The notes under the pieces: model-generated
What the model was told of the DNA's origin: nothing
Databases searched by the model: none
What the model saw: only the letters and a program-made list of their open reading frames with translations
Made by a program: the position numbers and the translations under genes
DNA from: Escherichia phage fKMPT1
Length of the DNA stretch: 64,000 nucleotides
Sequence record: PP620640
Direction: 5' to 3' (one strand)
Part shown: in pieces, positions 1 through 64,000 of the stretch
Position numbering within the stretch: the first letter of the stretch is position 1
Layout of the letters: the number at the start of each line of letters is the position of its first letter

Positions 1-63
1 CTAGAGGAAGCTTTTAAAAATAATATTGGTGCAATTGTAGTTGGTATTTTTAGTGTTATCGGA

Positions 64-363
64 ATGTATACCACGATGCAGGTTTCAAGTGGTAAACAAG
101 AGGTGTCTGTCAAAACAAAGTTACAACAGTTGGATAATTACACAAGTAGTAACTATTCAGCTATTCGTGATTTACAGTCTGACATTAGGCTTATCCAGTT
201 AGGGATGGAGAACCAGAAAGTCCAGTTAGAGAATGTTAAGGGTGAGAACGCAAAACTTACTAAAACCCTTGATAAATTCTCTGACAGCGTGAACAATCTG
301 GCTCAATCAGTATCAGCCCTCCAAGCTATTACTGAAAAGAACACAAAGAATACTGAAAAGTAA
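64..363 (+). CDS. hypothetical coiled-coil protein (C-terminal fragment of a longer gene possible)
   Basis: 99-aa ORF, heptad-like Q/L/K-rich sequence, followed by a hairpin terminator at 371-396. Confidence 0.5.
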   Translation: MYTTMQVSSGKQEVSVKTKLQQLDNYTSSNYSAIRDLQSDIRLIQLGMENQKVQLENVKGENAKLTKTLDKFSDSVNNLAQSVSALQAITEKNTKNTEK

Positions 364-370
364 AGTTTAA

Positions 371-396
371 GGCTCCTTTTTACGGGAGCCTTTTTG
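371..396 (+). terminator. rho-independent terminator, bidirectional
   Basis: ggctcc-loop-ggagcc hairpin followed by TTTTT; sits between convergent genes. Confidence 0.6.
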
Positions 397-399
397 TTT

Positions 400-1299
400 T
401 TACTTACCTACTGACAGAGGTGCTTCAATCTTACCTGCATGTTGGTAGTTATTAATCCCACCAATAAAGTCACTTGCAGTAAGATGTTTCAGGTCACTTA
501 AAGTATTAAGTGGTAGACCAATCTCAAAAGTTGGTGCATGGAACTCTTCATTGTTCATCAGTTCATAAACCTGCTTCATATGGTTCTGATAAATTTGAGT
601 ATCTCCAAAGACACCTATCAAGTACCGTGGAGTGTATCCGGTCATCTTGCAAAGAACTTCCAGAATAAAACCATAAGAGGCAATATTAAATGGAAGTCCT
701 AAGAAGGTGTCTACTGAACGCTGATACCATTGTAAGTCAACTTCACCCTCGTTAGTGATATAAATCTGAAACAGTACATGACAAGGTGCTAAAGCCATTG
801 AGTTCGCTGCAATATCTGCTGCATTCCAAGCATTAACAAGCATGTAACGGTCTGTGATATCACCCTTCATCTTCGTTACTAAGGTCTCTAGCTGGTCTAC
901 AACACAACCGTTATGACCTTCGAAGTTTCTCCACTGAACCCCATAGATTCTCCCACCTGCATCCTCTAACCAATCTTGTTCAGAAGAATAATTAGAGCTT
1001 AACCAGCGTTTAAAATCATCTGACCAGATAGTCCAGCGTTCTCCGTCATTTTCACCCCAAGTACGGTAACGAAGTTCACCAAGCTTATTCTCACCATTCA
1101 GGAACCATAAAGCTTCCCCAATAACTTGCCGTGTAAACACCTGTTTAGATGTTAATAGCGGGAAACCAGTTCGCATATCAAAACGAAACTGAGGTGGAGC
1201 AAATGCAGAGATAACATCTCCAGTTCGTGTAGTACGCAGTTCACCAACGGATAAAACATGGTTCAGGATATTTTTGTAACTTGTATCTGCTTGTGACAT
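400..1299 (-). CDS. thyA: thymidylate synthase
   Basis: 299 aa; active-site motif ALAPCH and overall ThyA-like sequence. Confidence 0.9.
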   Translation of the reverse strand: MSQADTSYKNILNHVLSVGELRTTRTGDVISAFAPPQFRFDMRTGFPLLTSKQVFTRQVIGEALWFLNGENKLGELRYRTWGENDGERWTIWSDDFKRWLSSNYSSEQDWLEDAGGRIYGVQWRNFEGHNGCVVDQLETLVTKMKGDITDRYMLVNAWNAADIAANSMALAPCHVLFQIYITNEGEVDLQWYQRSVDTFLGLPFNIASYGFILEVLCKMTGYTPRYLIGVFGDTQIYQNHMKQVYELMNNEEFHAPTFEIGLPLNTLSDLKHLTASDFIGGINNYQHAGKIEAPLSVGK

Positions 1300-1300
1300 A

Positions 1301-1846
1301 TCAAAAGTGTCCTTTTACTTGTGGAACATAAATTTCAAAGGTTGCTTTACCATCCTCTGATGGTTTTGACTGTACCTTTGTAAATACACGGTTATCATAC
1401 AGCTTCTCGAAGAAGTTTTCAAAAGGTAAATGCACAGTGGTCTCTTCAGTAACTTTATGGAAAACTGTATGGAAAACTACACCAGCATACGGTAAAGCAT
1501 TGACAAGGACACCTGCACCACCAATTACAAAGACATCTTCATCAATAGAGCTATCAAGATAGTTCAAGAATGCTCCAAAGGATTCTTTGCTGGCCTTAGC
1601 ATACATTACATCATCTTTGCCAAAATCTATGCCTAAATATGGTACAGAATTTGTTAAGATTAGGTTTGCACGTTCTGGTAAAGGTTTACTCCCCAGAGTC
1701 TTGAAAGTTTCATTACCCATCACTACTAAGTTGTTTTTAGTGAGTCTCTTAAACTCTTGCATGTCCTGTTTATGTCGAGGCCACGGCATACCAGTTGGAG
1801 TACCAAACTCACCATTTTCACCACTTGCAAAGATTAATTTAATCAT
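1301..1846 (-). CDS. folA: dihydrofolate reductase
   Basis: 181 aa; MPWP motif, VVMGNETF...PLPER pattern; immediately upstream of thyA as in T4 frd-td. Confidence 0.85.
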   Translation of the reverse strand: MIKLIFASGENGEFGTPTGMPWPRHKQDMQEFKRLTKNNLVVMGNETFKTLGSKPLPERANLILTNSVPYLGIDFGKDDVMYAKASKESFGAFLNYLDSSIDEDVFVIGGAGVLVNALPYAGVVFHTVFHKVTEETTVHLPFENFFEKLYDNRVFTKVQSKPSEDGKATFEIYVPQVKGHF

Positions 1847-2103
1847 TTTGTAAATCCTTTCTTAATGAACCAGTTGACAACATTCTTCACAGCTTTATTG
1901 CTATGATAGATTAAGTGTGGTGTAGGTTGGTATGAACCATAGGCCCAGAAAGCAATAATTTCACTACACCCTGTACACCTTGTACTCTCTTCAGCAATAT
2001 GACCGTTGACTATTTCACTCACCTCACCTTGTAAGTCTGTACATCCACAATGTGGGCAACGGATAGGTGCTCCGTCAGACTCATAGCAGTGTTCAATTTT
2101 CAT
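1843..2103 (-). CDS. small zinc-ribbon protein
   Basis: 86 aa with CPHCGC...CTGC cysteine pairs. Confidence 0.5.
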   Translation of the reverse strand: MKIEHCYESDGAPIRCPHCGCTDLQGEVSEIVNGHIAEESTRCTGCSEIIAFWAYGSYQPTPHLIYHSNKAVKNVVNWFIKKGFTK

Positions 2104-2619
2104 TTATTTAACCTCAAAAACTGGTTCAAGAACCAATATAAAGTCTACACAGTCATCTTCTTCATCCAGAATACCATCAAAGTTCTTAGGAACGAAGTCG
2201 AAGAGACTCATCACAAAGCAGTCAGAAGTAACCCTGATAGTTCCTCCGATGTTCTCTACAGTTAACACTGTACGACTTTCTTTTACCTCTCGCAAAAGAT
2301 TACTCACAAAGTCATCTAAGAAGTACTTCATCAGTGATTTAAAGCCTTTAGGGTAATCTGTACCAGAGTATGTTTCAATCTGAGGTACAAGCTTAACATT
2401 TATACTAGTCTTTGTTAAGAATGTGTTAGAGAACATACTATCAGGTAACTTACAAACAATCTTTCCAGTACCTTCATGTTCAATCTCAACAAAACCAGCT
2501 TCATCGCCACATGTAACTATTTTAAAAGATGCTTCATTCTCACACTGTGAAGCCATAAACTTTTTAAGCATAATTTTAAGGAAATCTGCATGAGCATCTT
2601 GTAAGTAGACATCAATCAT
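2104..2619 (-). CDS. hypothetical protein
   Basis: 171-aa ORF, tight packing in operon. Confidence 0.5.
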   Translation of the reverse strand: MIDVYLQDAHADFLKIMLKKFMASQCENEASFKIVTCGDEAGFVEIEHEGTGKIVCKLPDSMFSNTFLTKTSINVKLVPQIETYSGTDYPKGFKSLMKYFLDDFVSNLLREVKESRTVLTVENIGGTIRVTSDCFVMSLFDFVPKNFDGILDEEDDCVDFILVLEPVFEVK

Positions 2620-2632
2620 AGTTAATCACCTA

Positions 2633-2992
2633 TTATGGGAACAGACACTTAATGTCATCATTTTTGAAAACGAAGCTTGTGTAATTGTGACCATCAACAT
2701 CCAGCCAAACAGCCTGAACATCTACACCATCAAGATTGTGGTAAATCTCTTTGATGAAGTGGTCTTTTACAATCTGGCTACTAGTTGTTTCCAGCTTAAT
2801 GTTTGAGATTGCTGAACCTACAGCCATATAACCCATGACACGTTTCTTCTCAGTATGCTTAATCTTACCATCTTTATAAGCCATAATGAGATTGGAAAGA
2901 ATCTTCACACCATAATACTTTTCAAGGTGAGTAGGTACACCATAAAAGCCTAATGCGAAGTTTTCAGAGTGGATAATGTTTTCACGTTTCAT
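2633..2992 (-). CDS. hypothetical protein
   Basis: 119-aa ORF. Confidence 0.5.
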   Translation of the reverse strand: MKRENIIHSENFALGFYGVPTHLEKYYGVKILSNLIMAYKDGKIKHTEKKRVMGYMAVGSAISNIKLETTSSQIVKDHFIKEIYHNLDGVDVQAVWLDVDGHNYTSFVFKNDDIKCLFP

Positions 2993-2993
2993 A

Positions 2994-3323
2994 TTAATCT
3001 GCCAGCCTTAAATTAAAATTAACACCAAATTTTTCGCATACTTCCAACATATACTCAAGCGAGACATTACCAGTGAGGTGGATTATGTTGGATACGCGAG
3101 CCTGAGAGATACCACAAATTTTAGCAACTTGCTCTTGAGAAAGACCTCTGGATTTAATCTCTCTCTTAAAACGATGTGCAACGAAGTCTCTCATTTCGTC
3201 TACATCCATTGGACAAATATAACTCTCCATTTCAGCCTCTCTGTCAACCTCCCAATCATCTTGTGGAGCATAAGGGTCAAAAGTCTCATTCATCTTTCTT
3301 CTTCCGTTTGCGTGAAGTGTCAA
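2994..3323 (-). CDS. helix-turn-helix (XRE-like) DNA-binding protein
   Basis: SQEQVAKICGISQARVSNI HTH-like segment. Confidence 0.55.
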   Translation of the reverse strand: MTLHANGRRKMNETFDPYAPQDDWEVDREAEMESYICPMDVDEMRDFVAHRFKREIKSRGLSQEQVAKICGISQARVSNIIHLTGNVSLEYMLEVCEKFGVNFNLRLAD

Positions 3324-3498
3324 TCAATGAATCTATGTTTGTAGCCCTAACCTTTTCACGTTCATCGTTAAGATAATCATCAAGAGCCTTTTCAATCTGT
3401 GAATCATCTTGACAGATAACTGTAAAGACTGTAAAGCCGTCTGTATCGTCAATTATCTTACCATAACCGCTTCTGGGGTGTAACTTTTTAAGAGCCAT
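3286..3498 (-). CDS. hypothetical protein
   Basis: 70-aa ORF with basic C-terminus; overlaps neighbour by 38 nt. Confidence 0.35.
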   Translation of the reverse strand: MALKKLHPRSGYGKIIDDTDGFTVFTVICQDDSQIEKALDDYLNDEREKVRATNIDSLIDTSRKRKKKDE

Positions 3499-3499
3499 A

Positions 3500-3883
3500 T
3501 CAAATACCTGTGCAGCTTCTGTTTTCTAAGAAATACTCAACACCATACATAGCTTTTTGCATCAAATCTTCTTTAAACTGGATGCGATGGTTGAGCATAG
3601 CCTGTACATCAATATCATCATGGTGCTTTTCTTTAATATTTGCAGATTGCAGGAAATACTCTCCAAGAACACGATACTGGTAGTCAGTTACCTTATCAGT
3701 CATCTCTGTCAAAGACTCTTCAGAGATTGGTTTAAGTAGCTCACCTTTAGATAGCGCAACACCTTTTACAATCTGGCAAGTGTCTTCTGGAACACCTGAT
3801 AAGTCCACATTTGGAAGTTCTGTTGCATTGACTGGTAAATTCATTGCCATAACCATTGCAGCAGCTAATAAAATCTTTTTCAT
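3500..3883 (-). CDS. secreted/periplasmic small protein
   Basis: N-terminal signal peptide MKKILLAAAMVMAMNLPVNA. Confidence 0.55.
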   Translation of the reverse strand: MKKILLAAAMVMAMNLPVNATELPNVDLSGVPEDTCQIVKGVALSKGELLKPISEESLTEMTDKVTDYQYRVLGEYFLQSANIKEKHHDDIDVQAMLNHRIQFKEDLMQKAMYGVEYFLENRSCTGI

Positions 3884-4468
3884 AATGACCTCAAAGTTAT
3901 ATTAAATTTTGTATTACATTGAGTATAAAAATAAGCTATAACACCTGACTTGTCAACAGATTTTATAGCTTATTTGGCAGATTTTTTATAAGGCTACTGC
4001 CATCCTTCCATACCACACCAAACCACACCTTACCTCACACCACCACACCCAACCGAGCCTGACCTTATTAAAAGACCCTCTTAAAGACCTTTTAAAAAGG
4101 TAAGTCTCATTTTAATGTAGTTGAGACTAACTACCCATACTTTACCGGACCTTACTGGACCATACCTAACACCACCGAACCAAACCATACACCACCGAAC
4201 CGTACCATACCAGACATCACTTAAAAACCCTCTTAGAAAGACTCTTAAGTGATGCTGGTGAGTACCCGTTGGTTTATGCTGCTCAGTATACTCACCAAAT
4301 TTTCTATGTCAACAACTTTTATAAAAAAGTTCTGATAGCTATATGCGTCACGAAACAAAAGATTGTAAACAAGACACCCATTGCAAAAGATGTGTCCAAA
4401 AGCTTACTTGCAACGTATGACAATACAAAGACAACCAGTATAAACAAAATGACTGTACTGAACATAGT

Positions 4469-5569
4469 TTACTCATAATCCCTAATAACTAGCCCAACAG
4501 GAAACTGTAAAGACCCCTTACGAGTCATCTTCTGGAACTGAACCGTTAAAGGTTTCCCGATAAACTCTTCAGGATGCTCAGCAAGATACTGTTTCTTCTC
4601 ATGAGTAGTCTTCCATGAGACATCTACAAAGACGTTAGGAAGCGTCTCTACAACGAACTTGCCATGACCACGTTTATCGGTCTTTACACCAGTTACTTTA
4701 AACTCTTCAGTGTGCATCTTCTTGTGCTTAATCAAGAAGTATGAACGGTGACAACACTCATAGAAGGAGTCTTCAGAAATTGAACGGTACATTGCACCTT
4801 CAAACTTAGCTTCAACCCACTTATCATGGGCTTCATCAAACTCTTCCCAAGAGTTAACACGACGAGATTTAACAGGGACAACTTTACAGCCATCTCTAAA
4901 GTCATTCAATGGTGAAGTCTCAATAATATCTCTACGCTCAGGCCACGTCTTAGTACTGTCACAGATATCATACCAGTAGAACTGGAGTAGATGTCGGTCT
5001 GGATTGTCAGCATTCTTAATCATAGACACAATGTCTTCTAAGTCCCAACCATGAGCATAAATCTCGCCATCAAAGTCTTTAACTTGCGGATGTAATTTAA
5101 GCAACAAAAGTAAATCTGGGATTAGTTCTGCTGGAACGTTGTAAACAGTATTCTCACGAGAATAAGCCGTGAAGCTAACTGAATCAGCATCTCTTGAAAT
5201 TCTACAACGAACACCATCAAGTTTTGGTTGAGCATCAGCAGGGAATATCAAATACTTTGCATGACTAACCTTTGCAGCATCATGCGCAAGCTGTACACCT
5301 ACCTTCTCAGTATTCTGTGCAGACTCTTTTGTGTAAGCATAACCTTTGCGGTCAACCTGCTTTTTATACTTAGCAGCAACTTCAAAGAGAGCTTGCTGTT
5401 CAGCGTTACGCTCATTCTTTTTACCGATGTTTTTAGGTTCTGCTGTATACTCTTCAAACATCATCTTGCCATTCTCTTTACCGTAGGTTGTAATAACTTT
5501 GTCGCCTACAGCAACACATGACCAGACGTTGAAGGAGCCATCTTTATTTTGTTTGTATAGAATTGTCAT
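4469..5569 (-). CDS. ATP-dependent DNA ligase
   Basis: 366 aa; adenylation motif I KLDGVR. Confidence 0.8.
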   Translation of the reverse strand: MTILYKQNKDGSFNVWSCVAVGDKVITTYGKENGKMMFEEYTAEPKNIGKKNERNAEQQALFEVAAKYKKQVDRKGYAYTKESAQNTEKVGVQLAHDAAKVSHAKYLIFPADAQPKLDGVRCRISRDADSVSFTAYSRENTVYNVPAELIPDLLLLLKLHPQVKDFDGEIYAHGWDLEDIVSMIKNADNPDRHLLQFYWYDICDSTKTWPERRDIIETSPLNDFRDGCKVVPVKSRRVNSWEEFDEAHDKWVEAKFEGAMYRSISEDSFYECCHRSYFLIKHKKMHTEEFKVTGVKTDKRGHGKFVVETLPNVFVDVSWKTTHEKKQYLAEHPEEFIGKPLTVQFQKMTRKGSLQFPVGLVIRDYE

Positions 5570-5772
5570 TTTCTCTTACCACCAATTTCTACGTCAATAA
5601 CTTGAATATCACCAGCATCATCAAACTTGTGAATGATGCTTTTCACAGTGTAAGTCCAACCCTCGATGCGAACCAATTCACCTTCTCGTGGAACTATTGG
5701 GTTACGTTGAGCTACCGTTGTAGTGGAGTGAACAACATCATAACAATAGATATAGTTTACTAGGACTTCCAT
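5566..5772 (-). CDS. hypothetical protein
   Basis: 68-aa ORF. Confidence 0.45.
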   Translation of the reverse strand: MEVLVNYIYCYDVVHSTTTVAQRNPIVPREGELVRIEGWTYTVKSIIHKFDDAGDIQVIDVEIGGKRK

Positions 5773-5781
5773 GCCTTTTCC

Positions 5782-6015
5782 TTAAAATGATAAGTCAATA
5801 TTGATACGTTCACCCTTAAGGACTCCTGTACGGTCCCTTGCAATCTTACCGTCAACAATAAGGATATGCGCAGACCTTAAAGATTCACTATTAAAACCTT
5901 TTACGAACTTACTAGGCATAACTACAATAAGCATCTCTTGAATCAACTCTGGAGTGTAGCAGTTGTCGTGAAGTTGCTGAATAACGTCTGCAAGTGTCAT
6001 TTTTGATGTCTCCAA
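5782..6015 (-). CDS. small protein, paralog of 6203-6421
   Basis: 77 aa; shares MTL..E..QL...Y...I..M.IV......K.N.E.LR...I.I..GKIA.D.TG.LKGER.NI with 6203-6421. Confidence 0.5.
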   Translation of the reverse strand: METSKMTLADVIQQLHDNCYTPELIQEMLIVVMPSKFVKGFNSESLRSAHILIVDGKIARDRTGVLKGERINIDLSF

Positions 6016-6206
6016 TACTCAATGTCAATAAGTTCTTGTGCAATGCTTTTCAGATTACCTTTCAAGAAAACCTTCTCAGAATCTGAAAGAGATGAATTGT
6101 CAATTAACCTGTTCATTCTCTCAAACAACTTCTGCTTACGATTCTTGATAGTTTCCTTTGAAGCACCTTTCATCATCGCTGCATGGGTTCTTCCACGGTG
6201 GCTCAT
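5997..6206 (-). CDS. hypothetical basic protein
   Basis: 69-aa ORF between the two paralogs. Confidence 0.45.
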   Translation of the reverse strand: MSHRGRTHAAMMKGASKETIKNRKQKLFERMNRLIDNSSLSDSEKVFLKGNLKSIAQELIDIEYWRHQK

Positions 6207-6421
6207 AGTAAAGTCTCAATGTTTACACGCTCACCTTTTAAGTAGCCTGTCTTGTCTTTTGCGATTTTGCCTCCAGCAATAAAGATATCAACTCTACGTA
6301 GAACTTCAGGGTTTACCTTCAAATTCCTACAGCTACTGCAAAGAACAATAAACATCCCTTCAATCTCTTTTTGAGAGTAACCTGCACATTGCAACTGAAC
6401 TTCAATCTCTGAAAGCGTCAT
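6203..6421 (-). CDS. small protein, paralog of 5782-6015
   Basis: 72 aa; see paralog. Confidence 0.5.
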   Translation of the reverse strand: MTLSEIEVQLQCAGYSQKEIEGMFIVLCSSCRNLKVNPEVLRRVDIFIAGGKIAKDKTGYLKGERVNIETLL

Positions 6422-6472
6422 GTGACCTCCTATATAAGATATTGTATATGGTACTCTTCCATGAGCACCTTG

Positions 6473-6976
6473 TCAAGATAGTTTTGCAAACTCTCCGTGG
6501 AGTTTTATAGCAGCTTCACAGTAAGCTTTATGGGCTTCTTCAGGTGTATCAAATAGACCAAGTGATGACCTTTTACCTCTGCATGTTATAGTCGCCCTCC
6601 ACTTATTGCAGTCTTTAAAGTAATGAACACCCTTGTAACCTGATTTGTTAGTCGTCTGCTTTACCCTGTTTTGAGCGTTTCCATATTTATCGGTCTCCCT
6701 AAGATTAGAAATGTGATTATTACTCCTGTTGCCATCAATGTGGTCTATCATCTTAGTAGGTTTGTAACCATGCTCAAACCACCAAACAAGGTGATGCACT
6801 TTTATTACAACATCTTTGAATTTAAGCACTTTGTAACCATAAGCATCACTTCCTCCGGCAACCTGACCAGCTTTAGCTTGTCTATTCCTATCATACCTGT
6901 TGTAGAAGACCCCTTTATCGGGGTCGTAAATAAAGTTGTCCTTGTAATCTTGAAGTGTTAGTGAACGGCGTACCAT
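6473..6976 (-). CDS. HNH homing endonuclease with AP2-like DNA-binding domain
   Basis: HLVWWFEHGY...DHIDGNRSNNHISNLRE HNH motif plus GYKGVHYFKDCNKWRA AP2-like segment; overlaps 3' end of the polymerase gene. Confidence 0.8.
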   Translation of the reverse strand: MVRRSLTLQDYKDNFIYDPDKGVFYNRYDRNRQAKAGQVAGGSDAYGYKVLKFKDVVIKVHHLVWWFEHGYKPTKMIDHIDGNRSNNHISNLRETDKYGNAQNRVKQTTNKSGYKGVHYFKDCNKWRATITCRGKRSSLGLFDTPEEAHKAYCEAAIKLHGEFAKLS

Positions 6977-7509
6977 GTTTTACCTACCTTACCAGTACCC
7001 GTGACAAGTGTCTTACTCTTTAATCCAAGATTTTTTGATGCTTGACCATACATTCTATCAATAATCTCCTTAACATCTGGTACAGCTTTTGTTGGAACCT
7101 CTAAAGAAACTTCGTCGTGGTAACTACAGACCCATCTAGCACCAATAGCTGGTTTCCTACCATTTAGAACTGTAAGTTTTCGCTCTGTTAACTCTCTATT
7201 AGCCAAGTTAATCCCCTCATTCTGTACCTGCGCCTCACTACCCATGAGTGTGAAATTCAATAACTTATGTGGAGATTTACACCATAACCACGCTCCAGCG
7301 ACTTTGATATAACCACCTTTGGCAATTGCAGAAGTTTTTCCAAAAACCTCTTCAAGTGCTTTCTTAGTTGCTTTGAAGTCTTCCTCTAACCTATCAAGCA
7401 GCTTTTTAATCTTAGGTAGACGTACAAAGTAAGTTTGTTTAGTCAATGCACCTTCTTCCGTAGATGATGCCTTGATAGTTTTTGCAAACTTCTCGTCTCC
7501 AGCACCGAA
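6958..7509 (-). CDS. DNA polymerase (family A), exon 2 / C-terminal segment
   Basis: Begins FGAGDEK (motif B continuation, compare T7 YGAGDEK), contains motif C YHDEV; track ORF starts at a TTG so no obvious independent start. Confidence 0.8.
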   Translation of the reverse strand, partial: FGAGDEKFAKTIKASSTEEGALTKQTYFVRLPKIKKLLDRLEEDFKATKKALEEVFGKTSAIAKGGYIKVAGAWLWCKSPHKLLNFTLMGSEAQVQNEGINLANRELTERKLTVLNGRKPAIGARWVCSYHDEVSLEVPTKAVPDVKEIIDRMYGQASKNLGLKSKTLVTGTGKVGKTWYAVH

Positions 7510-7785
7510 CAATACATCTGGTCAATACACTCGCAAGGTGTACCAGTTCTCTTATGAACTTCTCCGCATTTCTACGGAGTGTCGGACTATATCACGTAGC
7601 AGGATGCTACCGTTGCACTTGGGAATGGTCATTAGCTTACCACCCTACTCTACTCAGTTCATACGTTAAGTATGCTTTTCGATAGTCTCTGAACGTTCCT
7701 CTCAAGAGGCTTCGCTGCTGATTACCGTATCTTCTCAGACTTAGGCTTCCAGCAATTCACAACGTTTTACATGCGCCACTGACGC
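7510..7785 (-). ncRNA. putative group I intron interrupting DNA polymerase motif B
   Basis: 276-nt ORF-less insertion between ...KNGIY and FGAGDEK...; upstream exon ends in U, intron ends in G; GUAAA near intron 5' end could pair with exon UUUAU (P1). Confidence 0.45.
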
Positions 7786-9924
7786 ATAAATGCCATTTTT
7801 GGCTTTCTTACGACCTTTTGTAATCTCGTGGAGAAGTTCCTCATCCTGTGTATACCTACAACGAACAATATCTTCTTCCTTGTTCAGACCAAAGTAAATA
7901 CTGTTCAGTGTATGTGCATCAGTACCTGTGTATACTTCATAGAGGTCATTCTCAGCATCATAACGAAGGTACTTGTCAGTTTCTGGATTGAGGTACTTAT
8001 CAAGATGCTTGCAATAGTATCTTCCATCCTCTTGCTTGGTAAATTCTACTGACTCTTTACCTTGTGTTACCGCTTTAGTGAACTCTTCATCACCCATAAA
8101 GTTACAAAGAAGAACTAGCTGTGCTGAGTTTTGGTCTACAGAGATGATATCTGTCCCCTCTTCACAAGTCCACACCTCCCTCATAGGTGCTCCATAGACA
8201 GCAGCACCAGACGGTACGTTTACAATACCATATTGTGTCATACGTCCAGTTGAAGTACCAAATACCATTGCACCAGCACTAAGGCGACCATCAGGACGAA
8301 TCTGGTTCAACCAACCTTTTTCATCATCCTTTGAGTTCTCAATAGTTCTGCGTCGGTGCATCAAAGTATAGTACTTAGCAATCTTCTGTCCAAGCTCACC
8401 TTCAATCGTATCATAAGATGATTCAGTAAGTTTTGGTGAAGTACGGATTAAGCAAGGTTCAAGCAAATCTGTGTATTTCTTCACAGACCAGTTATGTTCA
8501 ATGTACTGGACACCTTCATGTTCAACATAACTCAAACCACACCTTTCAACCATCTCATCCCACTTAGGATGCTTTGTAATCATCTTTTTGTTGTCTTTGA
8601 AACGACAAACTTTGACAGGACGACCATCTGAGTCTTTCTTGTAGTTCCAGTCATCTGGAATCCAACCAACTGATTTCAAATAGTCTTTCACAACTGCTAC
8701 CTGAGTCATACGAGAAACTTCGAACTCAATTGGTGTATATGGTGCATCAATCAAACCTGTGTAGCGACTTGACTCAAGCTCAAAGTGGTTAACAACATGG
8801 CTGTTATAGTACTTCACAGTTTTAACTGTTTTTACTGGCTTCCAATCTTTGCACTTCTTACCAATCTTTGCATTCAACTCATTGCAAATTGCACGAGCAT
8901 CCTTCATTGCTACAAAACCTTCCTTGTACTCTTCACCAGTTACAGAGTTGGTTGGTGTATAGCAATTCCGCTTTTCAATGTTAAAAATCTTTGTAGTTGG
9001 CTTACCAAATGGCTTGATTTCATATGTCTGCATCTCACCGTTACGTACCTGCTGACGATACTTTGTCTTAGGGTACTTGGTAATTCTCTTCAGTCCATCT
9101 GCGTGACCAAATGCTTCAACATACTCATTCCAAGCTTTTGCAAACTCTTCTCCAGTGACTTTAACTTTGGTCTTGATAGTTGGAGGAAGATGTGGTTCAA
9201 CTTCTGAAGCAAGCTCATTAGTCAACTTGTCAAGTTCCTTTACATGGAACTCCATAAGCTCTTTATCAGCTTTCCAACCATTGATAGCTTGTTGACTCAT
9301 CCAGAAAGATGTTTCTTTAGCTCGCATGTAGGTTTCATAAGTATCTACGCCACACTTCTTCAGCTTGAGATATTCATTATCCAGTGCACGTTTAGTTTTG
9401 GCGTTAATACGGATATCTTCTACAACACGAGTGAAGATTTCTGCATTCCACACACCCCAATGTTCAATCTCTGGTTTACGTACACCGACACGAGCACCCC
9501 ATGCAGCCAAGCCATGAGCACCTTTATAGCCTTTTGGAGTTGGTCTATCCATCCATTGAACACGAGATTGGATAAGAGAATCCTGAAAGAAATTACTCCA
9601 CGGCTTACACTTTGGATTATCAAAGTTCCACAAATCAGGTGCAATGTGATTGAAAACCCACCAGTCATACCCCAGACCATTATGGATGCAAAGTCGTTTT
9701 GCCTTTAACGCAAACTCAACACCTTCACGCAAGCCACCCTTAATGTACTTGGTATACTTGTGACCGAGGATAGGCTCATCTGTAAAGACCCATACAGGTG
9801 GCTCTTCATCGTCAGATTTATAGTCTGCGAAAGCCATTACGTGTACTTTAGTGAACTCAAGGAGTAAACCATCAGTTTCTGTATCGCCAACTAAATGTAA
9901 GTTTTTAAAATCTACGTTTTCCAT
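7786..9924 (-). CDS. DNA polymerase (family A) with 3'-5' exonuclease domain, exon 1
   Basis: DTETDG exo motif; motif A VDQNSAQLVLL; start taken at MENVDF with upstream GGAG RBS; frame runs 14 codons into insertion before stop at 7741. Confidence 0.85.
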
Positions 9925-10181
9925 TTTTACTCCCTCTAAAATCATTAACCACATACATTACTGCAAAAAATTATAAAAAGCAAGTTGACAATGTACTTGA
10001 CAAGGTGTTAATCTTTGCGAAGTGGGTTTTTACTTAAAAGGTTACTTAACAGTTTAACTATACAGATACTTTAAAACTCTTAAAAGATTATTTAATAGTT
10101 TTTAAAAAGCTTTAAAGTATAACGTATAGAATACGTTAAGATAAAAGATTAAAACTTAATAGTTACTTAAAAGAGGCTTAC

Positions 10182-10604
10182 ATGCAGAAAATGTTTGTTC
10201 ACCCAGACATAGCTGACTTTGTTAGAGCTTTGCAGAAGTTGGAAGAACTTGACATTGCTGCTCAACGGGAATATGCTCACCATCACAGGAGAATGGTTGA
10301 TATACAACATGAAATAGAGTTGTCTGAAAACTATGAAGATGACTTAAAATGCTCTGTATTTGAGCATATGAAAGATGTTGCTACAGCGAGACGTAAAGCT
10401 AAAGACACAGTTGCTTTACTAGATTCTCTTAAAAAGAGATTGCAAAGTGGTACAGACCTGTGTAATCTAGCGTCACTGATTAACGATGTTGAAACTTCTT
10501 GGGATAGACATTACTATCCACGTTCTGAAAAGACACTTGACTTTTCTTCATCCGAAAACTTAAAATGTTCTAGAAAGAAACTTAACCAACTGAGAGAGAA
10601 ATAA
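10182..10604 (+). CDS. hypothetical protein
   Basis: 140-aa ORF. Confidence 0.55.
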   Translation: MQKMFVHPDIADFVRALQKLEELDIAAQREYAHHHRRMVDIQHEIELSENYEDDLKCSVFEHMKDVATARRKAKDTVALLDSLKKRLQSGTDLCNLASLINDVETSWDRHYYPRSEKTLDFSSSENLKCSRKKLNQLREK

Positions 10605-10605
10605 T

Positions 10606-11418
10606 ATGAACACTACTGTAGACCAGATGCTTAAAGAAAAAGGTGTTGACGAAGCATTCTTAATCAATGCCGTAGAAAGCATGGCTATGATTCTTCGTGG
10701 AAACAACTATACAGAACAGTTTATGCCTGCAAGCTATAACTTACCTAAAGACAAGTCTGATAACGGTGCTTTTGCAGAACAGGTTAATATGATGCTGTGT
10801 GACAAAAAACTTGCTTTAGCATCTATCGTTGTAGGTGTTGATGCTCTTGCAGAGTTCATTTTTTATGAGATGCAGAAAAATGACTATATTGCCATGACCT
10901 CTGAAGAAAAAGACTCGCTACTACTCTTAGATAATAATGAGTTAGTTGACCTGTTAATTTCGTCAACGAGTGCTGTTATGGCTGCTCTTGAGAAGCGCAT
11001 GGAAGAGAAGCTGTCACGATATGAAAAGCTTGATTGGGGTGTAGAAGAGTTAAACCCACGAATCAAAGAGATTATCCAGCAAACTAAAGAGTCTTTAGAA
11101 GAGGCTGTGAAAGATGATTCCGTAGCTGATGTAGAACCACTACAGGTGAAGGTTGCTCTGATGATTCCAGCTATCTCTACAATGATGAATATCGTTGCAC
11201 TAATCCAACTTTCACAGATGTTGGGTGTAACCATTGAGTTCGTTGAGGAGATGACTGGTGGTGTCAGCATGCAAGCAATCAATGATGTTTTGGTAAACAT
11301 TGGCGCTTCAATCATTGAAGAGAAGCTGCGTATTAACTTTGGCGATGATTTTGTGAAGCAAGTATCAGCTATGGCTGAAAAAGAGTATTCACAGATTAAT
11401 ACCGACCAACTGCACTAA
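10606..11418 (+). CDS. hypothetical protein
   Basis: 270-aa ORF followed by hairpin terminator. Confidence 0.55.
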   Translation: MNTTVDQMLKEKGVDEAFLINAVESMAMILRGNNYTEQFMPASYNLPKDKSDNGAFAEQVNMMLCDKKLALASIVVGVDALAEFIFYEMQKNDYIAMTSEEKDSLLLLDNNELVDLLISSTSAVMAALEKRMEEKLSRYEKLDWGVEELNPRIKEIIQQTKESLEEAVKDDSVADVEPLQVKVALMIPAISTMMNIVALIQLSQMLGVTIEFVEEMTGGVSMQAINDVLVNIGASIIEEKLRINFGDDFVKQVSAMAEKEYSQINTDQLH

Positions 11419-11479
11419 GTCTTTATAAACCTTACAAGCCTCCTTAGTTGGGGGCTTTTTAGTAATTAAGGGAGATAGA

Positions 11480-12223
11480 ATGAGTAGTATTATTGCATTT
11501 ACTGGAAAGGCACGTTCTGGAAAAGACACCTCATGTTCTATTGTTAAGAATATTCTAGAAGATGAGTATGGCTACAATGTTGCAGTAATGGCCTATGCAG
11601 ACAATCTTAAACTTTCTGCATCAAAGATATTTGACTTGACTTGGAATGACCTGTACGGTGAAACTAAAGAAACTCCACAGGTTTTTGATTTATCATACTC
11701 TGAACTTATGCCTAAAGTTACAGAAGCTATTGAGTTCACCTTCAAAGATGAACGTTACCATATGGACTTCAAGCTTATGTCAGAGTTAACCGGACGATTA
11801 ATCATGGAGCTTAAGAAGGTTGCTAAACCAACTCTATTGACACGTCTGGGATTTAGCAAAAAGTATAAATTCTCATCAAGACAAATTCAACAGATTTGGG
11901 GAACTGAAGTTATCCGTAAAGTTATGGGTGACAAATTCTGGGCTAAAGACCTTGAAAAACGAATGGCTCGCTTCTTTGAATCTTGTTCACTTATGAGTCA
12001 AGAGGGTGTTGTTTTAATCAGTGACTTAAGGTTTGACTCTGAAGCTGAGTGGCTGAGTAGATTTGCACACCAGATTATTGAAGTAAAAAGAGACAATGTG
12101 GACAAGGTTTCATCACATGTTTCAGAAAATGGAATTTCTACCAAATATGCGCGTGACATTATCCATAATAATGGTACTCTTGCAGACCTTGAAAACAAGC
12201 TAAGAGCTATCCTGAAAATTTAA
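11480..12223 (+). CDS. deoxynucleoside monophosphate kinase-like P-loop protein
   Basis: N-terminal IIAFTGKARSGKDT resembles T4 gp1 dNMP kinase GVKRSGKDT. Confidence 0.65.
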   Translation: MSSIIAFTGKARSGKDTSCSIVKNILEDEYGYNVAVMAYADNLKLSASKIFDLTWNDLYGETKETPQVFDLSYSELMPKVTEAIEFTFKDERYHMDFKLMSELTGRLIMELKKVAKPTLLTRLGFSKKYKFSSRQIQQIWGTEVIRKVMGDKFWAKDLEKRMARFFESCSLMSQEGVVLISDLRFDSEAEWLSRFAHQIIEVKRDNVDKVSSHVSENGISTKYARDIIHNNGTLADLENKLRAILKI

Positions 12224-12231
12224 AAGAGAGA

Positions 12232-12432
12232 ATGAAGATGAGAGTAAAAGATAATTTCAAAGTTATTGACCATCGTTTAGTGGAACTCTCATCTCTTTCC
12301 AATGAGGTAATGATTGAACGTCTTAAGAGAGTTGAATCACGAAGGAAAGAGATTGCAGATGAAGTCCATGAACTTGACAAGATTGAAAATGGATTGAAGG
12401 CAGAACTACAACGAAGAGGTGCTAATGTCTAA
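12232..12432 (+). CDS. hypothetical small protein
   Basis: 66-aa ORF with RBS. Confidence 0.45.
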   Translation: MKMRVKDNFKVIDHRLVELSSLSNEVMIERLKRVESRRKEIADEVHELDKIENGLKAELQRRGANV

Positions 12433-14410
12433 AGGTCGTAAATTGAAAGAGGCTGGTCAGTTTATTGGTCATTGTGCGTGTCCACGTTGTGGTTCATCAG
12501 ATGCTGGTTCAATCTATCATCATGACGATGATTCTTATTCGATGACTTGCTTTAGTTGTAACAAAGGTTTCCCAGAGTGGGATTTTGATAAAGGACAAAT
12601 CGTGAGCACTTATTCTACTGGTTCAGATAATAAAAACCGTACTTTCCGTGGAATGGATTTAGACGATGTAAAAGAAAACCTTGAAGCAATGGACTTGAAA
12701 GACAGGAAGATTCCTGCAAAAGTTCTTGAACGCTTAGGTATCAAGGTTGACATTGACAGTGATGGTGAAATTGATGCACATTTCTATCCGACTTACAAAC
12801 GTAATGAAGATGGCAAGCTAGAACATGTTGGCTACCGTGTTCGTCACCGTTACCCAGAAGACCATCCAAAAGAACACCTACGTGGTAAACTAAAAGACTT
12901 TTCAGGTGGTGTTGGAGACATTAAAGGCGAACTGGCAATGTTCGGTTCATGGATTGCTCCAGAAGGTGGCAATCGTCTATTCATCTGGGAAGGTGAGATG
13001 GAATGTGCTACAGCAATCTACATGACTTCTCTGGCAATTAAAGATAAGTCTCGTCGTAAGAATTACTGTCACGTATCTGTTCCATCAGGTGCAAACATTA
13101 AGTCTATCAAAGACAACTATCAGTATATCACATCATTTGATGAGATTTACTTGTGCTTTGATAACGATGAAGCAGGTGCTAAAGCTACCAAAGAGGCTGC
13201 TGGTATCCTGCCTATTGAGAAGGTTCGTTTATTCCAGTATCCAGAAGGTGTAAAAGACCTTAATGAATGGTGGACAAAGTTCTATAAAGAGAAAGACACA
13301 GTTCTGGAAGGATTTAAGCAGCGTATCTACAACGCACCTCGTTATTGCCCTGCTGGTATCAAGAACTTTGCAGATGGTTTTGAGGCAATGAAGAATCGTG
13401 GTCAGATTCCATTGATTCCTTTCCCAGAGTCTTTCGGGGATTTGAACAGACTGACTTATGGTGGTTACGGTTTAGGTGAGATTACAACTCTGGCAGCACC
13501 ATCTTCAGTAGGTAAATCAGCGTACACCCGTGAAATGATTTACACTGCTTGGAAGGAAACCGATTATAATATTGGTGTAATTCCTGTAGAAGATACCTAC
13601 GAAGAGTTGATGGAAATGCTCTGTGCAATTCACCTGAGCAAGCAGATTTCTGAGATTCCTTATGACGAACGTGATTGGGATGAATTGAAGGAAGCACACG
13701 CAGAGCTATCTAAAGGTCGTCGTATCCATATCGTTGACCATCAAGGGGCAATTGACCAAGATAACCTGCTGGAGTTTGTTGACTATCTTGTTAATAGTTT
13801 AGACTGTAAGATTATTATTCTTGACCCTATTACGTTGGCTCTGTCACGTTCTGATACGGATGAAGAGGAAGTATTGTCTGAACTATTGCGTCGTTGCAAA
13901 CGCTACCAGTATGCGCAGGTAAACGTGTGTCACGTTCGTAAGAGTGCAGGTGGTCAGAAAGCCAACTCTGAAGGTGGAGATATCTCTGAAGAGGACATTA
14001 AAGGTTCTGGTGCGTATTTCCAGATTTCTATGAACAACATTCTGTTAATGCGTAACAAGGTTGACCCAGACCCTGTTAAGAAAAACTTGACAAAAATCAA
14101 GTTAACTAAGTGTCGTCGTCATGGTAAGTCAACAGGTATTGCTGGTCACACTTGGTACAATCCAGACACAGGACGTCTTATCAAAGCTTCTGGATGTGGT
14201 GTTGATATTGATGGTGCAGCAGAAAATATTCGTCAACAGTTTGGTATTGGTGAAGCTGAAGACCATTACGATGACTCTTTACCTCATTATGAGGATGAAG
14301 TGTTTGACCGTGAGACTGGTGAAGTCTATACTGAAGAACAGCGTCAAAGCTCAACGATTCCACCTGTATTAAGTGAGGATGCAGATGACTGCCCGTTTGA
14401 AACTGAGTGA
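12425..14410 (+). CDS. DNA primase-helicase (T7 gp4-like)
   Basis: Zn-ribbon CPRCGS...CFSCNKG, TOPRIM-like middle, Walker A SSVGKSAY with DnaB-like C-terminus; start at ATG 12425 after AAGAGG. Confidence 0.85.
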   Translation: MSKGRKLKEAGQFIGHCACPRCGSSDAGSIYHHDDDSYSMTCFSCNKGFPEWDFDKGQIVSTYSTGSDNKNRTFRGMDLDDVKENLEAMDLKDRKIPAKVLERLGIKVDIDSDGEIDAHFYPTYKRNEDGKLEHVGYRVRHRYPEDHPKEHLRGKLKDFSGGVGDIKGELAMFGSWIAPEGGNRLFIWEGEMECATAIYMTSLAIKDKSRRKNYCHVSVPSGANIKSIKDNYQYITSFDEIYLCFDNDEAGAKATKEAAGILPIEKVRLFQYPEGVKDLNEWWTKFYKEKDTVLEGFKQRIYNAPRYCPAGIKNFADGFEAMKNRGQIPLIPFPESFGDLNRLTYGGYGLGEITTLAAPSSVGKSAYTREMIYTAWKETDYNIGVIPVEDTYEELMEMLCAIHLSKQISEIPYDERDWDELKEAHAELSKGRRIHIVDHQGAIDQDNLLEFVDYLVNSLDCKIIILDPITLALSRSDTDEEEVLSELLRRCKRYQYAQVNVCHVRKSAGGQKANSEGGDISEEDIKGSGAYFQISMNNILLMRNKVDPDPVKKNLTKIKLTKCRRHGKSTGIAGHTWYNPDTGRLIKASGCGVDIDGAAENIRQQFGIGEAEDHYDDSLPHYEDEVFDRETGEVYTEEQRQSSTIPPVLSEDADDCPFETE

Positions 14411-14663
14411 TAGTTATAAAAGAGAGGGGTTTATACCCTTCTTTGAAGAAAAAAGTTTAAATAAATTTCAGGAAGAGTGTTTGACAAAGGTTGATAGGTT
14501 CTATAGAATGCTCTACATGAAATGTGATGGAGGAGTTGAGGTTGAACAAAAGTCCCATCACAGTATAATAACAGTCACTATTACTATACCTCAACATAAT
14601 ATTGGTTGGCTGTTTATAATTAAAGAAAATGTGTTTGAATATCAAGTATATCGGAGAATATCA

Positions 14664-14813
14664 TGAAACACTCTAAAGCATTTGAAAAAGTTTTTGGGGA
14701 TTCCTTAAAAGCCACTGCTGGTAAACCAGCAAAATACTATGAAGAGAAGCGTGTAAGAACTGGAAAAACTGCACGTAAAGCAGCTTCTAAAGATAAGCAC
14801 AACTTCCAGTAAT
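14664..14813 (+). CDS. hypothetical small basic protein
   Basis: 49-aa ORF with GGAGA RBS, not in six-frame track. Confidence 0.3.
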
Positions 14814-14819
14814 TAATGT

Positions 14820-14848
14820 TTGACAATAGAGTATCAACAAATTAGAAT
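14820..14848 (+). promoter_or_regulatory. sigma70-like promoter
   Basis: TTGACA - 17 nt - TAGAAT upstream of 14885 gene. Confidence 0.55.
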
Positions 14849-14884
14849 TGGTACTCTTCATAAATTGAGATAGAGGTTTAAATA

Positions 14885-15742
14885 ATGTCTAAAGTTGTTA
14901 AAATGAAAGCTCCGGTAGAGAAGTACAATGGTACTGAACGTCAAACTCTGCGTTACCTGCTGAAAGATGTTTGGTTTTATTACCTGAACACTTCACCACG
15001 TCCGGGAAAAGGTAAATCCATTGATAAGAAATTCCCAGGCAAAGACTGTAACTACAGTGTTTCAATTCTGGCAGAAGATGGTAATAAACTATTTAAAGAG
15101 TTTACTAAGTCTAAGAAAAACCCAGAAGGTTGGGATAAAGTTACTACTGAAGCAGTTGATGCAGATGACTTCGAAGAGAAGTTTGGTTGCAAACCACCAT
15201 TTGAAGCAGACACTTACTACATCTTGAAAGTAAGTCGTGCAGCAGCTTATAAAGACGGTGCTGTGTGGACAGCTAAACAGTCATTCCCTGTAATGCTGAT
15301 TGAAGAAGTAAATGGTAAGCGTGTAGCTGTTAAACAGCCGATGAAGAAAATCAAAGCTCAAGCATCTGACAAACATGAAGATGACAAGAACTATGATGTA
15401 ATTCATCCAGATATTGCAGTTGGTAACGGTTCTTTTGGTAGTGTGATTCTGTCTACTCACTTCTACACTTTTGAGAACAATGTTCTGACAAAACCTATTC
15501 AGGAACAGTTTATCATTGACACTCTTGTACCTTACACTGGTGGTAACGGTGCTAACGGTGAACCTGAACTGGATGAAGACGAACTGGCTATGCTTGGTCT
15601 TGATGGTGTTGAAGATAACGGTGAAATCACTGAAGAAGACGCAAAAGACCACAAACCTTCTAATGATTCTGATGATGGTGACGATGAAGACTTGCCAGAC
15701 CCAGATGACGAAGAAGATGAAGACTTCGATACAGAAGACTAA
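14885..15742 (+). CDS. single-stranded DNA-binding protein-like (acidic C-terminal tail)
   Basis: 285 aa ending DDGDDEDLPDPDDEEDEDFDTED, typical of T7 gp2.5-type SSB tails; placed between primase-helicase and exonuclease. Confidence 0.5.
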   Translation: MSKVVKMKAPVEKYNGTERQTLRYLLKDVWFYYLNTSPRPGKGKSIDKKFPGKDCNYSVSILAEDGNKLFKEFTKSKKNPEGWDKVTTEAVDADDFEEKFGCKPPFEADTYYILKVSRAAAYKDGAVWTAKQSFPVMLIEEVNGKRVAVKQPMKKIKAQASDKHEDDKNYDVIHPDIAVGNGSFGSVILSTHFYTFENNVLTKPIQEQFIIDTLVPYTGGNGANGEPELDEDELAMLGLDGVEDNGEITEEDAKDHKPSNDSDDGDDEDLPDPDDEEDEDFDTED

Positions 15743-15804
15743 TCTTTAAAAGTTACTTTAAAGCCCTGTACTTAGTATGGGGCTTTTTCATATGGAGAGC
15801 CACA

Positions 15805-16845
15805 ATGGAGAAGTATACACTAACAAAACTTCCCGATTCAGTTACACATGTCTTTATCGACTCTGACAGTATTGCCTATAAAGGTGCTTGTGTAGTTGAG
15901 AAAGCAAAATATAAGTATGTCAATAAACTCACAGCAGAAGAATCTGAACCATTTGATAATGCAAAAGATGCTGCAAGATGGTTAGCAGACCAGAGAATCC
16001 TTGTGGAAGAACTTGGCCTGACATTTGATGAAGATGAATGGGAAAGACAGACTTGGAAAGAGGCTAAGAGTGAAAAAGAAGCTATCATGGCTACTCAGCA
16101 GGTTCTTCAGGAATGGCTTAAGGTTGTTGGTAAAGAAAGAACTTGGGTAGGTTATTTAACAGAGAAGGGTGTACATAAACATAAAGACATTAAAGGTCTT
16201 GAGCACCAATATCAAGGTAACCGTAAAGATGCTGTCACACCAACACACTTAGTTGCTTGCCGTGAATATCTTCTGTCAAGACCAGAGTTTAAGCTTCTCC
16301 GTGGAGGATTTGAAGCCGATTCCATCGTAATTGCTAAAGCTGAAAAGATGGGTAAGAAGGCCGCTCTTATGAGTATTGACAAAGACCTTCGACAAGCTGA
16401 AGGGACTTATTGTATTGATATGACTTATGAAAAATCACCACTAATTTTTATCGCTGATAATAATGTTGGTAACATCTGGGATTGCCCTATCAAATCAAAA
16501 CCAAAAGCTGCAAAAACAGTTGGTGTAGGTTTTAAATTCTTGTGTTATCAGGCTGTTGCTGGAGATAATGCAGATAACTACTTCGGTCTTAAAGGTGCTG
16601 GAAAAGTAGCTGTGATGAATGCTTTAGATGGTAAAGAGACCTATAAAGAGTGCCTTGACGCTATCTATGAACTCTATGCTAAAAAAGAGTCTTACACCTA
16701 TGTATCATGGGATGGGCAGACTGTTACAAAAACACCATTAGAGTTAATGGAGCAGCATTTCTGGGTGGCATATCAAGAGAGAAATCCAAAAGATAATTTC
16801 TCTTTTAAGAAATATAATTGGGAGCCGTGTATGAATGAAGATTAA
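15805..16845 (+). CDS. 5'-3' exonuclease / flap endonuclease
   Basis: GNRKD, GFEADS, SIDKDL and AVAGDNADNYFGLKGAGKV segments resemble T5 D15-type FEN motifs. Confidence 0.7.
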   Translation: MEKYTLTKLPDSVTHVFIDSDSIAYKGACVVEKAKYKYVNKLTAEESEPFDNAKDAARWLADQRILVEELGLTFDEDEWERQTWKEAKSEKEAIMATQQVLQEWLKVVGKERTWVGYLTEKGVHKHKDIKGLEHQYQGNRKDAVTPTHLVACREYLLSRPEFKLLRGGFEADSIVIAKAEKMGKKAALMSIDKDLRQAEGTYCIDMTYEKSPLIFIADNNVGNIWDCPIKSKPKAAKTVGVGFKFLCYQAVAGDNADNYFGLKGAGKVAVMNALDGKETYKECLDAIYELYAKKESYTYVSWDGQTVTKTPLELMEQHFWVAYQERNPKDNFSFKKYNWEPCMNED

Positions 16846-17332
16846 AGGATTTGGCAATTGTCCCACCTATGGTCATTGGGTATCTTTGTGTGGGGAAGTT
16901 GACCCCACTAAACATTTTGGTTTTGTCTATTTAGTATACTGTAAGAAAACCGGACAATATTATATCGGAAAGAAACAGCTTAATAGTGTGACCAAAAGAA
17001 AAGTTGCTGGCAAGACTCGGAAGAAGGTAGTCACTAAGGAAAGTGATTGGATGACTTATGAGACTTCTTCTGAGTATGTTAAAAAAGATATTGAGAGCTT
17101 TGGAAAAGAATTTTTTGACTTTTACATTATTCAAACCTACTACACAAAAGGTGGTCTAGTTTATGGTGAAGCAAACCTTCAACATAAATTCGATGTAATG
17201 ACAAAAAGGATTGACTCTAAGCTCAGACTCTTCTACAATGCCAACATTGCAGCAATTAAGTTTATCACTAAAGAAACTTATGAAGATGCTGAAAAAAGAA
17301 TCCATAAGGTAATGAAAGCAAATTGTGCTTGA
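16835..17332 (+). CDS. hypothetical protein (weak GIY-YIG-like N-terminal motif)
   Basis: VYLVYCKKTGQYYIGKK resembles GIY...YIG but downstream catalytic residues not evident. Confidence 0.45.
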   Translation: MKIKGFGNCPTYGHWVSLCGEVDPTKHFGFVYLVYCKKTGQYYIGKKQLNSVTKRKVAGKTRKKVVTKESDWMTYETSSEYVKKDIESFGKEFFDFYIIQTYYTKGGLVYGEANLQHKFDVMTKRIDSKLRLFYNANIAAIKFITKETYEDAEKRIHKVMKANCA

Positions 17333-17338
17333 TAACTA

Positions 17339-17602
17339 TTGAGAGAGAATAAAATGTTTAACAAAAGTAAAGCTGTGAGTCATGTAGCAAAAGTTGACAG
17401 CAAGATTGAAGAACTTGAGCGCATTCTTGCAAATGTCAGAGAGTCAATAATTAAAGAAGTTGAAGCTGTTGAATCTCAAATGCAGCACCTAATGCTTAAA
17501 CGTCAAGAGCTACGTGAGCATCTGGAATATATTGAAACACGAGAGCTAAAGGTTAACAGATATTTTAAGGAGTCCGAATGTTTAACTCAAGAGAATCAGT
17601 AA
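17339..17602 (+). CDS. hypothetical coiled-coil protein
   Basis: 87-aa ORF. Confidence 0.45.
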   Translation: MRENKMFNKSKAVSHVAKVDSKIEELERILANVRESIIKEVEAVESQMQHLMLKRQELREHLEYIETRELKVNRYFKESECLTQENQ

Positions 17603-18333
17603 AAAACTGGAATCTTCGTTGTGGAAACACCCAAAAGCATCCTTACAGTGACGAGTATTGGGAATCTTTAAAGTCTCAATCTTTATGTATGCTTGAAGAA
17701 GCAAAAGAGCTTGTGAAGGCAATTGAAGAGAAAGACCCCATTGAGACACTGGATGCTCAGGCAGATTTGCAATATGTTCTTGATGGTTTGATTTACCTGT
17801 CACAACATGACCATAACGGTGCTATGAAAGCTGTTTGCCATAACAATGACCTGAAGTACACAGACGACTATGAAGAAGCTTTAAAACGTCTTGCAGATAT
17901 TGAGAAGCGTACTGGTCAAGAGTGTATCATCAGAATGTCAGTAGTTGATGGCAAAGAATGGTATGCAATTGCTCGTGCAGCCGATGGGAAGATTATGAAG
18001 CAATCTAATCTCCCTAAAGTTCAGCTTGGTGAATACATTGTAGAACTTGAAAGCCAAGAACTTTTTGTGGTAGTATCTGACACATGCGTTATCTGCAAAG
18101 GTATTGTATGTAGCTTAAAGGATTTGGGTGTAGATGGTTTTGTAGAAGTTAATCCAATTACCTCTAAAGCAGATAAAGATTTCTGTAAAGAGAATGGACT
18201 ATGGATTGCAGATATTGTCTACTATGATGGTGAGCAGTTCCATGTAACCTCATACCCGAAACTTAATTATGATGCTAATAACCTGAAGTGCTGGTTAAAA
18301 GGGGTTGGTTATAATGGATTCACAGAACATTAA
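17578..18333 (+). CDS. hypothetical protein
   Basis: 251-aa ORF. Confidence 0.5.
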   Translation: MFNSRESVKNWNLRCGNTQKHPYSDEYWESLKSQSLCMLEEAKELVKAIEEKDPIETLDAQADLQYVLDGLIYLSQHDHNGAMKAVCHNNDLKYTDDYEEALKRLADIEKRTGQECIIRMSVVDGKEWYAIARAADGKIMKQSNLPKVQLGEYIVELESQELFVVVSDTCVICKGIVCSLKDLGVDGFVEVNPITSKADKDFCKENGLWIADIVYYDGEQFHVTSYPKLNYDANNLKCWLKGVGYNGFTEH

Positions 18334-18637
18334 TAAAGAAGGTGTGGCTCAGAAGAGCCACTTCTCAAACTACAATATCTCTATGACGGTGTTTATGAAT
18401 GACCCGTTACTTGAGAAGTATGGTGAGACTCCAGATACACTTCTGGATAATGAACAAGTTTTAAAAGCAGTTCTGTACAAATACGGGATTGATATTGAGA
18501 AAGAGTATTCTTTTGAAATCTGTCAACACAGGAATACTTTTGGTAAAGTTGTAATGGCTCCACTCTTCATGGGTGTAGAAAGAACTGACTATGGTTGGTT
18601 ATATCTAAAAAGAAACTTGGAGAAATACCGTGTCTAA
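18305..18637 (+). CDS. hypothetical protein
   Basis: 110-aa ORF. Confidence 0.45.
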   Translation: MVIMDSQNINKEGVAQKSHFSNYNISMTVFMNDPLLEKYGETPDTLLDNEQVLKAVLYKYGIDIEKEYSFEICQHRNTFGKVVMAPLFMGVERTDYGWLYLKRNLEKYRV

Positions 18638-18968
18638 AGCAAAAAAGCTATCTTATGATGACATTATCTCAGGTGCTAAATTAGGTGTTGATAGTATCGG
18701 ACAAGATGTTAAGCACGGAGACACAGTTATGTACTGTGATGACCGAAGAGGGAGAAGTGCAATCTTGTTTGGAAGAATTGTTTGCAAGATGCGAGGTAAT
18801 TACGTTGTTGCAGACATGGATGTGAACGTTACACAAAAACTTGAAACACTTATGGATGATAATACATCATCATGGTTCTCCCTGAATTGTATGCACACTT
18901 CTTCAGTCACAAAAGTAAGTGATAAGTTTTACGATATGTGGCAGAATGAGCAAATTTTCAAGATTTAA
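18630..18968 (+). CDS. hypothetical protein
   Basis: 112-aa ORF followed by terminator. Confidence 0.5.
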   Translation: MSKAKKLSYDDIISGAKLGVDSIGQDVKHGDTVMYCDDRRGRSAILFGRIVCKMRGNYVVADMDVNVTQKLETLMDDNTSSWFSLNCMHTSSVTKVSDKFYDMWQNEQIFKI

Positions 18969-18971
18969 ACT

Positions 18972-18997
18972 AGGGAGCCTCTTCGGAGGCTCTTTTC
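18972..18997 (+). terminator. rho-independent terminator
   Basis: ggagcctc-ttcg-gaggctc hairpin + TTTT. Confidence 0.6.
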
Positions 18998-19014
18998 ATC
19001 TGTAGGATTTAAAA

Positions 19015-21249
19015 ATGATTAAGACAATTAAAAAATCAAACGGTACAGTAGTAAGCTTTGACCCAGAAAGACTGAATAAGTGGGCATCATGGGCAGATAA
19101 GCGTGGAATTATCTGGTCAGAAGTCACTATGGAAGCCATGAAGCGTGTCTATGAGGGTTGCACTACAAAAGAGATGCACCAAGCCATGATTGATGTTTGT
19201 GTTGATAAGCAAACTCAAGAGTACTCAGATATGGCTGGGCGGCTACTTCTGGGGATTATCTACAAAGAAGCCTTTGGAGGTTTTACTAAGGTTCCTACGC
19301 TGGTTACCTTCGTTAAAAATATGGAGAGAGCAGGACTTTGGGAGAAAATGGACTATTCTCAGGAAGAGCTTGAATATCTGCAAGGGTACATTGTGCACTC
19401 AAAAGATATCTCTTACGGTTATGCAGTATTGAAACAGTTTAGAGACAAGTATGGTATCCGTGATATTAAAACGGGAAGACTTTTTGAGTCACCACAATTT
19501 ATGTTTATGGGTATGGCTATGAAAGCCTTCGAGAAGCAACCAAAGCACCGTAGGCTGCAAGATGTTATCAAGCTGTACACTTACCTATCTGACCTGAAGA
19601 TTAACGCTCCTACGCCTTATCTGAATGGTTTAAGAGCTACTAAATCAGGTTATGCGTCATGCTGTTTGATTAAGGCAAATGATACTGCCGAATCACTTGG
19701 TATTGCTGCAAAGGTTGCTTATGATATGACTACAAAGCAAGCTGGTATTGGTATGCTTATGGAGACTCGCACTATTGGTGATGGTATCCGTCAAAACACG
19801 ATTGAGCACATGGGTAAGCTGCCTTATTACAAGCTTGTACGTTCATCTGTAGAGGCAAATAAACAGAAGAGTCGTGGTGGTTCAGCTAACAACTTCTACA
19901 CCGCTCTAGACCCGCAGATTGAAGATTTACTGCGTTTGAAGCACCCTACAACAGTTCCTTCGAAACGTATTAACGAGATGGACTACTCATTCGGTACAAA
20001 TGATTATTTCTGGCAGTGTGTTCAGTATGATACAGATTGGTTGCTATTCTCTTACAAGGATGCACCAAAACTTTATGATATGTTCTACACCGCATCTGCT
20101 GATGAGTTTGCTATGGCAGTTGGTCACGCAGTACATTCTGGTGTTAAACACAGACGAGTAAAGGCTCGTGAAATTGCTAAACTGTTTATCCAGCAGCGTT
20201 ACGCAACAGGTCGTGTGTATCCATTCTTCACAAACAATGCAAACACACATACACCATTTAAAGAGCCTTTGAAGATGTCAAATCTGTGTATGGAAATTGT
20301 GTTGCCAGTATACGGCTTTGAGAAAGAGACAGACCTTTACAGAGATGATGCTGTGAAAGAGGATGGTGAGGTAGCTCTTTGCTTCCTAGCTAGTTTGGTT
20401 GCAGGGAGAATTTCAGAAGATGAATACGCTGACGTTGCTTATTATGCTCTTGCAATGGTTGACTCCGTTATTGACCTTATGGATTATCCGTATCCGTCGA
20501 TGCGCAACCATGTTCAGAAGCGTCGCTCTGTTGGTATTGGCCTTACAAATGTGGCTCATTACCTTGCGAAAAACTATGTGAACTATTCTTCAAGAGCAGG
20601 TAAGACAAAGCTTCATGAGCTTGCAGAGATGCACTCTTACTACTTACACGAAGCTTCTTTAAGACTTGCTAAAGAACGTGGTGTACCTGAGTATATGCAG
20701 TTCACTAAATATCCTGAAGGTTGGGTTCCTCCGAAGACAGCTAACAGGAAGATTGATGAAAAGCATGATGCAAAACTACGATATGATTGGGATGACTTAG
20801 CACAACGTATCAAAGAAAATGGTGGAATCCGAAACTCTGTATTAGAAGCTTACATGCCTAATGAAAGTTCTTCACTAGCAACTAATACGACAAATGGCTT
20901 GTACCCAATTCGTGACTTTATTTTAACTAAAAAGTCTGCAACTGGTAACGTACTGTTTATTGTTCCAGATTACGAAGAGTTGAAGTATGTCTATGAAATT
21001 GCTTGGGATATTGACACCTTTGACCTGATAGATTGTTATGCAATTGTTCAAAAGTTCACTGGTCAAGCTATCTCTTCAGATTTCTATGTTGACTATGCAA
21101 AGTCTAAGAAGGTATCATTGGCTCAAGCTCTGAAGTACATGATTTATGCCAACTCGGTAGGTATGAAAACCATGTACTACCTTAACAGTCGCATCGGTGT
21201 AGGTAAATCTGCACTGCAAGATGCTTATTGCGAGGGTTGTGGTGTTTAG
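19015..21249 (+). CDS. nrdA: ribonucleotide reductase class I large subunit
   Basis: 744 aa; N-terminal ATP-cone-like region, active-site SNLCMEI motif. Confidence 0.9.
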   Translation: MIKTIKKSNGTVVSFDPERLNKWASWADKRGIIWSEVTMEAMKRVYEGCTTKEMHQAMIDVCVDKQTQEYSDMAGRLLLGIIYKEAFGGFTKVPTLVTFVKNMERAGLWEKMDYSQEELEYLQGYIVHSKDISYGYAVLKQFRDKYGIRDIKTGRLFESPQFMFMGMAMKAFEKQPKHRRLQDVIKLYTYLSDLKINAPTPYLNGLRATKSGYASCCLIKANDTAESLGIAAKVAYDMTTKQAGIGMLMETRTIGDGIRQNTIEHMGKLPYYKLVRSSVEANKQKSRGGSANNFYTALDPQIEDLLRLKHPTTVPSKRINEMDYSFGTNDYFWQCVQYDTDWLLFSYKDAPKLYDMFYTASADEFAMAVGHAVHSGVKHRRVKAREIAKLFIQQRYATGRVYPFFTNNANTHTPFKEPLKMSNLCMEIVLPVYGFEKETDLYRDDAVKEDGEVALCFLASLVAGRISEDEYADVAYYALAMVDSVIDLMDYPYPSMRNHVQKRRSVGIGLTNVAHYLAKNYVNYSSRAGKTKLHELAEMHSYYLHEASLRLAKERGVPEYMQFTKYPEGWVPPKTANRKIDEKHDAKLRYDWDDLAQRIKENGGIRNSVLEAYMPNESSSLATNTTNGLYPIRDFILTKKSATGNVLFIVPDYEELKYVYEIAWDIDTFDLIDCYAIVQKFTGQAISSDFYVDYAKSKKVSLAQALKYMIYANSVGMKTMYYLNSRIGVGKSALQDAYCEGCGV

Positions 21250-21304
21250 TTTTAATAACTATGAGGGTCGTAAAAGACCCTCTAAAATTAACTTTGGAGA
21301 AACT

Positions 21305-21562
21305 ATGAAAGATTTGATAGCGAATCACGAATGGCCCATATACTTGCTCCACAAACCTCGGAAAACGATGTACTATGTGAGTAGCACAGACATGATGATA
21401 AAACAAAATGATGACTCATGGGTCGAGGGTGTCTCTTACATCTCTACAGCAGATGGTAAAATCTATGCAAGACCTTATGACATGTTTAACAAAGAAAATT
21501 GGGAAGTTTTAGACAGAAAACAAGCCTTAGAGATGATAAAGAAAGGAGAAATCACACTATGA
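21305..21562 (+). CDS. hypothetical protein
   Basis: 85-aa ORF between nrdA and nrdB, start MKDLIANHEW after GGAGA. Confidence 0.4.
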   Translation: MKDLIANHEWPIYLLHKPRKTMYYVSSTDMMIKQNDDSWVEGVSYISTADGKIYARPYDMFNKENWEVLDRKQALEMIKKGEITL

Positions 21563-22632
21563 TTAACCAACACCCAATCTTTTTAGGTGGTGAGAGAAAG
21601 ACATTTGACTCACTTAACAAGCACTACCCAAAAATCTTTGAACTCTATAAACAACAAAAAGCACAAGACTGGTCAGAAGATGAGTTCCCTTTTGAACAAT
21701 CACGTCTTGATTTTGAGAGTGTGCCAGCATCAATGTCAGGTGTAATGCTTGAGATTCTTAAGTGGCAGTGGGAAGCAGATACCCAAGTTGCTAAGAGTTT
21801 AGCGTTTGCTTTTGCACCATTCATCTCTGATGACATTTATGCAACTGCAATTATGAAGCAGTCTGAGATTGAAAACCTACATGCTCTTACTTACTCAGAG
21901 ATTGTAAGGCAATGTATTAAAAATCCTGAGACAATCTTAGATGAGATTAACCAGAACGTTGCTGTACAAGACCGATTAAAAACTGTGAATCGTGTTCTTG
22001 AAGAATTACTGGATGAAGGTATAAACTATCGGCTGAGTTATGTCCGTGACTCACTTCTGGACAAAGACCCTTTACACTTCCATAAAGTGATTCTAAAAGG
22101 TCTATTTGCAGTGACTGCACTTGAAGGTATTTCTTTTATGGCATCCTTTGCATGTACTTTTGCACTTGATGCTCAAGATAAATTTCAGGGTATTGCTCAA
22201 GCTGTCCAGAAAATTATGCTTGATGAAATTCTTCACACTAAAATTGATATTGAAGTTTTAAAAGAAACTTTAAGAGATGATGAGTGGCAAAAAGCTTTCC
22301 AACAAATTCTTCCAGAGATTAAAGTAATCTTAGATGAAGTAGTTGAAAGTGAAGAAAAATGGTCGTATTATATCTTCTCCGAAGGACGTGCTGTAGTTGG
22401 TTTAAATACAAAGCTTCTTCATGAGTGGGTTTACTATAATGCTGCCCCACTGTATGATATGTTTGGCATTCCCAGAGATTTTGTAGCTCCTAAAGAACCA
22501 CCTTTGAAGTATATGATTAAGAAGATGGAAATTGATAAAGAGCAGAATGCTAATCAGGAGCAACAGAACGGTGCGTACTTATTGAATACTGTTGTAGATG
22601 ATTTGAATAGTGGATTTTTAGAGGTTCCTTAA
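21559..22632 (+). CDS. nrdB: ribonucleotide reductase class I small subunit
   Basis: Start MINQHPIF after AAAGGAG; di-iron ligand-like E...H segments. Confidence 0.85.
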   Translation: MINQHPIFLGGERKTFDSLNKHYPKIFELYKQQKAQDWSEDEFPFEQSRLDFESVPASMSGVMLEILKWQWEADTQVAKSLAFAFAPFISDDIYATAIMKQSEIENLHALTYSEIVRQCIKNPETILDEINQNVAVQDRLKTVNRVLEELLDEGINYRLSYVRDSLLDKDPLHFHKVILKGLFAVTALEGISFMASFACTFALDAQDKFQGIAQAVQKIMLDEILHTKIDIEVLKETLRDDEWQKAFQQILPEIKVILDEVVESEEKWSYYIFSEGRAVVGLNTKLLHEWVYYNAAPLYDMFGIPRDFVAPKEPPLKYMIKKMEIDKEQNANQEQQNGAYLLNTVVDDLNSGFLEVP

Positions 22633-22874
22633 TGACTTATGTAATTTACTCCAAAACTGGATGCCCTCAGTGTGAGACTGCAAAGAATTTTGCAAAAGCT
22701 CGTGGTATTGACCATGTTGTGAGAATGTTAGGGCAGGATTATGAACTGTCAGACCTGATGGATATTGCACAGATGCCAGTTCGTCAGATGCCATTCATCA
22801 TGAAGACTGATGGTCAAAATCTAAAACCTGTTGGGACGCTACAGAATTTTATGGCAGAGGTGAATAATGCTTAA
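22632..22874 (+). CDS. glutaredoxin-like (NrdH/NrdC-type) redoxin
   Basis: 80 aa with CPQC active site. Confidence 0.75.
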   Translation: MTYVIYSKTGCPQCETAKNFAKARGIDHVVRMLGQDYELSDLMDIAQMPVRQMPFIMKTDGQNLKPVGTLQNFMAEVNNA

Positions 22875-23073
22875 ACGCCTTTGGGAAGGTTTGGTTGTTG
22901 ATGCACCAGCCATTGTGATTGGTATGCTTGTTGTTAACCTATTTACTGATTTTGAACAAGGTTCATTGTTTGGAGCCATGCTATTATGGGTTATCTTTGA
23001 AATATTAGAGATACAGCTAGGCATCACTGAAAAACTAAGAAAACTCGTTTCAAAGTTTTCTAAAAAGATTTAA
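22867..23073 (+). CDS. small membrane protein
   Basis: 68 aa, two hydrophobic segments. Confidence 0.4.
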   Translation: MLKRLWEGLVVDAPAIVIGMLVVNLFTDFEQGSLFGAMLLWVIFEILEIQLGITEKLRKLVSKFSKKI

Positions 23074-23081
23074 AATGAAAG

Positions 23082-23104
23082 GGTCTCTTCGGAGACCTTT
23101 TTAG
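23082..23104 (+). terminator. rho-independent terminator
   Basis: gggtctc-ttcg-gagacc hairpin + TTTT. Confidence 0.6.
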
Positions 23105-23121
23105 CATGTAAAGGGGCAATA

Positions 23122-25266
23122 ATGAACAAAGTACAGATTATTAAAAAGAATGGCTCACTTGAAGAACCTGATATCAAAAAAGTTTTAGCAGCAGTAACTA
23201 AGTCAGCTAATAGGGTTGGGTATAAAGAACTCCCACCAGATGTTACCCAAGCTCTTGAGTCAGCATTCATGAGGATTCTGGTGAAGTCCACTAAGCAGAA
23301 TAATTTGCTCATCTCGGTAAATGACATTCACAGTATTGTTGAGGGTGCTTTGGCAGAAGTCAATCACGAGATTTACGAGTCTTACTCAACATATAGAAAT
23401 TACCGTAAAGAGGTTGCTCAAAATTGGGATGAGCTTTACCAAAAGACTAGAGACACACTCTTCTTAGGTGACCGTGAAAATGCTAACTTTGACAGCAGTT
23501 TAATCTCTACAAAAGGCTCAATTATTCGTGGTTATCTGACTAAAGAAATCTTTAAACAGTACCATTTAACACCAGAAGAACTCGAAGCCATTGAACAAGG
23601 GTTTATCTACATCCATGACTTAAGAGACCTAATTTTTGGTGGTATTAACTGTTGCTTGTTTGACATTGGTAAAGTACTGAAAGGTGGCTTTGAAATGTCT
23701 GGCATCGAATACTGTGAACCGAAGTCTGTACTGTCAGCCTTACAAGTCATCGGTGATGTAGTTCTTTCAGCAACTGCACAGCAATTTGGTGGCTTTACTT
23801 TAGCAGAGATTGATAAGGTACTTGTACCGTATGCTAAGAAGTCTCTACGCTATCATGCTGAGAAAGCAGCATCTTACGGTATTCCTAAAGAACATTACCA
23901 TAACTATGTCATGGAGCAGCTACAGATTGAATTAACTCAAGGCTTCCAGTCACTAGAGATGAAGCTAAATACTGTACCTTGTAGCCGTGGTGATTTCGCA
24001 TTCACAACTTTAACATTTGGGTTGCTCGACTCAGATATGTCTAATGAAGACAACAGACTGCAATACATGATTGCAAGTACTCTCCTAGATGTTCGTATGA
24101 ATGGGCAAGGTAAGAGCAAAAAACCTGTTGTATTCCCTAAACTGGTTTATATCTACGACCAGAAGAGACATGATGAAAATATCTGTCAAGGTCACCTGTA
24201 CAGTAAAGCTATCGAGTGTTGCTCTAAAGCAATGTATCCAGATTTCTTAAGTGTATCTGGTCACGGTGCTGTAGCAGAGGCTTTTGAGCGTTCTGGTAAG
24301 GTAATTTCACCGATGGGTTGCAGAGCTTTCTTGTCTCCATATCTTAACGATGATGGGGAAGAGTTCTACGTTGGTCGTGCTAACATTGGTGCTGTGTCTT
24401 TGAACTTGCCAATGATTTACCAGTATTCTAAAGAGAATGGTTTAGATTTCTGGAAAGAGCTTGATAAGTACCTAGAGATGATTCGCAGCTTCCACAAGAA
24501 ACGCTACGAAATGATTGCTAATATGCCAGCAAGTTCTAACCCTCTTGCATTCACACAAGGTGGTCTGTACAAAGGTACTAAGAAATCTACTGACAAGGTT
24601 GGCTGGGATATCGTGAAGTCCTTCACAGCTTCTTTTGGGGTTACTGCACTTGATGAGTTATCTGTTCTTGCTGAAGGTAAACGACTTCATGAAGTTGGAA
24701 GCTATAGTTTCGCATACGATGTTCTGGCATACATCAACATGAAAACTGAAGAGTTTAAAAATGAAGATGGCTTCTTATATGCTGTCTATGGTACTCCAGC
24801 AGAATCACTTTGTGGAACTCAGCTAAAACAGTTCAGAGATATGTTTGGCGTTATTAAAGGCGTTTCTGACAAGGAATACTTCACAAACAGTTTTCATATG
24901 AATGTTGCAGCAGACATCTCACCATTTGAGAAGCAGGACTTAGAAGAGCCATTCTTCCATATCTGTAGAGGCGGTAGAATCCAGTATGTAAGGGTAGCTA
25001 ACCCAGAAAACTTAACAGCACTTAAAAGTTGTATTACAAGAGGGATGTTGAAGGGTTTTTATCAGGGACTTAACTTTGACTTAGCAATCTGTGAACATTG
25101 TGGTAGCAGACCAAAGGCTGATGTTGAAGAATGTGAGGTTTGCCATTCACATGATATCTCTGTGATTAACAGGGTGTGCGGGTACTTGGGGTGGACTAAG
25201 ATTAAAGGTGAATCCCGAATGAATGATGCAAAAATTGCTGAGATTCGTGATAGAGTATCTATGTAA
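23122..25266 (+). CDS. nrdD: anaerobic ribonucleotide reductase (class III)
   Basis: 714 aa; C-terminal Zn site CEHCGS...CEVCHS and glycyl-radical motif RVCGYLG. Confidence 0.9.
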   Translation: MNKVQIIKKNGSLEEPDIKKVLAAVTKSANRVGYKELPPDVTQALESAFMRILVKSTKQNNLLISVNDIHSIVEGALAEVNHEIYESYSTYRNYRKEVAQNWDELYQKTRDTLFLGDRENANFDSSLISTKGSIIRGYLTKEIFKQYHLTPEELEAIEQGFIYIHDLRDLIFGGINCCLFDIGKVLKGGFEMSGIEYCEPKSVLSALQVIGDVVLSATAQQFGGFTLAEIDKVLVPYAKKSLRYHAEKAASYGIPKEHYHNYVMEQLQIELTQGFQSLEMKLNTVPCSRGDFAFTTLTFGLLDSDMSNEDNRLQYMIASTLLDVRMNGQGKSKKPVVFPKLVYIYDQKRHDENICQGHLYSKAIECCSKAMYPDFLSVSGHGAVAEAFERSGKVISPMGCRAFLSPYLNDDGEEFYVGRANIGAVSLNLPMIYQYSKENGLDFWKELDKYLEMIRSFHKKRYEMIANMPASSNPLAFTQGGLYKGTKKSTDKVGWDIVKSFTASFGVTALDELSVLAEGKRLHEVGSYSFAYDVLAYINMKTEEFKNEDGFLYAVYGTPAESLCGTQLKQFRDMFGVIKGVSDKEYFTNSFHMNVAADISPFEKQDLEEPFFHICRGGRIQYVRVANPENLTALKSCITRGMLKGFYQGLNFDLAICEHCGSRPKADVEECEVCHSHDISVINRVCGYLGWTKIKGESRMNDAKIAEIRDRVSM

Positions 25267-25328
25267 AACTTGACAAGGTGGTGTGGGTCTTGGTAGGCTT
25301 ACATCACCTTTTTTATTGGAGTTGCATT

Positions 25329-25673
25329 ATGGGCTTATGGCTTTATGTAGCAGTTGGTGGACTTGCATGTGTTATAATCTTAGTTGTTCTTGGAGTAATG
25401 CGATTCAAAGACATCATACGGTCAGATTTTTGGCCTGATTTTATTTTAAAATCTGTAGCAGTTGTGGTCATTATACTTTGTGTTTTTGTTGTGTACTACG
25501 CATATAAAACTATAATATGGATGGACACAAGCAACTGTGTAAAAACCTCTCAACATCGTGAAGTTACCTACTTTGTAAGTGTGTTAAGTGGGAGCACCAC
25601 TATACTTGTTCCACAAACTTCTGTAGAGTATCTTTACACATGTGATAATGGTAAAACTATATGGTGGAATTAA
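25329..25673 (+). CDS. membrane protein
   Basis: multiple hydrophobic helices; start after GGAG. Confidence 0.45.
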   Translation: MGLWLYVAVGGLACVIILVVLGVMRFKDIIRSDFWPDFILKSVAVVVIILCVFVVYYAYKTIIWMDTSNCVKTSQHREVTYFVSVLSGSTTILVPQTSVEYLYTCDNGKTIWWN

Positions 25674-25675
25674 CA

Positions 25676-25876
25676 ATGACAACACTCTTAAAGGTATTGA
25701 CACCCATACTACACATAGCAATCTTCTTCTTTGGTGTTAGTGTTATGGTGTGGGGTTTTTCAGACCCACAATGGGGTTTCTCATATCATGGTCAGATGGA
25801 TTTATGGTCATGCTTCAAACCATTCTTAGGGTTAGCTATAGCATTCAGTGCATTACCAACTAAGGTGAAATTATGA
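25676..25876 (+). CDS. small membrane protein
   Basis: 66 aa hydrophobic. Confidence 0.4.
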   Translation: MTTLLKVLTPILHIAIFFFGVSVMVWGFSDPQWGFSYHGQMDLWSCFKPFLGLAIAFSALPTKVKL

Positions 25877-26268
25877 TTAAGTTGAACAAAAAACAGCTAG
25901 AGTGGATTAAAGATTACGCCTCAGAGTGTGGCTCTTGCGAAAAGAATCACGTAAGATATTCAGCATTCCATACGACCTTCACATTGTACATCAGTGACAA
26001 CGTTCTAAGTGATTCCGTAGAAGATGGTGTAGCGTTGCCTAATGAATTACTTGATAAATTAGCTATAGTCACTGGAACTTGGTCTGAAGAAGACGGTCAT
26101 GAATTATTTGACAATGTTGTCTTCTACAGTCTTGAAAACATTATGAATCCAGAGTACATTATGCTAATGACTTGTGCACAAGACTGTGTGCCATTACAAA
26201 ACTTCATTAAAGAGCACTGTGAAGAGTTTATTACTAAACAGGTTCCTTGTCAGGTGGTGTTTGAATGA
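25873..26268 (+). CDS. hypothetical protein
   Basis: 131-aa ORF. Confidence 0.5.
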   Translation: MIKLNKKQLEWIKDYASECGSCEKNHVRYSAFHTTFTLYISDNVLSDSVEDGVALPNELLDKLAIVTGTWSEEDGHELFDNVVFYSLENIMNPEYIMLMTCAQDCVPLQNFIKEHCEEFITKQVPCQVVFE

Positions 26269-26564
26269 GTAAAACAATTCGAAGAAAAGGTTTAAAGAAC
26301 GTTCATGGACTTTATGAGTGGAGAAATGAGGTACGTAACAGAGAAAATGCTTCAGAGGTCTACTACCACTCTGATATGATGTCCAGAAAAGGTGGCTCTT
26401 ACGACTTCACAAGTCAGCCTTGTAGAGAGATTAAGAAGGCTACTAAACGTCTTACAAGAACACAAATAAGGCAGCTTTCTAAGACATCCTACTTAGATGA
26501 AGACTTTGACATTGATAGTAAGTCTCCAAAGAAAGCTGCTCAGAGCACTTATATGTATTGGTGA
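26265..26564 (+). CDS. hypothetical protein
   Basis: 99-aa ORF. Confidence 0.5.
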   Translation: MSKTIRRKGLKNVHGLYEWRNEVRNRENASEVYYHSDMMSRKGGSYDFTSQPCREIKKATKRLTRTQIRQLSKTSYLDEDFDIDSKSPKKAAQSTYMYW

Positions 26565-26573
26565 GGTAACTAG

Positions 26574-27059
26574 ATGAATTACATGGAGATTCGGCCATTT
26601 GACACAGCTAATGGTGAAGGGGTTCGTGTAAGCCTCTTTGTAGCTGGTTGTAAGCACCACTGTGAAGGCTGCTTTAACAGGGAATCTTGGAAGTTTAATG
26701 CTGGTAAAGAGTTTACTTATGCAAACCTCTACGGCATCATTAAGTTAATGGATGATGAGGCCATCAGTGGTTTGTCAATACTTGGTGGAGAACCTCTGGA
26801 TGATAGAAATATTCAAGAGGTTACCAACATATGCAAACGTATTAAAACTGTTTATCCAGAAAAGTCTATATGGCTTTGGACTGGTTTTCAACTGCACGAA
26901 AAAATCCACTTAGATGTAATGAAATATGTTGACGTGGTGATTGATGGTAAGTATGATTCATCTAAACCAACAGTTAAACCATATCGTGGTTCTGATAACC
27001 AAAACCTCTGGAGAAAAGAGTATGGGTGGCAAGGTGATTGTCAATGGCGAGCAGAATGA
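26574..27059 (+). CDS. nrdG: anaerobic RNR activating protein (radical SAM)
   Basis: 161 aa; CKHHCEGC radical-SAM-type cysteine cluster. Confidence 0.85.
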   Translation: MNYMEIRPFDTANGEGVRVSLFVAGCKHHCEGCFNRESWKFNAGKEFTYANLYGIIKLMDDEAISGLSILGGEPLDDRNIQEVTNICKRIKTVYPEKSIWLWTGFQLHEKIHLDVMKYVDVVIDGKYDSSKPTVKPYRGSDNQNLWRKEYGWQGDCQWRAE

Positions 27060-27297
27060 TTATTCTGGCAAGTGGACTTACGACATCAACAAGTTAGATG
27101 CTTGGATGATTTACACAAGAGAAAAATTTGGCGAACGTTCATTATGTGCTCTTGCAACGATGGTGAAGAACGTTACCTTTGTCATTCATGAATCAGATAA
27201 GTTTGGAGACTTCTACAGGATTCAAAACATCAGAGAAGGTATAACTCCAATCGGTATCACTGAAGAAGAACTTCATAAGTTCTGTATTAAACTTTAA
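27022..27297 (+). CDS. hypothetical protein
   Basis: 91-aa ORF overlapping nrdG 3' end. Confidence 0.35.
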   Translation: MGGKVIVNGEQNDYSGKWTYDINKLDAWMIYTREKFGERSLCALATMVKNVTFVIHESDKFGDFYRIQNIREGITPIGITEEELHKFCIKL

Positions 27298-27312
27298 TGA
27301 GAGAGACTAAAA

Positions 27313-27579
27313 ATGGGAATTTTAGGTAATATGAAAGCTGGCTTCTTGAAGGCACTGGCAAAAGCAGCAGCAATCATTTCTATGACTGGGAAGCAGGTTG
27401 GTGTAGATGCTTCAGCAATTGCACAGGTTCTTGCAAGCCAAATTGAACAGCAGCCTTACATCCACGTTGGACGTGGTAAAGGTGGTAAGAAGCAGGCTCA
27501 TCGTAAATCTGGTGCAGCAGCTATTAAACGAGCAGCTAAAAAAGCTCGTAACCGTAAACGTAACAAGAAGGTTAAATAA
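27313..27579 (+). CDS. small protein with highly basic C-terminus
   Basis: C-terminal KRAAKKARNRKRNKKVK. Confidence 0.5.
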   Translation: MGILGNMKAGFLKALAKAAAIISMTGKQVGVDASAIAQVLASQIEQQPYIHVGRGKGGKKQAHRKSGAAAIKRAAKKARNRKRNKKVK

Positions 27580-27581
27580 TC

Positions 27582-27893
27582 ATGAGCAAAGTTTATAACA
27601 CTCGCAAGATTCAGATTTTAGCACTTTGTCAGTTCATGCTTGACAAACATAATGCTCACTATTGTGGGACTGGCTTCTTGTGTTTTGACCGAAAGTATAT
27701 ACCTTTCAAAGAGGCTGTAAAGCTCTACAATGAGCATGATGAAAGTGACAAAGAGTTAAAACAACTTAAGCTGACTTATGACAAGAAGCATAAGAAGATT
27801 GTTTGCCTGAACAATTATATCAAGCCAACTGAAGTACTGAAGTCAACGCTTGGTGAAGGTGAATTTGAAAAAGTCTTGAAGGCTATCCAATAA
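27582..27893 (+). CDS. hypothetical protein
   Basis: 103-aa ORF, terminator follows. Confidence 0.5.
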   Translation: MSKVYNTRKIQILALCQFMLDKHNAHYCGTGFLCFDRKYIPFKEAVKLYNEHDESDKELKQLKLTYDKKHKKIVCLNNYIKPTEVLKSTLGEGEFEKVLKAIQ

Positions 27894-27945
27894 GCTTGTA
27901 TGATTAGGGAACTGTAAAAGGTTCCCTTTTTATTTTGGAGAAAAT

Positions 27946-28479
27946 ATGTATCTGGCAAACCTTAAGCGCTCTGCTGCAATGTCTGTCCTTCGTCTTGACT
28001 TTGATGAGCGTCAAGAATTTATAGACTCCCACAAGTATGACCCTTCAAATTCTAATCACATGGTTCTTTGGAATCGTGGAAGCTTCCGTGATAAATCCCT
28101 CTTCAGATACTACCCACATTACACCATTGATAACCTGTATGAGTACTGCGTTGTCAAAAACACTATTACAGTACTTAATAAACTATGCAAATACTCTGAC
28201 AAGAGAGCCTTCACATTAGGTCACCACACACCTGTTACAAAAGGTGGCGAGCATCACTGTACAAACTGGTTTATCCAAACTAAAGCTGATAATCAGAAGC
28301 AAGGGGATAACCTACTAAGTACTCCTAAGATGACCTATGAAGAGCAAGAGAAATATATCAAAAATAATATGCCAGATGTGCTTGACAACAACTATACAGA
28401 TTTGGCAATATCTCTCCTGTTGAAGTTCGAGACAGTTTATAGGGCAACTTACAATGGCAGTAACAAACGTAACTTTTGA
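27946..28479 (+). CDS. HNH endonuclease
   Basis: GHHTPVTKGGEHHCTNWFIQTKADNQKQGDN HNH motif. Confidence 0.7.
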   Translation: MYLANLKRSAAMSVLRLDFDERQEFIDSHKYDPSNSNHMVLWNRGSFRDKSLFRYYPHYTIDNLYEYCVVKNTITVLNKLCKYSDKRAFTLGHHTPVTKGGEHHCTNWFIQTKADNQKQGDNLLSTPKMTYEEQEKYIKNNMPDVLDNNYTDLAISLLLKFETVYRATYNGSNKRNF

Positions 28480-28494
28480 TTGAGAGAGAAAACT

Positions 28495-28950
28495 ATGATT
28501 TTTTGCAGCTTCCAAAAAAGAATTATTGAGATTCTATACAATAAGTTTGGGACAGATAACACATTTGACTCAAATGAAGCTATTGAAGCCCTACAAGAAG
28601 GAAGTGATTACATCAAAAAACAGCCAATAGCAAACATCAGGTACTACTTGACTCAGATGAGAAAGTGGGGTGTGCTCATCGTGGTAGGACAGATTAAGCA
28701 ACAAGGGAGGATGCTCATCAACCAATTAAATAGGGGTTTTATTGAGAAGCACATTCAGCTAGAATATTTACTTAAAGAGCCACGAAACCAACGTGAAGAA
28801 CAGCAAAAAGACTTAAGTGATGGTGTAGGTGTGTCTCCAGACATAAAATTCTTTATTGGTGAGTTGATGTTTGATACACTCCAAGACGCTGTCGAACACT
28901 GCAAAAAGTATATTATCAAAGTAAAACGTGCAAAAATTATTTGGGAGTAA
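28495..28950 (+). CDS. paralog family member A1 (unknown function)
   Basis: MIFCSFQKRIIEILY...EAVEHCKKYIIKVKRAKIIWE; tandem paralog set. Confidence 0.6.
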   Translation: MIFCSFQKRIIEILYNKFGTDNTFDSNEAIEALQEGSDYIKKQPIANIRYYLTQMRKWGVLIVVGQIKQQGRMLINQLNRGFIEKHIQLEYLLKEPRNQREEQQKDLSDGVGVSPDIKFFIGELMFDTLQDAVEHCKKYIIKVKRAKIIWE

Positions 28951-28954
28951 TAAC

Positions 28955-29350
28955 ATGTTTGAGCTTCTGAAGGTTCTGTATATAACTTTTGGCTATGATA
29001 AAACATTTTCTGGCTCACAGCTAACTAAGGTTTTTAATAAATATCTACCACATGCTTCAATCAGGGATAAAGCTAATTGGTCTCACAGATTACGTAAAAG
29101 TGGGTATATTAGCGTTGTTGGAGCGACAGGCTTTAATAATGAGTATCTTATGAGAATCAATGAAAGCAAAGCTAAAAAGGTGCTTTTAAATTGTAATGAC
29201 CATCAACAAAAGTATGAAGAGGCTAGTGTAGGTGAAGTAGGGTACTTCATAGGTGACATACACTTTACCAGTATGGAGGCAGCAGTTGAGCATTGTAAGA
29301 AAACGGTTATCCAAACAAAAAGAAAGCGTATTGTTTGGGAAGAAGTTTAA
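28955..29350 (+). CDS. paralog family member B1 (unknown function)
   Basis: MFELLKVLYITFGYD...AVEHCKKTVIQTKRKRIVWE. Confidence 0.6.
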   Translation: MFELLKVLYITFGYDKTFSGSQLTKVFNKYLPHASIRDKANWSHRLRKSGYISVVGATGFNNEYLMRINESKAKKVLLNCNDHQQKYEEASVGEVGYFIGDIHFTSMEAAVEHCKKTVIQTKRKRIVWEEV

Positions 29351-29371
29351 ACATTTGATTAGGAATACACT

Positions 29372-29836
29372 ATGATTTTTTGCAATTTACAGAAGCACGT
29401 AATAGAGATTTTATACAAAACCTTCGGGACAGAAAACACTTTTGACTCTAATGAAGCAATTGACGCATTAAGAGAGAATAGTCTTTTTATACGAGGCCAG
29501 TCAATCAGTAATACCCGTGGGTATCTAACAATGTTAAGACAGTCTGGTGTACTGCTGACTGTAGGGCAGGTAAAAAGCAAAGGTAGGCTAAGTATTAATC
29601 AATTAAATCGAGCCTTTATGGAGAAGCACATACAACTGTCAAGGATGCTAGATAATACGCGTGAAGAGTTGGGGAGTTCACAAAAAGCAAGTTCATCTGA
29701 TGTTAAAGATGTGGATGTACAACCTGACGTAAGATACTTTATCGCAGATGTTATGTTTAAAACACTTGATGAAGCTGTTGAGCACTGCAAAAAGCATCTT
29801 ATTAAAGTTAAACATGCAAAAGTTATTTGGGAGTGA
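29372..29836 (+). CDS. paralog family member A2 (unknown function)
   Basis: MIFCNLQKHVIEILY...EAVEHCKKHLIKVKHAKVIWE. Confidence 0.6.
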   Translation: MIFCNLQKHVIEILYKTFGTENTFDSNEAIDALRENSLFIRGQSISNTRGYLTMLRQSGVLLTVGQVKSKGRLSINQLNRAFMEKHIQLSRMLDNTREELGSSQKASSSDVKDVDVQPDVRYFIADVMFKTLDEAVEHCKKHLIKVKHAKVIWE

Positions 29837-29840
29837 TGTT

Positions 29841-30221
29841 ATGATTGAACTGTTAAAAGTCCTATATAATAAGTTTGGTTATGATGAAACTTTTACTTGT
29901 TCACAGATACGTAGTATCCATGATAAGGAATTTCCAAATGTATCCAAGACAAACAAGTCAACTCGGTTCAATCGTCTTCGCCAGAGGGGTTACATTAAAA
30001 TAGTTGGATACAAGAATAACTCTTTTGAGTATGTAATGCAGATTAACAGAGAAGTATCAAGTAAAATACTTGAAGAGCCAACAGCCGAAGAACAAAAGAT
30101 ACAAGATGGTGAAGTTCGCTTCTTTGTGGAGAAGGAAAGTTTTGGGTCAATAGACGAAGCTATCGAATATTGCAAAAAGAACATTATCCAGATAAAGCGT
30201 AGAAAGGTTATTTGGGAATAA
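29841..30221 (+). CDS. paralog family member B2 (unknown function)
   Basis: MIELLKVLYNKFGYD...EAIEYCKKNIIQIKRRKVIWE. Confidence 0.6.
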   Translation: MIELLKVLYNKFGYDETFTCSQIRSIHDKEFPNVSKTNKSTRFNRLRQRGYIKIVGYKNNSFEYVMQINREVSSKILEEPTAEEQKIQDGEVRFFVEKESFGSIDEAIEYCKKNIIQIKRRKVIWE

Positions 30222-30240
30222 AGAGAAAGAGAGAGAAACT

Positions 30241-31122
30241 ATGAAAACATCTATCCGCGTTACAGTTCATTCACCAACTAAAGGAACTTATGAAGAAGAG
30301 TTTAACATCATCCAATTCCCTTCTGGTGAGATTGGTGGACACTTTTCACCAGAGTTTGTTGACTTCACTACTTATGCAGCATCATCTATCAACAATGTGA
30401 TTATGATTGTAAAAGGTTATGATAAAGATACATTGTTTGCTGTGGCACTTGCTAAAGAGGCGGTGGACAACTTAGTACCTCATAAGTTTGCTATGAAGAC
30501 CATTATCTTTTACTATTTGCCAAATGCACGTTATGACCGTCACATGTTTAAAGGTGATGCAGCAGCTTTGAAAGTGTTTGCACAACAGGTTAATGCAATG
30601 GGTTTTGATGCAGTCTGTGCAGTTGACCCTCACAGCTATGTACCAGATAACCTGTTTAACTGCTTCCAAAGTATCCCTCAAAATGAAGTTGCAGTTCACT
30701 ATGCAAATGACCCTCTGGTTGATTACTTAGTAGCCCCAGATGCAGGTGCTTCTAAGAAGATTGCAGAGACTGCTAAAGAGGTGGATAAACCATATATCAC
30801 AATGTCTAAGGTGCGTAACCTTAAGACTGGTGAAATTACTGGTATGCGAATCCTTGATGATGTTGATTTGACAGATAAAACCGTCATGATTCTGGATGAT
30901 ATTTGTGATGGAGGACGAACCTTCATAGAAGCAGCTAAACATCTTCGTGAAGCAGGTGCAAAACGTGTGGAACTCTATGTAACTCATGGTATTTTCTCTA
31001 AAGGGGTTGAAAACTTGCTTGACAATGGTATTGACCATATCTACACTACAAACTCTTTAGGGGAAGCTAAAGACCGTGGCTTAACACATTATGCTCAAGT
31101 TACTGTAGCAAACCTTGATTAA
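30241..31122 (+). CDS. ribose-phosphate pyrophosphokinase (PRPP synthetase) family enzyme; candidate ADPR-pyrophosphate synthetase
   Basis: 293 aa; PRPP/phosphoribosyl-binding loop VMILDDICDGGRTF. Confidence 0.75.
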   Translation: MKTSIRVTVHSPTKGTYEEEFNIIQFPSGEIGGHFSPEFVDFTTYAASSINNVIMIVKGYDKDTLFAVALAKEAVDNLVPHKFAMKTIIFYYLPNARYDRHMFKGDAAALKVFAQQVNAMGFDAVCAVDPHSYVPDNLFNCFQSIPQNEVAVHYANDPLVDYLVAPDAGASKKIAETAKEVDKPYITMSKVRNLKTGEITGMRILDDVDLTDKTVMILDDICDGGRTFIEAAKHLREAGAKRVELYVTHGIFSKGVENLLDNGIDHIYTTNSLGEAKDRGLTHYAQVTVANLD

Positions 31123-31167
31123 AACTTTATAGGGGCTTACAAGCCCCATTTTGAGAGAGATTAAAAG

Positions 31168-32949
31168 ATGACTAAATCACTTTATGCAGTACCAGCAGGT
31201 TTAAACGCAGACGCTTACAAATCTGGTCACATCTACCAGTATCCTAGTGCAATAGAGTACTTGATGTTCAACCTGACACCACGTAGTGATAAATGGTTTA
31301 ACAGCCCCTTAGCAATTGACGGTGTAGTGGCTTTTGGTATTCAACGTTTTGTTAAAGATTACCTGATAGACCACTGGAACGCCACCTTCTTCGAACGTGA
31401 CAAAAAAGAAGCAATTGACGAAATCTTAGAAGTCATGAACGGTGTTCTGGGTAAAGATGCTATTGGTCGAGAACATTGGGAAGCACTCCACGACTTAGGT
31501 TATCTACCAGTTGAAGTATACGCTGTAGAAGAAGGCACAGTTGTCCCTATGCGTGTACCAATGATTGTCTTCCAGAACACTGTTTCAGGTTTCCATTGGG
31601 TAGCGGGGTATCTGGAAGATGCTTTCTCTGCTGAGATTTGGAAGGCTTGTACCATTGCAACTATTGCATTGCACTACAAACGTATCTGTAAGAAGTGGTC
31701 TGACCTTACTTGTGACAATGACTTGCATTTACCTTATCAGTGCCATGACTTTGCTATGCGTGGTATGTCTGGCTTTACTGATGACGCATTTAATGCTGTA
31801 GGCCACTTAACCAGCTTTAAAGGGACTGATAGCTTCCCTGCTGTATACACGGCTAAACGCATCTATGGACAGCCCTACCCAATCTCTGATATTGGTAGTT
31901 CTGTACCAGCCACTGAACACTCTGTAATGTGTGCAAACATTGCTTGGGAAGGTGGTAATGAGTTGATTGAAGAAGAAAGACGCTTTAAAGGTGAGTTACA
32001 AACCTTCCGTCGTTTCTTAACAGAAACTTACCCAACTGGTATTGCAAGTGTTGTTTCAGACACTTATAATTTCTGGAAAACTGTATCAGAAATCTTACCA
32101 GCACTTCGCAAAGAGATTATGGAACGTGACGGAAAACTGGTAATTCGTCCTGACTCTGGCGACCCTGTACATATTGTCACAGGTTATAAAGCAATCCACT
32201 TAGAGTGCGCTAAAAAAGCTTATTACGAACACCTAAGCAAGCTGGAAGCCAGCGACACAAAGTTGAATGCTGTTCTGAACATGAATCTTGAAGACATTCA
32301 CTATATTATGGCTGGGTGGTTACGTACAGAAGGCTATGAAATGGTGGTTGACAGAGAAGACTTTGAAGTAGCTGATACAGTGCTTCTGAAAGATGCCTAC
32401 ATCAACGGCTCTGCAAACGTTGTAACACGTCCTGTAGCAGAGATTGATGGAGCTATTAAGACCCTGTATAACATCTTTGGAGGGACTATCAACGCTAAAG
32501 GTTTTAAAGTACTGGATGAGCACATTGGACTTATTTATGGTGACTCTATCACGTTGGAACGTGCAAACGAAATCCTTAAGCGTTTGTATGAAATGGGTTT
32601 TGCAAGCTCTAACGTAGTGTTTGGTGTAGGTTCTTACACTTACCAGTACATGACTCGTGACACCTTTGCATTTGCTGTTAAAGCAACTCTGGCAAGCATT
32701 GGTGGCAAAGAGATTATGCTTGCAAAAGACCCTAAAACAGATAGTGGTGTTAAGAAGTCTGCTTTTGGTGGTGTAGCACCTATGTGGGATGGTGATAAGC
32801 TGAAAGCTGTAGATGGCTATGGGTTCCAGAGCTTTGCAGATGTGCTTGAACATCCAGCTTGTGCTTTACGTTTAGTCTTTAGTGACTCTGAGCAGTTTGG
32901 TTACACAAATCTTGGTGATATTCGAAATAATATTGACAAGCAGCTTTAA
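31168..32949 (+). CDS. nicotinamide phosphoribosyltransferase (NAMPT) family enzyme; candidate nicotinamide ADPR transferase
   Basis: 593 aa with NAMPT-like core; directly downstream of PRPS-like gene; terminator follows. Confidence 0.75.
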   Translation: MTKSLYAVPAGLNADAYKSGHIYQYPSAIEYLMFNLTPRSDKWFNSPLAIDGVVAFGIQRFVKDYLIDHWNATFFERDKKEAIDEILEVMNGVLGKDAIGREHWEALHDLGYLPVEVYAVEEGTVVPMRVPMIVFQNTVSGFHWVAGYLEDAFSAEIWKACTIATIALHYKRICKKWSDLTCDNDLHLPYQCHDFAMRGMSGFTDDAFNAVGHLTSFKGTDSFPAVYTAKRIYGQPYPISDIGSSVPATEHSVMCANIAWEGGNELIEEERRFKGELQTFRRFLTETYPTGIASVVSDTYNFWKTVSEILPALRKEIMERDGKLVIRPDSGDPVHIVTGYKAIHLECAKKAYYEHLSKLEASDTKLNAVLNMNLEDIHYIMAGWLRTEGYEMVVDREDFEVADTVLLKDAYINGSANVVTRPVAEIDGAIKTLYNIFGGTINAKGFKVLDEHIGLIYGDSITLERANEILKRLYEMGFASSNVVFGVGSYTYQYMTRDTFAFAVKATLASIGGKEIMLAKDPKTDSGVKKSAFGGVAPMWDGDKLKAVDGYGFQSFADVLEHPACALRLVFSDSEQFGYTNLGDIRNNIDKQL

Positions 32950-32962
32950 AAGTATATGATAA

Positions 32963-32986
32963 GAGGCTCCTACGGGAGCCTTTTTA
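32963..32986 (+). terminator. rho-independent terminator
   Basis: ggctcc-tac-gggagcc hairpin + TTTTT. Confidence 0.6.
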
Positions 32987-33002
32987 ATTTCTGGAGAAGA
33001 TT

Positions 33003-33338
33003 ATGAAAATCAAAGAAATGAATATCAATATTGTCTTAGAAGAACGTTGGGAGAACATCAAGAAGCCTGAAAATGGTCATAAGTTCCTCAACAAAATCTT
33101 AGTAGCAGCTAAAGAAGAACTGACTGGCAAGGTTGCAGCAGCAATTACAATAAAGGTGTGTGTAAAAGGTCTTCCAGACAATCACCAATTTGCACTTGAC
33201 GAGTTTAAAGAAAGCTTCTACAATCCAAACAAACAGATGCTTGAAAGTAATTTTGCAGTATCTACAAGTATCGTCCATGACAGAAGCTTTATCCTTTACA
33301 AGAATATGAGAGGTGAGTCATGCAAGCATATTGGATAG
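33003..33338 (+). CDS. hypothetical protein
   Basis: 111-aa ORF. Confidence 0.5.
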   Translation: MKIKEMNINIVLEERWENIKKPENGHKFLNKILVAAKEELTGKVAAAITIKVCVKGLPDNHQFALDEFKESFYNPNKQMLESNFAVSTSIVHDRSFILYKNMRGESCKHIG

Positions 33339-33496
33339 AAATTTTACTGTCACTTGGTAGTGTAGCAGTATTTGTTTACCTTCTTTGCAAGTACTATGCA
33401 GAACACAAAAAATGTGACTTCTGTAACGGAGAGGGTTATACAAGAGCAGGTTGTTGCCCTATGTGTGGTGGTTCTGGTAAAATGTTTAATAAGTAA
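33320..33496 (+). CDS. small membrane-anchored protein with DnaJ-type zinc finger repeats
   Basis: 58 aa; hydrophobic N-terminus then CDFCNGEGY...CPMCGGSGK (CxxCxGxG x2). Confidence 0.4.
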   Translation: MQAYWIEILLSLGSVAVFVYLLCKYYAEHKKCDFCNGEGYTRAGCCPMCGGSGKMFNK

Positions 33497-33524
33497 TTTA
33501 ACAGTAAACTAAGAGGAAAGTATT

Positions 33525-35891
33525 ATGCGCATGGTAAACGACCACGCAGAAGTGATTAAGAGTTCAACTTCTTTAGAGACGTCGCAAGCACAGATTACAA
33601 TGACACCTGAAATGTTCAGCCTTTTGAGTTCTGGTGTATATACCTTTAAAGAAAGGGCAGTGATTCGTGAACTGTCATGTAACGCAGTAGATGCTCAGAA
33701 AGAAGCTGGAAAAGAGAATATCCCGTTCCATGTGCATTTACCTACTCGTTTTGAGCCTTACTTTGAAGTTCGTGATTTTGGAACTGGATTAACTCATGAT
33801 AAAGTTATGAGTTTGTACCTAAACTATGGGGCTTCTACGAAGAATGACTCTAATGACTACATTGGTGCAATGGGTATCGGCTCAAAATCACCATTTGCAA
33901 TTGCTCAGTCATTCACAGTGTCTAGCTATGTTGACGGTGTTGTTAATAAGTACTCTGTTTATCTTGAGAATGGTATCCCTCAAGTAACTAAACTGACCAC
34001 TAACCCAACAAAAGAACCTAATGGTTTAGCTGTACGTGTGGCAGTTGCTGACCACCGTATTTCAAAGTTCTTTGAAGAGGCTGGTAATGTATACTCATAC
34101 TTTGCTGTAAAACCAGAAAGTAACATCGAGTATGACGATGTACTAGCAGATATGAATGTCATTGCCCGTGAAGAAGGTGTCTATGATGCCATGATTCATA
34201 AGCAAAGCTGGCGTTCTAGTGGTAACAGGACAGAGTTTAATGTGGTGATGGGTAATATCGCCTATCCAGTTAACATGGAAGCATTACTTGGAGATGATTT
34301 CTTCAAAGTCTTGCCAGAATTTTTCCGTAGGAGCGTAGACCTTGTAAACATCTACATGCCTATTGGTTCAGTCGCTATTGCAGCTTCTCGTGAAGCATTG
34401 CAGATGAATGATACGACAAAAAATGTTATCATTGAGGCTACTAAAAAGATAACTGAAGCAATTACAAAGGATGTTATCAAGAAAGTTAATAGCCAACCTA
34501 CACTCATGGATGCTGCACAGGCTTATGCTGAGTTACGTTTGAACTCACGAGAGATGTTCAATGCTGTGTGTCCAAAGCTAGAGTGGGGTGGTGTTAAGCT
34601 TGATTCTCTGGAAGAAGAATTACTAAACATTCGTCGTGGAATTATCTACGCAGAAGACGGCTCAGTCATTTACGAACGTGACGGCAAAGGCAATATTAAG
34701 GTTGATAGGAACGGGAACAATATCCCTAAAGTAGATTATCTTTATGACCCAGTTGCTTACGTCAAGTTCAACTCTTTAGAGAGTAAGATTCGTGCAACAT
34801 CGCTTTCCTACACTCAAGAGGCAAGTATGTTCAATATCTTTGGCGCAATGCGTAAAAGCCAAATTGAACAGTTTTTGTTTGTTATAAATGACCGTCGCAA
34901 TAAAAATGGTACTGAGAAGACTGTAGGACGCAATCAAATTTTGCGTGGTGCATGTCGAGACTATGCCAATGAGTCAAGTCTGTTTCACAGATACAATGGT
35001 ATTGTCTTTGTATTCTCTACAGAGAAAGAGCTAGACGACTTAATCAATTTGCACAAACTTGATAAAAGCTTGTTAAAGATTGTGAAGATGTCTGATAAGG
35101 AACACCATTATCAGCGTAAAGAAGCTGTAAGAGGTGTTGTAAAACTTTGGAAAGCTGTTCCAGCAGAAGGTGTAGCTTCCTATAAAGAGGTTTCAGAGGA
35201 CTTTGATACAATTGAAGAACCTCAGCTTTACATTAAGGCAGTCGGCGACACAGTTGACGGTGAATGTTTTTGCTCATCTCCAGAAGATGTAGCTAAGTCA
35301 GTTGCAAATGTCATTGGGAAGACAGTCTATGTTTTCCGAAAAGCAAATTGGAAAAAGATACCAGAAGACTGGATTGAAGTAGATGAGAAGCTCTTGAACG
35401 ACAGCTTAACTGATGTTCACTGGATTAACCATAATAGGTATATGACACGCATCTATATGAATGGTGTCCTTGACCTCACAAGCAGTTGGATTATTGCCAG
35501 AAACTTTACGTTCAATAACAGGAAGATTTCTCGTGGCTATTGTTATTCACGGGATACAAACAAAACTATCTTCCTAGAAGGCAATGAGGATGCTGTTGAG
35601 GCAATGTTTGGTAAAATCCAATACGTTGCTGCACCGTTTGCATACACTTACACTATTAGTAGACTGCAAACTTTGAAAGAATGCCTTGATAACGATACAA
35701 AGCTGTACAAGAAAATCAAGAAAGCTGGTGACCGTATGGTCATTAAGGTGACAAACTACCTTTCAAAAAGGAAACAAGAAAACTTCTTGCTTTCTCATTT
35801 AGATTGGGATAAAGTGTCACCCATCGAAGTGAGTAAGTTCTTAGGCTTTGATGTGAAGTGTGTTCCAGAAGGGACTACAATTTACGATTAA
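33525..35891 (+). CDS. rIIA: rIIA-like protein (GHKL ATPase-like N-terminal domain)
   Basis: 788 aa; N-terminal ELSCNAVDA...GAMGIGSKSPF resembles HATPase-like motifs of phage rIIA. Confidence 0.55.
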   Translation: MRMVNDHAEVIKSSTSLETSQAQITMTPEMFSLLSSGVYTFKERAVIRELSCNAVDAQKEAGKENIPFHVHLPTRFEPYFEVRDFGTGLTHDKVMSLYLNYGASTKNDSNDYIGAMGIGSKSPFAIAQSFTVSSYVDGVVNKYSVYLENGIPQVTKLTTNPTKEPNGLAVRVAVADHRISKFFEEAGNVYSYFAVKPESNIEYDDVLADMNVIAREEGVYDAMIHKQSWRSSGNRTEFNVVMGNIAYPVNMEALLGDDFFKVLPEFFRRSVDLVNIYMPIGSVAIAASREALQMNDTTKNVIIEATKKITEAITKDVIKKVNSQPTLMDAAQAYAELRLNSREMFNAVCPKLEWGGVKLDSLEEELLNIRRGIIYAEDGSVIYERDGKGNIKVDRNGNNIPKVDYLYDPVAYVKFNSLESKIRATSLSYTQEASMFNIFGAMRKSQIEQFLFVINDRRNKNGTEKTVGRNQILRGACRDYANESSLFHRYNGIVFVFSTEKELDDLINLHKLDKSLLKIVKMSDKEHHYQRKEAVRGVVKLWKAVPAEGVASYKEVSEDFDTIEEPQLYIKAVGDTVDGECFCSSPEDVAKSVANVIGKTVYVFRKANWKKIPEDWIEVDEKLLNDSLTDVHWINHNRYMTRIYMNGVLDLTSSWIIARNFTFNNRKISRGYCYSRDTNKTIFLEGNEDAVEAMFGKIQYVAAPFAYTYTISRLQTLKECLDNDTKLYKKIKKAGDRMVIKVTNYLSKRKQENFLLSHLDWDKVSPIEVSKFLGFDVKCVPEGTTIYD

Positions 35892-35970
35892 AGTGTTTGA
35901 CAAGGGGCTTCAAAGCCCCTTAGAATAGTCTTACAAAATGATTTATTAACTAACAAGAGAGAGTAATAAG

Positions 35971-37080
35971 ATGACTACTAAAACTAAAGCACAGATTGAC
36001 GCAGAAATTTACGAACTGGTTAAAGAAGGTAAGCTGACTAAAACAGCTATTGCACAGAAGTTCAATACTTCAACCCGTTCAGTTGGTCGTGCTGTAGAGC
36101 GTCATGAAGCAACCTTAAAAGGTAAGAAGAAGACGACTTCTAATCCAGCTAAGAAGACCCTAAAGCAAGTTGCTAAGTCAGTTAAAAAGAAAGCTGGAAA
36201 ACCAGTTGAAAAGGTTGTTAAAAAGGCTGTACAAAAAGCTCCGGTAAATAAACTACACGAAGCTATGCAGAAAGATGACAAGATTGAGTACATGATTACT
36301 GGTGACTCTGTAATTATGACTTACGGTTCAGAATCTGAAATTGTTGAGTCTACTCATCCGAACTATCAAGAGATTGTAGTTCATGTTGTGAAAGGTGAGT
36401 TCAAGAAAGCCTTTGAACTGATGAACATTCGTAAGTCTATCGAAAACTTCACTCAGGGTGCTATCACAATCAAAGGTGACAAGTTATTCTACGGTGCTGT
36501 TGAGATGCGTTCTACTCTGGTTGACCGTATTCTTCACATGATGAAGACTGGTGATAAAGGTTTTGAACGACTTGTAATGTTCTTCGAAAAACTGATGGAA
36601 AACCCATCTAAAGACTCTGTAGAACAACTTTGGGGATTTGTATCTCACCTTGATGTTGAGATTGATGAAGAAGGCTTCATCATTGGTTGGAAGAAAGTCT
36701 CTACTCGTGAAGGTAAGCTGGTTGACTCCCACACCTACAAAGTACCTAATGATTTGGGTAACATTGTAGAAATGCCACGTTGGATGGTTGATAACAACCG
36801 TAACGTAACTTGTTCTCAAGGTCTTCATGTTGGTGCTTGGGATTATGTTCGTTACTTCTCAGGTGATACCATCCTGAAGGTTCGTGTCCATCCACGAGAT
36901 GTTGTATCTGTTCCAACTGATTACAACGATATGAAGATGCGTTCATCCCGTTATGAAGTTGCAGCAATCGTTGATAATCAGCGTAAAGTACTGAAAGCGT
37001 GGGATGGTAAGACTGAGGCTTTGCATGTCATCGTTGGCACTGCTGGTGAACTCATCTCCCAACGTAAACGTGAAATCTAA
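35971..37080 (+). CDS. hypothetical protein (rIIB-like by position only)
   Basis: 369 aa, lysine-rich N-terminal region, immediately downstream of rIIA-like gene. Confidence 0.5.
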   Translation: MTTKTKAQIDAEIYELVKEGKLTKTAIAQKFNTSTRSVGRAVERHEATLKGKKKTTSNPAKKTLKQVAKSVKKKAGKPVEKVVKKAVQKAPVNKLHEAMQKDDKIEYMITGDSVIMTYGSESEIVESTHPNYQEIVVHVVKGEFKKAFELMNIRKSIENFTQGAITIKGDKLFYGAVEMRSTLVDRILHMMKTGDKGFERLVMFFEKLMENPSKDSVEQLWGFVSHLDVEIDEEGFIIGWKKVSTREGKLVDSHTYKVPNDLGNIVEMPRWMVDNNRNVTCSQGLHVGAWDYVRYFSGDTILKVRVHPRDVVSVPTDYNDMKMRSSRYEVAAIVDNQRKVLKAWDGKTEALHVIVGTAGELISQRKREI

Positions 37081-37096
37081 TAAGTAATTTCTTAAA

Positions 37097-37120
37097 AGGC
37101 TGCTTCGGCGGCCTTTTTTA
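37097..37120 (+). terminator. rho-independent terminator
   Basis: ggctgc-ttcg-gcggcc hairpin + TTTTTT. Confidence 0.6.
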
Positions 37121-37180
37121 TTTGTATTTTGTGCAGAGTGCTGTATAATTGTTGTCACGATAAACTAAACAGGAGAACCA

Positions 37181-37729
37181 ATGAAGAATTTGATTCTAGG
37201 TTTGTGCTTAATGTTTACAGCACACTTATCTTATGCAGTTGACTGCCCAGAGCTATCAATTAGCCAAAAAGTAAACATGTTAAAAGCTTACCAGTATGGT
37301 GAGAACAACATGGGTAAAGGTTGGGGTATCACTCTAGCAGCTATAGCCTTACAAGAGTCAGAGTTAGGTCTGAAGGTAGAGAATAAAAAGACCCATGACT
37401 ATGGTATTTTCCAGAATCACTTGAAGACTGTTGTAAAGCGTAACAAAATCAGTCCTAATGTGGCTAAAAAGAAACTCTTAAAAGATTTTGACTATGCTGC
37501 AAAAGAGACACATAAAGAGCTTGAGTTTTGGACTAAGGTACATGGTCACCCGAAGTCAAAGAAGACTTTACAAAAAGTTTTGGCATCATATAATGCTGGG
37601 TATTCGTACAAAATCCCTAAAGCTAAGAAATACTCTCAAGATGTCTATAACAATATGAAAGTTATTGCTCAATGTGAATTTGCAACAAACATTTCTAAGG
37701 TAAATCATGAAAAAATTAAGAAAGTCTGA
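37181..37729 (+). CDS. secreted lytic-transglycosylase-like protein
   Basis: signal peptide MKNLILGLCLMFTAHLSYA; LAAIALQESELG resembles SLT catalytic region. Confidence 0.45.
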   Translation: MKNLILGLCLMFTAHLSYAVDCPELSISQKVNMLKAYQYGENNMGKGWGITLAAIALQESELGLKVENKKTHDYGIFQNHLKTVVKRNKISPNVAKKKLLKDFDYAAKETHKELEFWTKVHGHPKSKKTLQKVLASYNAGYSYKIPKAKKYSQDVYNNMKVIAQCEFATNISKVNHEKIKKV

Positions 37730-38402
37730 TGAAGTCCTGTGCCACGCTTATGACTTGCATCCTCATGAGTTAGGTCTTGATTCCTGTGTATGGACTCCAG
37801 AACAGTGCAGGGATTTTGAAGACACTGCAAGAGAAGTTGTATGTTCACTTGAAGAGTTCCACACATCAGAACCAATTGTGAACGTTGTGGATAAAGAAAC
37901 TGGACAAGCTATAGGTGTAAGTCGTGATAGTTTAGTCATAGTCAATGAAGACCTTGTAGAAAAAGGTAACCTCATCTTAGCAGATATTGATGGTGTTCTT
38001 ACAAATTTTAATCACGAAGATTGCTCAACGGAATTGACTGACGGGTCATTTTCACAGTACACTAATCTTCTTGACTCTGTAAGAGCAAAACCAACATATA
38101 TTTTCAGTATCATTGATGCAATTGCTAATCATGCTGCCATTGGCCTCTTAACAGCAAGAGGTGAAACTCAGAGAATACCTACTGAGATGTTCTTGAGGCA
38201 CAATATAGAGCATGATTACATGCTTTTTATGCGTGGTTTTGGAACTAACTCTCTAAGTGCAGAAAGTTTAAAAGTGAGGATGATTCAGTCTTGCATTCTT
38301 CCTTACTTTAATATAGTATGTTTTATAGAAGATACAGAGAAGAATGTTCAGAAGGTTAACAGAATCCTTCCACACATCAAAACCATGCTAGTTAAACATT
38401 GA
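37707..38402 (+). CDS. HAD-like phosphatase/nucleotidase candidate
   Basis: LILADIDGVLT resembles HAD motif I DxDGT. Confidence 0.4.
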   Translation: MKKLRKSDEVLCHAYDLHPHELGLDSCVWTPEQCRDFEDTAREVVCSLEEFHTSEPIVNVVDKETGQAIGVSRDSLVIVNEDLVEKGNLILADIDGVLTNFNHEDCSTELTDGSFSQYTNLLDSVRAKPTYIFSIIDAIANHAAIGLLTARGETQRIPTEMFLRHNIEHDYMLFMRGFGTNSLSAESLKVRMIQSCILPYFNIVCFIEDTEKNVQKVNRILPHIKTMLVKH

Positions 38403-38412
38403 GAGAAAACTT

Positions 38413-38877
38413 ATGAACAATATCATTACGGTAGCACTGGACGTTACGGAAAACAAATCTGCAGTAGTTCGTAACATTATCAAGAGCAACTTTGAGGGTA
38501 AAATCTTCCGTGCTGTCAATGTAAAAGCAGACGGGAACATTCGGGAGTATCGTGCTCTTCTGAATGTTAAGAAACATGTCAAAGGTGCTGGTTCAACGAC
38601 TGCACACAAAGAAAACCTGATGACTATCTATGATATGGGTATGGCTTCAGAGTTAGGTGCTGAAGGTATCGTTAAAGAAGGTGCTCCGTATCGCTCTTTC
38701 AATCTGGAAACTGCTCTTATGCTTTCCTTTACAAGTGGTTCTAAAACAACTACTTATCTCTTTACTGATGCTGCAACGGTATCTGCTATTAAGGATAGCA
38801 CTGTCAAAGCTGGGGTAGCTGCTGCTGCAAAAGCTTCTTCGATGGCTGCAAATGTCCTTGCTAAAGTCCTCAGTTAA
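38413..38877 (+). CDS. hypothetical protein
   Basis: 154-aa ORF followed by strong terminator. Confidence 0.5.
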   Translation: MNNIITVALDVTENKSAVVRNIIKSNFEGKIFRAVNVKADGNIREYRALLNVKKHVKGAGSTTAHKENLMTIYDMGMASELGAEGIVKEGAPYRSFNLETALMLSFTSGSKTTTYLFTDAATVSAIKDSTVKAGVAAAAKASSMAANVLAKVLS

Positions 38878-38888
38878 GGTTAAGATAC

Positions 38889-38911
38889 AGGCTCCTTCGG
38901 GAGCCTTTTTC
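38889..38911 (+). terminator. rho-independent terminator
   Basis: ggctcc-ttcg-ggagcc hairpin + TTTTT. Confidence 0.6.
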
Positions 38912-38929
38912 ATTTCAGGAGATTGTTAA

Positions 38930-39277
38930 ATGACATTTAAAGAGTTTTGTCAAGCTACTTTCATAATTGTTTTCTTAGTTGGGGCAGGTGTCTGGGGAGG
39001 ATACTCTTACAGAGACTACCAAGTTGCTGAAGCTGAGCTAAATAATGAGAAACTAATAAGTGTCGCTAAAGATGCTTATCAGGAAGGTTTAGTCACACTC
39101 AGCACCAATTACAAAAATGATTTGAAAGACGTGCTTGCTAAGAATAAGCATACAAAAGAGGTACTAACATATGAAAAAACTAAGCCAGAGTTTTATAATG
39201 TTTGTGTTACTGATAATTATGTCAGGGTGTTCAACGAACAAAGTGAACAGTACATTCAAAAACTCCCAAGTAAGTGA
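38930..39277 (+). CDS. i-spanin-like protein (N-terminal TM, periplasmic coiled-coil)
   Basis: TM segment FIIVFLVGAGVWGG then charged helical region; overlapped by lipoprotein ORF. Confidence 0.45.
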   Translation: MTFKEFCQATFIIVFLVGAGVWGGYSYRDYQVAEAELNNEKLISVAKDAYQEGLVTLSTNYKNDLKDVLAKNKHTKEVLTYEKTKPEFYNVCVTDNYVRVFNEQSEQYIQKLPSK

Positions 39278-39440
39278 GAGTGACAAGTACACTCAAGAAG
39301 AATCAAGATTCACTGTCAAAGGCAACACTGGTAGTGATGTGGCAGCAGCCCTTGAGTTTTATCGTGATGGTTTTTACCAGTGCACAATCAAAGCTAATAA
39401 CCTTATTGATATGATTTTATTAGGAAACAAACAGCAATGA
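39171..39440 (+). CDS. o-spanin-like lipoprotein
   Basis: lipoprotein signal with lipobox IMSGC; starts inside 38930-39277 in another frame. Confidence 0.45.
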   Translation: MKKLSQSFIMFVLLIIMSGCSTNKVNSTFKNSQVSESDKYTQEESRFTVKGNTGSDVAAALEFYRDGFYQCTIKANNLIDMILLGNKQQ

Positions 39441-39706
39441 CAGAGAATGAAGACACTTTCTATGTAGAAGGGTACTTACTACTACCACGACCAAAAGAAA
39501 CTTATATACGGGTTGATTTCTCACCAACCATTATGGATAACGTGATGTGTCATATCTTTATGCAAGGTGTCACAGCACAACTTAAGCATGTTGGTAAAGA
39601 GTGCAAAATAAAGGTTGACACTCATCCAGAAATCAAAGAGAATCACTACACATGGTTCTTGCCAGACTCTAAAGAAATCTTAGCAGTTCTTAAAACGAGG
39701 AAATGA
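39437..39706 (+). CDS. hypothetical protein
   Basis: 89-aa ORF. Confidence 0.5.
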   Translation: MTENEDTFYVEGYLLLPRPKETYIRVDFSPTIMDNVMCHIFMQGVTAQLKHVGKECKIKVDTHPEIKENHYTWFLPDSKEILAVLKTRK

Positions 39707-40017
39707 TTATGCAATTCCAGCCAACAAATCGTGGATTTTCTTATGCAGAATTTAAAGATGCTAAAGGAGAGATTTGTACTTTACAAGAAAGTTCATCATA
39801 TGAACCATGTATCTGGTTAGGTGCTAAAGAGGTCTCTGTTCAGTACCTAGATGGTGGCTGGAAAACACTTGATATCCAAGCGTTAGTAGGCAAAGATTTT
39901 GTAGGTAACCAAAGAATGAAACTCAACCAAGAACAGGTGAAAGAGTTATTGCCATACCTTCAGTACTTTGCTGAAAATGGTGAATTACCAACAGAGGAAC
40001 TTACAAATGCAGATTAA
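39703..40017 (+). CDS. hypothetical protein
   Basis: 104-aa ORF. Confidence 0.5.
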   Translation: MIMQFQPTNRGFSYAEFKDAKGEICTLQESSSYEPCIWLGAKEVSVQYLDGGWKTLDIQALVGKDFVGNQRMKLNQEQVKELLPYLQYFAENGELPTEELTNAD

Positions 40018-40333
40018 TGGAAGAGACTTTGTAGCCGTTTACTACGAGAAAGATAAAGAAGTTGGCGTAGCACAAGTATCTTATGGTAATGGTAAGTGGT
40101 TATATGGCACAATCGCAGTAGTAGGAACAAGAAGTGATACAAAAACTTTTAAAGACTGTGTTGACCTTCTTGAAGAATCCATCCACAATCATTGGTGTCT
40201 GATATGGATGACTGACAACGAAGTGATAGAACGCTTCAAAAAGATTGGTATCAACATTGATAGCATTGAGCATGTTGACTTGTATGAGCTAACTGAGAAG
40301 GTAAATTATGAAAGTAATACTAGCCAGAGATAA
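39968..40333 (+). CDS. hypothetical protein
   Basis: 121-aa ORF. Confidence 0.5.
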   Translation: MLKMVNYQQRNLQMQINGRDFVAVYYEKDKEVGVAQVSYGNGKWLYGTIAVVGTRSDTKTFKDCVDLLEESIHNHWCLIWMTDNEVIERFKKIGINIDSIEHVDLYELTEKVNYESNTSQR

Positions 40334-40527
40334 AAAGACACGGAAAATTATCCGGTCAGCAGTATTCATTGGAAGAAATAAAGTGATTCCATTTACAGCA
40401 AATGATGTAATAGCCTACAGGGAAAAATTAGCATTTAGTTATTGCTTGCGTGGCTTCATCTCACAACCATTGGAAGACTTCAAAAGTCGTTGTGGCAAAG
40501 GTATCATCATTCAAGAGGCAATTATTC

Positions 40528-40728
40528 ATGGCTGACTTCTGCAAAGATTGTGCTATCGAAATGTTCGGGCGGGATACAGGAGACTTAAAAGGTCTTATCA
40601 CTGAAGATGACTTTAAAGCTGGCTATGCAATGCCAGTAATCTGTGAAGGCTGTGGATGTATCTGGGTAGACCACGAAGGACAACGTGTAAAACCTTCAGA
40701 AGATAAAGAATCTTGGGAGAGATGTTAA
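40528..40728 (+). CDS. small zinc-ribbon protein
   Basis: MADFCKDCAIE...CEGCGC; start after AAGAGG. Confidence 0.45.
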   Translation: MADFCKDCAIEMFGRDTGDLKGLITEDDFKAGYAMPVICEGCGCIWVDHEGQRVKPSEDKESWERC

Positions 40729-41514
40729 ATGGGTATTGTAAAAATCATCAATGGTGATATCTTTGCAGCATTTGATAAAGGTAAGTTTGACATCATCGGT
40801 CACGGTTGCAACTGTATGAACTTAATGGGTGCAGGTATCGCTGACAAGATTTCTAAACTTTACCCAAAAGCATATGAGACCGATACAGAAGTTTATCTGT
40901 ATGCAGGTGGTATAGGTCACAAACCCTGTGAAAATTTACTAGGCAATTTCTCTGTAGCACGTTTAGAACAAGGCCGTATAGCTAACCTTTACACTCAGCT
41001 TAAGACTGGTAAAGATGCCCGATACAGTGCTTTAGAGTCATCTTTGAAACAGCTTAACAGATACTGTGAAGTTAACCAGTTGAAGAAAGTTGGTTTACCT
41101 ATGATTGGTGCAGGTATCGGTGGACTGGACCCTCAAGCCGTTACCGTTATCATTAATCAGGTGATGAAGAGTGTAGATGTGTATCTGTATGTCTACGAAG
41201 GGGAGATGTACCACGAGTTACGCTCAGGTTGGAAGAACTACTGTGAACCAGAATACTTTGCAGGTGTAGTAACGTTCACTGATGATGCAGTTACCCTCTT
41301 CAGACGAAGAAAAGGTAAGATACATCAAAGTAACCCTCCGGTTGAAAAGATGTCTCTAAGTAACGCTCTAGTTACCCACCTGTCGAAGAGCAATCACAGA
41401 ATTGCCGTGACATTTGGTAGCGATGCAGATACATATATCTATGCAAGAACTGATGAGGATGTTGAGGAAATTTTCTCTTCACCAGAAGTTACCTTCTTAG
41501 ACGCAAAGAACTAA
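40729..41514 (+). CDS. macro-domain (ADP-ribose binding/hydrolase) protein
   Basis: N-terminal IINGDIF...DIIGHGCNCMNLMGAGIADKI resembles macro-domain Gly-rich ADP-ribose pocket. Confidence 0.6.
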   Translation: MGIVKIINGDIFAAFDKGKFDIIGHGCNCMNLMGAGIADKISKLYPKAYETDTEVYLYAGGIGHKPCENLLGNFSVARLEQGRIANLYTQLKTGKDARYSALESSLKQLNRYCEVNQLKKVGLPMIGAGIGGLDPQAVTVIINQVMKSVDVYLYVYEGEMYHELRSGWKNYCEPEYFAGVVTFTDDAVTLFRRRKGKIHQSNPPVEKMSLSNALVTHLSKSNHRIAVTFGSDADTYIYARTDEDVEEIFSSPEVTFLDAKN

Positions 41515-41544
41515 GAAACTCTGTATAATATTCACAATAGACTA

Positions 41545-41590
41545 AGCCTTCCTTATCTGGTAAATTTTTTAGGTAAGGAGGGCTTTTTCA
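41545..41590 (+). terminator. rho-independent terminator
   Basis: ccttcctta...taaggaggg hairpin + TTTTT. Confidence 0.55.
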
Positions 41591-41768
41591 TTTTAGAATT
41601 GTGCAGGTAGAGTTCTGGACAGAAATCTGTAGAGAGAATTTTGAACTCCAAAGAGAAAATTCATTTTCAAACTGTGCAGGTAATCTCCAAAGAGCTTTTT
41701 CATTTTCAAAACGTGCAGAGAAAAATCAGGTCGGGCAAGAAAAATCATTTTCGAATTGTGCAGGTAGG
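41588..41768 (+). repeat. four direct repeats (iteron-like) cattttcNaaNtgtgcaggta
   Basis: copies at about 41588, 41659, 41700, 41745 with variable spacers; followed by AT-rich tract 41915-41945. Confidence 0.6.
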
Positions 41769-41945
41769 TGGGTGCAGGTGGGGATGTCGCCATTTCTCAC
41801 AAGGCTACCACATCTGAAAAGAAAAGTCAACAGAAAAATTTGTAGCGGATTGAAAAATAATTCTTGATTGTAGTTCTGTTTTGTGGTAGTCGCGTGCGCC
41901 CGTTTCATTACAGTTTTTTGAAAAAAAATATTTTTAAAATTTTTA

Positions 41946-41974
41946 TTGACTCCTCGAACGGGTTTTTATAGTAT
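41946..41974 (+). promoter_or_regulatory. sigma70-like promoter feeding the small-ORF array
   Basis: TTGACT - 17 nt - TAGTAT. Confidence 0.5.
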
Positions 41975-41980
41975 TTGCAT

Positions 41981-42035
41981 CAACGGGGAGGGAATGAACT
42001 TCCCACTAACTAACCTTAAACTAGGAGATTCTAAA
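41981..42035 (+). repeat. type-B conserved leader (hairpin + Shine-Dalgarno); copies also at 44043, 44906, 46128, 46696, 47291
   Basis: caacGGGGAGGgaatgaCCTTCCCCactaagtaaaacccttaaactaggagattcaaaaATG repeated 6 times. Confidence 0.8.
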
Positions 42036-42242
42036 ATGATTTACAGCCGTGAATTGATGGTCACAACTAACGTTAACACAAAGGTAAAACGTTTTTATAT
42101 GCAAGTATGCGGCGCATGGCGTAGAATATCAGAATCTGATTATTGCAACTATGTAGAAACGGCTATTAATTCTAATTGCTATCTTACAAAGAATACAAAG
42201 CGACATATAAAACAGACAGCGGTTTACTATTACGATATATAA
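42036..42242 (+). CDS. cassette small protein 1
   Basis: 68 aa; ATG after conserved leader; track ORF 41946 is a spurious upstream extension. Confidence 0.55.
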   Translation: MIYSRELMVTTNVNTKVKRFYMQVCGAWRRISESDYCNYVETAINSNCYLTKNTKRHIKQTAVYYYDI

Positions 42243-42332
42243 AAAGTACTTTACAAGGGGCTTATAGTTCGATAAAGTAAGCCCCAGATAAAAAGCTTTA
42301 TCACATTAACCTTAAACTAGGAGATTCAAAAA
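42243..42332 (+). repeat. type-A conserved intergenic element (8-bp hairpin + Shine-Dalgarno); copies also at 42717, 43058, 44373, 45166
   Basis: tttacaaGGGGCTTAtagttcgataaagTAAGCCCCagataaagagctttac...aaactaggagattcaaaaATG repeated 5 times. Confidence 0.8.
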
Positions 42333-42716
42333 ATGGCTTATCGTGCACCTAAATTCATCAACAAAGACAACTTCCGCAACGCACTGGAAAAATCACTTGG
42401 TGAGAACTTTACAGGTCAGATTATTGTTGTTCACGCATATAATTTTAAGTATGATATTAACGGGAACAGAATCAACCATTACACGGCAACCATGTTAGAT
42501 GGTGCGCTTTCAAGTGAAAAAGCCGTACTGAATGCACTTGCTGGACGTGGCAAAAACCTGATAAAATGCGATAAGAGACGTTATCAAGGTGGCGCATATG
42601 GTTATGATGATGCTGTTTACCATCTTGAAAATATGGGCTATCAGGTGGAAAAAGCCGGAGTGTCTCAAATAATCGGCAGTGATGGTTATGTGACAATTTT
42701 CAAAATTAACGGATAA
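42333..42716 (+). CDS. cassette small protein 2
   Basis: 127-aa ORF behind type-A leader. Confidence 0.6.
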   Translation: MAYRAPKFINKDNFRNALEKSLGENFTGQIIVVHAYNFKYDINGNRINHYTATMLDGALSSEKAVLNALAGRGKNLIKCDKRRYQGGAYGYDDAVYHLENMGYQVEKAGVSQIIGSDGYVTIFKING

Positions 42717-42801
42717 AGTACTTTACAAGGGGCTTATAGTTCGATAAAGTAAGCCCCAGATAAAGAGCTTTACCACTCAATCCTAAATTGGAGATTCTAA
42801 A

Positions 42802-43059
42802 ATGGCTATTATCAAAAACGTTGTAATTACTGCAAAAACTCGCGATGACGCTCGCATCATGGCGAAAAAGTTAGGCGGGAAAGTTGTTGACAACGGAAAA
42901 CAATCTGCTGTAAGGTGGGGCGTGAAGGCTGATAAACAACTAACCTTAAAACGCAGTTCAAACAATCTTTTTAAAGGTGTAAAATCACTCGGTAAAGTGA
43001 ACGTGTTTACCAAAAAAGGCTATAAAATGCACTTATCATTAACTGGCAATTTAATCTGA
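42802..43059 (+). CDS. cassette small protein 3 (basic)
   Basis: 85-aa ORF behind type-A leader. Confidence 0.6.
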   Translation: MAIIKNVVITAKTRDDARIMAKKLGGKVVDNGKQSAVRWGVKADKQLTLKRSSNNLFKGVKSLGKVNVFTKKGYKMHLSLTGNLI

Positions 43060-43149
43060 TAAAGTACTTTACAGGGGGCTTAAAAGCTGATATCTTAAGC
43101 CCCAGATAAAGAGCTTTACTACATTAACCTTAAACTAGGAGATTCAAAA

Positions 43150-43662
43150 ATGAAAACTGTAGACGCTACCTTTGAAGTTGTAAAAGAAAAATTTTCCATC
43201 ATTTACGAAGCTGTTAACTGCTACGAAGCAAGCCATAGCCTTGATAATTGGGAATTTACAGATAATCATCAAGGCGGTGTGACTATTAAAAACCCCAACT
43301 ATCGTTATAATGCTTTTAAATATGCAATCCCTTTACATTACAGCCTTAAACAGCTTTCAAGCGACTATGCAAAACAAGGCCGGGAAAATCCATCAAAAGC
43401 GGCCTATATCAGCTTGCAGAGAGAACTAGAAAGGGATTTAGAAGCATCATCATATAATATTGCCGCAAAAGTTGTAGACGCAAACGGGAAAACGGTTTTA
43501 GATAGTTTTTCTGTTGGTTACGCTTTCGATTGGTGCTATAGCGACGGCGTCGATTTAGCGGATAGACTAAAAGAGGAAGTGAGCAATTCAGGTGCAGAAT
43601 CTGAAGTTATGGAACAATTGGAAGCCTTAAAAGATTCAGTGATGAATATCTTTAAAAATTAA
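43150..43662 (+). CDS. cassette protein 4
   Basis: 170-aa ORF behind type-A leader. Confidence 0.6.
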   Translation: MKTVDATFEVVKEKFSIIYEAVNCYEASHSLDNWEFTDNHQGGVTIKNPNYRYNAFKYAIPLHYSLKQLSSDYAKQGRENPSKAAYISLQRELERDLEASSYNIAAKVVDANGKTVLDSFSVGYAFDWCYSDGVDLADRLKEEVSNSGAESEVMEQLEALKDSVMNIFKN

Positions 43663-43678
43663 ATTAAGAGGAAACACC

Positions 43679-44011
43679 ATGTTAATGATGGGTATCACTG
43701 CAAGCATTGCCATTATAGCACTTTATAAGGCATATAAAGCCTATAATCTGGCAAGTAAGGCAATCACACAACAGGTCAATAATAGTCTTGTAATGAGCTT
43801 TCTGGAGCGTTTAAGTGATGAGCAATTGAAACGGTTAGAAATGAGCTTCAGATTTCAATCAAAAACTTATCAAATCAGCGACATTTTCAAAGAGGATTTT
43901 CAGCTTGTCGATGATTATAACTCACTGATAAATGCTTTAAATATCAGTGACTTAAAAGATTATTACACTGTAATTGTTCAAGAATTAAACAAACGAAAAA
44001 ATTTCTCTTGA
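43679..44011 (+). CDS. cassette protein 5 (N-terminal TM)
   Basis: 110 aa; own RBS AAGAGGAAA. Confidence 0.55.
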   Translation: MLMMGITASIAIIALYKAYKAYNLASKAITQQVNNSLVMSFLERLSDEQLKRLEMSFRFQSKTYQISDIFKEDFQLVDDYNSLINALNISDLKDYYTVIVQELNKRKNFS

Positions 44012-44098
44012 TTTTGGTTTTAAAAGCAAGTAAATTACTAATCAACGGGAGGGATGACCTCCCCACTAAGTAAAACCCTTAAACTAGGAGATTCTAAA

Positions 44099-44371
44099 AT
44101 GTATACTACTAACAACGGTCGCACCTTAAACGTAACCCTGCGCCACTATGTAAACGGGGTGATGCACTTCGAGGATTTACGGGCTGAACAGCACATTTTG
44201 GATTGGCAACTTGCAGGATTCCAAAAAACTGCTACCGGATACGGGAAAAAGATTCCAACTAGTTGGAAAGTATACTACGAAGGACGTTTGCGCAGAATTT
44301 ATCAGGATGTATATAGCAATAGCGCATCAACTTACATCATGGTAAAAGGTAAAAAATTACACTTAGTGTAA
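44099..44371 (+). CDS. cassette small protein 6
   Basis: 90 aa; ATG after type-B leader. Confidence 0.55.
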   Translation: MYTTNNGRTLNVTLRHYVNGVMHFEDLRAEQHILDWQLAGFQKTATGYGKKIPTSWKVYYEGRLRRIYQDVYSNSASTYIMVKGKKLHLV

Positions 44372-44456
44372 AGTACTTTACAGGGGGCTTATAGTTCGAT
44401 AAAGTAAGCCCCAGATAAAGAGCTTTACTACTCAATCCTAAATTGGAGATTCTAAA

Positions 44457-44861
44457 ATGGCTATTAATAACCGTGAATTATCAATCTTAAAAGCACGTTT
44501 GACCGTTAACCGGATTAATGTTATTACGTCATCAGCACCAGACGAGACACTGCACAACATTATTGGGAAGATTCAAAGTGTTGTCTTAGACGTTGAAAAC
44601 GTGAAAAACTCATTAACTGACGTTGCAGCAGGTATCACGCTAGACGGTGCACAATATGAAATGGCTGACATGTTGGGCAAATCTAAGGTAATGAATAGGG
44701 AGTTAGATTTGAAAATGTTTCGTTTTGCTGTTAAAGTGTGGCTATCTGTCGAATATGACGCAAATTTTGCAATCGCTGACTTTTTTGCAACATGGTTGCA
44801 ACGTAATTTAACAAATCACGATTTTCGTAGTATCTGTGATGCAATCTATGCAGAACTTTAA
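44457..44861 (+). CDS. cassette protein 7
   Basis: 134-aa ORF behind type-A leader. Confidence 0.6.
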   Translation: MAINNRELSILKARLTVNRINVITSSAPDETLHNIIGKIQSVVLDVENVKNSLTDVAAGITLDGAQYEMADMLGKSKVMNRELDLKMFRFAVKVWLSVEYDANFAIADFFATWLQRNLTNHDFRSICDAIYAEL

Positions 44862-44961
44862 AAAATTTTGTTGACACTGGTTTTTAAATAGATTAAATTA
44901 CACATCAACGGGAGGGATGACCTCCCCACTAAGTAAAACCCTTAAACTAGGAGATTCTAAA

Positions 44962-45165
44962 ATGGCTATTATCAACGGTTTAAACATTGAAACTACTCAC
45001 ATCAAAGATATCAAAGTTGGCGATATAGTCCTTTTTCACGGTGTAGAGAAAACTGTTACCGCAAAAGATATCAAAGAGAGTTCATTCATGGGCCGGACCC
45101 TCTTCGGTGATTCGTATTGCTTAGGTTACCGTGCAGTTTTAAAAGTTGTCAAAAATAACAGATAA
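44962..45165 (+). CDS. cassette small protein 8
   Basis: 67 aa; ATG after type-B leader. Confidence 0.55.
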   Translation: MAIINGLNIETTHIKDIKVGDIVLFHGVEKTVTAKDIKESSFMGRTLFGDSYCLGYRAVLKVVKNNR

Positions 45166-45252
45166 AGTGCTTTACAAGGGGCTTAAAAGCTGATATCTTA
45201 AGCCCCAGATAAAGAACTTTACCACTCAATCCTTAAACTAGGAGATTCAAAA

Positions 45253-45795
45253 ATGAAATGCTTTCACGGTACTACTCAAGAAAACTTTATCAACCTGATT
45301 AATAACGGCGATAAGCCATCAGGTGCATGGAATTGTTCGGATATGGATGGAAATTTTTACGTTTATCCAGAAAATAAAATCTATGGCGACGATGAGGAAG
45401 AGATAGCATCTGAAGGTATCCAGCAAGCGTTAGGCAATGCAGCTATCACCGCAGCTTTTCAGATGAAAACCCAAAATATTGTTATCTTAGAACTTGATAT
45501 CCCAGAAGATGAGTTAAATGATGATTATTCTTGTGATAATATGTCTGGCGTGGCAAGTTTTACAGAATATTTCGATTTAAACTGGATTAAAAAGGTTTAC
45601 ATCACTGAATTTAATGCTATGTTTTCACCATTTTGTCTGCCTTCACTGGATAACCCAAATTTAAATTATATTGATGAGTCTCTGGAACTTCTCGCTAAAA
45701 GTGTTCAACAGTCCGACAGTATTCAGGTTTTTTGTGACATCATGGACACACTAACAGGAAACATTATAGAAAGCGATTTAAAGGGCTTTTTATAA
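45253..45795 (+). CDS. cassette protein 9 (acidic)
   Basis: 180-aa ORF behind type-A leader; terminator follows. Confidence 0.6.
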   Translation: MKCFHGTTQENFINLINNGDKPSGAWNCSDMDGNFYVYPENKIYGDDEEEIASEGIQQALGNAAITAAFQMKTQNIVILELDIPEDELNDDYSCDNMSGVASFTEYFDLNWIKKVYITEFNAMFSPFCLPSLDNPNLNYIDESLELLAKSVQQSDSIQVFCDIMDTLTGNIIESDLKGFL

Positions 45796-45861
45796 TAACC
45801 TATACAATCACCTTATAAACACTGATTAGCCCCTTCTAGGGGCTTTTAAGGAGCTTTAATC

Positions 45862-46095
45862 ATGCTTACAACCGTTTATCTTATCCTTTCTATTTGTAAC
45901 GGTCATTCATGCGATTTTAAAGGGCTTGAGGAGTTTACAGGGAGTAAAGAAAATGCTATTCAAGTTTGCCAGATAGCAAGGCAAGACTACCCCGCCAGTG
46001 ATGATATACAATGTTATTTTAAGACAGAAGACAGCGACGGCGTTTATTTTGATAGCGTTGATGGTCAATATGAAATTATCATTGATAAAGATTAG
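45862..46095 (+). CDS. cassette small protein 10
   Basis: 77 aa, hydrophobic N-terminus. Confidence 0.5.
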   Translation: MLTTVYLILSICNGHSCDFKGLEEFTGSKENAIQVCQIARQDYPASDDIQCYFKTEDSDGVYFDSVDGQYEIIIDKD

Positions 46096-46188
46096 ACAAG
46101 CCGGATAAAAGCCTGTAAATTGTCAATCAACGGGGAGGGGATGACCTTCCCCCACTAAGTAAAACCCTTAAACTAGGAGATTCAAAAA

Positions 46189-46530
46189 ATGGCTTATGTA
46201 ACCGTCATTACTGATAAAGCTGGGTCATCTTGGTCAACTCAAGTAAGTGATAAGATGACACCTATGCAGTGCCTAAAATACTTTGAGCAATGGAATAAAG
46301 GCGAGGATGTAAGCCCCTTCCAAGTGATGCAGATTATCCATACAGACAACGAAGGGAATAAAACGACCTTGAACAGTGAATACTACGCAAGCCGTTTTGA
46401 AACGAGAAGTAAAACGATGAAACTATTACGTGAATCCGGTTATTCTCATATTGCTGCGCTAATCTGGGATGACTTGCTAAAAAATCAGCGTATCAGCTAC
46501 GTAAAACCTGAAAAAATATTCATCAGTTAA
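46189..46530 (+). CDS. cassette protein 11
   Basis: 113-aa ORF behind type-B leader. Confidence 0.6.
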   Translation: MAYVTVITDKAGSSWSTQVSDKMTPMQCLKYFEQWNKGEDVSPFQVMQIIHTDNEGNKTTLNSEYYASRFETRSKTMKLLRESGYSHIAALIWDDLLKNQRISYVKPEKIFIS

Positions 46531-46750
46531 TCAATAACTTACAAAAAACTTTCAAAAAAGTGTTGACAATACCCCTTGACATTGGTAATGTTGTTCGAGG
46601 GGGTTTATCTTAAAGGGATTCACTTAAAAGATTTCTTTAAAGATAAACTGAAAAAATTGCTTGCAAAGGCAAATCAAATCCAGTAAATTACTAATCAACG
46701 GGGGGATAACCTCCCCACTAAGTAAAGTCCTTAAACTAGGAGATTCAAAA

Positions 46751-47281
46751 ATGAACAAGTTCAAAGCCATCAATTACATCCGCTCAAATGCTGTAATGTC
46801 TAAGCCTGTAAAAGATACCTACGAATTTCGTTGTAATGGTGTACACTTTGCAACAATCACCAAATCAGAAAACGGGGCTTATTACGTCCATCGTCGTAAT
46901 GTTGCAACCGTTGTTGTCTCTCATTTTATGCAAGCTGTCGCGGAGCTTCTCCCGATGTTTTTAGGGCTTTACTTAGATGAGTGTAAAAACGTTCACAGTC
47001 ACGTTAAAAACCTTTTAAATAGTTATAAAATGGCTTACGAGCGTTCTCTCAAGTACTTAAACAAGTTTTATAAAGCCCCTGTAAACACTGTTTCAATGGC
47101 TTACACTGTAAGCGGTGAGCTGGTTAGTCTCTTCGAAGTGGAAGAAATCGAACTGCATGACTTACGCCCTGAAGGTTATTCTAAGACCATCGGCGAAGGT
47201 TTAACGTTCAATATCAAGAACCTAGAAAAAACTTTAAAAGATATCGAAAAAGATATTGACGAGACCATCAAAAATCTGTAA
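46751..47281 (+). CDS. cassette protein 12
   Basis: 176 aa; ATG after type-B leader. Confidence 0.55.
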   Translation: MNKFKAINYIRSNAVMSKPVKDTYEFRCNGVHFATITKSENGAYYVHRRNVATVVVSHFMQAVAELLPMFLGLYLDECKNVHSHVKNLLNSYKMAYERSLKYLNKFYKAPVNTVSMAYTVSGELVSLFEVEEIELHDLRPEGYSKTIGEGLTFNIKNLEKTLKDIEKDIDETIKNL

Positions 47282-47349
47282 ATTGTCAATCAACGGGGAG
47301 GGAATGACCTTCCCCACTAAGTAAAACCCTTAAACTAGGAGATTCAAAA

Positions 47350-47598
47350 ATGGCAACTATCCGCGCAACTGTTAACGAATTCGGCTTCTACTCTCTGGAC
47401 GTTAAATTTGACCTTGTAGGTACTGGTAACGCCTTTGAAATGGTGAAAGGCCTTATCAGTCAGACCATTAAAGACTATAACCCTTCTGATGAGTTCTGGG
47501 AGGAAACAAAACAGGAAGTTTTTACGCATGGACACACCTATCACTATTGGGGTGAAAAAATTGTCTCCCTGTACTATGATAAAGAAGGCACTAACTAA
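47350..47598 (+). CDS. cassette small protein 13
   Basis: 82-aa ORF behind type-B leader. Confidence 0.6.
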   Translation: MATIRATVNEFGFYSLDVKFDLVGTGNAFEMVKGLISQTIKDYNPSDEFWEETKQEVFTHGHTYHYWGEKIVSLYYDKEGTN

Positions 47599-47599
47599 T

Positions 47600-49330
47600 C
47601 AACGCAACGGGGCTAAATAGCCCCAGATACCTTTACAGCCCCTTTATATTGATTCGATAGAATCTATCTCATAGGGGCTTTTTTACATCTCTGTAATAGC
47701 CTCTATACAATCCCTTTCCTTCCCTTTCCAGAATCTATCCCACTAATTCGATAGAATCTTACCAGACCTTAAAAGTAATAACTCTATAGCTTACTCTATA
47801 GCCCCTTATCAAATCAACTTAAATAAAAGCCCATAACCCGAAAGGGAAGGGCAACCACTAAAACGCTATATAAAGCTCTATAACAGCCTTATCAACCTAA
47901 CTTAAGGGATTGCATTACCTCACCCTTAAAAGCCCTTTATAAAGCTTTCTAGGGGGGCTTAAAAGAGTCTTAAAAGAATCTTATAAGGGTGTAAGCTTTA
48001 TCATCTCGTTAGCTATCCTGTGAATAACTAAAAAGGGCTTGTTAGTGTCTTAAAAGTATGTTATAGGGGGCTGTGAAGTTACTTCAAAGTTACGTGAAAG
48101 AGGCTATAAAGTTACGTAAATGCTAGCCCCCTTAACATTTTCTTAACAATTTCTTAACAATCCCTACATAGTTATGCTTGTTAGCAACTTGTTAGCCCCT
48201 TGTTAAATCTCTGTTAAGACCACGTAAAAGCCTTGTAAGAGTCTTTGGCATAGCCTTTAAAGCCCCTGTAAAGCTCTATAAAGAGGTGTCTGTATAGTTG
48301 GGGTGTAATTACTAGGAAGAGGCTTAAAAGAGCTTACAAGGGGCTATAGAGAGCTTTTAAGAGGTATGTTTAAAGAATCACTAAGAGGGAAAGGGAACTA
48401 TAGACCAAGAGATAGTGACCATGTTAATAGCTTGTTAAAAAGATTAAACACTTGTTAGGAATTTGTTAATTATCTTAACAAAATAACTCTTAAAAATTAA
48501 CTTGTTAGCTCTTATTAGTCATCTGTTAAGACTCTGTAAAGCCTATGTATCAACTGTTAAGAAACTGTTACCCTCTTGTTAAAACTGTTAAGAAACTGTT
48601 AAGACCTCTGAAGAGATGTTAAAAAGGTGTAGTATCTGTTAAGAGATTGTTAAGGATATTTTAAAATTCTGCAAAGGGGATGTTACAGGGATGTTAAGGG
48701 CTACCAAGCAGATATACATCTTCTACAGATATTTTTCAGTTCCTTCAAAGACCCTAAAAAATGACTTGATAGTCCTATTTTATAAAAATTTTAAAATTCT
48801 GAATAATTACCTAGACAGTCTTCTAAAAATACAGGCATAAACAGGCTTATAAGATACCTTGTTAGTACCGTGTTAGACCTTGTGAGATAAGGCCTGTAAA
48901 GATATTCCTGTTAAGTTTGTTAAAACAGTCTATATAGAGGCTTAGTAATACCTAGTGAACACCTATAGAGGGTAACATATCTAACCTAGAGATTAAGAGG
49001 TGTATAGGAGCTTCTAAGAGGGTGTAGAGAGATGGTTAAGGTGATTGTATAGGCTGTTAAGAAGGCTTGTTAGAGGGCTTGTTAGAGGGCTATTTAGAAG
49101 GTTTATACAGAGGAGCTATTAAGACCACTAGATAGAGACTAAGATACTATATAGTACTATATAACTATATATATAGAGAGTAAGCTTAAGAAGGATGTTA
49201 AGAAGGATAGATATTTTATTCACATATGATGGTGACCCAGAGGTTGGGACAACCGATAAAATTTTATAAAAATTATAAATTTCGTAAAATTTACTCAATA
49301 AAAAGCCCCCAATTAAGGAGGCTCTTAAGA
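47600..49330. repeat. ORF-free repeat-dense region (TGTTAAG / CTTGTTAG motif clusters)
   Basis: no ORF of 60 aa or more on either strand for 1.7 kb; dozens of short direct repeats; lies between convergent transcription units. Confidence 0.7.
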
Positions 49331-49334
49331 TATT

Positions 49335-49928
49335 TTAAACCAGTGTTTCCAGAACTGTCTTCAGTGATGACTTTGTTGTCTGATAAAAATGAGTAAATCC
49401 ATTGTTGTTATCAAATACCTGCATCATGATATCATCTCCCTTGATTGGGTACACTCGGATATCATAGTGAAAACCATTAAATACAGCAGAACCATTACAG
49501 AATGCTCGAAAGTCATCCACTGAGATATACTCTTCATGACCTGTGATTTTTATACAAACACCTTTACTCGGTCTCTTAGGGTTGATATCTTCCATCACAG
49601 ACATACTCTGTCCACCAAGAGATACCAGAGTGACCACTTTACGGTTCTTCTGTCTAAAGTACATCTTAACTTTCTGCAAAGTGTGTTCATAGAACGGATA
49701 AGATTTCTCTACAAATATTCCTTCAAGTGGCTCTTTACCATTTACAATACCCCTAGTATGCCGTACTGCGAAGATAAGTTGCTTTAGTGTGTCAAGATTT
49801 TCTTCGGATAGTGCTTCCCGAATATCATTCCAGTCAAGGACTAGGTAGTTACCTTCAACATCTTTTAAATTATCTTTTTCCATAGCTATCACACCATTAT
49901 CGTAAAACTTGGTAAGCTGGTACTGCAA
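49335..49928 (-). CDS. hypothetical protein
   Basis: 197-aa ORF. Confidence 0.55.
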   Translation of the reverse strand: MQYQLTKFYDNGVIAMEKDNLKDVEGNYLVLDWNDIREALSEENLDTLKQLIFAVRHTRGIVNGKEPLEGIFVEKSYPFYEHTLQKVKMYFRQKNRKVVTLVSLGGQSMSVMEDINPKRPSKGVCIKITGHEEYISVDDFRAFCNGSAVFNGFHYDIRVYPIKGDDIMMQVFDNNNGFTHFYQTTKSSLKTVLETLV

Positions 49929-50361
49929 ACTTGTTGCCGTTGTTCTTAATGAGGTCTTCTTCTGTTACTAGGAATGTAATCCCACACAAGTGTGTGTATT
50001 GGCTGTCATACTCAAATATTTTAAGTAAGTATTTACCATCGTGATAAACAAATTCTACTACACCTTTTGCAACAATCTTTCCAGTCTTGAAATCTTTAAG
50101 AGAGTATACATTACCAACTTCAGGGGCTGTTTTCATCTCAGGTTCTTTTAGTTTCTCACTAACTTCTACATCACCTAGTAAGTTAGAACTTTCAAAAGCT
50201 CTGAATCTCATATAAGCTTCTGAACATTCCCAGATAAAACAATGTACAAGAACCTTAGCAGCATGTCTTGAGCAATTCAACTCATCACAGATTTCTTTGT
50301 ACATTTCATCTTTAGTTGAATTGGTAAGCATTGCTTTTCGAACTGTTTCTTTAATTTTCAT
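49897..50361 (-). CDS. hypothetical protein
   Basis: 154-aa ORF with AGGAGG RBS. Confidence 0.55.
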   Translation of the reverse strand: MKIKETVRKAMLTNSTKDEMYKEICDELNCSRHAAKVLVHCFIWECSEAYMRFRAFESSNLLGDVEVSEKLKEPEMKTAPEVGNVYSLKDFKTGKIVAKGVVEFVYHDGKYLLKIFEYDSQYTHLCGITFLVTEEDLIKNNGNKFAVPAYQVLR

Positions 50362-50414
50362 TTTGCTACCTCCTAAGTTTCTATAAAGGGGCTATCAAGT
50401 AACCCCTCAAGTTA

Positions 50415-50639
50415 CTACTCAGACTTTTCAGTCTTCTTATCGGATTTCTTACTAGTCTTCTTCTCAGCTTTCTGCTCAGGTTCCTTCTCAGAAGTTGCCT
50501 TGATAACCATATCAAGAAGCTCTGATACGTCACTCTTCAGCAGAGTAACAGGCTGCTCATTGTAGAAGTTTTTGTCAAGATAAACTTTGAACTCTTCAAT
50601 AGAAGGAAATCCAAAAATTGGTACAGGTGTCTTAATCAT
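50415..50639 (-). CDS. hypothetical small protein with lysine-rich C-terminus
   Basis: 74-aa ORF. Confidence 0.45.
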   Translation of the reverse strand: MIKTPVPIFGFPSIEEFKVYLDKNFYNEQPVTLLKSDVSELLDMVIKATSEKEPEQKAEKKTSKKSDKKTEKSE

Positions 50640-50715
50640 TACTTAGTCTCTCCATAGGCATCTTTCAAGATTGCCTTGTTAATCATTTCAGCGATTGCAA
50701 AACGAACACATACAG

Positions 50716-51249
50716 CTATAATTGTAGGTTGCATTCTTTACTTACCTCTTCAAGTTTAACCTCAGAGTCCTTAAGTCGTTTCTTATGAACTCTGAATCTC
50801 ATTAGTGCGATGATGATACCAACTAAAGGGACAACATACAAGTACCAAACATCATATACCTTTGCAGTAATCTGTGTAATGGTTAAGTCTTGAGCTATGG
50901 AACTGATTGTTGATACTGCCAGTAATGTTGCTAGGAAAAATGCCAGTACCATTACCGTACTTAAACAACCTCTGGCATGGTGTTCATGCTTAATGCACTT
51001 ATTCTTTTCGTCAACAACCCTGTTGTAGTCATTTGTAAAGTCTCTGTAGAAAGCTTTCAAGTATTCTTGACTGTAGCCTTCAAAGCAACCTGTACCGTAC
51101 CAATAATCACCACCAAAGTGTGCTATGATACCGGTATCCCCATTCGGTTTGGTTACTCTTAGGGAGACATGATGACCAGTCTTCTGGTAATCTATTTTGT
51201 ATCTTTCTTCGTAAATCATTTCCCAACCCCTCTCAATCGTTTGTTCCAC
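50716..51249 (-). CDS. membrane protein
   Basis: 177 aa; two central hydrophobic helices. Confidence 0.5.
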   Translation of the reverse strand: MEQTIERGWEMIYEERYKIDYQKTGHHVSLRVTKPNGDTGIIAHFGGDYWYGTGCFEGYSQEYLKAFYRDFTNDYNRVVDEKNKCIKHEHHARGCLSTVMVLAFFLATLLAVSTISSIAQDLTITQITAKVYDVWYLYVVPLVGIIIALMRFRVHKKRLKDSEVKLEEVSKECNLQL

Positions 51250-51449
51250 TCAAGGTCAACAAGTCTTTGCAGGACTTTCCCTCTAGGTGTTACACCTTTT
51301 AAATCTGCATCATAGCAATGGTAAAAGTCACCTTCAGCGTGTTTACCATAACATTTTCTGATATTCTGACTTCTACGATATTGTTCTAATAGGGACAGCT
51401 TGTAGTAATCTTCAACTGTAGTTAGTTTTTTCATTCTTTCACCACGCAT
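51216..51449 (-). CDS. hypothetical small protein
   Basis: 77-aa ORF. Confidence 0.4.
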   Translation of the reverse strand: MRGERMKKLTTVEDYYKLSLLEQYRRSQNIRKCYGKHAEGDFYHCYDADLKGVTPRGKVLQRLVDLEWNKRLRGVGK

Positions 51450-51507
51450 CTTCTCCAGAAACTAAAAAGGGAACTACCTCTCGATAGCTCCCATTATAGA
51501 TAATATT

Positions 51508-52098
51508 TTATACTCTGCAAGAGTATTTCTTAGGCATTAATGCACTACGTTTGCTGCTCTCTTCACTCAACAATGCGATAAAGTCATCACCTTTACCTTT
51601 CCACGGGCTGAATGAAGGGATATGCTCACGAATAGCCTCAATAACCGTCTTAAGTGCTGTATTTTTCATCCACCAGTCAGAGTCTGCTGATGCCACTACG
51701 TAGTATCCACCGTCATCAGTAAGGATTGGCTCTGAGATACATGGAGAAATCAAAGTTGTGACGATTGAACCATTGTTCATGTAGTATGTACGCTTAATAA
51801 CCTTTTCAAGAAGCTTGTGAAGGTCACCAAACAGTGTTACAAGTTCTTTATGGTCAATATCTTTTTCGAGACTAGCTCGATACTTCAATAGTGCAGCATC
51901 AACTTCTCTGTCATTAAACTTGAAGTACTGGACTTCATCAACAAGACAGACACTAATGTTATTAACATTCATAGTCAACTTACAGACTTTTGCAGGAGAA
52001 TTGATACTTGGTTGAAAAAGTGCAACACAACCTTCAATGTTCCCAAAATGTTGGACTAGTGTTACTTGTGGGATAATATCCTGTTGCTCTTCAGACAT
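51508..52098 (-). CDS. hypothetical protein
   Basis: 196-aa ORF. Confidence 0.55.
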   Translation of the reverse strand: MSEEQQDIIPQVTLVQHFGNIEGCVALFQPSINSPAKVCKLTMNVNNISVCLVDEVQYFKFNDREVDAALLKYRASLEKDIDHKELVTLFGDLHKLLEKVIKRTYYMNNGSIVTTLISPCISEPILTDDGGYYVVASADSDWWMKNTALKTVIEAIREHIPSFSPWKGKGDDFIALLSEESSKRSALMPKKYSCRV

Positions 52099-52442
52099 TA
52101 CAGTTTCCTCATTAAATACTTTTTAAGTTGTGTGTTAGGTTTCTCAAAAACTTCTATAGAAGATATCTTAACAGATTCACCACGCATACCAGTATGTTTG
52201 AAAATATAGTACTCTAACATACCTATGTACTTTGCTGGTAAGTCGTGTTTGACATACACCGTTACAGAATCTTCAAATTCAACAACCTTTGTACCATCTT
52301 TGTAGTTAAACTCTTTAGGATGGCTGTAGTTGTCGATATCATACATTAAAAAGAGTCTTTTCCGTTGCATGTCAAGCTTATTGGTTAAAGACTCTTTGAT
52401 ATCTGAGAAGTTTTTGTACACTGTGACATGGAGCTTACTCAT
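52098..52442 (-). CDS. hypothetical protein
   Basis: 114-aa ORF. Confidence 0.5.
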   Translation of the reverse strand: MSKLHVTVYKNFSDIKESLTNKLDMQRKRLFLMYDIDNYSHPKEFNYKDGTKVVEFEDSVTVYVKHDLPAKYIGMLEYYIFKHTGMRGESVKISSIEVFEKPNTQLKKYLMRKL

Positions 52443-52728
52443 CGTTAAACTCTCTGACGAAGAAATAGTTGACTTTGTTGTTACCTACCATAAGGTCAAA
52501 GCAGGTGTTCTCAAAAGGTTTGTTGTAGGCATCATATGAAGTGTACGTATCAGCTACTTGTTTAGTATTGAGCTTTTTACTTGATGGGTTTAAGAGGCCA
52601 CCATACAGTTTCTTGATAGCCTCTTCTACAACAGACCAGATAATTTCGTCAGTAATTTCTTCGTACAGGTCAAGTTCACGCTCTAGTGAGAAGTCACAAA
52701 TAGGGAAGATAACCTGCACTTTACTCAT
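52435..52728 (-). CDS. hypothetical protein
   Basis: 97-aa ORF. Confidence 0.5.
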   Translation of the reverse strand: MSKVQVIFPICDFSLERELDLYEEITDEIIWSVVEEAIKKLYGGLLNPSSKKLNTKQVADTYTSYDAYNKPFENTCFDLMVGNNKVNYFFVREFNDE

Positions 52729-53123
52729 TAACGAATAACCTGTGTGACTTGAATTGCTTCAGTTACGGACAATTCACCCACTTTCTCTTCTTTGATAAAA
52801 GTGAAGGTGAGTTCAACAGGTTCTTCCTCTTCTTGCTCAACTGGAACACCATTAAGTTCATCAAAGATTGATTGAGTTGTCCAGTCTTCACCACCATCTG
52901 GGTAGTGGATGGCATAAAGAGGAAACTCTAAATTGTACCAAGCAAAAACAGGGCAACCATCTGCATCATCTCGGCATCTGTGGAGATATGTGTTTGTACC
53001 TTCAAAATGCAAATGGAGATTACCATTCTTCTCAAAGAGAAGAGCATCTTGCAGGTCTAGTTCCTCATTTTCGCTGTAACGACTGACATCAACTTTAACG
53101 TGGATATGACTGTTATTATTCAT
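52728..53123 (-). CDS. hypothetical protein
   Basis: 131-aa ORF. Confidence 0.5.
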   Translation of the reverse strand: MNNNSHIHVKVDVSRYSENEELDLQDALLFEKNGNLHLHFEGTNTYLHRCRDDADGCPVFAWYNLEFPLYAIHYPDGGEDWTTQSIFDELNGVPVEQEEEEPVELTFTFIKEEKVGELSVTEAIQVTQVIR

Positions 53124-53514
53124 AAAAACCTCTCTCTGCTTGTTCGATTTTCGCTTTTAGAACTTCACACCGTTCAATGTGATATCTGGCTTCATGTTCA
53201 TGTGTCGCCAAAGTTCTTTCAAGAATGGTTTTATAGTAACCTGCAAGTTGCTCTCTTGTCAATGGATTCTCTGAAATAATATCGAGACCGCTTTCACCCA
53301 GAGTATTAAACTGCCCATGTTCATTTACATGATAAGTCTCAAACTTGAATAAACCATTATTAGCAGCTTCAATAGGTGAGAGTTCAACCAACTCAACGGT
53401 GAACATTGTATGCACTCTATCACCAACTGTAACAATGTTACTTCCAATGATGCGTACAAGCGAACCATTACGAGTGTACTTAAAAGTCCCAAAGTCACTA
53501 GCCCAAAGCTTCAT
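53116..53514 (-). CDS. hypothetical protein
   Basis: 132-aa ORF. Confidence 0.5.
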   Translation of the reverse strand: MKLWASDFGTFKYTRNGSLVRIIGSNIVTVGDRVHTMFTVELVELSPIEAANNGLFKFETYHVNEHGQFNTLGESGLDIISENPLTREQLAGYYKTILERTLATHEHEARYHIERCEVLKAKIEQAERGFYE

Positions 53515-53533
53515 AGTTTTCTCCTTAGAAAAT

Positions 53534-53556
53534 AAAAAAGGCTCCCGAAGGAGCCT
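53534..53556 (-). terminator. rho-independent terminator
   Basis: on minus strand ggctcc-ttcg-ggagcc + TTTTTT just downstream of lysozyme gene. Confidence 0.6.
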
Positions 53557-53565
53557 ATGAAGATA

Positions 53566-54030
53566 TTACTTTGGGTATACGCTGTCAAGATAAATGTCAG
53601 CTTCCATTCTACGTCTGTTTTTAAGACCGTTTGAGGTGACCTTCTTACCTTTGACTGTAACCTTGTTCCACCACTGCATAGCTTCTGCACAACCTACCTT
53701 ATTACAAGCATTGTGGCGCTTGATAAATGTAGAATCCTGCATAGCTGTGATACCGATGTTGTATGTTTCACTTACAAGTGCATCGAACTCATTCTGAGAA
53801 GTTGGAACCTTGATAGCTTTGTTCACTGCTGCAACAAACTTTTCAACATCTGCGAGAAGATACTGTTCGGCTTGTTCAGCAGTAATTTTCATACCCATCT
53901 TAACAGGTTTACCAGAAATACTGGTTGTCCCATACCCAATTGTAGGGATTCCAGCAGAGTCTTCGTAAGCCTCTAACTTCAGACCTTCAAAGAACTTAAT
54001 AGCTTCTAAACCTTTTCTTGAGAGTTGCAT
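53566..54030 (-). CDS. lysozyme (T4 e-type, GH24) endolysin
   Basis: KGLEAIKFFEGLKLEAYEDSAGIPTIGYGT matches catalytic N-terminus of T4-type lysozymes. Confidence 0.8.
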   Translation of the reverse strand: MQLSRKGLEAIKFFEGLKLEAYEDSAGIPTIGYGTTSISGKPVKMGMKITAEQAEQYLLADVEKFVAAVNKAIKVPTSQNEFDALVSETYNIGITAMQDSTFIKRHNACNKVGCAEAMQWWNKVTVKGKKVTSNGLKNRRRMEADIYLDSVYPK

Positions 54031-54914
54031 TATGCCTCCCCTGTTGGGTTAACTGTAACTGTTGCCGCATTAGATGTTACAGAGCCACCTGCACCAGTTA
54101 CTACACAAGTGTAGCTCCCTGCATCAGCAGCAGTTGCACCTTCTTTGGTGTAAGTTGCAGCAGTTGCGTCTGGGATGACTTCCTCACCTTTCTTCCACTG
54201 GTAACCTGTTGCACCAGTTGCCACAACATTCAGCGTTAAGGTCTCACCTTCAGTGATTTCTTGATTTGCTGGCTGTTGAGTGATTACAGGAAGAGCATTC
54301 ACAGTAACTGTTGCCGCATCTGAAGTAACACTTGTCCCAGCCTCTCCAGATACAACACAAGTGTATGAACCAGCATCGGCAGGTACTACAGATTGTTTTG
54401 TGTAAGTTGCAGAAGTGGCACTAGGGATGTCCTCACCACCCTTCTTCCACTGATATCCAGTGGCGTTAGTTGCGACAACGCTTAAGGTAAGTGTGCCACC
54501 CTCATTGACTGTTTGGTTTGTTGGTTGCTGAGTGATTGCTGGTGGCTTAATGGCATCCTTCAACTTAGCATTCAACATTGAGAACGGTTTAACCCTTGCC
54601 AGCCATTCACAATAAACTGTATCAACATCTTTACCATTGATAATTGCATACTGTAAATCCATGAAGAAATCAGCAGTTCTCATCTGTGCACCAACACTGT
54701 AAAGGAGTTCATCACTAAAAGGAACTTTGTAGTCTGGTTTGTAGTCAAACTTCTTAACCTCTGCAATATCAGCTTCAGGCCAATATGAGCTATAGGTTAG
54801 TGGTAAAATAGCTTCTTGATACGCTCTAAAATCATATCTCTTACCAGCTTTTACGTTTGCAACGAAACCTTTTACAAACTCTTTGAAGTCTGGGTAAGTC
54901 TTTGCTTTAATCAT
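54030..54914 (-). CDS. Ig-like repeat protein (possible virion decoration/adhesin)
   Basis: two tandem ~85-aa repeats QQP.NQ...EG.TLTL.VVATGATGYQWKKG...YTCVV...VTVN. Confidence 0.55.
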   Translation of the reverse strand: MIKAKTYPDFKEFVKGFVANVKAGKRYDFRAYQEAILPLTYSSYWPEADIAEVKKFDYKPDYKVPFSDELLYSVGAQMRTADFFMDLQYAIINGKDVDTVYCEWLARVKPFSMLNAKLKDAIKPPAITQQPTNQTVNEGGTLTLSVVATNATGYQWKKGGEDIPSATSATYTKQSVVPADAGSYTCVVSGEAGTSVTSDAATVTVNALPVITQQPANQEITEGETLTLNVVATGATGYQWKKGEEVIPDATAATYTKEGATAADAGSYTCVVTGAGGSVTSNAATVTVNPTGEA

Positions 54915-55106
54915 TTCTTTTTAGCCTCTAAATGTGCGTTTAATCTCAAATAAACTTTATGTAGTGGGACACATCACCAACAATGATGTTCTTCACTATT
55001 TCACGGAATTGATGTGTAGTTGTGGGAGCAATAAAAGTCTTTTACACTTTTACCTTTATAGGGTGTGCTTATAAATAATTAAAGGGGCATCAGCCCCTAT
55101 TCACAC

Positions 55107-55697
55107 TTAAGCTTTAGTCTTAAGTAGGTTCTTAAGTTTTTTGAGATTCATACTCTCATCAAACTTAAAACCAAATCCATTGACATAATCAATGAACTCG
55201 GATTTCTTACTGAGTGACAATGCGTAACTCATATCAAAGTTCTTACTTGTTTCTGCGTCTGGACTAGAGTTCACATCAAATGAAATTTCTGTAGGCTCAA
55301 GCTTGCCACTTCCCATATTATCAATTAATAGACATGTATAGTTTGCTGGATAGAAGTTTACACTGCCATCAACGTAGCTGTACTTATTATTATGGATAAG
55401 GTTGGAAAATACCTTAAGAAATGTTTCTGAGTCGTGGCATACAAGCTTGAATTGACTACTTTCTCCAAGAGCCACTAAAGAGTAAGGGCTTTCACTATCA
55501 ATGTCATAGTTTGGATTTGATGTTGTAACCGTTACACGCATCAAGTTATTAGCAATAGTCTTCTGCTTAAAAGAATTTGGAACATAGTGAAGACCTCTAT
55601 CACACTGGTTAACTAACTCTTTCAAGAGGTCATTAGCATACGGTGAATTAATTGATACAGAGCCATCACTATTATAATTAAAACTTACTGTTAACAT
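55107..55697 (-). CDS. hypothetical protein
   Basis: 196-aa ORF. Confidence 0.5.
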   Translation of the reverse strand: MLTVSFNYNSDGSVSINSPYANDLLKELVNQCDRGLHYVPNSFKQKTIANNLMRVTVTTSNPNYDIDSESPYSLVALGESSQFKLVCHDSETFLKVFSNLIHNNKYSYVDGSVNFYPANYTCLLIDNMGSGKLEPTEISFDVNSSPDAETSKNFDMSYALSLSKKSEFIDYVNGFGFKFDESMNLKKLKNLLKTKA

Positions 55698-55924
55698 TTT
55701 TCAGTTCTCCTGCGGTTTATAATTTTGCTGCAATAGAGAAACGAAGTAAACTCACTGGAAGAAACCATTAAGTGTTGTTCACTAGATTGAGCCATTGCCC
55801 TGAAATACATTCCAGTCAAAGCATCGTAGTGACTATTCTTTCCAATTGAGGTTATATAGCCATGACTCTTTGCAGTTTTATATAAATCTATAATATCTGC
55901 GATTTCTAATTGGGAACTACACAT
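55691..55924 (-). CDS. hypothetical small protein
   Basis: 77-aa ORF. Confidence 0.4.
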   Translation of the reverse strand: MCSSQLEIADIIDLYKTAKSHGYITSIGKNSHYDALTGMYFRAMAQSSEQHLMVSSSEFTSFLYCSKIINRRRTEKC

Positions 55925-56316
55925 AGATAATCCTCTTGTCTTCTGTAATTTTGAAAGAACAGGTACAGACCAATTTCAGAGGATGAATAGTAGAGTAACT
56001 CTACCCTTTTTGATTCCTTACAGTGATTGGTATTTTTACCTTTCTTCGGGTTATTTGATTTTCTCATTAAGTCTCCTTTGTAGAACAAGGCAGACCCACA
56101 GCTTTAAGTAAGATGGTACAGTAATCCATACAACAAGTCAAGAACTATTGCAAGTTAAAAAAGTTGTTGACAAAGGACTTGACAAGGTGTAGGCTTCTAA
56201 ATACTTAGAAGATAACTTAAAAGGTTCCTCTAAAAAGGCTATTTAAACAGATATCTTTCTGGATATCTATCTTTTATCTTAAAAGCCTTTTAAGAGGTCT
56301 TATAAGAGGCATACCA

Positions 56317-56688
56317 ATGAAAAACAGAACAAACAAAGGCCAGTTTAAAAAAGGCCAATCTGGAAACCCATCTGGAAGACCAAAAGGCTCTCGTAACAAA
56401 AGCTCACTTGTAAAAGCTCAACTGACCATTGATAATTCTGCTGAGTTTGCTGCAAAGTTGTTTGAGGCGATTGTTACAAGGGATGCTGCTAAGCTTGCAG
56501 AGTTCGGTTTGACGACTGACGATGTAAACCTGAAGTCGATGATGGAAGCTGGTAAAACTATCATGACTCACTCAGCAGGTGAGATGAAAGCCATTGCAGC
56601 AGACACTAAGAAGACTCCTGATAACGGTGGTCAGTCTCAGACAGAAAACAAACCAACGTTCTCTGCTGTTGCAACGCTTAAAAAATAA
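56317..56688 (+). CDS. hypothetical protein with basic N-terminal GNPSGRPKG motif
   Basis: 123-aa ORF. Confidence 0.5.
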   Translation: MKNRTNKGQFKKGQSGNPSGRPKGSRNKSSLVKAQLTIDNSAEFAAKLFEAIVTRDAAKLAEFGLTTDDVNLKSMMEAGKTIMTHSAGEMKAIAADTKKTPDNGGQSQTENKPTFSAVATLKK

Positions 56689-56769
56689 TTTTAAAAGGTG
56701 TTGACAGACTCTATAAAGCTACTCTAAAGTCTGTCACATCAAACAACAAATGAGAGAAGAGAGTAAAAT

Positions 56770-58185
56770 ATGAGCGAATTATTTAAACATGCGCACCTTC
56801 ATGCAGGTCGAACTGAAAATGGTGCTGTAAACCATACTTCATCAATGTCTGCTCTTGTAGACTTTTACAAAGCTGCTGGTTCAAGCCGTAGCAATGTAGA
56901 AATCTTACCAGACTTGTTCTACAAAGCTTTGCGTGAGGATGTTGATGTTGCAGTTCGTATTTTGCTTCACATGCGAGATGTACGAGAAGGTATGGGTGAG
57001 CGTAAAGCCTTCAGAACTGTTTTACTTCAAGCAATCGAAGATAAAGTTTTAGAGCCTACACAGGTTCTTCGTATTATGGATAAGATTGCAGAACTTGGTC
57101 GTTTTGATGACTTCAAAATCTTCGTAGGTACTCGTTTTGAGACAGATGCCTTTAAGCATTTAGAAGCAGCATTACTAGACCCTGAGACAGCAGGTTTAGC
57201 AGCTAAGTGGTTACCACGAGTAAAACCACGACACAAACAGTTTGTAAAACGTTTCTGTAAGTTTGCTAACTTGAGTGAGAGAGAGTATCGCACACTGTTA
57301 TCTGTACTGTCTGATACTGTTGAGCAAAAAATCTCTGCTAATGAGTTTGGTAAGATTGACTACAGCAAGATTCCTTCACTCGCTGCTGCACGTTACCAAA
57401 AACTCTTTAACCGTAAAGATGGTGAACGCTACAAAGCTTACATCGAGTCACTCTCAAAAGGTGAGGCTAAGATTAACGCTGGTGCTGTTTACCCATACGA
57501 TGTGATTAAGTCTATCAAGTATGGTAATGCAGATGTTGCTAATGAGCAGTGGAAAGCACTACCAAACTGGATGGCAGAAGGTGAAAACATTTTGTGTATG
57601 ACTGATGTTTCAAGCTCAATGTCTTGGGTGAATCTTGGTTCAATCACTGCTCTTGATATTGGTGTATCTCTTGCCTTGTATGTAGCAGAACGCAACACTG
57701 GTTGCTTTAAGAATGAGTTAATGGTTTACTCAACAAACCCTCACTTCATCGAACTGAGTGGTGATTTACGAAACCGTCATCGTCAGGTAATGCGTCACGT
57801 TGAATATGGTTCAACTAACTTACAAGCAGCTTTTGACCGTATTCTTGAGGTAGGTAAGAGAAACAACTTGACTCAGAAAGATATGCCAAGTAAGCTTATT
57901 ATCTTCTCTGATATGGAGTTTAATCAGGTTGACGGTGCAAATGGTCGTACAAACTTTGAAGCAATTCAGAGTAAGTACAAAAAAGCTGGATACGAAATGC
58001 CACAACTGGTATTCTGGTACTTAGCAAACCGTAATGGTACTTGCGAAGTATCTGTTAAGGATAACGGTGTAGCAATGGTATCAGGGTTCTCTCCAGCCAC
58101 TTTAAAAGCTCTGCTTGGTGGTGAGAAGTTTGACCCAATCAGCGTAATGCTCAAAGCAGTAATGATTGACCGTTACATCTGGTAA
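56770..58185 (+). CDS. vWA-domain protein with helical N-terminal domain (TROVE/Ro60-like or DUF2828-like candidate)
   Basis: 471 aa; helical N-terminus, then MIDAS-like DVSSSM and SDMEF vWA features. Confidence 0.5.
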   Translation: MSELFKHAHLHAGRTENGAVNHTSSMSALVDFYKAAGSSRSNVEILPDLFYKALREDVDVAVRILLHMRDVREGMGERKAFRTVLLQAIEDKVLEPTQVLRIMDKIAELGRFDDFKIFVGTRFETDAFKHLEAALLDPETAGLAAKWLPRVKPRHKQFVKRFCKFANLSEREYRTLLSVLSDTVEQKISANEFGKIDYSKIPSLAAARYQKLFNRKDGERYKAYIESLSKGEAKINAGAVYPYDVIKSIKYGNADVANEQWKALPNWMAEGENILCMTDVSSSMSWVNLGSITALDIGVSLALYVAERNTGCFKNELMVYSTNPHFIELSGDLRNRHRQVMRHVEYGSTNLQAAFDRILEVGKRNNLTQKDMPSKLIIFSDMEFNQVDGANGRTNFEAIQSKYKKAGYEMPQLVFWYLANRNGTCEVSVKDNGVAMVSGFSPATLKALLGGEKFDPISVMLKAVMIDRYIW

Positions 58186-58203
58186 AAAGTTTTAAAAAGG
58201 GTA

Positions 58204-58232
58204 TTGACAATGTGTTTAATACCCTTTAATAT
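58204..58232 (+). promoter_or_regulatory. sigma70-like promoter upstream of tRNA array
   Basis: TTGACA - 17 nt - TAATAT. Confidence 0.5.
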
Positions 58233-58350
58233 GTTCTACATAGAAACGAAATGAGAGCTTTTCTAAGATACTGAAAAATATTTTAAAAAAGTTCTTGACA
58301 ACCACTAAAAAATAATGTTAAAGTGGTTACATAGAGTTTGAAAAGTTTAT

Positions 58351-58427
58351 CTCTGTTTAGCTCAGCTTGGTAGAGCGTTCCGTTTGGGGCGGTAAGGCCG
58401 GAGGTTCAAGTCCTCCAACAGAGACCA
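58351..58427 (+). tRNA. tRNA-Pro (anticodon TGG)
   Basis: hand-folded cloverleaf, GGTTCAAGTCC T-arm, encoded CCA. Confidence 0.7.
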
Positions 58428-58434
58428 AATTAAT

Positions 58435-58512
58435 GTTCCAGTAGACAAAATGGTAAAGTCACCACTCTTTCAAAGTGGATATTTGAGGGTTCAAATCCCT
58501 TCTGGAACGCCA
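58435..58512 (+). tRNA. tRNA-Glu (anticodon TTC)
   Basis: perfect acceptor and anticodon stems, encoded CCA. Confidence 0.7.
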
Positions 58513-58603
58513 GTTTTGACAGAAGACCAATTGCAGCAAACTTAATCTTATTCATCTGACACGAAATCGGACAAAGAAGAGATTTGGTCTGGTCATTAAG
58601 AAT

Positions 58604-58680
58604 TGCGGGTATAGAGAAAGGGCGTCTCACATGTCTCATTAGCATGGTATCGGCAGGTTCGACTCCTGCACCCGCCTCCA
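58604..58680 (+). tRNA. tRNA-Met (anticodon CAT), 1:72 mismatch
   Basis: T-arm and anticodon arm clear; acceptor 5' boundary uncertain. Confidence 0.55.
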
Positions 58681-58763
58681 AATTTACAGAAGACCGTTTA
58701 CAGCAATATTTATTAAATTTTTAGCGGAAAAATTGAAAGATACGGTCTGGTAATACTAAACAT

Positions 58764-58840
58764 GGTTAGGAAGCACATAAGGTATGTGCGGTCGCCTGTT
58801 AAGCGAATGGCACAGGGTTCGAATCCCTGACTAACCGCCA
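58764..58840 (+). tRNA. tRNA-Asn (anticodon GTT)
   Basis: cloverleaf with perfect T-stem, CCA encoded. Confidence 0.65.
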
Positions 58841-58909
58841 AATTTAGGAGAGAAGCGATTGCTCACCGATTTGTAAGGTGCAAGTCCTTAGCCTGAATAG
58901 AAATTAAAT

Positions 58910-58997
58910 GTGTCGTTATCCCGTAGATGGTAGCGGTGGGGACTGTAAATCCCTTGTCATTGAGACTCGGTAGGTTCGACTCCTACACGGCACACCA
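58910..58997 (+). tRNA. tRNA-Tyr (anticodon GTA), long variable arm
   Basis: 88 nt type II structure, anticodon loop CTGTAAA. Confidence 0.7.
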
Positions 58998-59003
58998 AAT
59001 AAA

Positions 59004-59081
59004 GGTTATGTAGTTTAATCTGGTTAAAATACTCCCCTGTCACGGGAGATGATGAGGGTTCGAATCCCTTCGTAACCGCCA
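59004..59081 (+). tRNA. tRNA-Asp (anticodon GTC)
   Basis: anticodon arm ctccc-CTGTCAC-gggag. Confidence 0.7.
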
Positions 59082-59537
59082 AATTATAATAAGTATTTCA
59101 AAATGATGTTTTGAGAGGGCTATTTAGCCCCTCCCTTAAAGAGTTCTTACGAGTATTCTTTAAAGGAGCAGAAGACCAAATTCAGCAAGAACGTATGAAA
59201 TTTCAAGCCAATTTAATTTTGAAAATTTAAAACTTGGTCTGGCTCAACAAATTTACAGAAGACCGTTTACAGCAAAACTTAAACAATCTATTTCTCGGTA
59301 AAGAAAAGGCGAAGGTTCGATTCCTTCACTCGGCAGATGTCGAGTTGGTGTAATGGTAGCACTTAAGATGATAAACAACGGTCTGGTAATTGTCTTTGCA
59401 GTAGCTTATGTGGCTAATTATGTCGTCCCATGAGTGCCGATGAATTTCCTTAGCATGATTCTAGATTAGCTTAATAGGAAATGACTCTACAGACCCTTTA
59501 GCAAGGTCTGCGTAGGTTACTGCAAAGATAATTTAAT

Positions 59538-59613
59538 GGAAGTGTAGCAGAATGGTGATGCGGCAGACTTTTAATCTGACAGGCGATGGGTTCGAATCCC
59601 TCCACTTCTACCA
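59538..59613 (+). tRNA. tRNA-Lys (anticodon TTT)
   Basis: cloverleaf; weak T-stem; paralogous to 60859-60934. Confidence 0.55.
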
Positions 59614-59617
59614 ATAT

Positions 59618-59694
59618 GGTTCAGTCGCAGATAAGGTAATGCAGGGGTTTCATAAGCCCTATGAATGTGGGTTCGATTCCCATCTGAACCTCCA
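59618..59694 (+). tRNA. tRNA-Met/Ile2 (anticodon CAT)
   Basis: perfect acceptor stem, anticodon loop TTCATAA. Confidence 0.65.
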
Positions 59695-59696
59695 AT

Positions 59697-59771
59697 TGTG
59701 GGTTAGCATAAATGGTAATGCAAACGGCTGATAACCGTTAGAAGAGGGTTCGATACCCTCACCTACAACCA
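59697..59771 (+). tRNA. tRNA-Ile (anticodon GAT)
   Basis: anticodon arm aacgg-CTGATAA-ccgtt perfect. Confidence 0.7.
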
Positions 59772-59786
59772 ATTTCAATAAAGTTG

Positions 59787-59815
59787 TTGACATTGAGATG
59801 TGACTACTTTATAGT
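59787..59815 (+). promoter_or_regulatory. sigma70-like promoter inside tRNA region
   Basis: TTGACA - 17 nt - TATAGT. Confidence 0.55.
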
Positions 59816-60109
59816 AACTGAAAATGATTCAGCATATGTATAATTCAAACACCAATACATGAGCGTTAGACGTAACACAATGTGGGGAAATTTGTTGTAC
59901 ATATTCTGAATAGTTTTCGTTGCGTAGCGTCTATTTTGCAAAGTTAAAATAAATGCAAACGACAATGTTTTTCTGGCAGTAGCTTGATAGGCTAAACACC
60001 AGTGAGGTCTTCCAACCCCTCATCAAAGAATTTGGCGTACTAGCCCACGGTATGATTAATAAGGTGGGCATCTTTAAGGGCTTTCTAAGAGAGTCTTTAA
60101 AGATAATTA

Positions 60110-60191
60110 CGGGGCGTATCTCAGCTGTCTTCTAAACAGCCGTTAACCGAGTAAGTGGAGTATGCGGGTTCGAGTCCTGCCGCCTCGACCA
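60110..60191 (+). tRNA. tRNA-like gene, non-canonical (no D-arm; anticodon-like hairpin with TCT)
   Basis: perfect acceptor and T-arm with CCA; internal hairpin gctgt-CTTCTAA-acagc; only 7 nt where D-arm should be. Confidence 0.4.
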
Positions 60192-60334
60192 ATTTAGTTA
60201 GCAGATTACTTAGACGACCTTATCGGGTCTTCCTGTAGGGAGGTGGTCTGTATCTCATGTTTTCCAGAACATGTAAATAATCTGAGAAGGGGCTTTACAG
60301 TGTTGTGAAAATACGGTAAGCTTCGAACTATAAT

Positions 60335-60417
60335 GTGGGACGATGTTAAGACTCTAAGGCATGAGCAACGGCTTCCAACACCGTTTCAAAGGGGTTCAAA
60401 TCCTCCGTCCCATGCCA
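60335..60417 (+). tRNA. tRNA-like gene, isotype undetermined (9-nt loop hairpin containing CCA/TCC)
   Basis: acceptor/T-arm/CCA canonical; internal hairpin aacgg-CTTCCAACA-ccgtt; D region irregular. Confidence 0.4.
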
Positions 60418-60430
60418 AAGTCTTATTAGG

Positions 60431-60518
60431 GGTAGGTAGCGGCTAATGGTAGCCAAACTGTCTTGAAAACAGTTGCCACTGTAGAGATACGGTGAGGGTT
60501 CGACTCCTTTACTTACCG
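60431..60518 (+). tRNA. tRNA-Ser (anticodon TGA), long variable arm; CCA not encoded
   Basis: anticodon arm actgt-CTTGAAA-acagt perfect; 20-nt variable arm. Confidence 0.65.
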
Positions 60519-60773
60519 CCTAATAAGATTTACACCGTCCATGCTCGCTCGCATTTTCGGTTTATCCCTCGTGTTGTCGTACACTTTGATAAAGCACCTA
60601 GTAGGTGTCACGGAGAAGAGATAATATCAAGCTCTCCAAAGGTTCTAGTCACCGGATTAAACAAGACTATGCAAAGACCTATTTAGGTCTTTTTAGAGGG
60701 CTTCTAAGGTTATTACAGCTTGTTGTGGAACCTTGTTGCTTAGGTTCTTAGAAGTTCTCTAAAAAGATTTAAT

Positions 60774-60851
60774 GGGAGATTGACGGTAATTGGTAAACCT
60801 ATCTCGCTTAGAACGAGATGTTTGAGGGTTCGAATCCCTTGTCTCCTACCA
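60774..60851 (+). tRNA. tRNA with Leu anticodon TAG, short variable arm
   Basis: anticodon arm tctcg-CTTAGAA-cgaga perfect; type I length; A73. Confidence 0.55.
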
Positions 60852-60858
60852 AATTAAT

Positions 60859-60934
60859 GCAGGTGTAGCAAAATGGTTATGCGGCTGACTCTTAATCAGT
60901 AAGACGATGGGTTCAATTCCCTCCACCTGTACCA
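60859..60934 (+). tRNA. tRNA-Lys (anticodon CTT)
   Basis: anticodon loop CTCTTAA; encoded CCA. Confidence 0.6.
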
Positions 60935-60940
60935 AACATT

Positions 60941-61016
60941 GGGGTCATAGTTTATATGGTTAAAATTCGAGTTTTGCAAACTTGGGAACTGAGTTCAATT
61001 CTCAGTGACTCCACCA
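60941..61016 (+). tRNA. tRNA-Ala (anticodon TGC)
   Basis: G3:U70 wobble in acceptor stem, anticodon loop TTTGCAA, perfect T-stem. Confidence 0.75.
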
Positions 61017-61022
61017 ATTAGT

Positions 61023-61097
61023 GCATCCATAGTTTAAACGGGAAAATTACAGTCTTCCAAACTGAGGTTGAGGGTTCGATTCCCTCTGGATGCTCCA
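61023..61097 (+). tRNA. tRNA-Gly (anticodon TCC)
   Basis: perfect acceptor stem, U73 discriminator, anticodon loop CTTCCAA. Confidence 0.7.
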
Positions 61098-61103
61098 AAC
61101 AAT

Positions 61104-61180
61104 GCTGCTTTCGTATAATTGGCTATTACACATCCCTTGTAAGGATGGAGATGCGGGTTCAAGTCCTGTGAGCAGCACCA
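61104..61180 (+). tRNA. tRNA-Thr (anticodon TGT)
   Basis: anticodon arm catcc-CTTGTAA-ggatg perfect. Confidence 0.7.
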
Positions 61181-61275
61181 ATTTAGAGGTCAAGTGAAAG
61201 ACCGCTGGTGTCAACTGAAGACCGTAACAAATTCCACGGAGTTGAGTTAGCGGCACAACTTCAGACCTCTTTCAT

Positions 61276-61350
61276 ACTCGCTTAGTTTATATGGTAAAAC
61301 ATCACCCTTACAAGATGAAGAAAAAGGTTCAAGTCCTTTAGTGAGTACCA
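61276..61350 (+). tRNA. tRNA-Val (anticodon TAC)
   Basis: perfect D- and T-stems, anticodon loop CTTACAA. Confidence 0.65.
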
Positions 61351-61351
61351 T

Positions 61352-61429
61352 GTTCCAGTATCCCAATTGGCAGAGGATGCAAGCTCAAACCTTGTACTAG
61401 TGACGGTTCGAATCCGTCTTGGAACACCA
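61352..61429 (+). tRNA. tRNA with Leu anticodon CAA, short variable arm
   Basis: anticodon arm gcaag-CTCAAAC-cttgt; type I length; A73. Confidence 0.55.
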
Positions 61430-61543
61430 ATTTTAGGAGAGCACTATGAGTGATAAGTCAATAGCAAAAAAGTTTAGAGCGTCATACCTAAACAGACGTA
61501 AAAACAAAGATTGTGAAAAACTGTATGGTGTTCTTGTAGGTAA

Positions 61544-61619
61544 GCAGGATTAGTTCAAATGGATAGAGCAGCAGTCTACGAAGCTGTTAATAGGGGTTCG
61601 AATCCCTTATCCTGCGCCA
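61544..61619 (+). tRNA. tRNA-Arg (anticodon ACG)
   Basis: perfect acceptor stem; anticodon loop CTACGAA. Confidence 0.65.
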
Positions 61620-61638
61620 ATTTAAAGAGGCTATTTAG

Positions 61639-62196
61639 ATGAGATATTTGAAGTATGCTTCATGGATTTTCTTAGCTTTGTTAGAGCCATTTGCAGCAAT
61701 CTTAGCAGTTATCTTAGCACCTTTCGTGGTTCCATTCTACAGTGAGAAGAAAGGACATCTACCTTTCGGCTTCAGATGGATGGAGACATACGACAACCCA
61801 ATTGATGGTGATGAAGGTCATGTCGAACGATGGGCTAAGATTAGAAAGATTGGTAAGCTGGGTGTCTACATGCAGAGAGTTGGATGGCTCTGGAGAAACA
61901 AAGCTTATAACTTCTCTTACCATGTATTAGGAAGAGATGTAAAAGATGTTACTAAGTGGAAAGGCAATATCAACGTAAGTTCTAACCCTGAAGATAATCA
62001 GACAGGTTATCTCCTAATGTGGAACAGTAATGCTTGGGGATTATTCGCTTTTATCCCATCAATTAAAGTCTTTGGTAAACAATTCTACTGGAGAATTTAT
62101 ATTGGGTGGAAGCTAAAAAGTGTTGTCCCAGAAGAAAGAGCATTCTCAAGGGAAAGAGTTATGTTGGCATTCTTTATTCATCCACTAAGAAAGTAA
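61639..62196 (+). CDS. membrane protein embedded in tRNA array
   Basis: 185 aa; N-terminal hydrophobic helix, aromatic-rich C-terminus, AAAGAGG RBS. Confidence 0.55.
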   Translation: MRYLKYASWIFLALLEPFAAILAVILAPFVVPFYSEKKGHLPFGFRWMETYDNPIDGDEGHVERWAKIRKIGKLGVYMQRVGWLWRNKAYNFSYHVLGRDVKDVTKWKGNINVSSNPEDNQTGYLLMWNSNAWGLFAFIPSIKVFGKQFYWRIYIGWKLKSVVPEERAFSRERVMLAFFIHPLRK

Positions 62197-62204
62197 AGAT
62201 TTAA

Positions 62205-62280
62205 AGGGGATTAGTTTACAAGGTTAAAACCTCGGTCTTTGAAATCGAAGAAGTTGGTTCAATTCCAACATCCCCCGCCA
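62205..62280 (+). tRNA. tRNA-Gln (anticodon TTG)
   Basis: perfect D-, anticodon and T-stems; 1:72 mismatch. Confidence 0.65.
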
Positions 62281-62282
62281 AT

Positions 62283-62361
62283 GCTCCATTACTCCAATTG
62301 GCAGAGAGGCCAGACTTAAAATCTGTGTTATGTATCGGTTCGAATCCGATATGGAGTACCA
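62283..62361 (+). tRNA. tRNA with Leu anticodon TAA, short variable arm
   Basis: anticodon loop CTTAAAA; perfect T-stem; A73. Confidence 0.55.
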
Positions 62362-62366
62362 AATTT

Positions 62367-62442
62367 AGCGGTATAGCATAACTGGCAATGCAGCAGTCTC
62401 TGAAGCTGTCCTATTAAGGTTCAAATCCTTATGCCGCTGCCA
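62367..62442 (+). tRNA. tRNA-Gln (anticodon CTG)
   Basis: perfect D- and T-stems; anticodon loop CTCTGAA. Confidence 0.65.
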
Positions 62443-62473
62443 CTTCTAAGGGTTCTTACGAGAGTCCTTAAAT

Positions 62474-62549
62474 GTGGCCTTATCATAAACGGTAATGACC
62501 CATGCTGTGAACATGGTCTATACGGGTTCAAATCCCGTAGGTCACCCCA
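62474..62549 (+). tRNA. tRNA-His (anticodon GTG)
   Basis: all four stems near-perfect; C73 discriminator. Confidence 0.75.
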
Positions 62550-62554
62550 ATTTA

Positions 62555-62631
62555 TAGTCCAAGTAGCTTATATGGTTAAAGCGCGTGTCTGAAAAACATG
62601 AGAAGAGGGTTCAAATCCCACTGGACTACCA
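62555..62631 (+). tRNA. tRNA-Phe (anticodon GAA), boundaries approximate
   Basis: anticodon arm cgtgt-CTGAAAA-acatg; acceptor/D junction irregular. Confidence 0.5.
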
Positions 62632-62646
62632 ATTTCAAAGGTGCTT

Positions 62647-63382
62647 AATGAAAGAGATGACAGAACAAGGTAAGGAGATTTTTAATCTCTTAAAAACTGG
62701 TAAAGGGTTTTCTAACCCCCTTATTACTGGTGCAGCAGTTCTCGGTGGAACCGTAGCTGCCTCTACATCACTTGTAAGCTCTATTAGCTCTGTAACAGAC
62801 CCTACAATAAAAGATAAGCTTGTTGCTGCTGGGCTTACAACAGTTCTGCTTAGCAGCTTTACAACGAGTCTGACAAGCACTACAGCAACTACTAAGACCC
62901 TAACAGACTATGGTCAAAAGTCCATTGATGAGTTTTCATCACGTATGCAGGTAGCAAAAGGTTATTCTAATGCTATGGGTGCAGCAGGTGAACAAGTTGG
63001 CTGTACACCATTTAGTGGTATTATGGGTGTTGCTACAGAGTATGGTCAAAAAGCTATGGATACGATTAACAGCGCACTAGATGGCGTTAATGATGTATTA
63101 AGCGACTTACAAGATGCTATTGACAAAGGTCTTGATACTGTTTCTGATTTAGCTAACCAAGCTGTTAGCAAGATTAATGAAGGTATCTCGAAGATTACAG
63201 CTTATGCAGATGAAGTTGTGCAGATGATTGAAGAAGAAGCTGCCCTTATTGCAGAGTACCTTAAAACGAATATCAATGGGTTCTTAGCAGGTATCTTACC
63301 AGACTGGTTTGATGATGCTTGTAAAACTGGTGTGATTGATACTATTGCAACACCAGAAATGAAGAACGCATTACAGAAATAA
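62647..63382 (+). CDS. hypothetical Ser/Thr/Ala-rich protein
   Basis: about 245 aa from ATG after AAAGG; track ORF start 62585 overlaps tRNA-Phe and is unlikely. Confidence 0.5.
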
Positions 63383-63383
63383 C

Positions 63384-63476
63384 GGAAGATTAACCCTAAA
63401 AGGTAAGGGAGCAGTTTGCTAAACTGCCAGTAGCTGAGAAATCGGTGTACCAGTTCAAGTCTGGTATCTTCCTCCA
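63384..63476 (+). tRNA. tRNA-Ser (anticodon GCT), long variable arm
   Basis: 93 nt; anticodon arm gcagt-TTGCTAA-actgc perfect; T-stem perfect; CCA encoded. Confidence 0.7.
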
Positions 63477-63480
63477 ATTT

Positions 63481-63556
63481 GAATCCGTGACAGAAATGGC
63501 TATGTGCCTGTCTGCAAAACAGGTTTATAAGGGTTCGAGTCCCTTCGGATTCTCCA
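63481..63556 (+). tRNA. tRNA-Cys (anticodon GCA)
   Basis: perfect acceptor stem, U73, anticodon arm cctgt-CTGCAAA-acagg. Confidence 0.7.
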
Positions 63557-63778
63557 AGTTATTTTACTCTCTCTCAATTAAAATAATAATAATGCCCTGC
63601 TATAAGTATTCTTCCTTTCGCTACCGAAGAGTATTTTTAGACAGGGCTTTTTTACAGAGTTATACTTTATAAGAAGCCTTATACAGTATGTCTCTGACGT
63701 ACATTGTGGTTTCTCCTTGACGGTCTCTGTGCCGTCTTTTTTAAGGGGAAACAAGATTAATTATTTGGAGAAAACATA

Positions 63779-63979
63779 ATGAGCGAGAACGTTTATAAAG
63801 AACTTTATGAAGCTAACAAGAAGCTAGAATTTATGCAGAATACTATCATGGCAATTGCAGACAGATTATCTGTAGCAACAGGCATTGATATTAAAGAAGC
63901 ATCTATGGATGCACTTCTTGATGCTGTTGATGCAAAGTTCGAAGTTAAGAAAGAAGAGACTGCTACAGACTCTGAATAA
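63779..63979 (+). CDS. hypothetical small acidic protein
   Basis: 66-aa ORF with GGAGAAAA RBS. Confidence 0.5.
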   Translation: MSENVYKELYEANKKLEFMQNTIMAIADRLSVATGIDIKEASMDALLDAVDAKFEVKKEETATDSE

Positions 63980-64000
63980 TTCTATTTGCGGAGGTGCTTA

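What the first reader, a model, noticed from the sequence alone, without database searches (positions are those of the whole stretch)
41588..41945. Iteron-like direct repeats plus AT-rich tract upstream of the cassette array
Four copies of cattttcNaaNtgtgcaggta with unequal spacers, then a GC-rich run, then about 30 nt of almost pure A/T, then a sigma70-like promoter. Repeats plus an AT-rich unwinding-like element is the classical architecture of a replication origin or a repressor/activator operator array.
Basis: partly seen in the sequence, partly recalled or inferred. Interest (0 to 1): 0.55.

Follow-up and report, generated by a model that had tools for sequence, protein, structure and literature searches.

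The report
Conserved protein-binding repeat array in Felix O1-like phages
Four copies of a two-part DNA motif sit just after a terminator in this Felix O1-like phage and are kept in three phage genera, so they are almost certainly binding sites for an unidentified DNA-binding protein, while the A/T-rich tract beside them is best read as part of a strong early promoter, not as an unwinding element.

Summary
Four same-strand copies of TCATTTT-N2-AA-N2-GTGCA(GGTA) lie at 41588, 41661, 41700 and 41745. They follow the terminator of the macro-domain gene. A 25-nt GC-rich run, a 32-nt A/T tract and the promoter TTGACT-N17-TAGTAT come after them.

The window is a Felixounavirus, 100% identical to Salmonella phage fBSPA4. 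The array is the only such cluster in the 87-kb genome. It is kept as 3-4 copies in Felixounavirus, Mooglevirus and Kolesnikvirus. The half-sites TCATTT and GTGCA are conserved while the 7-nt gap and the spacers drift.

The array is not coding, not a structured RNA, and not at the genome ends. The experimentally mapped terminal repeat of a relative maps 6.4 kb downstream.

The A/T tract matches the promoter UP-element consensus at 13 of 14 positions and lies 148 nt from the last repeat.

One further motif copy (37118-37135) overlaps the -35/spacer of a conserved sigma-70 promoter after rIIB. That favours a transcription-factor reading.

No binder or replication initiator was identified, and the replisome is T7-like.

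Verdict: an undescribed operator/iteron-like binding array. I put transcriptional control at about 0.4 and a replication origin at about 0.3. Interest is moderate.

The parts
41544..41585 (+). Intrinsic terminator hairpin of the macro-domain gene (Felix O1 't13'). Its T-tract (41586-41593) runs into repeat 1.
   Evidence: 17-pair stem followed by a T run; Felix O1 Table 2 lists the orthologous t13
41588..41609 (+). Repeat 1: TCATTTTAGAATTGTGCAGGTA
   Evidence: position-weight-matrix score 44 bits
41661..41682 (+). Repeat 2: TCATTTTCAAACTGTGCAGGTA. This copy is missing in the BPS17L1/Si3 lineage.
   Evidence: 37 bits
41700..41721 (+). Repeat 3: TCATTTTCAAAACGTGCAGAGA
   Evidence: 38 bits
41745..41766 (+). 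Repeat 4: TCATTTTCGAATTGTGCAGGTA
   Evidence: 39 bits
41767..41815 (+). Lineage-variable spacer. Here it is G-rich and carries an extra GTGCAGGT half-site (41772-41779). In 14 of 32 relatives it is instead a C-rich polypyrimidine tract.
41822..41913 (+). Block conserved in Felixounavirus and Mooglevirus but not Kolesnikvirus. It includes a possible degenerate fifth unit (TCAACAGAAAAATTTGTAG, 41827-41845). Function unknown.
   Evidence: (family D1, fifth copy at 62% identity)
41914..41945 (+). A/T tract, read as the UP element (positions -59 to -38 and beyond) of the promoter that follows.
   Evidence: 13 of 14 consensus positions; 3% GC; invariant columns
41946..41974 (+). Sigma-70-type promoter TTGACT-N17-TAGTAT, the first promoter of the terminal early-gene block.
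   Evidence: conserved in all three genera
41975..42038 (+). 5' leader with a small hairpin (41985-42006), a Shine-Dalgarno sequence and the ATG at 42036. The same leader recurs at 46122 and 47285.
37118..37149 (+). Outlying fifth site, TTATTTGTATTTTGTGCA, directly after the rIIB terminator. It overlaps the -35/spacer of a promoter whose TATAAT (37144-37149) lies exactly 8 nt downstream.
   Evidence: 11.4 bits against a shuffle maximum of 9.3; 18-24 bits in other lineages; half-sites and TATAAT conserved while N7 and N8 vary

Best explanation
The four repeats are binding sites on double-stranded DNA for one sequence-specific DNA-binding protein. It is probably phage-encoded and is not yet identified.

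Each site is asymmetric and has two parts, TCATTT and GTGCA, about one helical turn apart. That geometry fits a monomer with two DNA-reading heads, or a head-to-tail oligomer.

The array sits immediately after the terminator that closes the rIIB-to-macro-domain operon. It lies 180-360 bp upstream of the first strong promoter of a 6-kb block of small early genes that runs to the right end of the genome.

My preferred reading is transcriptional control at this operon border. The bound protein would act as a roadblock or insulator behind the terminator, and/or would set the activity of neighbouring promoters. The same protein would act directly on the promoter after rIIB, where a single site overlaps the -35/spacer.

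The A/T tract and the sigma-70 promoter form a separate element: a strong early promoter with its UP element.

Shown: the repeats, their conservation, their uniqueness, their non-coding and non-RNA nature, their position relative to the terminator, the promoter and the genome end, and the fifth site on a promoter. Inferred: protein binding, the identity and origin of the binder, and the regulatory outcome.
For: - Motif copies are exact and statistically far beyond chance, and they are confined to this locus.
- There are 3-4 same-orientation copies in Felixounavirus, Mooglevirus and Kolesnikvirus. TCATTT and GTGCA are invariant while N7 and the spacers vary. Core columns are 95% conserved against 74% for the other array columns in 32 unique sequences.
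- Not structured RNA: folding z-scores are +1.1 and +1.4, with no Rfam match reaching a family's gathering score.
- Not coding: no reading frame stays open across relatives.
- A two-copy pattern scan of viral, bacterial-genome and metagenome collections finds the array only on Ounavirinae-type contigs.
- The best non-array match in the whole genome is in an intergenic region, directly after another terminator, at a fixed 8 nt from a perfect TATAAT. Its half-sites are conserved across five lineages while N7 and N8 change.
- The A/T tract matches the UP-element consensus at 13 of 14 positions.
Against: - The array is 180-360 bp from the nearest good promoter, which is unusually far for a classical operator.
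- Four strong tandem sites at a single place in the genome are more typical of once-per-genome functions such as an origin.
- No cognate regulator was found. The only recognisable DNA-binding protein, an HTH_3 protein at 2994-3323(-), has no detectable Kolesnikvirus homologue, although Kolesnikvirus has the array.
- The promoter-overlapping fifth site scores weakly in this window's own lineage (11.4 bits) and is absent in Kolesnikvirus.
- No promoter class carries the motif.
Confidence: 0.4

Rival explanations
1. Replication origin. The repeats are iterons bound by an unrecognised phage initiator. The nearby, very easily melted A/T tract and/or transcription from the adjacent strong promoter opens the duplex for loading of the T7-gp4-like primase-helicase. 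The outlying site after rIIB would be an autoregulatory operator.
For: - Four same-orientation repeats of about 22 bp at one unique, non-coding locus, conserved across the subfamily.
- The A/T tract is among the 0.04% least stable 30-mers in the window.
- A strong promoter is adjacent.
- From my own knowledge, unique direct-repeat arrays in phages have most often proved to be origins (lambda ori, SPP1 oriL/oriR, lactococcal phage origins, T4 oriE).
Against: - The A/T tract is 148 nt from the last repeat rather than next to it, and is explained by the UP element.
- No DnaA boxes (up to 1 mismatch) or IHF consensus sites in 41515-42036.
- No initiator-type domain in the 30 proteins scanned.
- The replisome is T7-like, with a family A polymerase and a gp4-like primase-helicase (PMC3185647). 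From my own knowledge, T7 initiates from promoters without iterons.
- Repeat spacings (37-77 bp) are not helically phased.
- A leftward fork from here would run head-on into about 31 kb of co-oriented genes.
- GC skew shows no switch here, although skew follows gene direction and is uninformative.
Confidence: 0.3
2. A DNA-entry or genome-architecture signal like the injection stop signal of phage T5. The array would mark the inner border of a terminal block of early genes that enters the cell first, and would pause DNA transfer until those genes are expressed.
For: - The array lies 6.4-7.1 kb from the terminal-repeat homologue at 48134-48707, and about 8 kb from the PhageTerm-defined end in the Kolesnikvirus SPARTY.
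- In both cases only small early genes, transcribed towards the end, lie in between.
- T5 has the same layout: a terminus, pre-early genes, a terminator, then a 1-kb non-coding region rich in direct repeats that is annotated as the injection stop signal.
Against: - No report of two-step DNA transfer in Felix O1-like phages was found in the library searched.
- It is unknown which end enters first.
- In T5 the block lies inside a 10-kb terminal repeat, whereas here the repeat is about 0.6 kb.
- T5's region has DnaA boxes and this one has none.
- The resemblance is architectural only.
Confidence: 0.08
3. An evolutionary leftover. The array would be a tandemly amplified, decayed copy of the terminator-promoter-gene-start module found after rIIB, with no present function of its own.
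For: - Copy 1 follows a terminator exactly as the rIIB site does.
- In some lineages a second motif-like sequence lies 73 nt downstream of the rIIB site, at the start of the next gene. That is close to the copy 1 to copy 2 distance in the array (73 nt in most lineages, 75-77 nt in the rest).
- The flank of that second sequence (CCAATGAAGAAATTCATTTT) resembles the array unit (CCAAAGAGAAAATTCATTTT).
Against: - The half-sites are kept across three genera while everything around them has diverged.
- The array sites score higher (37-44 bits) than the supposed parent site (11-24 bits).
- Kolesnikvirus has the array but not the rIIB-type site.
Confidence: 0.1
4. A packaging or terminus element: a terminase recognition site or part of the terminal repeat.
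For: - Several public records begin or end near this region.
- One record (BoyaciRG1) carries the array in a 1232-bp duplication at both ends.
Against: - The terminal repeat determined by Bal31 digestion and run-off sequencing in UAB_Phi87 maps to 48134-48707.
- SPARTY's PhageTerm ends are about 8 kb from the array.
- The TH10 end overlap is only 77 nt, which I read as an assembly overlap. The BoyaciRG1 duplication starts and ends inside genes.
- The terminus region has its own, different repeat family.
Confidence: 0.02

Closest known systems
Iteron-type replication origins (lambda ori; plasmid origins such as P1 oriR, F ori2, R6K gamma; T4 oriE). Comparison from my own knowledge.
   Same: Several same-orientation repeats of about 20 bp at one non-coding locus. 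Each site is asymmetric and two-part, as for monomeric Rep proteins that read two successive major grooves. A GC-rich and a very A/T-rich segment lie in the neighbourhood.
   Different: The A/T tract is 148 nt away and doubles as a promoter UP element. There is no initiator gene in cis and none was recognised among the proteins scanned. There are no DnaA or IHF sites. The spacings (37-77 bp) are long and unphased. The phage has a T7-type replisome.
Asymmetric phage and bacterial operator sites (P1 C1 operators; arrays of direct repeats bound by P2 Cox or 186 Apl; MarA/SoxS 'marbox'). Comparison from my own knowledge.
   Same: A non-palindromic two-part recognition sequence with an A/T-rich gap, direct-repeat arrangement, and one copy overlapping a promoter's -35/spacer.
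   Different: The main array is 180-360 bp from the nearest good promoter. The motif matches the marbox consensus at only about 9 of 14 specified positions by my own count. No regulator has been identified.
Injection stop signal region of phage T5 (AY543070, 9140-10149)
   Same: A non-coding stretch rich in direct repeats, just past a terminator, at the inner edge of a block of early genes next to a genome end.
   Different: T5's region is 1 kb, lies within a 10-kb terminal repeat, holds several repeat families plus DnaA boxes, and belongs to a proven two-step DNA transfer. None of this is known for Felix O1-like phages.
Strong sigma-70 promoters with UP elements (rrnB P1; T4 and T5 early promoters). 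This applies to the A/T tract plus promoter part of the finding.
   Same: TTGACT-N17-TAGTAT, with 13 of 14 UP-consensus positions at -59 to -38. Downstream genes are early in Felix O1.
   Different: The transcription start has not been mapped. The two other promoters of the same class in the early block lack such a tract because they sit inside coding sequence.

Membership tests
Iteron-type replication origin | Three or more direct repeats of about 17-22 bp in one orientation | tested here: met
   Four copies of 22 nt; 3-4 copies in relatives
Iteron-type replication origin | An A/T-rich unwinding element directly flanking the iterons | tested here: inconclusive
   A very unstable 32-nt A/T tract exists, but it is 148 nt from repeat 4 and fits the UP-element consensus of the next promoter
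Iteron-type replication origin | A cognate initiator protein encoded by the replicon | tested here: not met
   No Rep, O or DnaD-type domain in the 30 proteins scanned around the array, the early block and the replication cluster. The PHROG-annotated relative E9 lists none in the 49-kb stretch fetched. The scan did not cover the whole proteome.
Iteron-type replication origin | Host-factor sites (DnaA boxes, IHF) | tested here: not met
   None in 41515-42036
Iteron-type replication origin | Replication actually starts there | not testable with these tools
   This needs marker-frequency sequencing or an origin-cloning test. GC skew follows gene direction and shows no switch here.
Transcription-factor operator array | A conserved recognition sequence with variable surroundings | tested here: met
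   TCATTT and GTGCA are invariant across three genera while N7 and the spacers vary
Transcription-factor operator array | Sites overlap or adjoin a core promoter | tested here: inconclusive
   Not for the array, which lies at -180 to -360 from the promoter at 41946. Yes for the outlying site at 37118, 8 nt upstream of a conserved TATAAT.
Transcription-factor operator array | An identified cognate regulator | tested here: not met
   The only candidate is an HTH_3 protein. It is absent from Kolesnikvirus by tblastn, and its type normally binds palindromes (my own knowledge).
Sigma-70 promoter with UP element (A/T tract plus promoter) | -35 and -10 hexamers with a 17-nt spacer, and an A/T-rich segment at -40 to -60 matching the UP consensus | tested here: met
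   TTGACT/TAGTAT match 9 of 12 positions. UP consensus 13 of 14. Conserved in three genera.
Direct terminal repeat / packaging site | Coincides with the physical genome ends | tested here: not met
   The UAB_Phi87 terminal repeat maps to 48134-48707. SPARTY's ends are about 8 kb away.
Structured non-coding RNA | Stable or covarying secondary structure, or a match to a known family | tested here: not met
   Folding z-scores +1.1 and +1.4. The only Rfam matches are far below each family's gathering score, with E-values of 0.46 and above.
Protein-coding gene (ORFs 41601-41867 on + and 41593-41793 on -, annotated in some records) | Reading frame kept open in relatives | tested here: not met
   The window's + frame is open in only 2 of 32 relatives. 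No frame is conserved. Repeat spacings in Kolesnikvirus (37, 37, 39 nt) are out of frame.
T5-type injection stop signal | A repeat-rich non-coding region at the inner border of the terminal early block | tested here: met
T5-type injection stop signal | Two-step DNA transfer that pauses at the signal | not testable with these tools
   No report was found in the library searched

The most novel reading that the evidence does not exclude
The array is the Ounavirinae counterpart of the T5 injection stop signal. On this reading, Felix O1-like phages first deliver only the terminal 6-8 kb block of small early genes, up to and including its UP-element promoter. Transfer then pauses at the protein-bound repeat array until early proteins are made.
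Probability: 0.08. Interest if true: 0.75.

Novelty: new member of a known kind. Interest (0 to 1): 0.42.

Why it matters
Felix O1-like phages are widely used for Salmonella typing, biocontrol and therapy. Their origin of replication, their temporal transcription control and their DNA-entry mode are all unknown. The Felix O1 genome paper says explicitly that temporal regulation is not understood.

This array is the clearest conserved cis-element in the subfamily outside the genome ends. It gives a concrete handle on those questions. It can serve as bait to find its binding protein, as a defined target for deletion, and as a place to look for a coverage peak.

It is also relevant to engineering, because it borders the variable early-gene block where genes are swapped between relatives.

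Tried and rejected
1. Genome terminus or packaging site. I suspected this because several public records start or end nearby. It is rejected: the experimentally determined UAB_Phi87 terminal repeat maps to 48134-48707, SPARTY's PhageTerm ends are about 8 kb away, the TH10 overlap is only 77 nt and reads as an assembly overlap, and the BoyaciRG1 1232-bp duplication starts and ends inside genes.
2. Structured RNA. Rejected.
3. Coding ORFs across the repeats, as annotated in some records. Rejected.
4. Host DnaA or IHF sites. None found. By eye I also compared the motif with the consensus sites of MarA, OmpR, Fis, CRP, sigma-54, sigma-E and Tus, and with P1 RepA iterons. Only partial resemblances appeared, and none is claimed.
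5. GC skew as an origin indicator. It follows gene orientation, with a minimum near 10 kb and a maximum at the terminus, so it is uninformative for this locus.
6. A promoter class carrying GTGCA upstream of the -10. Only the single rIIB-proximal case exists.
7. The binder. Pfam and PHROG scans of the 10 early-block proteins, the 10 proteins of the rIIB-to-macro operon and 10 replication-cluster proteins gave only one HTH_3 protein and a Macro domain. The HTH_3 protein is missing from Kolesnikvirus.
8. The array outside the subfamily. Scans of bacterial genomes and metagenomes gave only coding or other unrelated tandem repeats.
9. Literature. No paper in the held library mentions these repeats, an origin, or iterons in Felix O1-like phages. 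The Bas63 knockout screen gave no usable data for intergenic regions. Two searches returned only irrelevant papers.

Full report
**What the window is.** The 701 bases around the finding are 100% identical to Salmonella phage fBSPA4. They are 85-96% identical to some 220 Felix O1-like phages. The finding lies in a 521-nt non-coding gap (41515-42035). On one side is a macro-domain gene (40729-41514; Pfam Macro), which is gene 13 of Felix O1. On the other is the first of a series of small genes of unknown function.

**Checking the observation.**
- Four same-strand copies lie at 41588-41609, 41661-41682, 41700-41721 and 41745-41766, with start-to-start spacing of 73, 39 and 45 nt.
- The degenerate pattern has four exact matches in 64 kb, all here. 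Shuffled sequence never reaches the observed count.
- The remaining 23 kb of the genome has none.
- A position-weight matrix scores the four sites at 37-44 bits. The maximum in shuffled sequence is 9.3 bits.
- After the repeats come a 25-nt run of 68% GC, a 32-nt tract with a single G, and TTGACT-N17-TAGTAT.
It is terminator t13 of the Felix O1 paper.

**Conservation.**
- An alignment of nine phages from Felixounavirus, Mooglevirus and Kolesnikvirus places the invariant columns of this otherwise diverged gap on the repeats.
- Every phage has three or four copies in the same orientation. Spacings are 73-77/39-41/45 nt, or 37/37/39 nt in Kolesnikvirus.
- The conserved core has two parts, TCATTT and GTGCA, separated by seven variable, A/T-rich bases. 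The centres of the two parts are roughly one helical turn apart.
- In 32 unique sequences the core columns are 95% conserved. The other columns of the array are 74% conserved.
- A two-copy pattern scan of IMG/VR, of 185,579 bacterial and archaeal species genomes, and of JGI metagenomes recovers the array only on Ounavirinae-type contigs. The other hits are coding or otherwise unrelated tandem repeats.

**What it is not.**
- It is not a structured RNA. Both strands fold worse than shuffled controls, and no Rfam family reaches its gathering score.
- It is not coding. The ORFs that some records annotate here are open in only a few relatives, and the Kolesnikvirus spacings are out of frame.
- It is not the genome end. 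The 608-bp direct terminal repeat that Bardina et al. determined by Bal31 digestion and run-off sequencing for UAB_Phi87 (PMC4837284) aligns to window 48134-48707. That is 6.4 kb downstream of the last repeat.
- In the Kolesnikvirus SPARTY, the record was re-oriented to PhageTerm-defined ends (PMC8928762). There the array lies about 8 kb from the end.
- Two public records that seemed to place ends here look like assembly effects.
- The terminus region has its own, different repeat family with an 11-nt period, TGTTAAGA or CTTGTTAG.

**The A/T tract.**
- The tract ends exactly at the -35 hexamer. Positions -59 to -38 match the UP-element consensus, as I recall it from Estrem et al. 1998, at 13 of 14 specified positions.
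- It is conserved together with the promoter in all three genera.
- It is 148 nt from the last repeat, not adjacent to it as in classical iteron origins.
- It is also among the least stable 0.04% of 30-mers in the window, so a melting role cannot be excluded. The promoter reading accounts for it fully.
- The transcribed leader (hairpin plus Shine-Dalgarno sequence) recurs at 46122 and 47285.
- Genes 16 and 20-22 of this block are maximally expressed 5 min after infection in Felix O1.

**A fifth site elsewhere.**
- The best non-array match in the whole 87-kb genome is TTATTTGTATTTTGTGCA at 37118-37135 (11.4 bits, above every shuffle). It again lies directly after an intrinsic terminator, that of rIIB.
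- A perfect TATAAT lies 8 nt downstream of it.
- In five lineages TTATTT, GTGCA and TATAAT keep their exact spacing, while the intervening N7 and N8 change. In Mooglevirus the site scores 24 bits.
- The site therefore covers the -35/spacer of a conserved sigma-70-type promoter.
- In some lineages a second motif-like sequence lies 73 nt further on, at the start of the next gene. That is close to the copy 1 to copy 2 distance in the array (73 nt in most lineages, 75-77 nt in the rest).
- Kolesnikvirus lacks these extra sites.
- This is the only evidence found that discriminates between the models. It points to a protein that acts on transcription, or to an initiator that also regulates a promoter.

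**Searching for the binder and for origin features.**
- The replisome is T7-like: a family A polymerase and a gp4-type primase-helicase (PMC3185647).
- Pfam and PHROG scans of 30 proteins found no initiator-type domain and only one DNA-binding protein. The 30 comprised the early block, the operon between the two terminators, and hypothetical proteins of the replication cluster. The one DNA-binding protein is an HTH_3 protein at 2994-3323(-).
- That protein has no detectable homologue in Kolesnikvirus, so it is unlikely to be the universal binder.
- There are no DnaA or IHF sites in the gap.
- GC skew only mirrors gene direction.

**Position in the genome.** In both genera where the ends are known, the array marks the inner border of a terminal 6-8 kb block of small early genes transcribed towards the genome end. 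Phage T5 has the same layout. It has pre-early genes next to the end that enters first, then a terminator, then a 1-kb non-coding region rich in direct repeats that is annotated as the injection stop signal. This is an architectural analogy only.

**Verdict.**
- The array is best described as a conserved, undescribed set of binding sites for an unidentified sequence-specific DNA-binding protein.
- I favour transcriptional control at the operon border (about 0.4) over a replication origin (about 0.3).
- A T5-like entry signal (about 0.08), a functionless relic (about 0.1) and other readings follow.
- The 'unwinding element' is better read as the UP element of the first early promoter.
- The literature I could search is silent on these repeats.
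- It is a new member of a known kind of element, of moderate interest, and it makes open questions about Felix O1-like phages directly testable.

Noticed in passing
window 47600-49300: A non-coding region of about 1.7 kb around the terminal-repeat homologue (48134-48707). It is packed with dozens of TGTTAAGA / CTTGTTAG units, often 11-12 nt apart. This is a second repeat family unrelated to the array, and it is probably the packaging or end-associated element.
   Followed up: partly
window 37098-37210: The rIIB terminator is followed by a motif copy that overlaps a promoter (TATAAT at 37144-37149). In some relatives a second motif-like sequence lies 73 nt downstream, inside the signal-peptide coding start of the next gene, a weak SLT-like protein (PHROG 600).
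   Followed up: yes
window 7562-7844 (-): A group I intron (Rfam RF00028, 59.9 bits) lies in the DNA polymerase region. The polymerase reading frame appears split here (ORFs 7741-9954 and 6958-7512 on the minus strand), whereas the relative E9 has one uninterrupted 2.7-kb gene.
   Followed up: no
window 41975-42038, 46122-46190, 47285-47352: A near-identical 5' leader (CAACGGGGAGGG..CTTCCCC hairpin, then CCTTAAACTAGGAGATTC-AAAA-ATG) is reused in front of at least three early genes. Two of these copies follow TTGAC-N17-TAAATT promoters embedded in the end of the preceding gene.
   Followed up: partly
window 41767-41815: The spacer between repeat 4 and the conserved block exists in two unrelated versions among relatives. 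One is G-rich, as here (10 of 32 sequences). The other is a C-rich polypyrimidine tract, CCCCTCTCCCCCTCTTACTCCCC (14 of 32). Kolesnikvirus also has a C-rich stretch.
   Followed up: partly
window 41826-41831 (minus strand): The minus-strand hexamer TTGACT is invariant in Felixounavirus and Mooglevirus. A weak -10-like hexamer, TAGCCT or TAAGAG, lies 17 nt downstream of it. This may be a weak leftward promoter reading into the array. It could equally be part of a degenerate fifth repeat unit.
   Followed up: partly
window 58351-63556: A cluster of 25 tRNA genes on the plus strand.
   Followed up: no
public records MT446388.1 (L002/L003) and OR125561.1 (L004/L005): TH10 has a 77-nt overlap between its record ends. 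BoyaciRG1 has a 1232-bp duplication at both ends that starts and ends inside genes. Both look like assembly or circularisation artefacts rather than true terminal repeats.
   Followed up: yes
window 2994-3323 (-): This is the only recognisable DNA-binding protein found (HTH_3, Cro/C1 type). It is present in Felixounavirus and Mooglevirus but not detectable in Kolesnikvirus. That distribution matches the promoter-overlapping rIIB site, not the array.
   Followed up: partly

What the first reader, a model, noticed from the sequence alone, without database searches (positions are those of the whole stretch)
41981..47640. Array of 13 small ORFs each behind one of two conserved hairpin + Shine-Dalgarno leaders
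Over 5.6 kb almost every small gene (67-180 aa, none recognisable) is preceded by a conserved leader. Type B (6 copies) is a GGGGAGG/CCTTCCCC hairpin then aaactaggagattcaaaaATG. Type A (5 copies) is a GGGGCTTA/TAAGCCCC hairpin then the same SD. The leaders are far more conserved than the genes they drive, resembling mobile regulatory cassettes in hyperplastic phage regions. Six-frame ORFs translating the leader (...LKLGDSKM) are artefacts; the leader is nucleotide-conserved, not protein.
Basis: seen in the sequence. Interest (0 to 1): 0.8.

Follow-up and report, generated by a model that had tools for sequence, protein, structure and literature searches.

The report
Promoter–hairpin gene cassettes in Felix-O1-like phage
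In a Felix-O1-like Salmonella phage, 11 of 13 small early genes of unknown function each carry one of two repeated promoter + hairpin + ribosome-site units, where related phages have gained, lost and swapped genes; this was known from T4-like phages, not this group.

Summary
The window is Salmonella phage fBSPA4 (Felixounavirus). It has 13 small ORFs, six type B leaders and five type A leaders, far beyond chance.

- Type B is a -35 hexamer, exactly 17 nt, TAAATT, about 7 nt, then the hairpin. The hairpin therefore sits at the 5' end of the predicted mRNA.
- Type A is TTTACA, exactly 17 nt, then TAnnnT. The GGGGCTTA/TAAGCCCC stem lies in the spacer and overlaps the -10. Flanking helices extend it to about 20 bp.

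This is the anatomy of PeSLs (promoter-early stem-loops) of T4-type phages RB49/phi1.

Thirty related arrays show 27 different gene orders. Every insertion, deletion and replacement junction I mapped (11 genomes) lies in a leader or at one gene boundary. The same gene sits behind type A in one phage and type B in another. Private hairpin variants are shared by several copies within one genome, which indicates gene conversion.

Verdict: a PeSL-like cassette array in Ounavirinae, a new member of a known kind. Promoter activity, the role of the hairpins and the recombination mechanism are inferred, not shown. All 13 proteins remain of unknown function.

The parts
41544..41593 (+). Intrinsic terminator closing the upstream operon (Felix O1 't13' equivalent); left boundary of the array
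   Evidence: 17-pair stem followed by a T-run. Felix O1 Table 2 lists t13.
41946..42038 (+). Type B leader B1. TTGACT(41946)-N17-TAGTAT(41969-41974), A/T-rich UP-like tract upstream, hairpin 41985-42004, SD, ATG 42036
42036..42242 (+). g1, 68 aa, unknown function (phrog_5293)
   Evidence: Present in 18 of 30 arrays.
42240..42335 (+). Type A leader A1. TTTACA(42250)-N17-TAAAGT(42273-42278), upper stem 42257-42285, SD, ATG 42333
42333..42716 (+). g2, 127 aa, unknown function (phrog_4495)
   Evidence: Sits behind type A or behind B1, depending on the phage.
42714..42804 (+). Type A leader A2. Its TAA is the stop codon of g2. TTTACA(42722)-N17-TAAAGT(42745-42750), upper stem 42729-42757, about 20-bp extended hairpin 42714-42772, ATG 42802
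   Evidence: (z -3.66)
42802..43059 (+). g3, 85 aa, unknown function (phrog_5089)
   Evidence: Present in 23 of 30 arrays; tandemly duplicated in L039.
43057..43152 (+). Type A leader A3. TTTACA(43068)-N17-TATCTT(43091-43096), upper stem 43075-43103, ATG 43150
43150..43662 (+). g4, 170 aa, unknown function (phrog_4190). Homologues occur in Seunavirus 4MG and in Cronobacter and Providencia phages
43679..44011 (+). g5, 110 aa. No A or B leader; own SD (aagaggaaa) 16 nt after g4. Present in all 30 arrays. Its start is the only recurrent non-leader breakpoint (43663-43666)
44008..44101 (+). Type B leader B2. The -35 TTGATT (44008-44013) contains the g5 stop codon. -10 TAAATT 44031-44036, hairpin 44047-44063, ATG 44099
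44099..44371 (+). g6, 90 aa, unknown function (phrog_3436)
44369..44459 (+). Type A leader A4. Its TAA is the g6 stop codon. TTTACA(44377)-N17-TAAAGT(44400-44405), upper stem 44384-44412, ATG 44457. It is 98% identical to A2
   Evidence: z -3.55
44457..44861 (+). g7, 134 aa, unknown function (phrog_4327)
44871..44964 (+). Type B leader B3. TTGACA(44871)-N17-TAAATT(44894-44899), hairpin 44910-44926, ATG 44962
   Evidence: (10 of 12 matches)
44962..45165 (+). g8, 67 aa, unknown function (phrog_3623). Not homologous to g6
45163..45255 (+). Type A leader A5. Its TAA is the g8 stop codon. TTTACA(45171)-N17-TATCTT(45194-45199), upper stem 45178-45206, ATG 45253
   Evidence: z -4.33
45253..45795 (+). 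g9, 180 aa, unknown function (phrog_3303). Homologues occur in Pakpunavirus and Vibrio phages
45793..45864 (+). Third leader type in front of g10. Small hairpin AGCCCC..GGGGCT (45828-45844) plus a short U-run directly before the SD. The stem covaries among phages. No convincing conserved promoter
45862..46095 (+). g10, 77 aa, unknown function (phrog_4640)
46093..46191 (+). Type B leader B4. The -35 TAGACA (46093) begins with the g10 stop codon. -10 TAAATT 46116-46121, hairpin 46132-46152, ATG 46189
46189..46530 (+). g11, 113 aa, unknown function
46531..46660 (+). Conserved non-coding spacer with an orphan promoter-like TTGACA-N17-TAATGT (46563-46591) spanned by a CCCCTTGA/TTCGAGGGG inverted repeat. 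No conserved reading frame
46661..46753 (+). Type B leader B5. TTGCAA(46661)-N17-TAAATT(46684-46689), hairpin 46700-46715, ATG 46751
46751..47281 (+). g12, 176 aa, unknown function. Its last codons supply the -35 of B6 and its stop codon is the TAA of the B6 -10
47256..47352 (+). Type B leader B6. TTGACG(47256)-N17-TAAATT(47279-47284), hairpin 47295-47315, ATG 47350
   Evidence: z -2.69
47350..47598 (+). g13, 82 aa, unknown function
47600..47624 (+). Terminal hybrid 'T' hairpin CAACGCAACGGGGCTAAATAGCCCCAGATA (B-like 5' side, A-like 3' side), with no promoter upstream. It is the crossover partner of B6 in phages that lack g13
47637..47686 (+). Intrinsic terminator (AGCCCCT...AGGGGCT plus U-run), Felix O1 't23' equivalent; right boundary of the array
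   Evidence: z -5.04; t23

Best explanation
The region is an insulated early 'hyperplastic' block of a Felix-O1-like phage. It runs from a terminator, through 13 small genes, to another terminator. Eleven of the genes sit behind one of two composite regulatory cassettes of the PeSL kind: host sigma70 promoter + GC stem-loop + strong Shine-Dalgarno/ATG.

Type B:
- RNA polymerase would start about 7-8 nt after TAAATT, near the A of CAAC.
- Each mRNA would then begin with 3-4 free bases followed by a 6-8 bp hairpin.
- A 5'-terminal stem-loop of this geometry is known to protect E. coli mRNAs from 5'-end-dependent decay.

Type A:
- The promoter (TTTACA-N17-TAnnnT) is wrapped around the stem-loop, so its own transcript starts just 3' of the stem, at ...CCCC/AGAUAAAG.
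- Read-through RNA from upstream would fold into a roughly 20-bp interrupted hairpin that begins at the stop codon of the upstream gene.
- That hairpin most likely attenuates, terminates, processes or 3'-stabilises the upstream message.
- Each gene would thus be expressed as its own unit.

Because the cassettes are repeated every 0.3-0.6 kb, they are substrates for homologous recombination. Recombination between copies deletes, inserts, duplicates or replaces single genes without breaking expression signals, swaps leader types between genes, and homogenises the copies within a genome.

Shown here: the sequence anatomy, its conservation pattern, stem covariation, junction positions and concerted evolution.
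Inferred: promoter activity, transcription start sites, what the hairpins do, and that the genes are early host-takeover or anti-defence accessories.
For: Promoters:
- All 11 leaders are picked up as -35/N17/-10 sites.
- In 61 type A copies from 16 sources (15 loci plus the window) the spacer is exactly 17 nt. The -10 hexamer keeps A at position 2 and T at position 6 in all copies and T at position 1 in 8 of 9 variants (Kolesnikvirus GACTAT is the exception). Positions 3-5 vary freely: TAAAGT, TATCTT, TATAGT, TACCTT, TAAGAT, TACAGT, TAGTAT, TATGAT, GACTAT.
- Kolesnikvirus copies keep TTTACA or TTGCAA at the same spacing although the outer helix is absent.
- The six type B sites use six different -35 hexamers: TTGACT, TTGATT, TTGACA, TAGACA, TTGCAA and TTGACG. 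Three of them overlap the 3' end of the preceding gene (two contain its stop codon; one lies wholly inside the coding sequence). All are exactly 17 nt from the -10. The chance of this is about 1e-8.

Hairpins:
- Type A folds with z-scores of -3.0 to -4.3.
- The type A upper stem is 97.8% paired, with 4 pairs changed on both sides. The outer helices are 85-93% paired, with G-C to U-A swaps. The covariation score is 0.21 against 0.09 for shuffles (0 of 500 shuffles reach it) and at most 0.035 for slid controls.
- All 71 unique type B copies fold into a hairpin starting exactly 3 nt after the A of CAAC.
- Type B is more stable on the + strand in 60 of 71 copies.

PeSL anatomy as published matches closely: stem-loop between -35 and -10, overlapping the -10, or just before the start site; GGGG...CCCC stems; G-T pairs; SD + ATG at the 3' end; upstream stop codon at the 5' end; tested promoter and terminator activity.

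Recombination:
- 30 arrays give 27 gene orders and about 36 gene families.
- 36 of 48 alignment breakpoints lie in leaders, and the flanking HSPs overlap by a leader-sized stretch (8-99 nt, often close to a whole leader).
- g13 is deleted by fusion of B6 to the terminal hairpin at the shared CAACGGGG.
- g2, g8, g9, g11, x29, x33 and x38 each occur behind type A in some phages and type B in others. x33 is 100% identical as protein in both contexts.
- The order of g8 and x29 is inverted between L020 and L027.
- Private hairpin variants are shared by 2-4 copies in one genome. One of these is a compensatory GGGGTTTA/TAAACCCC variant (type B).

Expression: Felix O1 RT-PCR shows ORF16, 20, 21 and 22 (= g4, g7, g11, g12) maximal at 5 min.
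Against: - No transcription start, 3'-end or reporter data exist for any Ounavirinae leader.
- Type A -10 hexamers are weak. The conserved CTTTACA could partly reflect the RNA helix CUUUA/UAAAG rather than a -35.
- Neither hairpin is followed by a U-tract, so terminator function is not evident from sequence.
- Type A shows no strand asymmetry in folding energy, so a DNA-level role is not excluded.
- The Felix O1 RT-PCR also puts ORF14, 17, 19 and 23 at 25 min, so not all cassettes look 'early'.
- The breakpoint enrichment is confounded. Almost all intergenic DNA here is leader, and only intergenic indels leave viable phage.
- Gene order is mostly conserved.
Confidence: 0.75

Rival explanations
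1. Pure RNA leaders. The whole array is one polycistronic early transcript from the first promoter (B1). The hairpins are processing or stability elements, for example T7-like RNase III sites for type A. The conserved SD block is a translation initiation cassette. The -35/-10 look-alikes are by-products of AT-rich sequence and of the RNA helices.
For: - The type A extended hairpin (about 20 bp in three helices with a 3x3 internal loop) has the general shape of phage RNase III sites, and its outer helices covary. Selection therefore acts on RNA that includes sequence upstream of the putative -35.
- Type A -10 hexamers are weak.
- B1 has the best UP-like context.
Against: - Exact 17-nt spacing and the T1/A2/T6 conservation pattern hold across 9 loop variants.
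- -35-like hexamers persist in Kolesnikvirus, where the outer helix is absent.
- Six unrelated type B upstream sequences all supply a -35 at 17 nt, with a chance of about 1e-8.
- Homologous architecture in RB49/phi1 has measured promoter activity.
Confidence: 0.1
2. DNA operators. The inverted repeats are binding sites for a dimeric phage or host protein that represses or times the promoters, or that is a recombination protein. The 'hairpins' never form.
For: - The inverted repeats overlap promoter cores.
- Type A has no strand bias in folding energy.
- The PeSL authors themselves speculated about a GGGG/CCCC-binding recombination protein.
Against: - The stems change sequence while keeping pairing. 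Different stems coexist in one genome: GGGGCTTA/TAAGCCCC with GGGGTTATC/GATAGCCCC in Felix O1 and Mijalis.
- G-U pairs are abundant: 37 of 64 at type B pair 6, and 9-26 sequences at three type A pairs. These would be mismatches for a symmetric DNA site.
- Changes in the flanks break the local palindromes but keep the long-range pairing.
- Type B folds better on the + strand.
Confidence: 0.07
3. Fossil of tandem duplication. One ancestral gene + leader was amplified and the genes diverged beyond recognition. The leaders are kept by purifying selection for expression only, and recombination at leaders plays no special role.
For: - The repeats are direct, regularly spaced and on one strand.
- A recent tandem duplication of one cassette exists in L039.
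Against: - The 13 proteins show no detectable similarity to each other and belong to 10 or more different PHROGs.
- Several have homologues in unrelated phage lineages.
- Orthologous leaders diverge as fast as coding sequence, while copies within a genome stay alike and share private variants.
- Leader types are exchanged between genes.
Confidence: 0.05
4. Selfish miniature mobile elements (MITE- or REP-like) that inserted between genes and happen to carry expression signals.
For: Type A is about 58 bp with imperfect terminal inverted repeats (TAAAGTACTTTA / TAAAGAGCTTTA).
Against: - There are no target-site duplications, and no copies outside this one array (6 of 6 type B places in the genome are here).
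- All copies have the same orientation and a fixed register with stop codon and ATG.
- No transposase or integrase is reported in these phages.
Confidence: 0.03

Closest known systems
PeSLs (promoter-early stem-loops) of T4-type phages RB49/phi1, also T4/PST and KVP40/nt-1 (Arbiol et al. 2010, PMC2839356; Comeau et al. 2014, PMC4122927)
   Same: - Composite intergenic unit: upstream stop codon, sigma70-like -35/-10, a GC stem-loop (often GGGG...CCCC, with G-T pairs), then SD + ATG. The stem-loop lies between -35 and -10, overlaps the -10, or sits just after the -10.
- Clustered in front of small ORFans in a hyperplastic region.
- Indels and replacements between close relatives are bounded by the units, with crossovers between the -10/stem and the SD.
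   Different: - Different virus lineage (Ounavirinae, about 87-kb genome), and all copies confined to one 5.7-kb array rather than about 50 copies genome-wide.
- Only two sharply defined sequence classes, sharing a 24-nt SD block.
- Type A has additional outer helices giving a roughly 20-bp hairpin.
- Intragenomic concerted evolution is documented here.
- Promoter and terminator activity and mini-circles were measured for RB49/phi1 but not here.
[quoted passage not shown] 2015, PMC4309531)
   Same: - A highly conserved repeated host-type promoter (TTGACA-N17-TAgAAT) in a variable block of small early genes.
- These phages even carry a homologue of g9 (JG004 locus).
   Different: No conserved stem-loop or common SD block was described, there are fewer copies (2-6), and no role in recombination was analysed.
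RNase III processing hairpins between early genes of phage T7 (from general knowledge; not tested here)
   Same: Type A read-through RNA would form an irregular hairpin of about 20 bp, with upper and lower stems separated by an internal loop. It lies between consecutive early genes, directly after a stop codon.
   Different: - The T7 sites contain no promoter.
- Cleavage by RNase III is untested here.
- The outer helices are absent in Kolesnikvirus copies.
- Type B is too short.
5'-terminal stem-loop mRNA stabilisers such as the E. coli ompA 5' UTR (from general knowledge)
   Same: The type B hairpin starts 3-4 nt from the predicted 5' end in all 71 variants.
   Different: The start site is predicted, not mapped, and no half-life data exist.
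Integron gene cassettes and lambdoid 'morons'
   Same: Single promoter-served accessory genes are added or removed as units at defined intergenic sites.
   Different: - No integrase, attI or attC is present, and exchange appears to use ordinary homology between leaders.
- Morons are not flanked by a shared repeat (discussion).

Membership tests
PeSL (promoter-early stem-loop) cassettes | sigma70-like -35 and -10 hexamers at about 17-nt spacing in every unit | tested here: met
   One search lists all 11 units. The spacer is exactly 17 nt in 61 type A and 71 type B variants.
PeSL (promoter-early stem-loop) cassettes | Stable GC stem-loop between -35 and -10, overlapping the -10, or just downstream of the -10 | tested here: met
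   Type A lies in the spacer and overlaps the -10. Type B begins 10 nt after the -10..
PeSL (promoter-early stem-loop) cassettes | Unit bounded by the upstream gene's stop codon and by the SD + ATG of the downstream gene | tested here: met
   Three of five type A units supply the upstream stop codon (TAAAGT). In three type B units the stop codon lies inside the -35 or -10..
PeSL (promoter-early stem-loop) cassettes | Clustered in a hyperplastic region in front of small genes of unknown function | tested here: met
   No credible Pfam hits; the only match (g5, GMIP-like_FCH) scores 15.8 bits, below its gathering cut-off of 27. The 10 ORFs scanned (g1-g10) match only PHROGs of unknown function; g11-g13 were not scanned against PHROGs. 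Thirty arrays give 27 gene orders.
PeSL (promoter-early stem-loop) cassettes | Indels and replacements between close relatives have their junctions in the units | tested here: met
   36 of 48 breakpoints lie in leaders, with HSP overlaps of 8-99 nt, often close to a whole leader. Leader-type swaps occur. Caveat: intergenic DNA here is almost entirely leader.
PeSL (promoter-early stem-loop) cassettes | Measured strong promoter activity, and terminator activity of the stem-loop | not testable with these tools
   Shown only for RB49/phi1. Felix O1 RT-PCR shows only that the genes are transcribed.
PeSL (promoter-early stem-loop) cassettes | Formation of excised cassette mini-circles | not testable with these tools
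   Needs inverse PCR on infected cells.
PeSL (promoter-early stem-loop) cassettes | Carried by a T4-type phage | tested here: not met
   The host genome is a Felixounavirus, subfamily Ounavirinae. The family was defined by architecture rather than descent, so this limits 'member' to 'same kind in another lineage'.
Rho-independent terminator | GC hairpin immediately followed by a U-tract | tested here: not met
   The hairpins are followed by AGATAAAG (type A) or ACTAAGTAAA (type B), and none is listed. Only the flanking elements at 41544-41593 and 47637-47686 qualify.
RNase III processing site (T7 early type) | Irregular double-stranded hairpin of about 20 bp with an internal loop | tested here: inconclusive
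   Type A has 6 + 5 + 9 bp with a 3x3 loop, with covariation in Felixounavirus and Mooglevirus but not in Kolesnikvirus. Sequence determinants were not evaluated.
RNase III processing site (T7 early type) | Cleavage by host RNase III | not testable with these tools
   Needs infection of an rnc mutant or an in vitro assay.
T4 MotA-dependent middle promoter | MotA box (a/t)(a/t)(a/t)TGCTTtA 11-13 bp upstream of the -10 | tested here: not met
   TGCTTTA occurs in some type A copies but lies 19 nt from the -10. No MotA/AsiA is reported for Felix O1.
Integron cassette array | Integrase with attI and attC sites | not tested
   No integrase is reported in Felixounavirus genomes. No search was made here.
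Rfam RNA families | Match to any curated covariance model | tested here: not met
   0 matches at E<=1 over 41000-49500.

The most novel reading that the evidence does not exclude
The leaders may form a recombinase-independent, integron-like gene-capture system shared by the whole subfamily Ounavirinae, with convergent versions in T4-like and rV5/4MG-like phages.

In this reading a cassette carries its own SD-proximal end and plugs into any resident promoter-hairpin by crossover in the 12-17-nt shared block. Gene conversion keeps the docking sites alike.

The type A hairpin would double as an RNase III site whose cleavage product has the same 5' end as the transcript of the embedded promoter. 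A cassette would then be expressed identically whether transcribed from its own promoter or by read-through.
Probability: 0.25. Interest if true: 0.65.

Novelty: new member of a known kind. Interest (0 to 1): 0.5.

Why it matters
Felix O1 relatives are widely used for Salmonella and E. coli typing, biocontrol and therapy, yet their transcription signals have been called unknown. The Felix O1 genome paper listed these two repeats only as 'direct repeats' and did not find these promoters.

Practical consequences of recognising the leaders as promoter-hairpin-RBS cassettes:
- It gives 11 testable early transcription units.
- It corrects mis-annotated start codons and minus-strand 'terminators'.
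- It marks natural, expression-ready docking sites for engineering payload genes.
- It explains why the small early genes differ between otherwise near-identical phages. Such genes are likely host-takeover or anti-defence accessories.

Wider point: PeSL-type modular shuffling is not a peculiarity of T4-like phages. Together with the 4MG and PAK_P1 observations, it looks like a general solution in large virulent phages.

Tried and rejected
- **RNAalifold on type B.** A MAFFT alignment of 23 type B leaders gave no consensus hairpin because the variable stem length puts the arms out of register. I replaced it with per-sequence folding.
- **MAFFT alignment of type A.** It misplaced a loop gap in the 3' arm. 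I rebuilt the alignment with loops replaced.
- **Database scans.** Rfam found nothing. Pfam gave no hit above its cut-off; the one weak g5 match (15.8 bits against 27) is not credible. PHROGs, run on g1-g10 only, gave families of unknown function.
- **First protein clustering.** It merged g6 and g8 through leader-translated N-termini. BLASTP shows no similarity.
- **A 32-aa ORF at 46588-46686.** It ends in the -10 of B5, but the frame is not conserved in the other ten loci compared.
- **MotA-box reading of AAAGTGCTTTACA.** Rejected because the spacing is wrong.
- **Minus-strand rho-independent terminators, as annotated in XTG1.** Rejected: there is no U-tract and no minus-strand genes.
- **Strand argument from G-U pairs.** It holds for type B but not energetically for type A.
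- **Breakpoint enrichment.** It is confounded by survivorship of intergenic indels, so I rely more on leader-type swaps and shared private variants.
- **Literature searches for start-site or RNA-seq data on Felix O1-like phages.** None found. One search was badly posed.
- **Not attempted.** Structure prediction of the cassette proteins, because it does not bear on the leaders.

Full report
**Identity and observation.** The window matches Salmonella phage fBSPA4 (OR711204.1) at 100% identity. About 250 other Felix-O1-like genomes match at 75-95% coverage in several pieces. Positions 41.9-47.7 kb hold 13 + strand ORFs of 67-180 aa; I call them g1-g13. Repeat finding gives five copies of a 98-nt unit (type A) and six copies of a 54-nt unit (type B). 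Pattern searches find the shared 24-nt SD block 9 times, the type A core 5 times and the type B core 5 times, each against 0 to 0.7 expected by chance. Two genes lack both leaders: g5 follows g4 by 16 nt, and g10 has a different small hairpin. The ORFs that read through the leader are artefacts. The unit runs from 41946 to about 47686 and is bracketed by intrinsic terminators at 41544-41593 and 47637-47686.

A consensus scan flags every leader as -35/N17/-10.
- *Type B.* It reads [-35]-N17-TAAATT-7 nt-AAC-hairpin-ACTAAGTAAAACCCTTAAACTAGGAGATTCAAAAATG.
  - The six sites use six different -35 hexamers (TTGACT, TTGATT, TTGACA, TAGACA, TTGCAA, TTGACG) and six unrelated spacers.
  - Three of the six overlap the 3' end of the preceding gene. 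The stop codons of g5 and g10 lie in a -35. The -35 of B6 lies inside the g12 coding sequence, and the g12 stop codon is the TAA of the B6 -10.
  - All are at exactly 17 nt. The chance of six independent matches of at least 4 of 6 bases at a fixed position is about 1e-8.
- *Type A.* It reads TAAAGTAC-TTTACA-N17-TAnnnT, with the GGGGCTTA/TAAGCCCC stem inside the spacer and overlapping the -10.
  - In 61 copies from 16 sources (15 loci plus the window, three genera) the spacer is always 17 nt.
  - The loop sequence changes, but the hexamer keeps A at position 2 and T at position 6 in every copy and T at position 1 in 8 of 9 variants. Positions 3-5 vary. That is the conservation profile of a sigma70 -10 element.
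  - Kolesnikvirus copies (Erwinia and Hafnia phages) keep TTTACA or TTGCAA at the same distance, with a TGn-extended -10.

**Hairpins.**
- *Type B.* All 71 unique variants fold into a 3-8 bp stem that begins exactly 3 nt after the A of CAAC. With a start 7-8 nt after the -10, the mRNA would begin with 3-4 free bases and then the stem. Stem sequences differ: GGGGAGG/CCTCCCC, GGGAAGG/CCTTCCC, and GGGGC/GCCCC in Mooglevirus. G-U pairs are frequent. The + strand folds better in 60 of 71 copies, which argues for RNA.
- *Type A.* Folding the region from stop codon to ATG gives z-scores of -3.0 to -4.3. It also reveals two further helices, UAAAGU/GCUUUA and CUUUA/UAAAG, around the 9-bp upper stem. 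Together they form a roughly 20-bp interrupted hairpin.
  - On a loop-masked alignment of 35 distinct copies, 92.7% of cells pair, against 84.7% in shuffles and at most 56.5% when partners are slid.
  - The upper stem is 97.8% paired, with four pairs changed on both sides.
  - The outer helices show G-C to U-A, and U-G to C-G or U-A. These flank changes break the local palindromes but keep the long-range pairing.
  - The sequences are related, so these numbers are support, not proof.
  - The outer helices are absent in Kolesnikvirus, and type A shows no strand asymmetry.
- Because the type A stem lies upstream of its own predicted start, RNA-level selection implies that read-through transcripts matter.
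- Neither hairpin has a U-tract, and there is no Rfam match.

**Comparison with known systems.** The architecture matches the PeSLs of RB49/phi1. Those have a stop codon in AT-rich sequence, a sigma70-like promoter, and a stem-loop (often GGGG...CCCC, with G-T pairs). The stem-loop is most often between -35 and -10 or overlapping the -10, and sometimes just before the start site. SD and ATG follow. They lie in front of ORFans in hyperplastic regions. Their promoter activity was about 13,000 Miller units, and the stem-loop reduced reporter expression like a strong terminator. The Felix O1 genome paper recorded the two units only as 57-bp and 39-bp 'direct repeats'. It did not list them among its promoters and called the regulation unknown. 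I found no paper linking Ounavirinae to PeSLs. A related observation is the 41-nt repeated promoter of PAK_P1-like phages.

**Evidence that the leaders are recombination sites.** I compared 11 GenBank Felixounavirus loci and then 30 non-identical arrays that include IMG/VR contigs.
- The 30 arrays show 27 different gene orders and about 36 gene families. Only g5, g6, g7 and g11 are present in all 30; g9 and g10 are in 29.
- Against the window, 36 of 48 alignment ends fall in leaders, which make up 25% of the region. The two flanking alignments overlap by 8-99 nt, often close to a whole leader, so one intact leader matches both parents. All but two of the other ends are at the g4/g5 boundary, 43663-43666; the two exceptions lie inside g3 (42822 and 43048).
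- Example 1: Felix O1 lacks g2-g3 (A1 joined to A3) and g8-g10 (B3 joined to B4).
- Example 2: phages lacking g13 have the B6 promoter fused to the terminal hybrid hairpin at the shared CAACGGGG.
- Example 3: phages lacking g1 have B1 joined to g2 through the common SD block.
- The same gene has type A in some phages and type B in others (g2, g8, g9, g11, x29, x33, x38). The 48-aa x33 is 100% identical in both contexts and keeps its own SD-proximal sequence. This places crossovers between the stem and the SD, as in PeSL mini-circles.
- g8 and x29 occur in both orders, a distant x18 homologue sits at a second position, and g3 is tandemly duplicated in L039.
- Caveat: nearly all intergenic DNA here is leader, so breakpoint enrichment alone could reflect survival of intergenic indels only.

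**Concerted evolution.** Hairpin variants private to one genome are shared by several of its leaders: TATAGT in all four type A copies of ESCO56, the doubly compensated GGGGTTTA/TAAACCCC in both copies of REP9, and others in Felix O1 and VpaE1. Hairpin and SD variants occur in many combinations. Type B behaves the same way. Accordingly, leaders are 84-85% identical between copies in the window while their genes are unrelated. At the same position in different phages, however, the leaders diverge as fast as the coding sequence.

**Genes.** None of the 13 has a credible Pfam domain; the only match (g5, GMIP-like_FCH, 15.8 bits) falls below its gathering cut-off of 27. The ten scanned against PHROGs (g1-g10) fall in families of unknown function; g11-g13 were not scanned. 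g9 has homologues in Pakpunavirus and Vibrio phages. g4 has homologues in Seunavirus 4MG and in Cronobacter and Providencia phages. In 4MG the neighbouring small ORFs also each have a promoter, a GC hairpin and an SD. Felix O1 RT-PCR shows g4, g7, g11 and g12 homologues maximal at 5 min, and others at 25 min.

**Conclusion.** The most likely reading (0.75) is a PeSL-type array: host-promoter + stem-loop + RBS cassettes that make each accessory gene an autonomous early unit and serve as homology patches for gain, loss, replacement and homogenisation.
- I rate type B as promoters with high confidence and type A with fair confidence.
- The hairpin roles are inferred only. For type B the likely role is 5' protection. 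For type A it is attenuation, RNase III-type processing or 3' protection of upstream RNA.
- Rivals are less well supported: pure RNA leaders (0.10), DNA operators (0.07), duplication fossils (0.05) and MITE-like elements (0.03).
- This is a new member of a known kind, and of moderate interest.

Noticed in passing
window 41579-41763: Four direct repeats (core TCATTTTNNAANNGTGCAG; 28-34 nt units spaced 73, 39 and 45 nt) lie in the 350-nt non-coding gap between the upstream terminator and the first array promoter. Two to four copies occur at the same place in all 11 Felixounavirus loci examined. Function unknown; possibilities are a regulator binding array or an origin.
   Followed up: partly
window 46531-46660: A 130-nt spacer between g11 and the g12 promoter is conserved at nucleotide level. 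It carries TTGACA-N17-TAATGT (46563-46591) spanned by a CCCCTTGA/TTCGAGGGG inverted repeat. The reading frame is not conserved among 11 loci. It may be an orphan PeSL or a small RNA.
   Followed up: partly
window 35897-35925: Another promoter with a stem-loop entirely in its spacer, outside the array: TTGACA-a-GGGGCTTCAAAGCCCC-t-TAGAAT, preceded by TAAAGTGT as in type A.
   Followed up: no
window 40729-41514: The gene immediately upstream of the array encodes a 261-aa macro-domain protein (Pfam PF01661, E 1e-7). Records annotate it as phosphatase or O-acetyl-ADP-ribose deacetylase.
   Followed up: partly
window 47700-49300: About 1.6 kb downstream of the array has no ORF of 60 aa or more and is dense in short direct repeats such as CTGTTAAG, CTTGTTAG and GGGCTTAAAAG (families D9-D11; ORF list).
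   Followed up: no
L017 (Escherichia phage 4MG, Seunavirus) 3032-5216: Next to the g4 homologue, every small ORF is preceded by a sigma70-like promoter, a GC hairpin (in the spacer or just after the -10) and an SD. This is the same architecture in a third phage lineage.
   Followed up: partly
L039 (IMGVR_UViG_2974556886_000001) 2340-2530 of the extracted array: Tandem duplication of the g3 cassette. At the junction a complete leader runs up to its ATG and is fused directly to the -35 of the next type A leader (...ggagaatctaaaATGctttacatgggg). This makes an 'empty' cassette. An assembly artefact is not excluded.
   Followed up: partly
window 42333, 42802, 44457, 44962, 46189: The repeat runs into the first codons: ATGGCTATTA in g3, g7 and g8, and ATGGCTTAT in g2 and g11. 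This could reflect crossovers inside the first codons or selection on the start region.
   Followed up: no
window 44047-44063 and the other type B stems: The 5' arm of the type B stem is Shine-Dalgarno-like (GGAGG) and the 3' arm is anti-SD-like (CCUCC). Significance unknown.
   Followed up: no
L015 (XTG1) and L001 (Felix O1): Two annotation errors. XTG1 annotates the type B hairpins as minus-strand rho-independent terminators. Felix O1 ORF19 is annotated from an ATG inside the leader, at 318 nt against 273 nt elsewhere.
   Followed up: yes

What the first reader, a model, noticed from the sequence alone, without database searches (positions are those of the whole stretch)
47600..49330. 1.7 kb ORF-free region saturated with TGTTAAG / CTTGTTAG short repeats between convergent transcription units
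No ORF of 60 aa or more on either strand, which is exceptional in this densely coded genome. It contains dozens of copies of (C)TGTTAAG(A), CTTGTTAG, TTCTTAACAA and tandem GGGCTTGTTAGAGGGCTTGTTAGAGGGC. This looks like clustered protein-binding sites: candidate replication origin, packaging-initiation site, injection-stop/terminal-repeat boundary, or a non-coding RNA locus.
Basis: seen in the sequence. Interest (0 to 1): 0.6.

Follow-up and report, generated by a model that had tools for sequence, protein, structure and literature searches.

The report
Felix O1-type phage genome ends
The gene-free, repeat-filled stretch is where this Felix O1-type phage's DNA is cut for packaging: a terminal repeat of about 580 bp plus its non-coding flanks, already mapped by experiment in a close relative, so it is real but largely ordinary.

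Summary
Window 47599-49334 has no ORF of 60 aa or more. It holds 31 TGTTA[AG] sites where about 2 are expected (Poisson p about 1e-26), mostly 11 bp or multiples apart.

The window is a Felixounavirus, 99.9% identical to Salmonella phage fBSPA4 over this stretch. The core of the region, 48126/48134-48705/48707, is the homologue of the short direct terminal repeat (DTR). That repeat was determined experimentally in UAB_Phi87 (Bal31 digestion plus run-off sequencing, PMC4837284). It is also present or annotated at the ends of the GenBank records of E9, Pr103Blw and HP1.

So the "convergent junction" is really the two physical ends of the linear genome joined together. Both boundaries lie in nearly invariant blocks across three genera, and recognisable counterparts exist in an Erwinia Kolesnikvirus.

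Within the repeat arrays the TGTTA core is better conserved than its flanks, and the array is kept across the subfamily. I infer, untested, that the sites are phased binding sites for the packaging or terminase machinery.

A replication origin, a non-coding RNA or small genes are not supported.

The identity of the region is already known. The function of the repeats is not. Interest is low to moderate.

The parts
47609..47684 (+). Terminator-like hairpins that close the + strand early-gene unit: GGGGCT-AAAT-AGCCCC, then AGCCCCT...AGGGGCT followed by a T run.
   Evidence: Read directly from the sequence. The AYO145A record annotates a rho-independent terminator at the homologous place, as does the Mijalis record.
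47685..48125 (.). Left non-coding arm. In virion DNA it lies just inside the right-hand copy of the terminal repeat. It is rich in the looser CTTAAAAG / CTATAAAG / CTTATAAG family, often 11 bp apart.
   Evidence: This is the least conserved part of the region (identity 0.64-0.81 to relatives).
48124..48137 (.). Left DTR boundary block TAGCCCCCTTAACA. The end lies at 48126 (records opened at their termini) or 48134 (run-off sequencing of UAB_Phi87). It forms an imperfect inverted repeat with 48692-48703.
   Evidence: TAGCCCCCTT is invariant in 17 sequences of 3 genera, and the block differs at one base in 2 of them. E9, Pr103Blw and HP1 all start GCCCCCTTAACA. The block is unique in the window.
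48126..48707 (.). Direct terminal repeat (DTR) homologue, about 574-582 bp. It would be present at both ends of virion DNA.
   Evidence: The UAB_Phi87 DTR sequence (Fig. S1 of PMC4837284) aligns to 48134-48707 with 511 matching bases. The exact 580-bp end duplication of E9 maps to 48126-48705. Pr103Blw is annotated 'short direct terminal repeat' 1-581. HP1 has repeat_region 1-570.
48132..48159 (-). Three inverted motif copies (TTAACA at 48132, 48143, 48154; 11-bp spacing) immediately inside the left boundary.
   Evidence: Retained in 88-100% of relatives. One relative has 5 copies.
48179..48217 (+). Four direct TGTTA[AG] copies at an exact 11-bp spacing.
48422..48697 (+). Main array: 14 direct and 1 inverted TGTTA[AG] copies, ending with ATGTTAAGGG at the right boundary.
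48692..48718 (.). Right DTR boundary block TGTTAAGGGCTACC|AA|GCAGATATACA. The end lies at 48705 (record ends) or 48707 (run-off sequencing).
   Evidence: 22 consecutive invariant columns (AGGGCTACCAAGCAGATATACA) in 17 sequences of 3 genera. AAGCAGATATACA is also present in Erwinia phage Tian. The block is unique in the window.
48708..49297 (.). Right non-coding arm. In virion DNA it lies just inside the left-hand copy of the terminal repeat. It contains further TGTTA[AG] pairs and triplets (48860/48871, 48909/48918, 49055/49068/49080, 49196), AT-rich tracts (48775-48810, 49255-49300) and a TATA-rich stretch (49140-49175).
   Evidence: Identity to relatives is 0.71-0.95.
49306..49320 (-). Intrinsic-terminator-like hairpin closing the - strand unit.
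   Evidence: The AYO145A record annotates a terminator at the homologous place.
56317..56688 (+). Gene for a 123-aa DUF5681 protein. By inference only, it is a candidate small terminase or DNA-recognition subunit that could read the repeats.
   Evidence: Pfam DUF5681, E = 7e-14. Invariant basic N-terminal motif GNPxGRPKGSRNK. In distant homologues the gene overlaps the start of the large terminase gene or lies in the same operon. The structure model was uninformative.

Best explanation
The region is the genome-end region of a Felix O1-type phage (Felixounavirus).

Shown by homology to mapped ends:
- Window about 48126-48707 is the short exact direct terminal repeat (DTR).
- In replicating concatemers, and in circularised assemblies such as this window, one copy sits between the last early gene (+ strand) and the last gene of the lysis/tail unit (- strand).
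- In virion DNA the genome starts at about 48126 and ends at about 48705, with the roughly 580 bp duplicated. The two 'convergent' units are therefore the two ends of the linear chromosome, each transcribed outwards.

Inferred:
- Terminase recognises the junction through the phased TGTTA[AG] sites. These have a spacing of about 10.5-11 bp, so they sit on one face of the helix.
- The sites point outwards towards both boundaries: three inverted copies at the left, direct copies at the right, each ending in TGTTAAGGG(GG)CTA.
- Terminase nicks opposite strands at the two boundary blocks, and strand-displacement synthesis then duplicates the repeat. This is a Watson/T7-type resolution of concatemers.
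- The flanking arms carry the terminators and further sites.
- The DUF5681 protein at 56317-56688 is a candidate for the DNA-recognition subunit.
For: Taxon: 99.9% identity to Salmonella phage fBSPA4. 256 phage records hold a match, 196 of them covering at least 80% of the region.

Experimental DTR: the 608-bp DTR of UAB_Phi87 was found by Bal31 digestion plus run-off sequencing. Its published sequence aligns to 48134-48707.

Independent record ends:
- E9 has a 580-bp exact duplication at both ends, mapping to 48126-48705. Its announcement states that PhageTerm indicated DTRs for all six genomes it reports.
- Pr103Blw has an annotated DTR at 1-581 and a reported PhageTerm DTR of 581 bp.
- Mooglevirus HP1 has repeat_region 1-570 with the same first and last bases.
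- Many other records start or stop within about 20 bp of these points.

Boundaries: they lie in nearly or fully invariant blocks in 17 sequences of 3 genera. Recognisable counterparts about 440 bp apart exist in a Kolesnikvirus.

Motif:
- 31 sites against 1.9 expected.
- Phasing is strongest at a period of 10-10.5 bp.
- Core positions are 0.92-0.95 conserved against 0.78-0.85 for the flanks.
- Motif 6-mers are retained exactly in 77% of relatives, against 51% for other 6-mers (p = 4e-6).
- The same array is present in Erwinia phage Tian, although only about 125 bp of the 681-bp query aligned, at 69% identity.

Constraint: the non-coding DNA is about 76-78% identical between genera, while the adjacent 182-aa protein is only 48-55% identical.
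Against: - No sequencing reads or virion DNA of this particular phage were available, so the DTR is assigned by homology only.
- The left end differs by 8 bp between the run-off sequencing of UAB_Phi87 (48134) and the records opened at their termini (48126). The right end differs by 2 bp.
- One paper reports headful/pac packaging for another Felixounavirus, SEP1.
- Nothing shows that any protein binds TGTTA[AG].
- The sequence just upstream of the left cut is not invariant, so the symmetric-nicking idea rests on a 12-bp imperfect inverted repeat.
- The terminase role of DUF5681 rests on gene neighbourhood alone. The AlphaFold model was of low confidence and gave no PDB match.
Confidence: 0.85

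Rival explanations
1. Replication origin. The phased short direct repeats act as iterons for an initiator protein, and the adjacent AT-rich tracts (48775-48810, 49255-49300) act as unwinding elements. This could be in addition to the terminal-repeat role.
For: Many direct repeats lie next to tracts of 78-84% AT. The region is non-coding and conserved. Nothing tested here excludes a dual role.
Against: Cumulative GC skew has a local maximum here. Its minimum lies at about 10 kb, at the divergent DNA-polymerase / primase-helicase junction, although skew also follows gene orientation. The units are 7-8 bp at 11-bp spacing rather than the typical 17-22-bp iterons (own knowledge). No initiator-like gene is adjacent: both neighbours belong to PHROG families of unknown function. 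The arrays are oriented with respect to the mapped DNA ends.
Confidence: 0.1
2. Headful (pac) packaging site. The repeats form a pac site from which permuted, terminally redundant genomes are cut, and there is no fixed DTR.
For: The SEP1 paper reports pac/headful packaging from PhageTerm. Phased short repeats around a cut site resemble the P1 pac site (own knowledge).
Against: Bal31 digestion removed two discrete restriction fragments of UAB_Phi87, and run-off sequencing gave sharp ends. E9, Pr103Blw and HP1 share identical first and last bases, with exact duplications of 570-581 bp.
Confidence: 0.04
3. Non-coding RNA locus or unannotated small genes.
For: A long conserved gap with no annotated gene. 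Some records annotate small hypothetical ORFs here.
Against: No Rfam match at E <= 1. Folding energy is no better than shuffles (z = -0.76, -1.01, -0.49). Promoter-like sites are only slightly above chance (14 against 8.6 +/- 3.0). The three longest small ORFs that start inside the region and lie wholly within the alignment (30, 49 and 56 aa) are broken by stops or frameshifts in most relatives; the fourth, 49226-49396 (56 aa), overlaps the 3' end of the downstream gene on the opposite strand and was not checked. Terminators face inwards from both sides.
Confidence: 0.03

Closest known systems
Direct terminal repeat of Salmonella phage UAB_Phi87 (Felixounavirus), mapped by Bal31 digestion and run-off sequencing (Bardina et al. 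2016, PMC4837284). Also the annotated DTRs of Escherichia phage vB_EcoM-Pr103Blw (MW481326) and Citrobacter phage HP1 (OK539913).
   Same: Homologous sequence: 86.4% identity over the DTR to the UAB_Phi87 record, with 511 matching bases against its published sequence. Same boundary blocks, same flanking genes and same motif arrays.
   Different: The ends of this particular phage are not mapped. There are point differences and small differences in repeat copy number. None of those papers or records describes the TGTTA[AG] arrays or proposes a function for them, in the passages I retrieved.
Phage T7/T3 concatemer junction: a 160-bp terminal repeat flanked by arrays of short imperfect repeats (SRL/SRR) and pac elements. 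Recalled from my own knowledge (Dunn and Studier 1983; Chung and Hinkle 1990), not checked here.
   Same: A short exact DTR, non-coding, with arrays of 7-8-bp repeats in and beside it. Ends are generated from concatemers, and the repeat must be duplicated.
   Different: No sequence similarity. The repeat is about 3.6 times longer. The terminase lineage differs (Felix O1-type TerL groups apart). The T7 mechanism uses a transcription-dependent hairpin route, which has not been shown here.
P1 pac site and lambda cosB: phased short protein-binding repeats that position terminase next to its cut site. Recalled from my own knowledge.
   Same: Multiple short, helically phased sites flanking a terminase cleavage point.
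   Different: P1 packages by headful, and lambda makes cohesive ends. The motifs are unrelated. Here there are two cut points about 580 bp apart.

Membership tests
Short exact DTR genome ends of Felix O1-type phages (Ounavirinae) | Sequence homologous to an experimentally mapped DTR of a member of the group | tested here: met
   The UAB_Phi87 DTR aligns end to end with 48134-48707. Megablast identity to the UAB_Phi87 record is 86.4%.
Short exact DTR genome ends of Felix O1-type phages (Ounavirinae) | Boundaries coincide with independently determined ends in other members and are conserved | tested here: met
   E9, Pr103Blw and HP1 start at the homologue of 48126 and end at 48705/6. The boundary blocks are nearly or fully invariant in 17 sequences.
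Short exact DTR genome ends of Felix O1-type phages (Ounavirinae) | The same sequence is physically present at both ends of this phage's virion DNA (fixed ends, about 2-fold read coverage) | not testable with these tools
   No reads or virion DNA are available. The window, like the fBSPA4 record, carries a single internal copy.
Short exact DTR genome ends of Felix O1-type phages (Ounavirinae) | Large terminase of the Felix O1 DTR clade | not tested
   TerL lies outside the window, at fBSPA4 positions 1-1602. PMC4837284 places Felix O1-type TerL proteins in a DTR cluster.
Iteron-type replication origin | Strand-composition switch of origin polarity, iterons of about 17-22 bp, and an adjacent initiator gene | tested here: not met
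   The skew maximum, not the minimum, lies here. The repeat units are 7-8 bp. Neighbouring genes have unknown function. AT-rich tracts are present, so this is not excluded as a secondary role.
Headful pac site | Permuted, heterogeneous ends downstream of a single initiation cut | tested here: not met
   Relatives have identical fixed ends and exact duplications. One contrary report exists for SEP1.
Known non-coding RNA families (Rfam 15) | Match to a covariance model, or excess thermodynamic structure | tested here: not met
   0 matches at E <= 1. Folding z-scores are -0.5 to -1.0.
T5-type injection-stop signal | Two-step DNA transfer that pauses at a defined site within a long terminal repeat | not testable with these tools
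   No data on DNA entry. The repeat here is 0.58 kb, against about 10 kb in T5 (own knowledge).
Small terminase subunit (for the DUF5681 protein at 56317-56688) | Gene adjacent to TerL, an oligomeric DNA-binding fold, and binding to the packaging site | tested here: inconclusive
   In two distant homologues the gene overlaps TerL, and in a third it shares an operon with TerL. Two other contigs were too short to tell. In this phage the gene lies about 7.3 kb upstream of TerL. The model has pLDDT 68 and no PDB match. Binding is untested.

The most novel reading that the evidence does not exclude
The TGTTA[AG] arrays, conserved across the Ounavirinae from Salmonella, E. coli and Citrobacter phages to an Erwinia Kolesnikvirus, are the recognition lattice for a so far unrecognised small terminase. 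The candidate is the DUF5681 protein, which carries an AT-hook-like GRPKGSRNK motif, in a phage group described as having no TerS. The imperfect inverted repeat TAGCCC(CC)TTAACA / TGTTAAGGGCTA at the two boundaries marks symmetric nicks on opposite strands. That would be a sequence-defined version of the Watson model for duplicating a terminal repeat.
Probability: 0.3. Interest if true: 0.45.

Novelty: already known. Interest (0 to 1): 0.25.

Why it matters
In practice, most Felixounavirus records in GenBank are opened arbitrarily (at rIIA or TerL) and leave this 1.7-kb gap unannotated. Of the 90 records listed, none carries a terminal-repeat annotation here. The window's closest relative, fBSPA4, shows 'none' under the match. 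Recognising the gap as the DTR gives the true genome ends and length (add about 580 bp) and the true gene order.

That matters for phages used in Salmonella typing and biocontrol, and for engineering work such as that on Bas63.

Mechanistically, the group is a tractable case of a short-DTR myovirus whose end-recognition signals are unusually explicit: phased 7-bp sites plus invariant cut-site blocks. If binding were demonstrated, it would help explain how short exact terminal repeats are recognised and duplicated outside the T7 group.

Tried and rejected
- Rfam scan of 47000-50000 at E <= 1: nothing.
- RNA folding of the DTR and of both strands of the right arm: not better than shuffles.
- Promoter and terminator scan: only weak promoter-like matches, plus one terminator at 49306-49320.
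- Small ORFs (48366-48458, 48691-48840, 49128-49298): not conserved as reading frames.
- GC skew as a test for an origin: maximum here and minimum at about 10 kb, but confounded with gene orientation.
- tblastn with the flanking 182-aa protein to reach other genera: only Felixounavirus, Mooglevirus and Suspvirus were found.
- IMG/VR scan with the 82-aa flanking protein: only 8 loci.
- Search for transcriptome data on Felixounavirus: none in the library.
- The Felix O1, wV8, Danish wastewater, BASEL and PhageMaP papers: no description of this region was found in the passages retrieved. The Felix O1 paper only infers 'short terminal repeats' from genome size.
- AlphaFold plus Foldseek for the DUF5681 protein: low confidence, no match.
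- A resemblance of CTGTTAAGAAACTGTTAAG to the PhoB box or to DnaA boxes was considered from memory. I did not pursue it, because the core bases differ and the motif occurs nowhere else in the window in clusters.

Full report
**What is in the sequence**

The interval 47599-49334 contains no ORF of 60 aa or more on either strand. It is the second-longest such gap in the 64-kb window. The only longer one, 58682-60491, is the tRNA cluster.

The hexamer TGTTA[AG] or its complement occurs 31 times between 48040 and 49201, 27 on the + strand and 4 on the - strand. Elsewhere the rate is 1.67 per kb, so 1.94 are expected (Poisson p = 1.6e-26). CTTGTTAG (8 copies, 0.01 expected) and CTGTTAAG (8 copies, 0.10 expected) are the most enriched octamers.

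Neighbouring sites are mostly 11 bp apart, or 20-22 or 31 bp apart. Pairwise distances are most coherent at a period of 10-10.5 bp, so most sites face the same side of the helix. The extended consensus is RRCY-TGTTA-AGA.

A looser family (CTTAAAAG, CTATAAAG, CTGTAAAG, CTTATAAG) is about 8-fold enriched and dominates the left part. The tandem GGGCTTGTTAGAGGGCTTGTTAGAGGGC is real (49055-49091). It is a lineage-specific duplication: the third copy is kept in only 6% of relatives.

**What organism this is**

The region is 99.9% identical to Salmonella phage fBSPA4. It matches 256 phage records, nearly all Felixounavirus, Mooglevirus or Suspvirus of the subfamily Ounavirinae. In the records listed it is almost always unannotated, or carries only small 'hypothetical' ORFs, short repeat_region features or terminators.

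The window runs from the nucleotide-metabolism and replication genes, through rIIA/rIIB and a block of small early genes on the + strand, to this gap. It then continues through lysis and tail genes on the - strand, a tRNA cluster, and the genes just upstream of TerL.

**What the region is**

Many GenBank records begin or end inside the gap, clustered at two points.

- Escherichia phage vB_EcoM_E9 carries an exact 580-bp duplication at its two ends. Its genome announcement states that PhageTerm indicated direct terminal repeats for all six genomes it reports. The duplication maps to window 48126-48705.
- vB_EcoM-Pr103Blw is annotated 'short direct terminal repeat region' at 1-581. Its paper reports a 581-bp DTR from PhageTerm.
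- Citrobacter phage HP1, a Mooglevirus, has repeat_region 1-570 with the same first bases (GCCCCCTTAACA) and last bases (GGGCTACC).

Most importantly, Bardina et al. 2016 determined the ends of the Felixounavirus UAB_Phi87 experimentally. Bal31 digestion removed two SpeI fragments, and run-off sequencing gave sharp ends and a DTR of 608 bp. The sequence printed in their Figure S1 aligns from its first to its last base with window 48134-48707.

The centre of the finding is therefore the short direct terminal repeat of the phage. The 'convergent junction' is the joint between the right end and the left end of the linear genome, as it appears in a concatemer or a circularised assembly. The two ends differ slightly between methods, 48126 against 48134 and 48705 against 48707, and I leave that open.

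**Conservation**

I aligned 17 homologous gaps from three genera.

- The left boundary block TAGCCCCCTT-ACATT is nearly invariant: 15 of its 16 positions are identical in all 17 sequences.
- The right boundary block AGGGCTACCAAGCAGATATACA gives 22 consecutive invariant columns.
- Both blocks are unique in the window.
- They form an imperfect inverted repeat, TAGCCC(CC)TTAACA against TGTTAAGGGCTA. Both 5' ends of the mature DNA would therefore begin G...CCCTTAACAT.

Within the arrays, the TGTTA core is 0.92-0.95 conserved and the adjacent positions 0.78-0.85. Motif hexamers are retained exactly in 77% of relatives, against 51% for other hexamers of the gap (Mann-Whitney p = 4e-6, with the caveat that the control windows overlap).

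Between genera the DTR is about 76-78% identical in nucleotides. The adjacent 182-aa protein is only 48-55% identical in amino acids, and the upstream 82-aa protein falls to 55% in one locus whose DTR is still 92% identical.

Erwinia phage Tian (Kolesnikvirus) aligned only over about 125 bp at 69% identity. Even so, it has an equivalent 1.4-kb gap between convergent units. That gap holds 17 TGTTAA sites at 11-bp spacing, inverted copies at the left, and recognisable left and right boundary counterparts (including AAGCAGATATACA) about 440 bp apart. Its left arm uses a different phased motif, CTTCTAA(A/G). The architecture is thus subfamily-wide.

**How it most likely works**

Shown by homology to mapped ends: the roughly 580 bp are duplicated at the ends of virion DNA.

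Inferred:

- The phased, oriented sites are where the packaging machinery assembles on the concatemer junction.
- Seen from inside the repeat, both boundaries look alike. A run of TGTTAAG sites leads outwards to TGTTAAGGG(GG)CTA and then to the cut.
- A single sequence-specific nicking activity working in opposite orientation at the two boundaries would nick opposite strands about 580 bp apart.
- Each nick would create the 5' end of a mature strand. Extension of the 3' ends with strand displacement would then duplicate the repeat. This is the classical Watson/T7-type scheme, recalled from my own knowledge.

I rate the DTR identity at about 0.85-0.9. The reading of the sites as binding sites of the packaging machinery gets about 0.45, and the symmetric-nick detail about 0.25.

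**A candidate reader of the sites**

Felix O1-type phages are described as lacking a small terminase. The first gene of the + strand late unit, 56317-56688, encodes a 123-aa DUF5681 protein. Its N-terminal motif FKKGQSGNPxGRPKGSRNK is conserved in all 25 aligned homologues: 9 columns are invariant and 5 more are at least 90% conserved. From memory it resembles an AT-hook, which I did not test.

In two distant homologues the gene overlaps the start of the large terminase gene. In a third it shares an operon with TerL and a Mu-type portal. Two further contigs were too short to tell. The structure model was of low confidence and had no PDB match. This is a lead, not a finding.

**Rivals**

- Replication origin: repeats and AT-rich tracts are present, but cumulative GC skew peaks here and has its minimum at about 10 kb. 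The repeat units are much shorter than typical iterons, and no initiator gene is adjacent. A secondary origin role is not excluded.
- Headful pac site: contradicted by the fixed, identical ends in several phages, although one paper claims headful packaging for SEP1.
- Non-coding RNA or small genes: no Rfam match, no excess structure, and ORFs broken in relatives.
- T5-type injection stop: cannot be tested here.

**Comparison with what is known, and novelty**

The region belongs to an already described feature, the short DTR of Felix O1-type phages. It was mapped experimentally in 2016 and is annotated in a few records.

Functionally it resembles the T7/T3 concatemer junction, which has a short DTR with arrays of short repeats beside it. 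It also resembles, in the use of phased sites next to a cut, P1 pac and lambda cosB. It shares no sequence with any of them, and the last three comparisons are from memory.

In the passages and annotations I read, the TGTTA[AG] lattice, its orientation towards both ends, its conservation out to Kolesnikvirus, and the terminase-linked DUF5681 protein are not described. These are modest additions.

**Verdict**

The feature is real, correctly noticed and partly correctly interpreted. Its identity is already known. Interest is 0.25.

Noticed in passing
window 56317-56688 (+): A 123-aa DUF5681 protein with a conserved basic N-terminal motif, GNPxGRPKGSRNK, that looks AT-hook-like. In distant homologues the gene overlaps the start of the large terminase gene. 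This makes it a candidate small terminase in a phage group said to lack one.
   Followed up: partly
L010:4246-6046 (84,419-bp IMG/VR contig, the same length as the Salmonella phage Si3 record), aligned to window 48130-48160: It has five instead of three copies of the 11-bp unit TTTTCTTAACA at the left DTR boundary, so the repeat copy number varies between isolates.
   Followed up: no
window 47270-47354, with copies at 46113, 44923, 44060, 46712, 41979, 43128, 45231 and 42310: A repeated element of up to 85 bp lies between the small early genes and covers the ribosome-binding site and the first codons. It probably corresponds to the direct repeats between early genes noted in the Felix O1 paper.
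   Followed up: partly
GenBank GU169904.1 (Staphylococcus phage SA1), 135848-136528: A record named as a Staphylococcus phage carries a 90% identical copy of this enterobacterial Felixounavirus DTR region. The record is probably chimeric or contaminated.
   Followed up: no
window 62585-63382 (+): A 265-aa ORF (Pfam DUF7217, E = 5e-89) sits inside the tRNA cluster and is not annotated in the near-identical fBSPA4 record.
   Followed up: partly
L024:1700-2100 (Erwinia phage Tian, OQ818709.1): The left arm of the equivalent gap uses a different 11-bp-phased motif, CTTCTAA(A/G), about 12 copies. The TGTTAAG array and the AAGCAGATATACA block are shared with the Salmonella and E. coli phages. The boundary counterparts about 440 bp apart would predict a DTR of roughly that size.
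   Followed up: partly
window about 9955-10181: The cumulative GC-skew minimum of the window lies at the divergent junction between the DNA polymerase unit (-) and the primase-helicase unit (+). This is a more plausible place for a replication origin than the finding.
   Followed up: no
literature: PMC13431587 (phage SEP1) against PMC4837284, PMC8303462 and PMC11737134: Published packaging assignments for Felixounavirus disagree: headful/pac for SEP1, against a fixed DTR of 580-608 bp in the other three papers. Most GenBank records are neither opened at the ends nor annotated there.
   Followed up: partly
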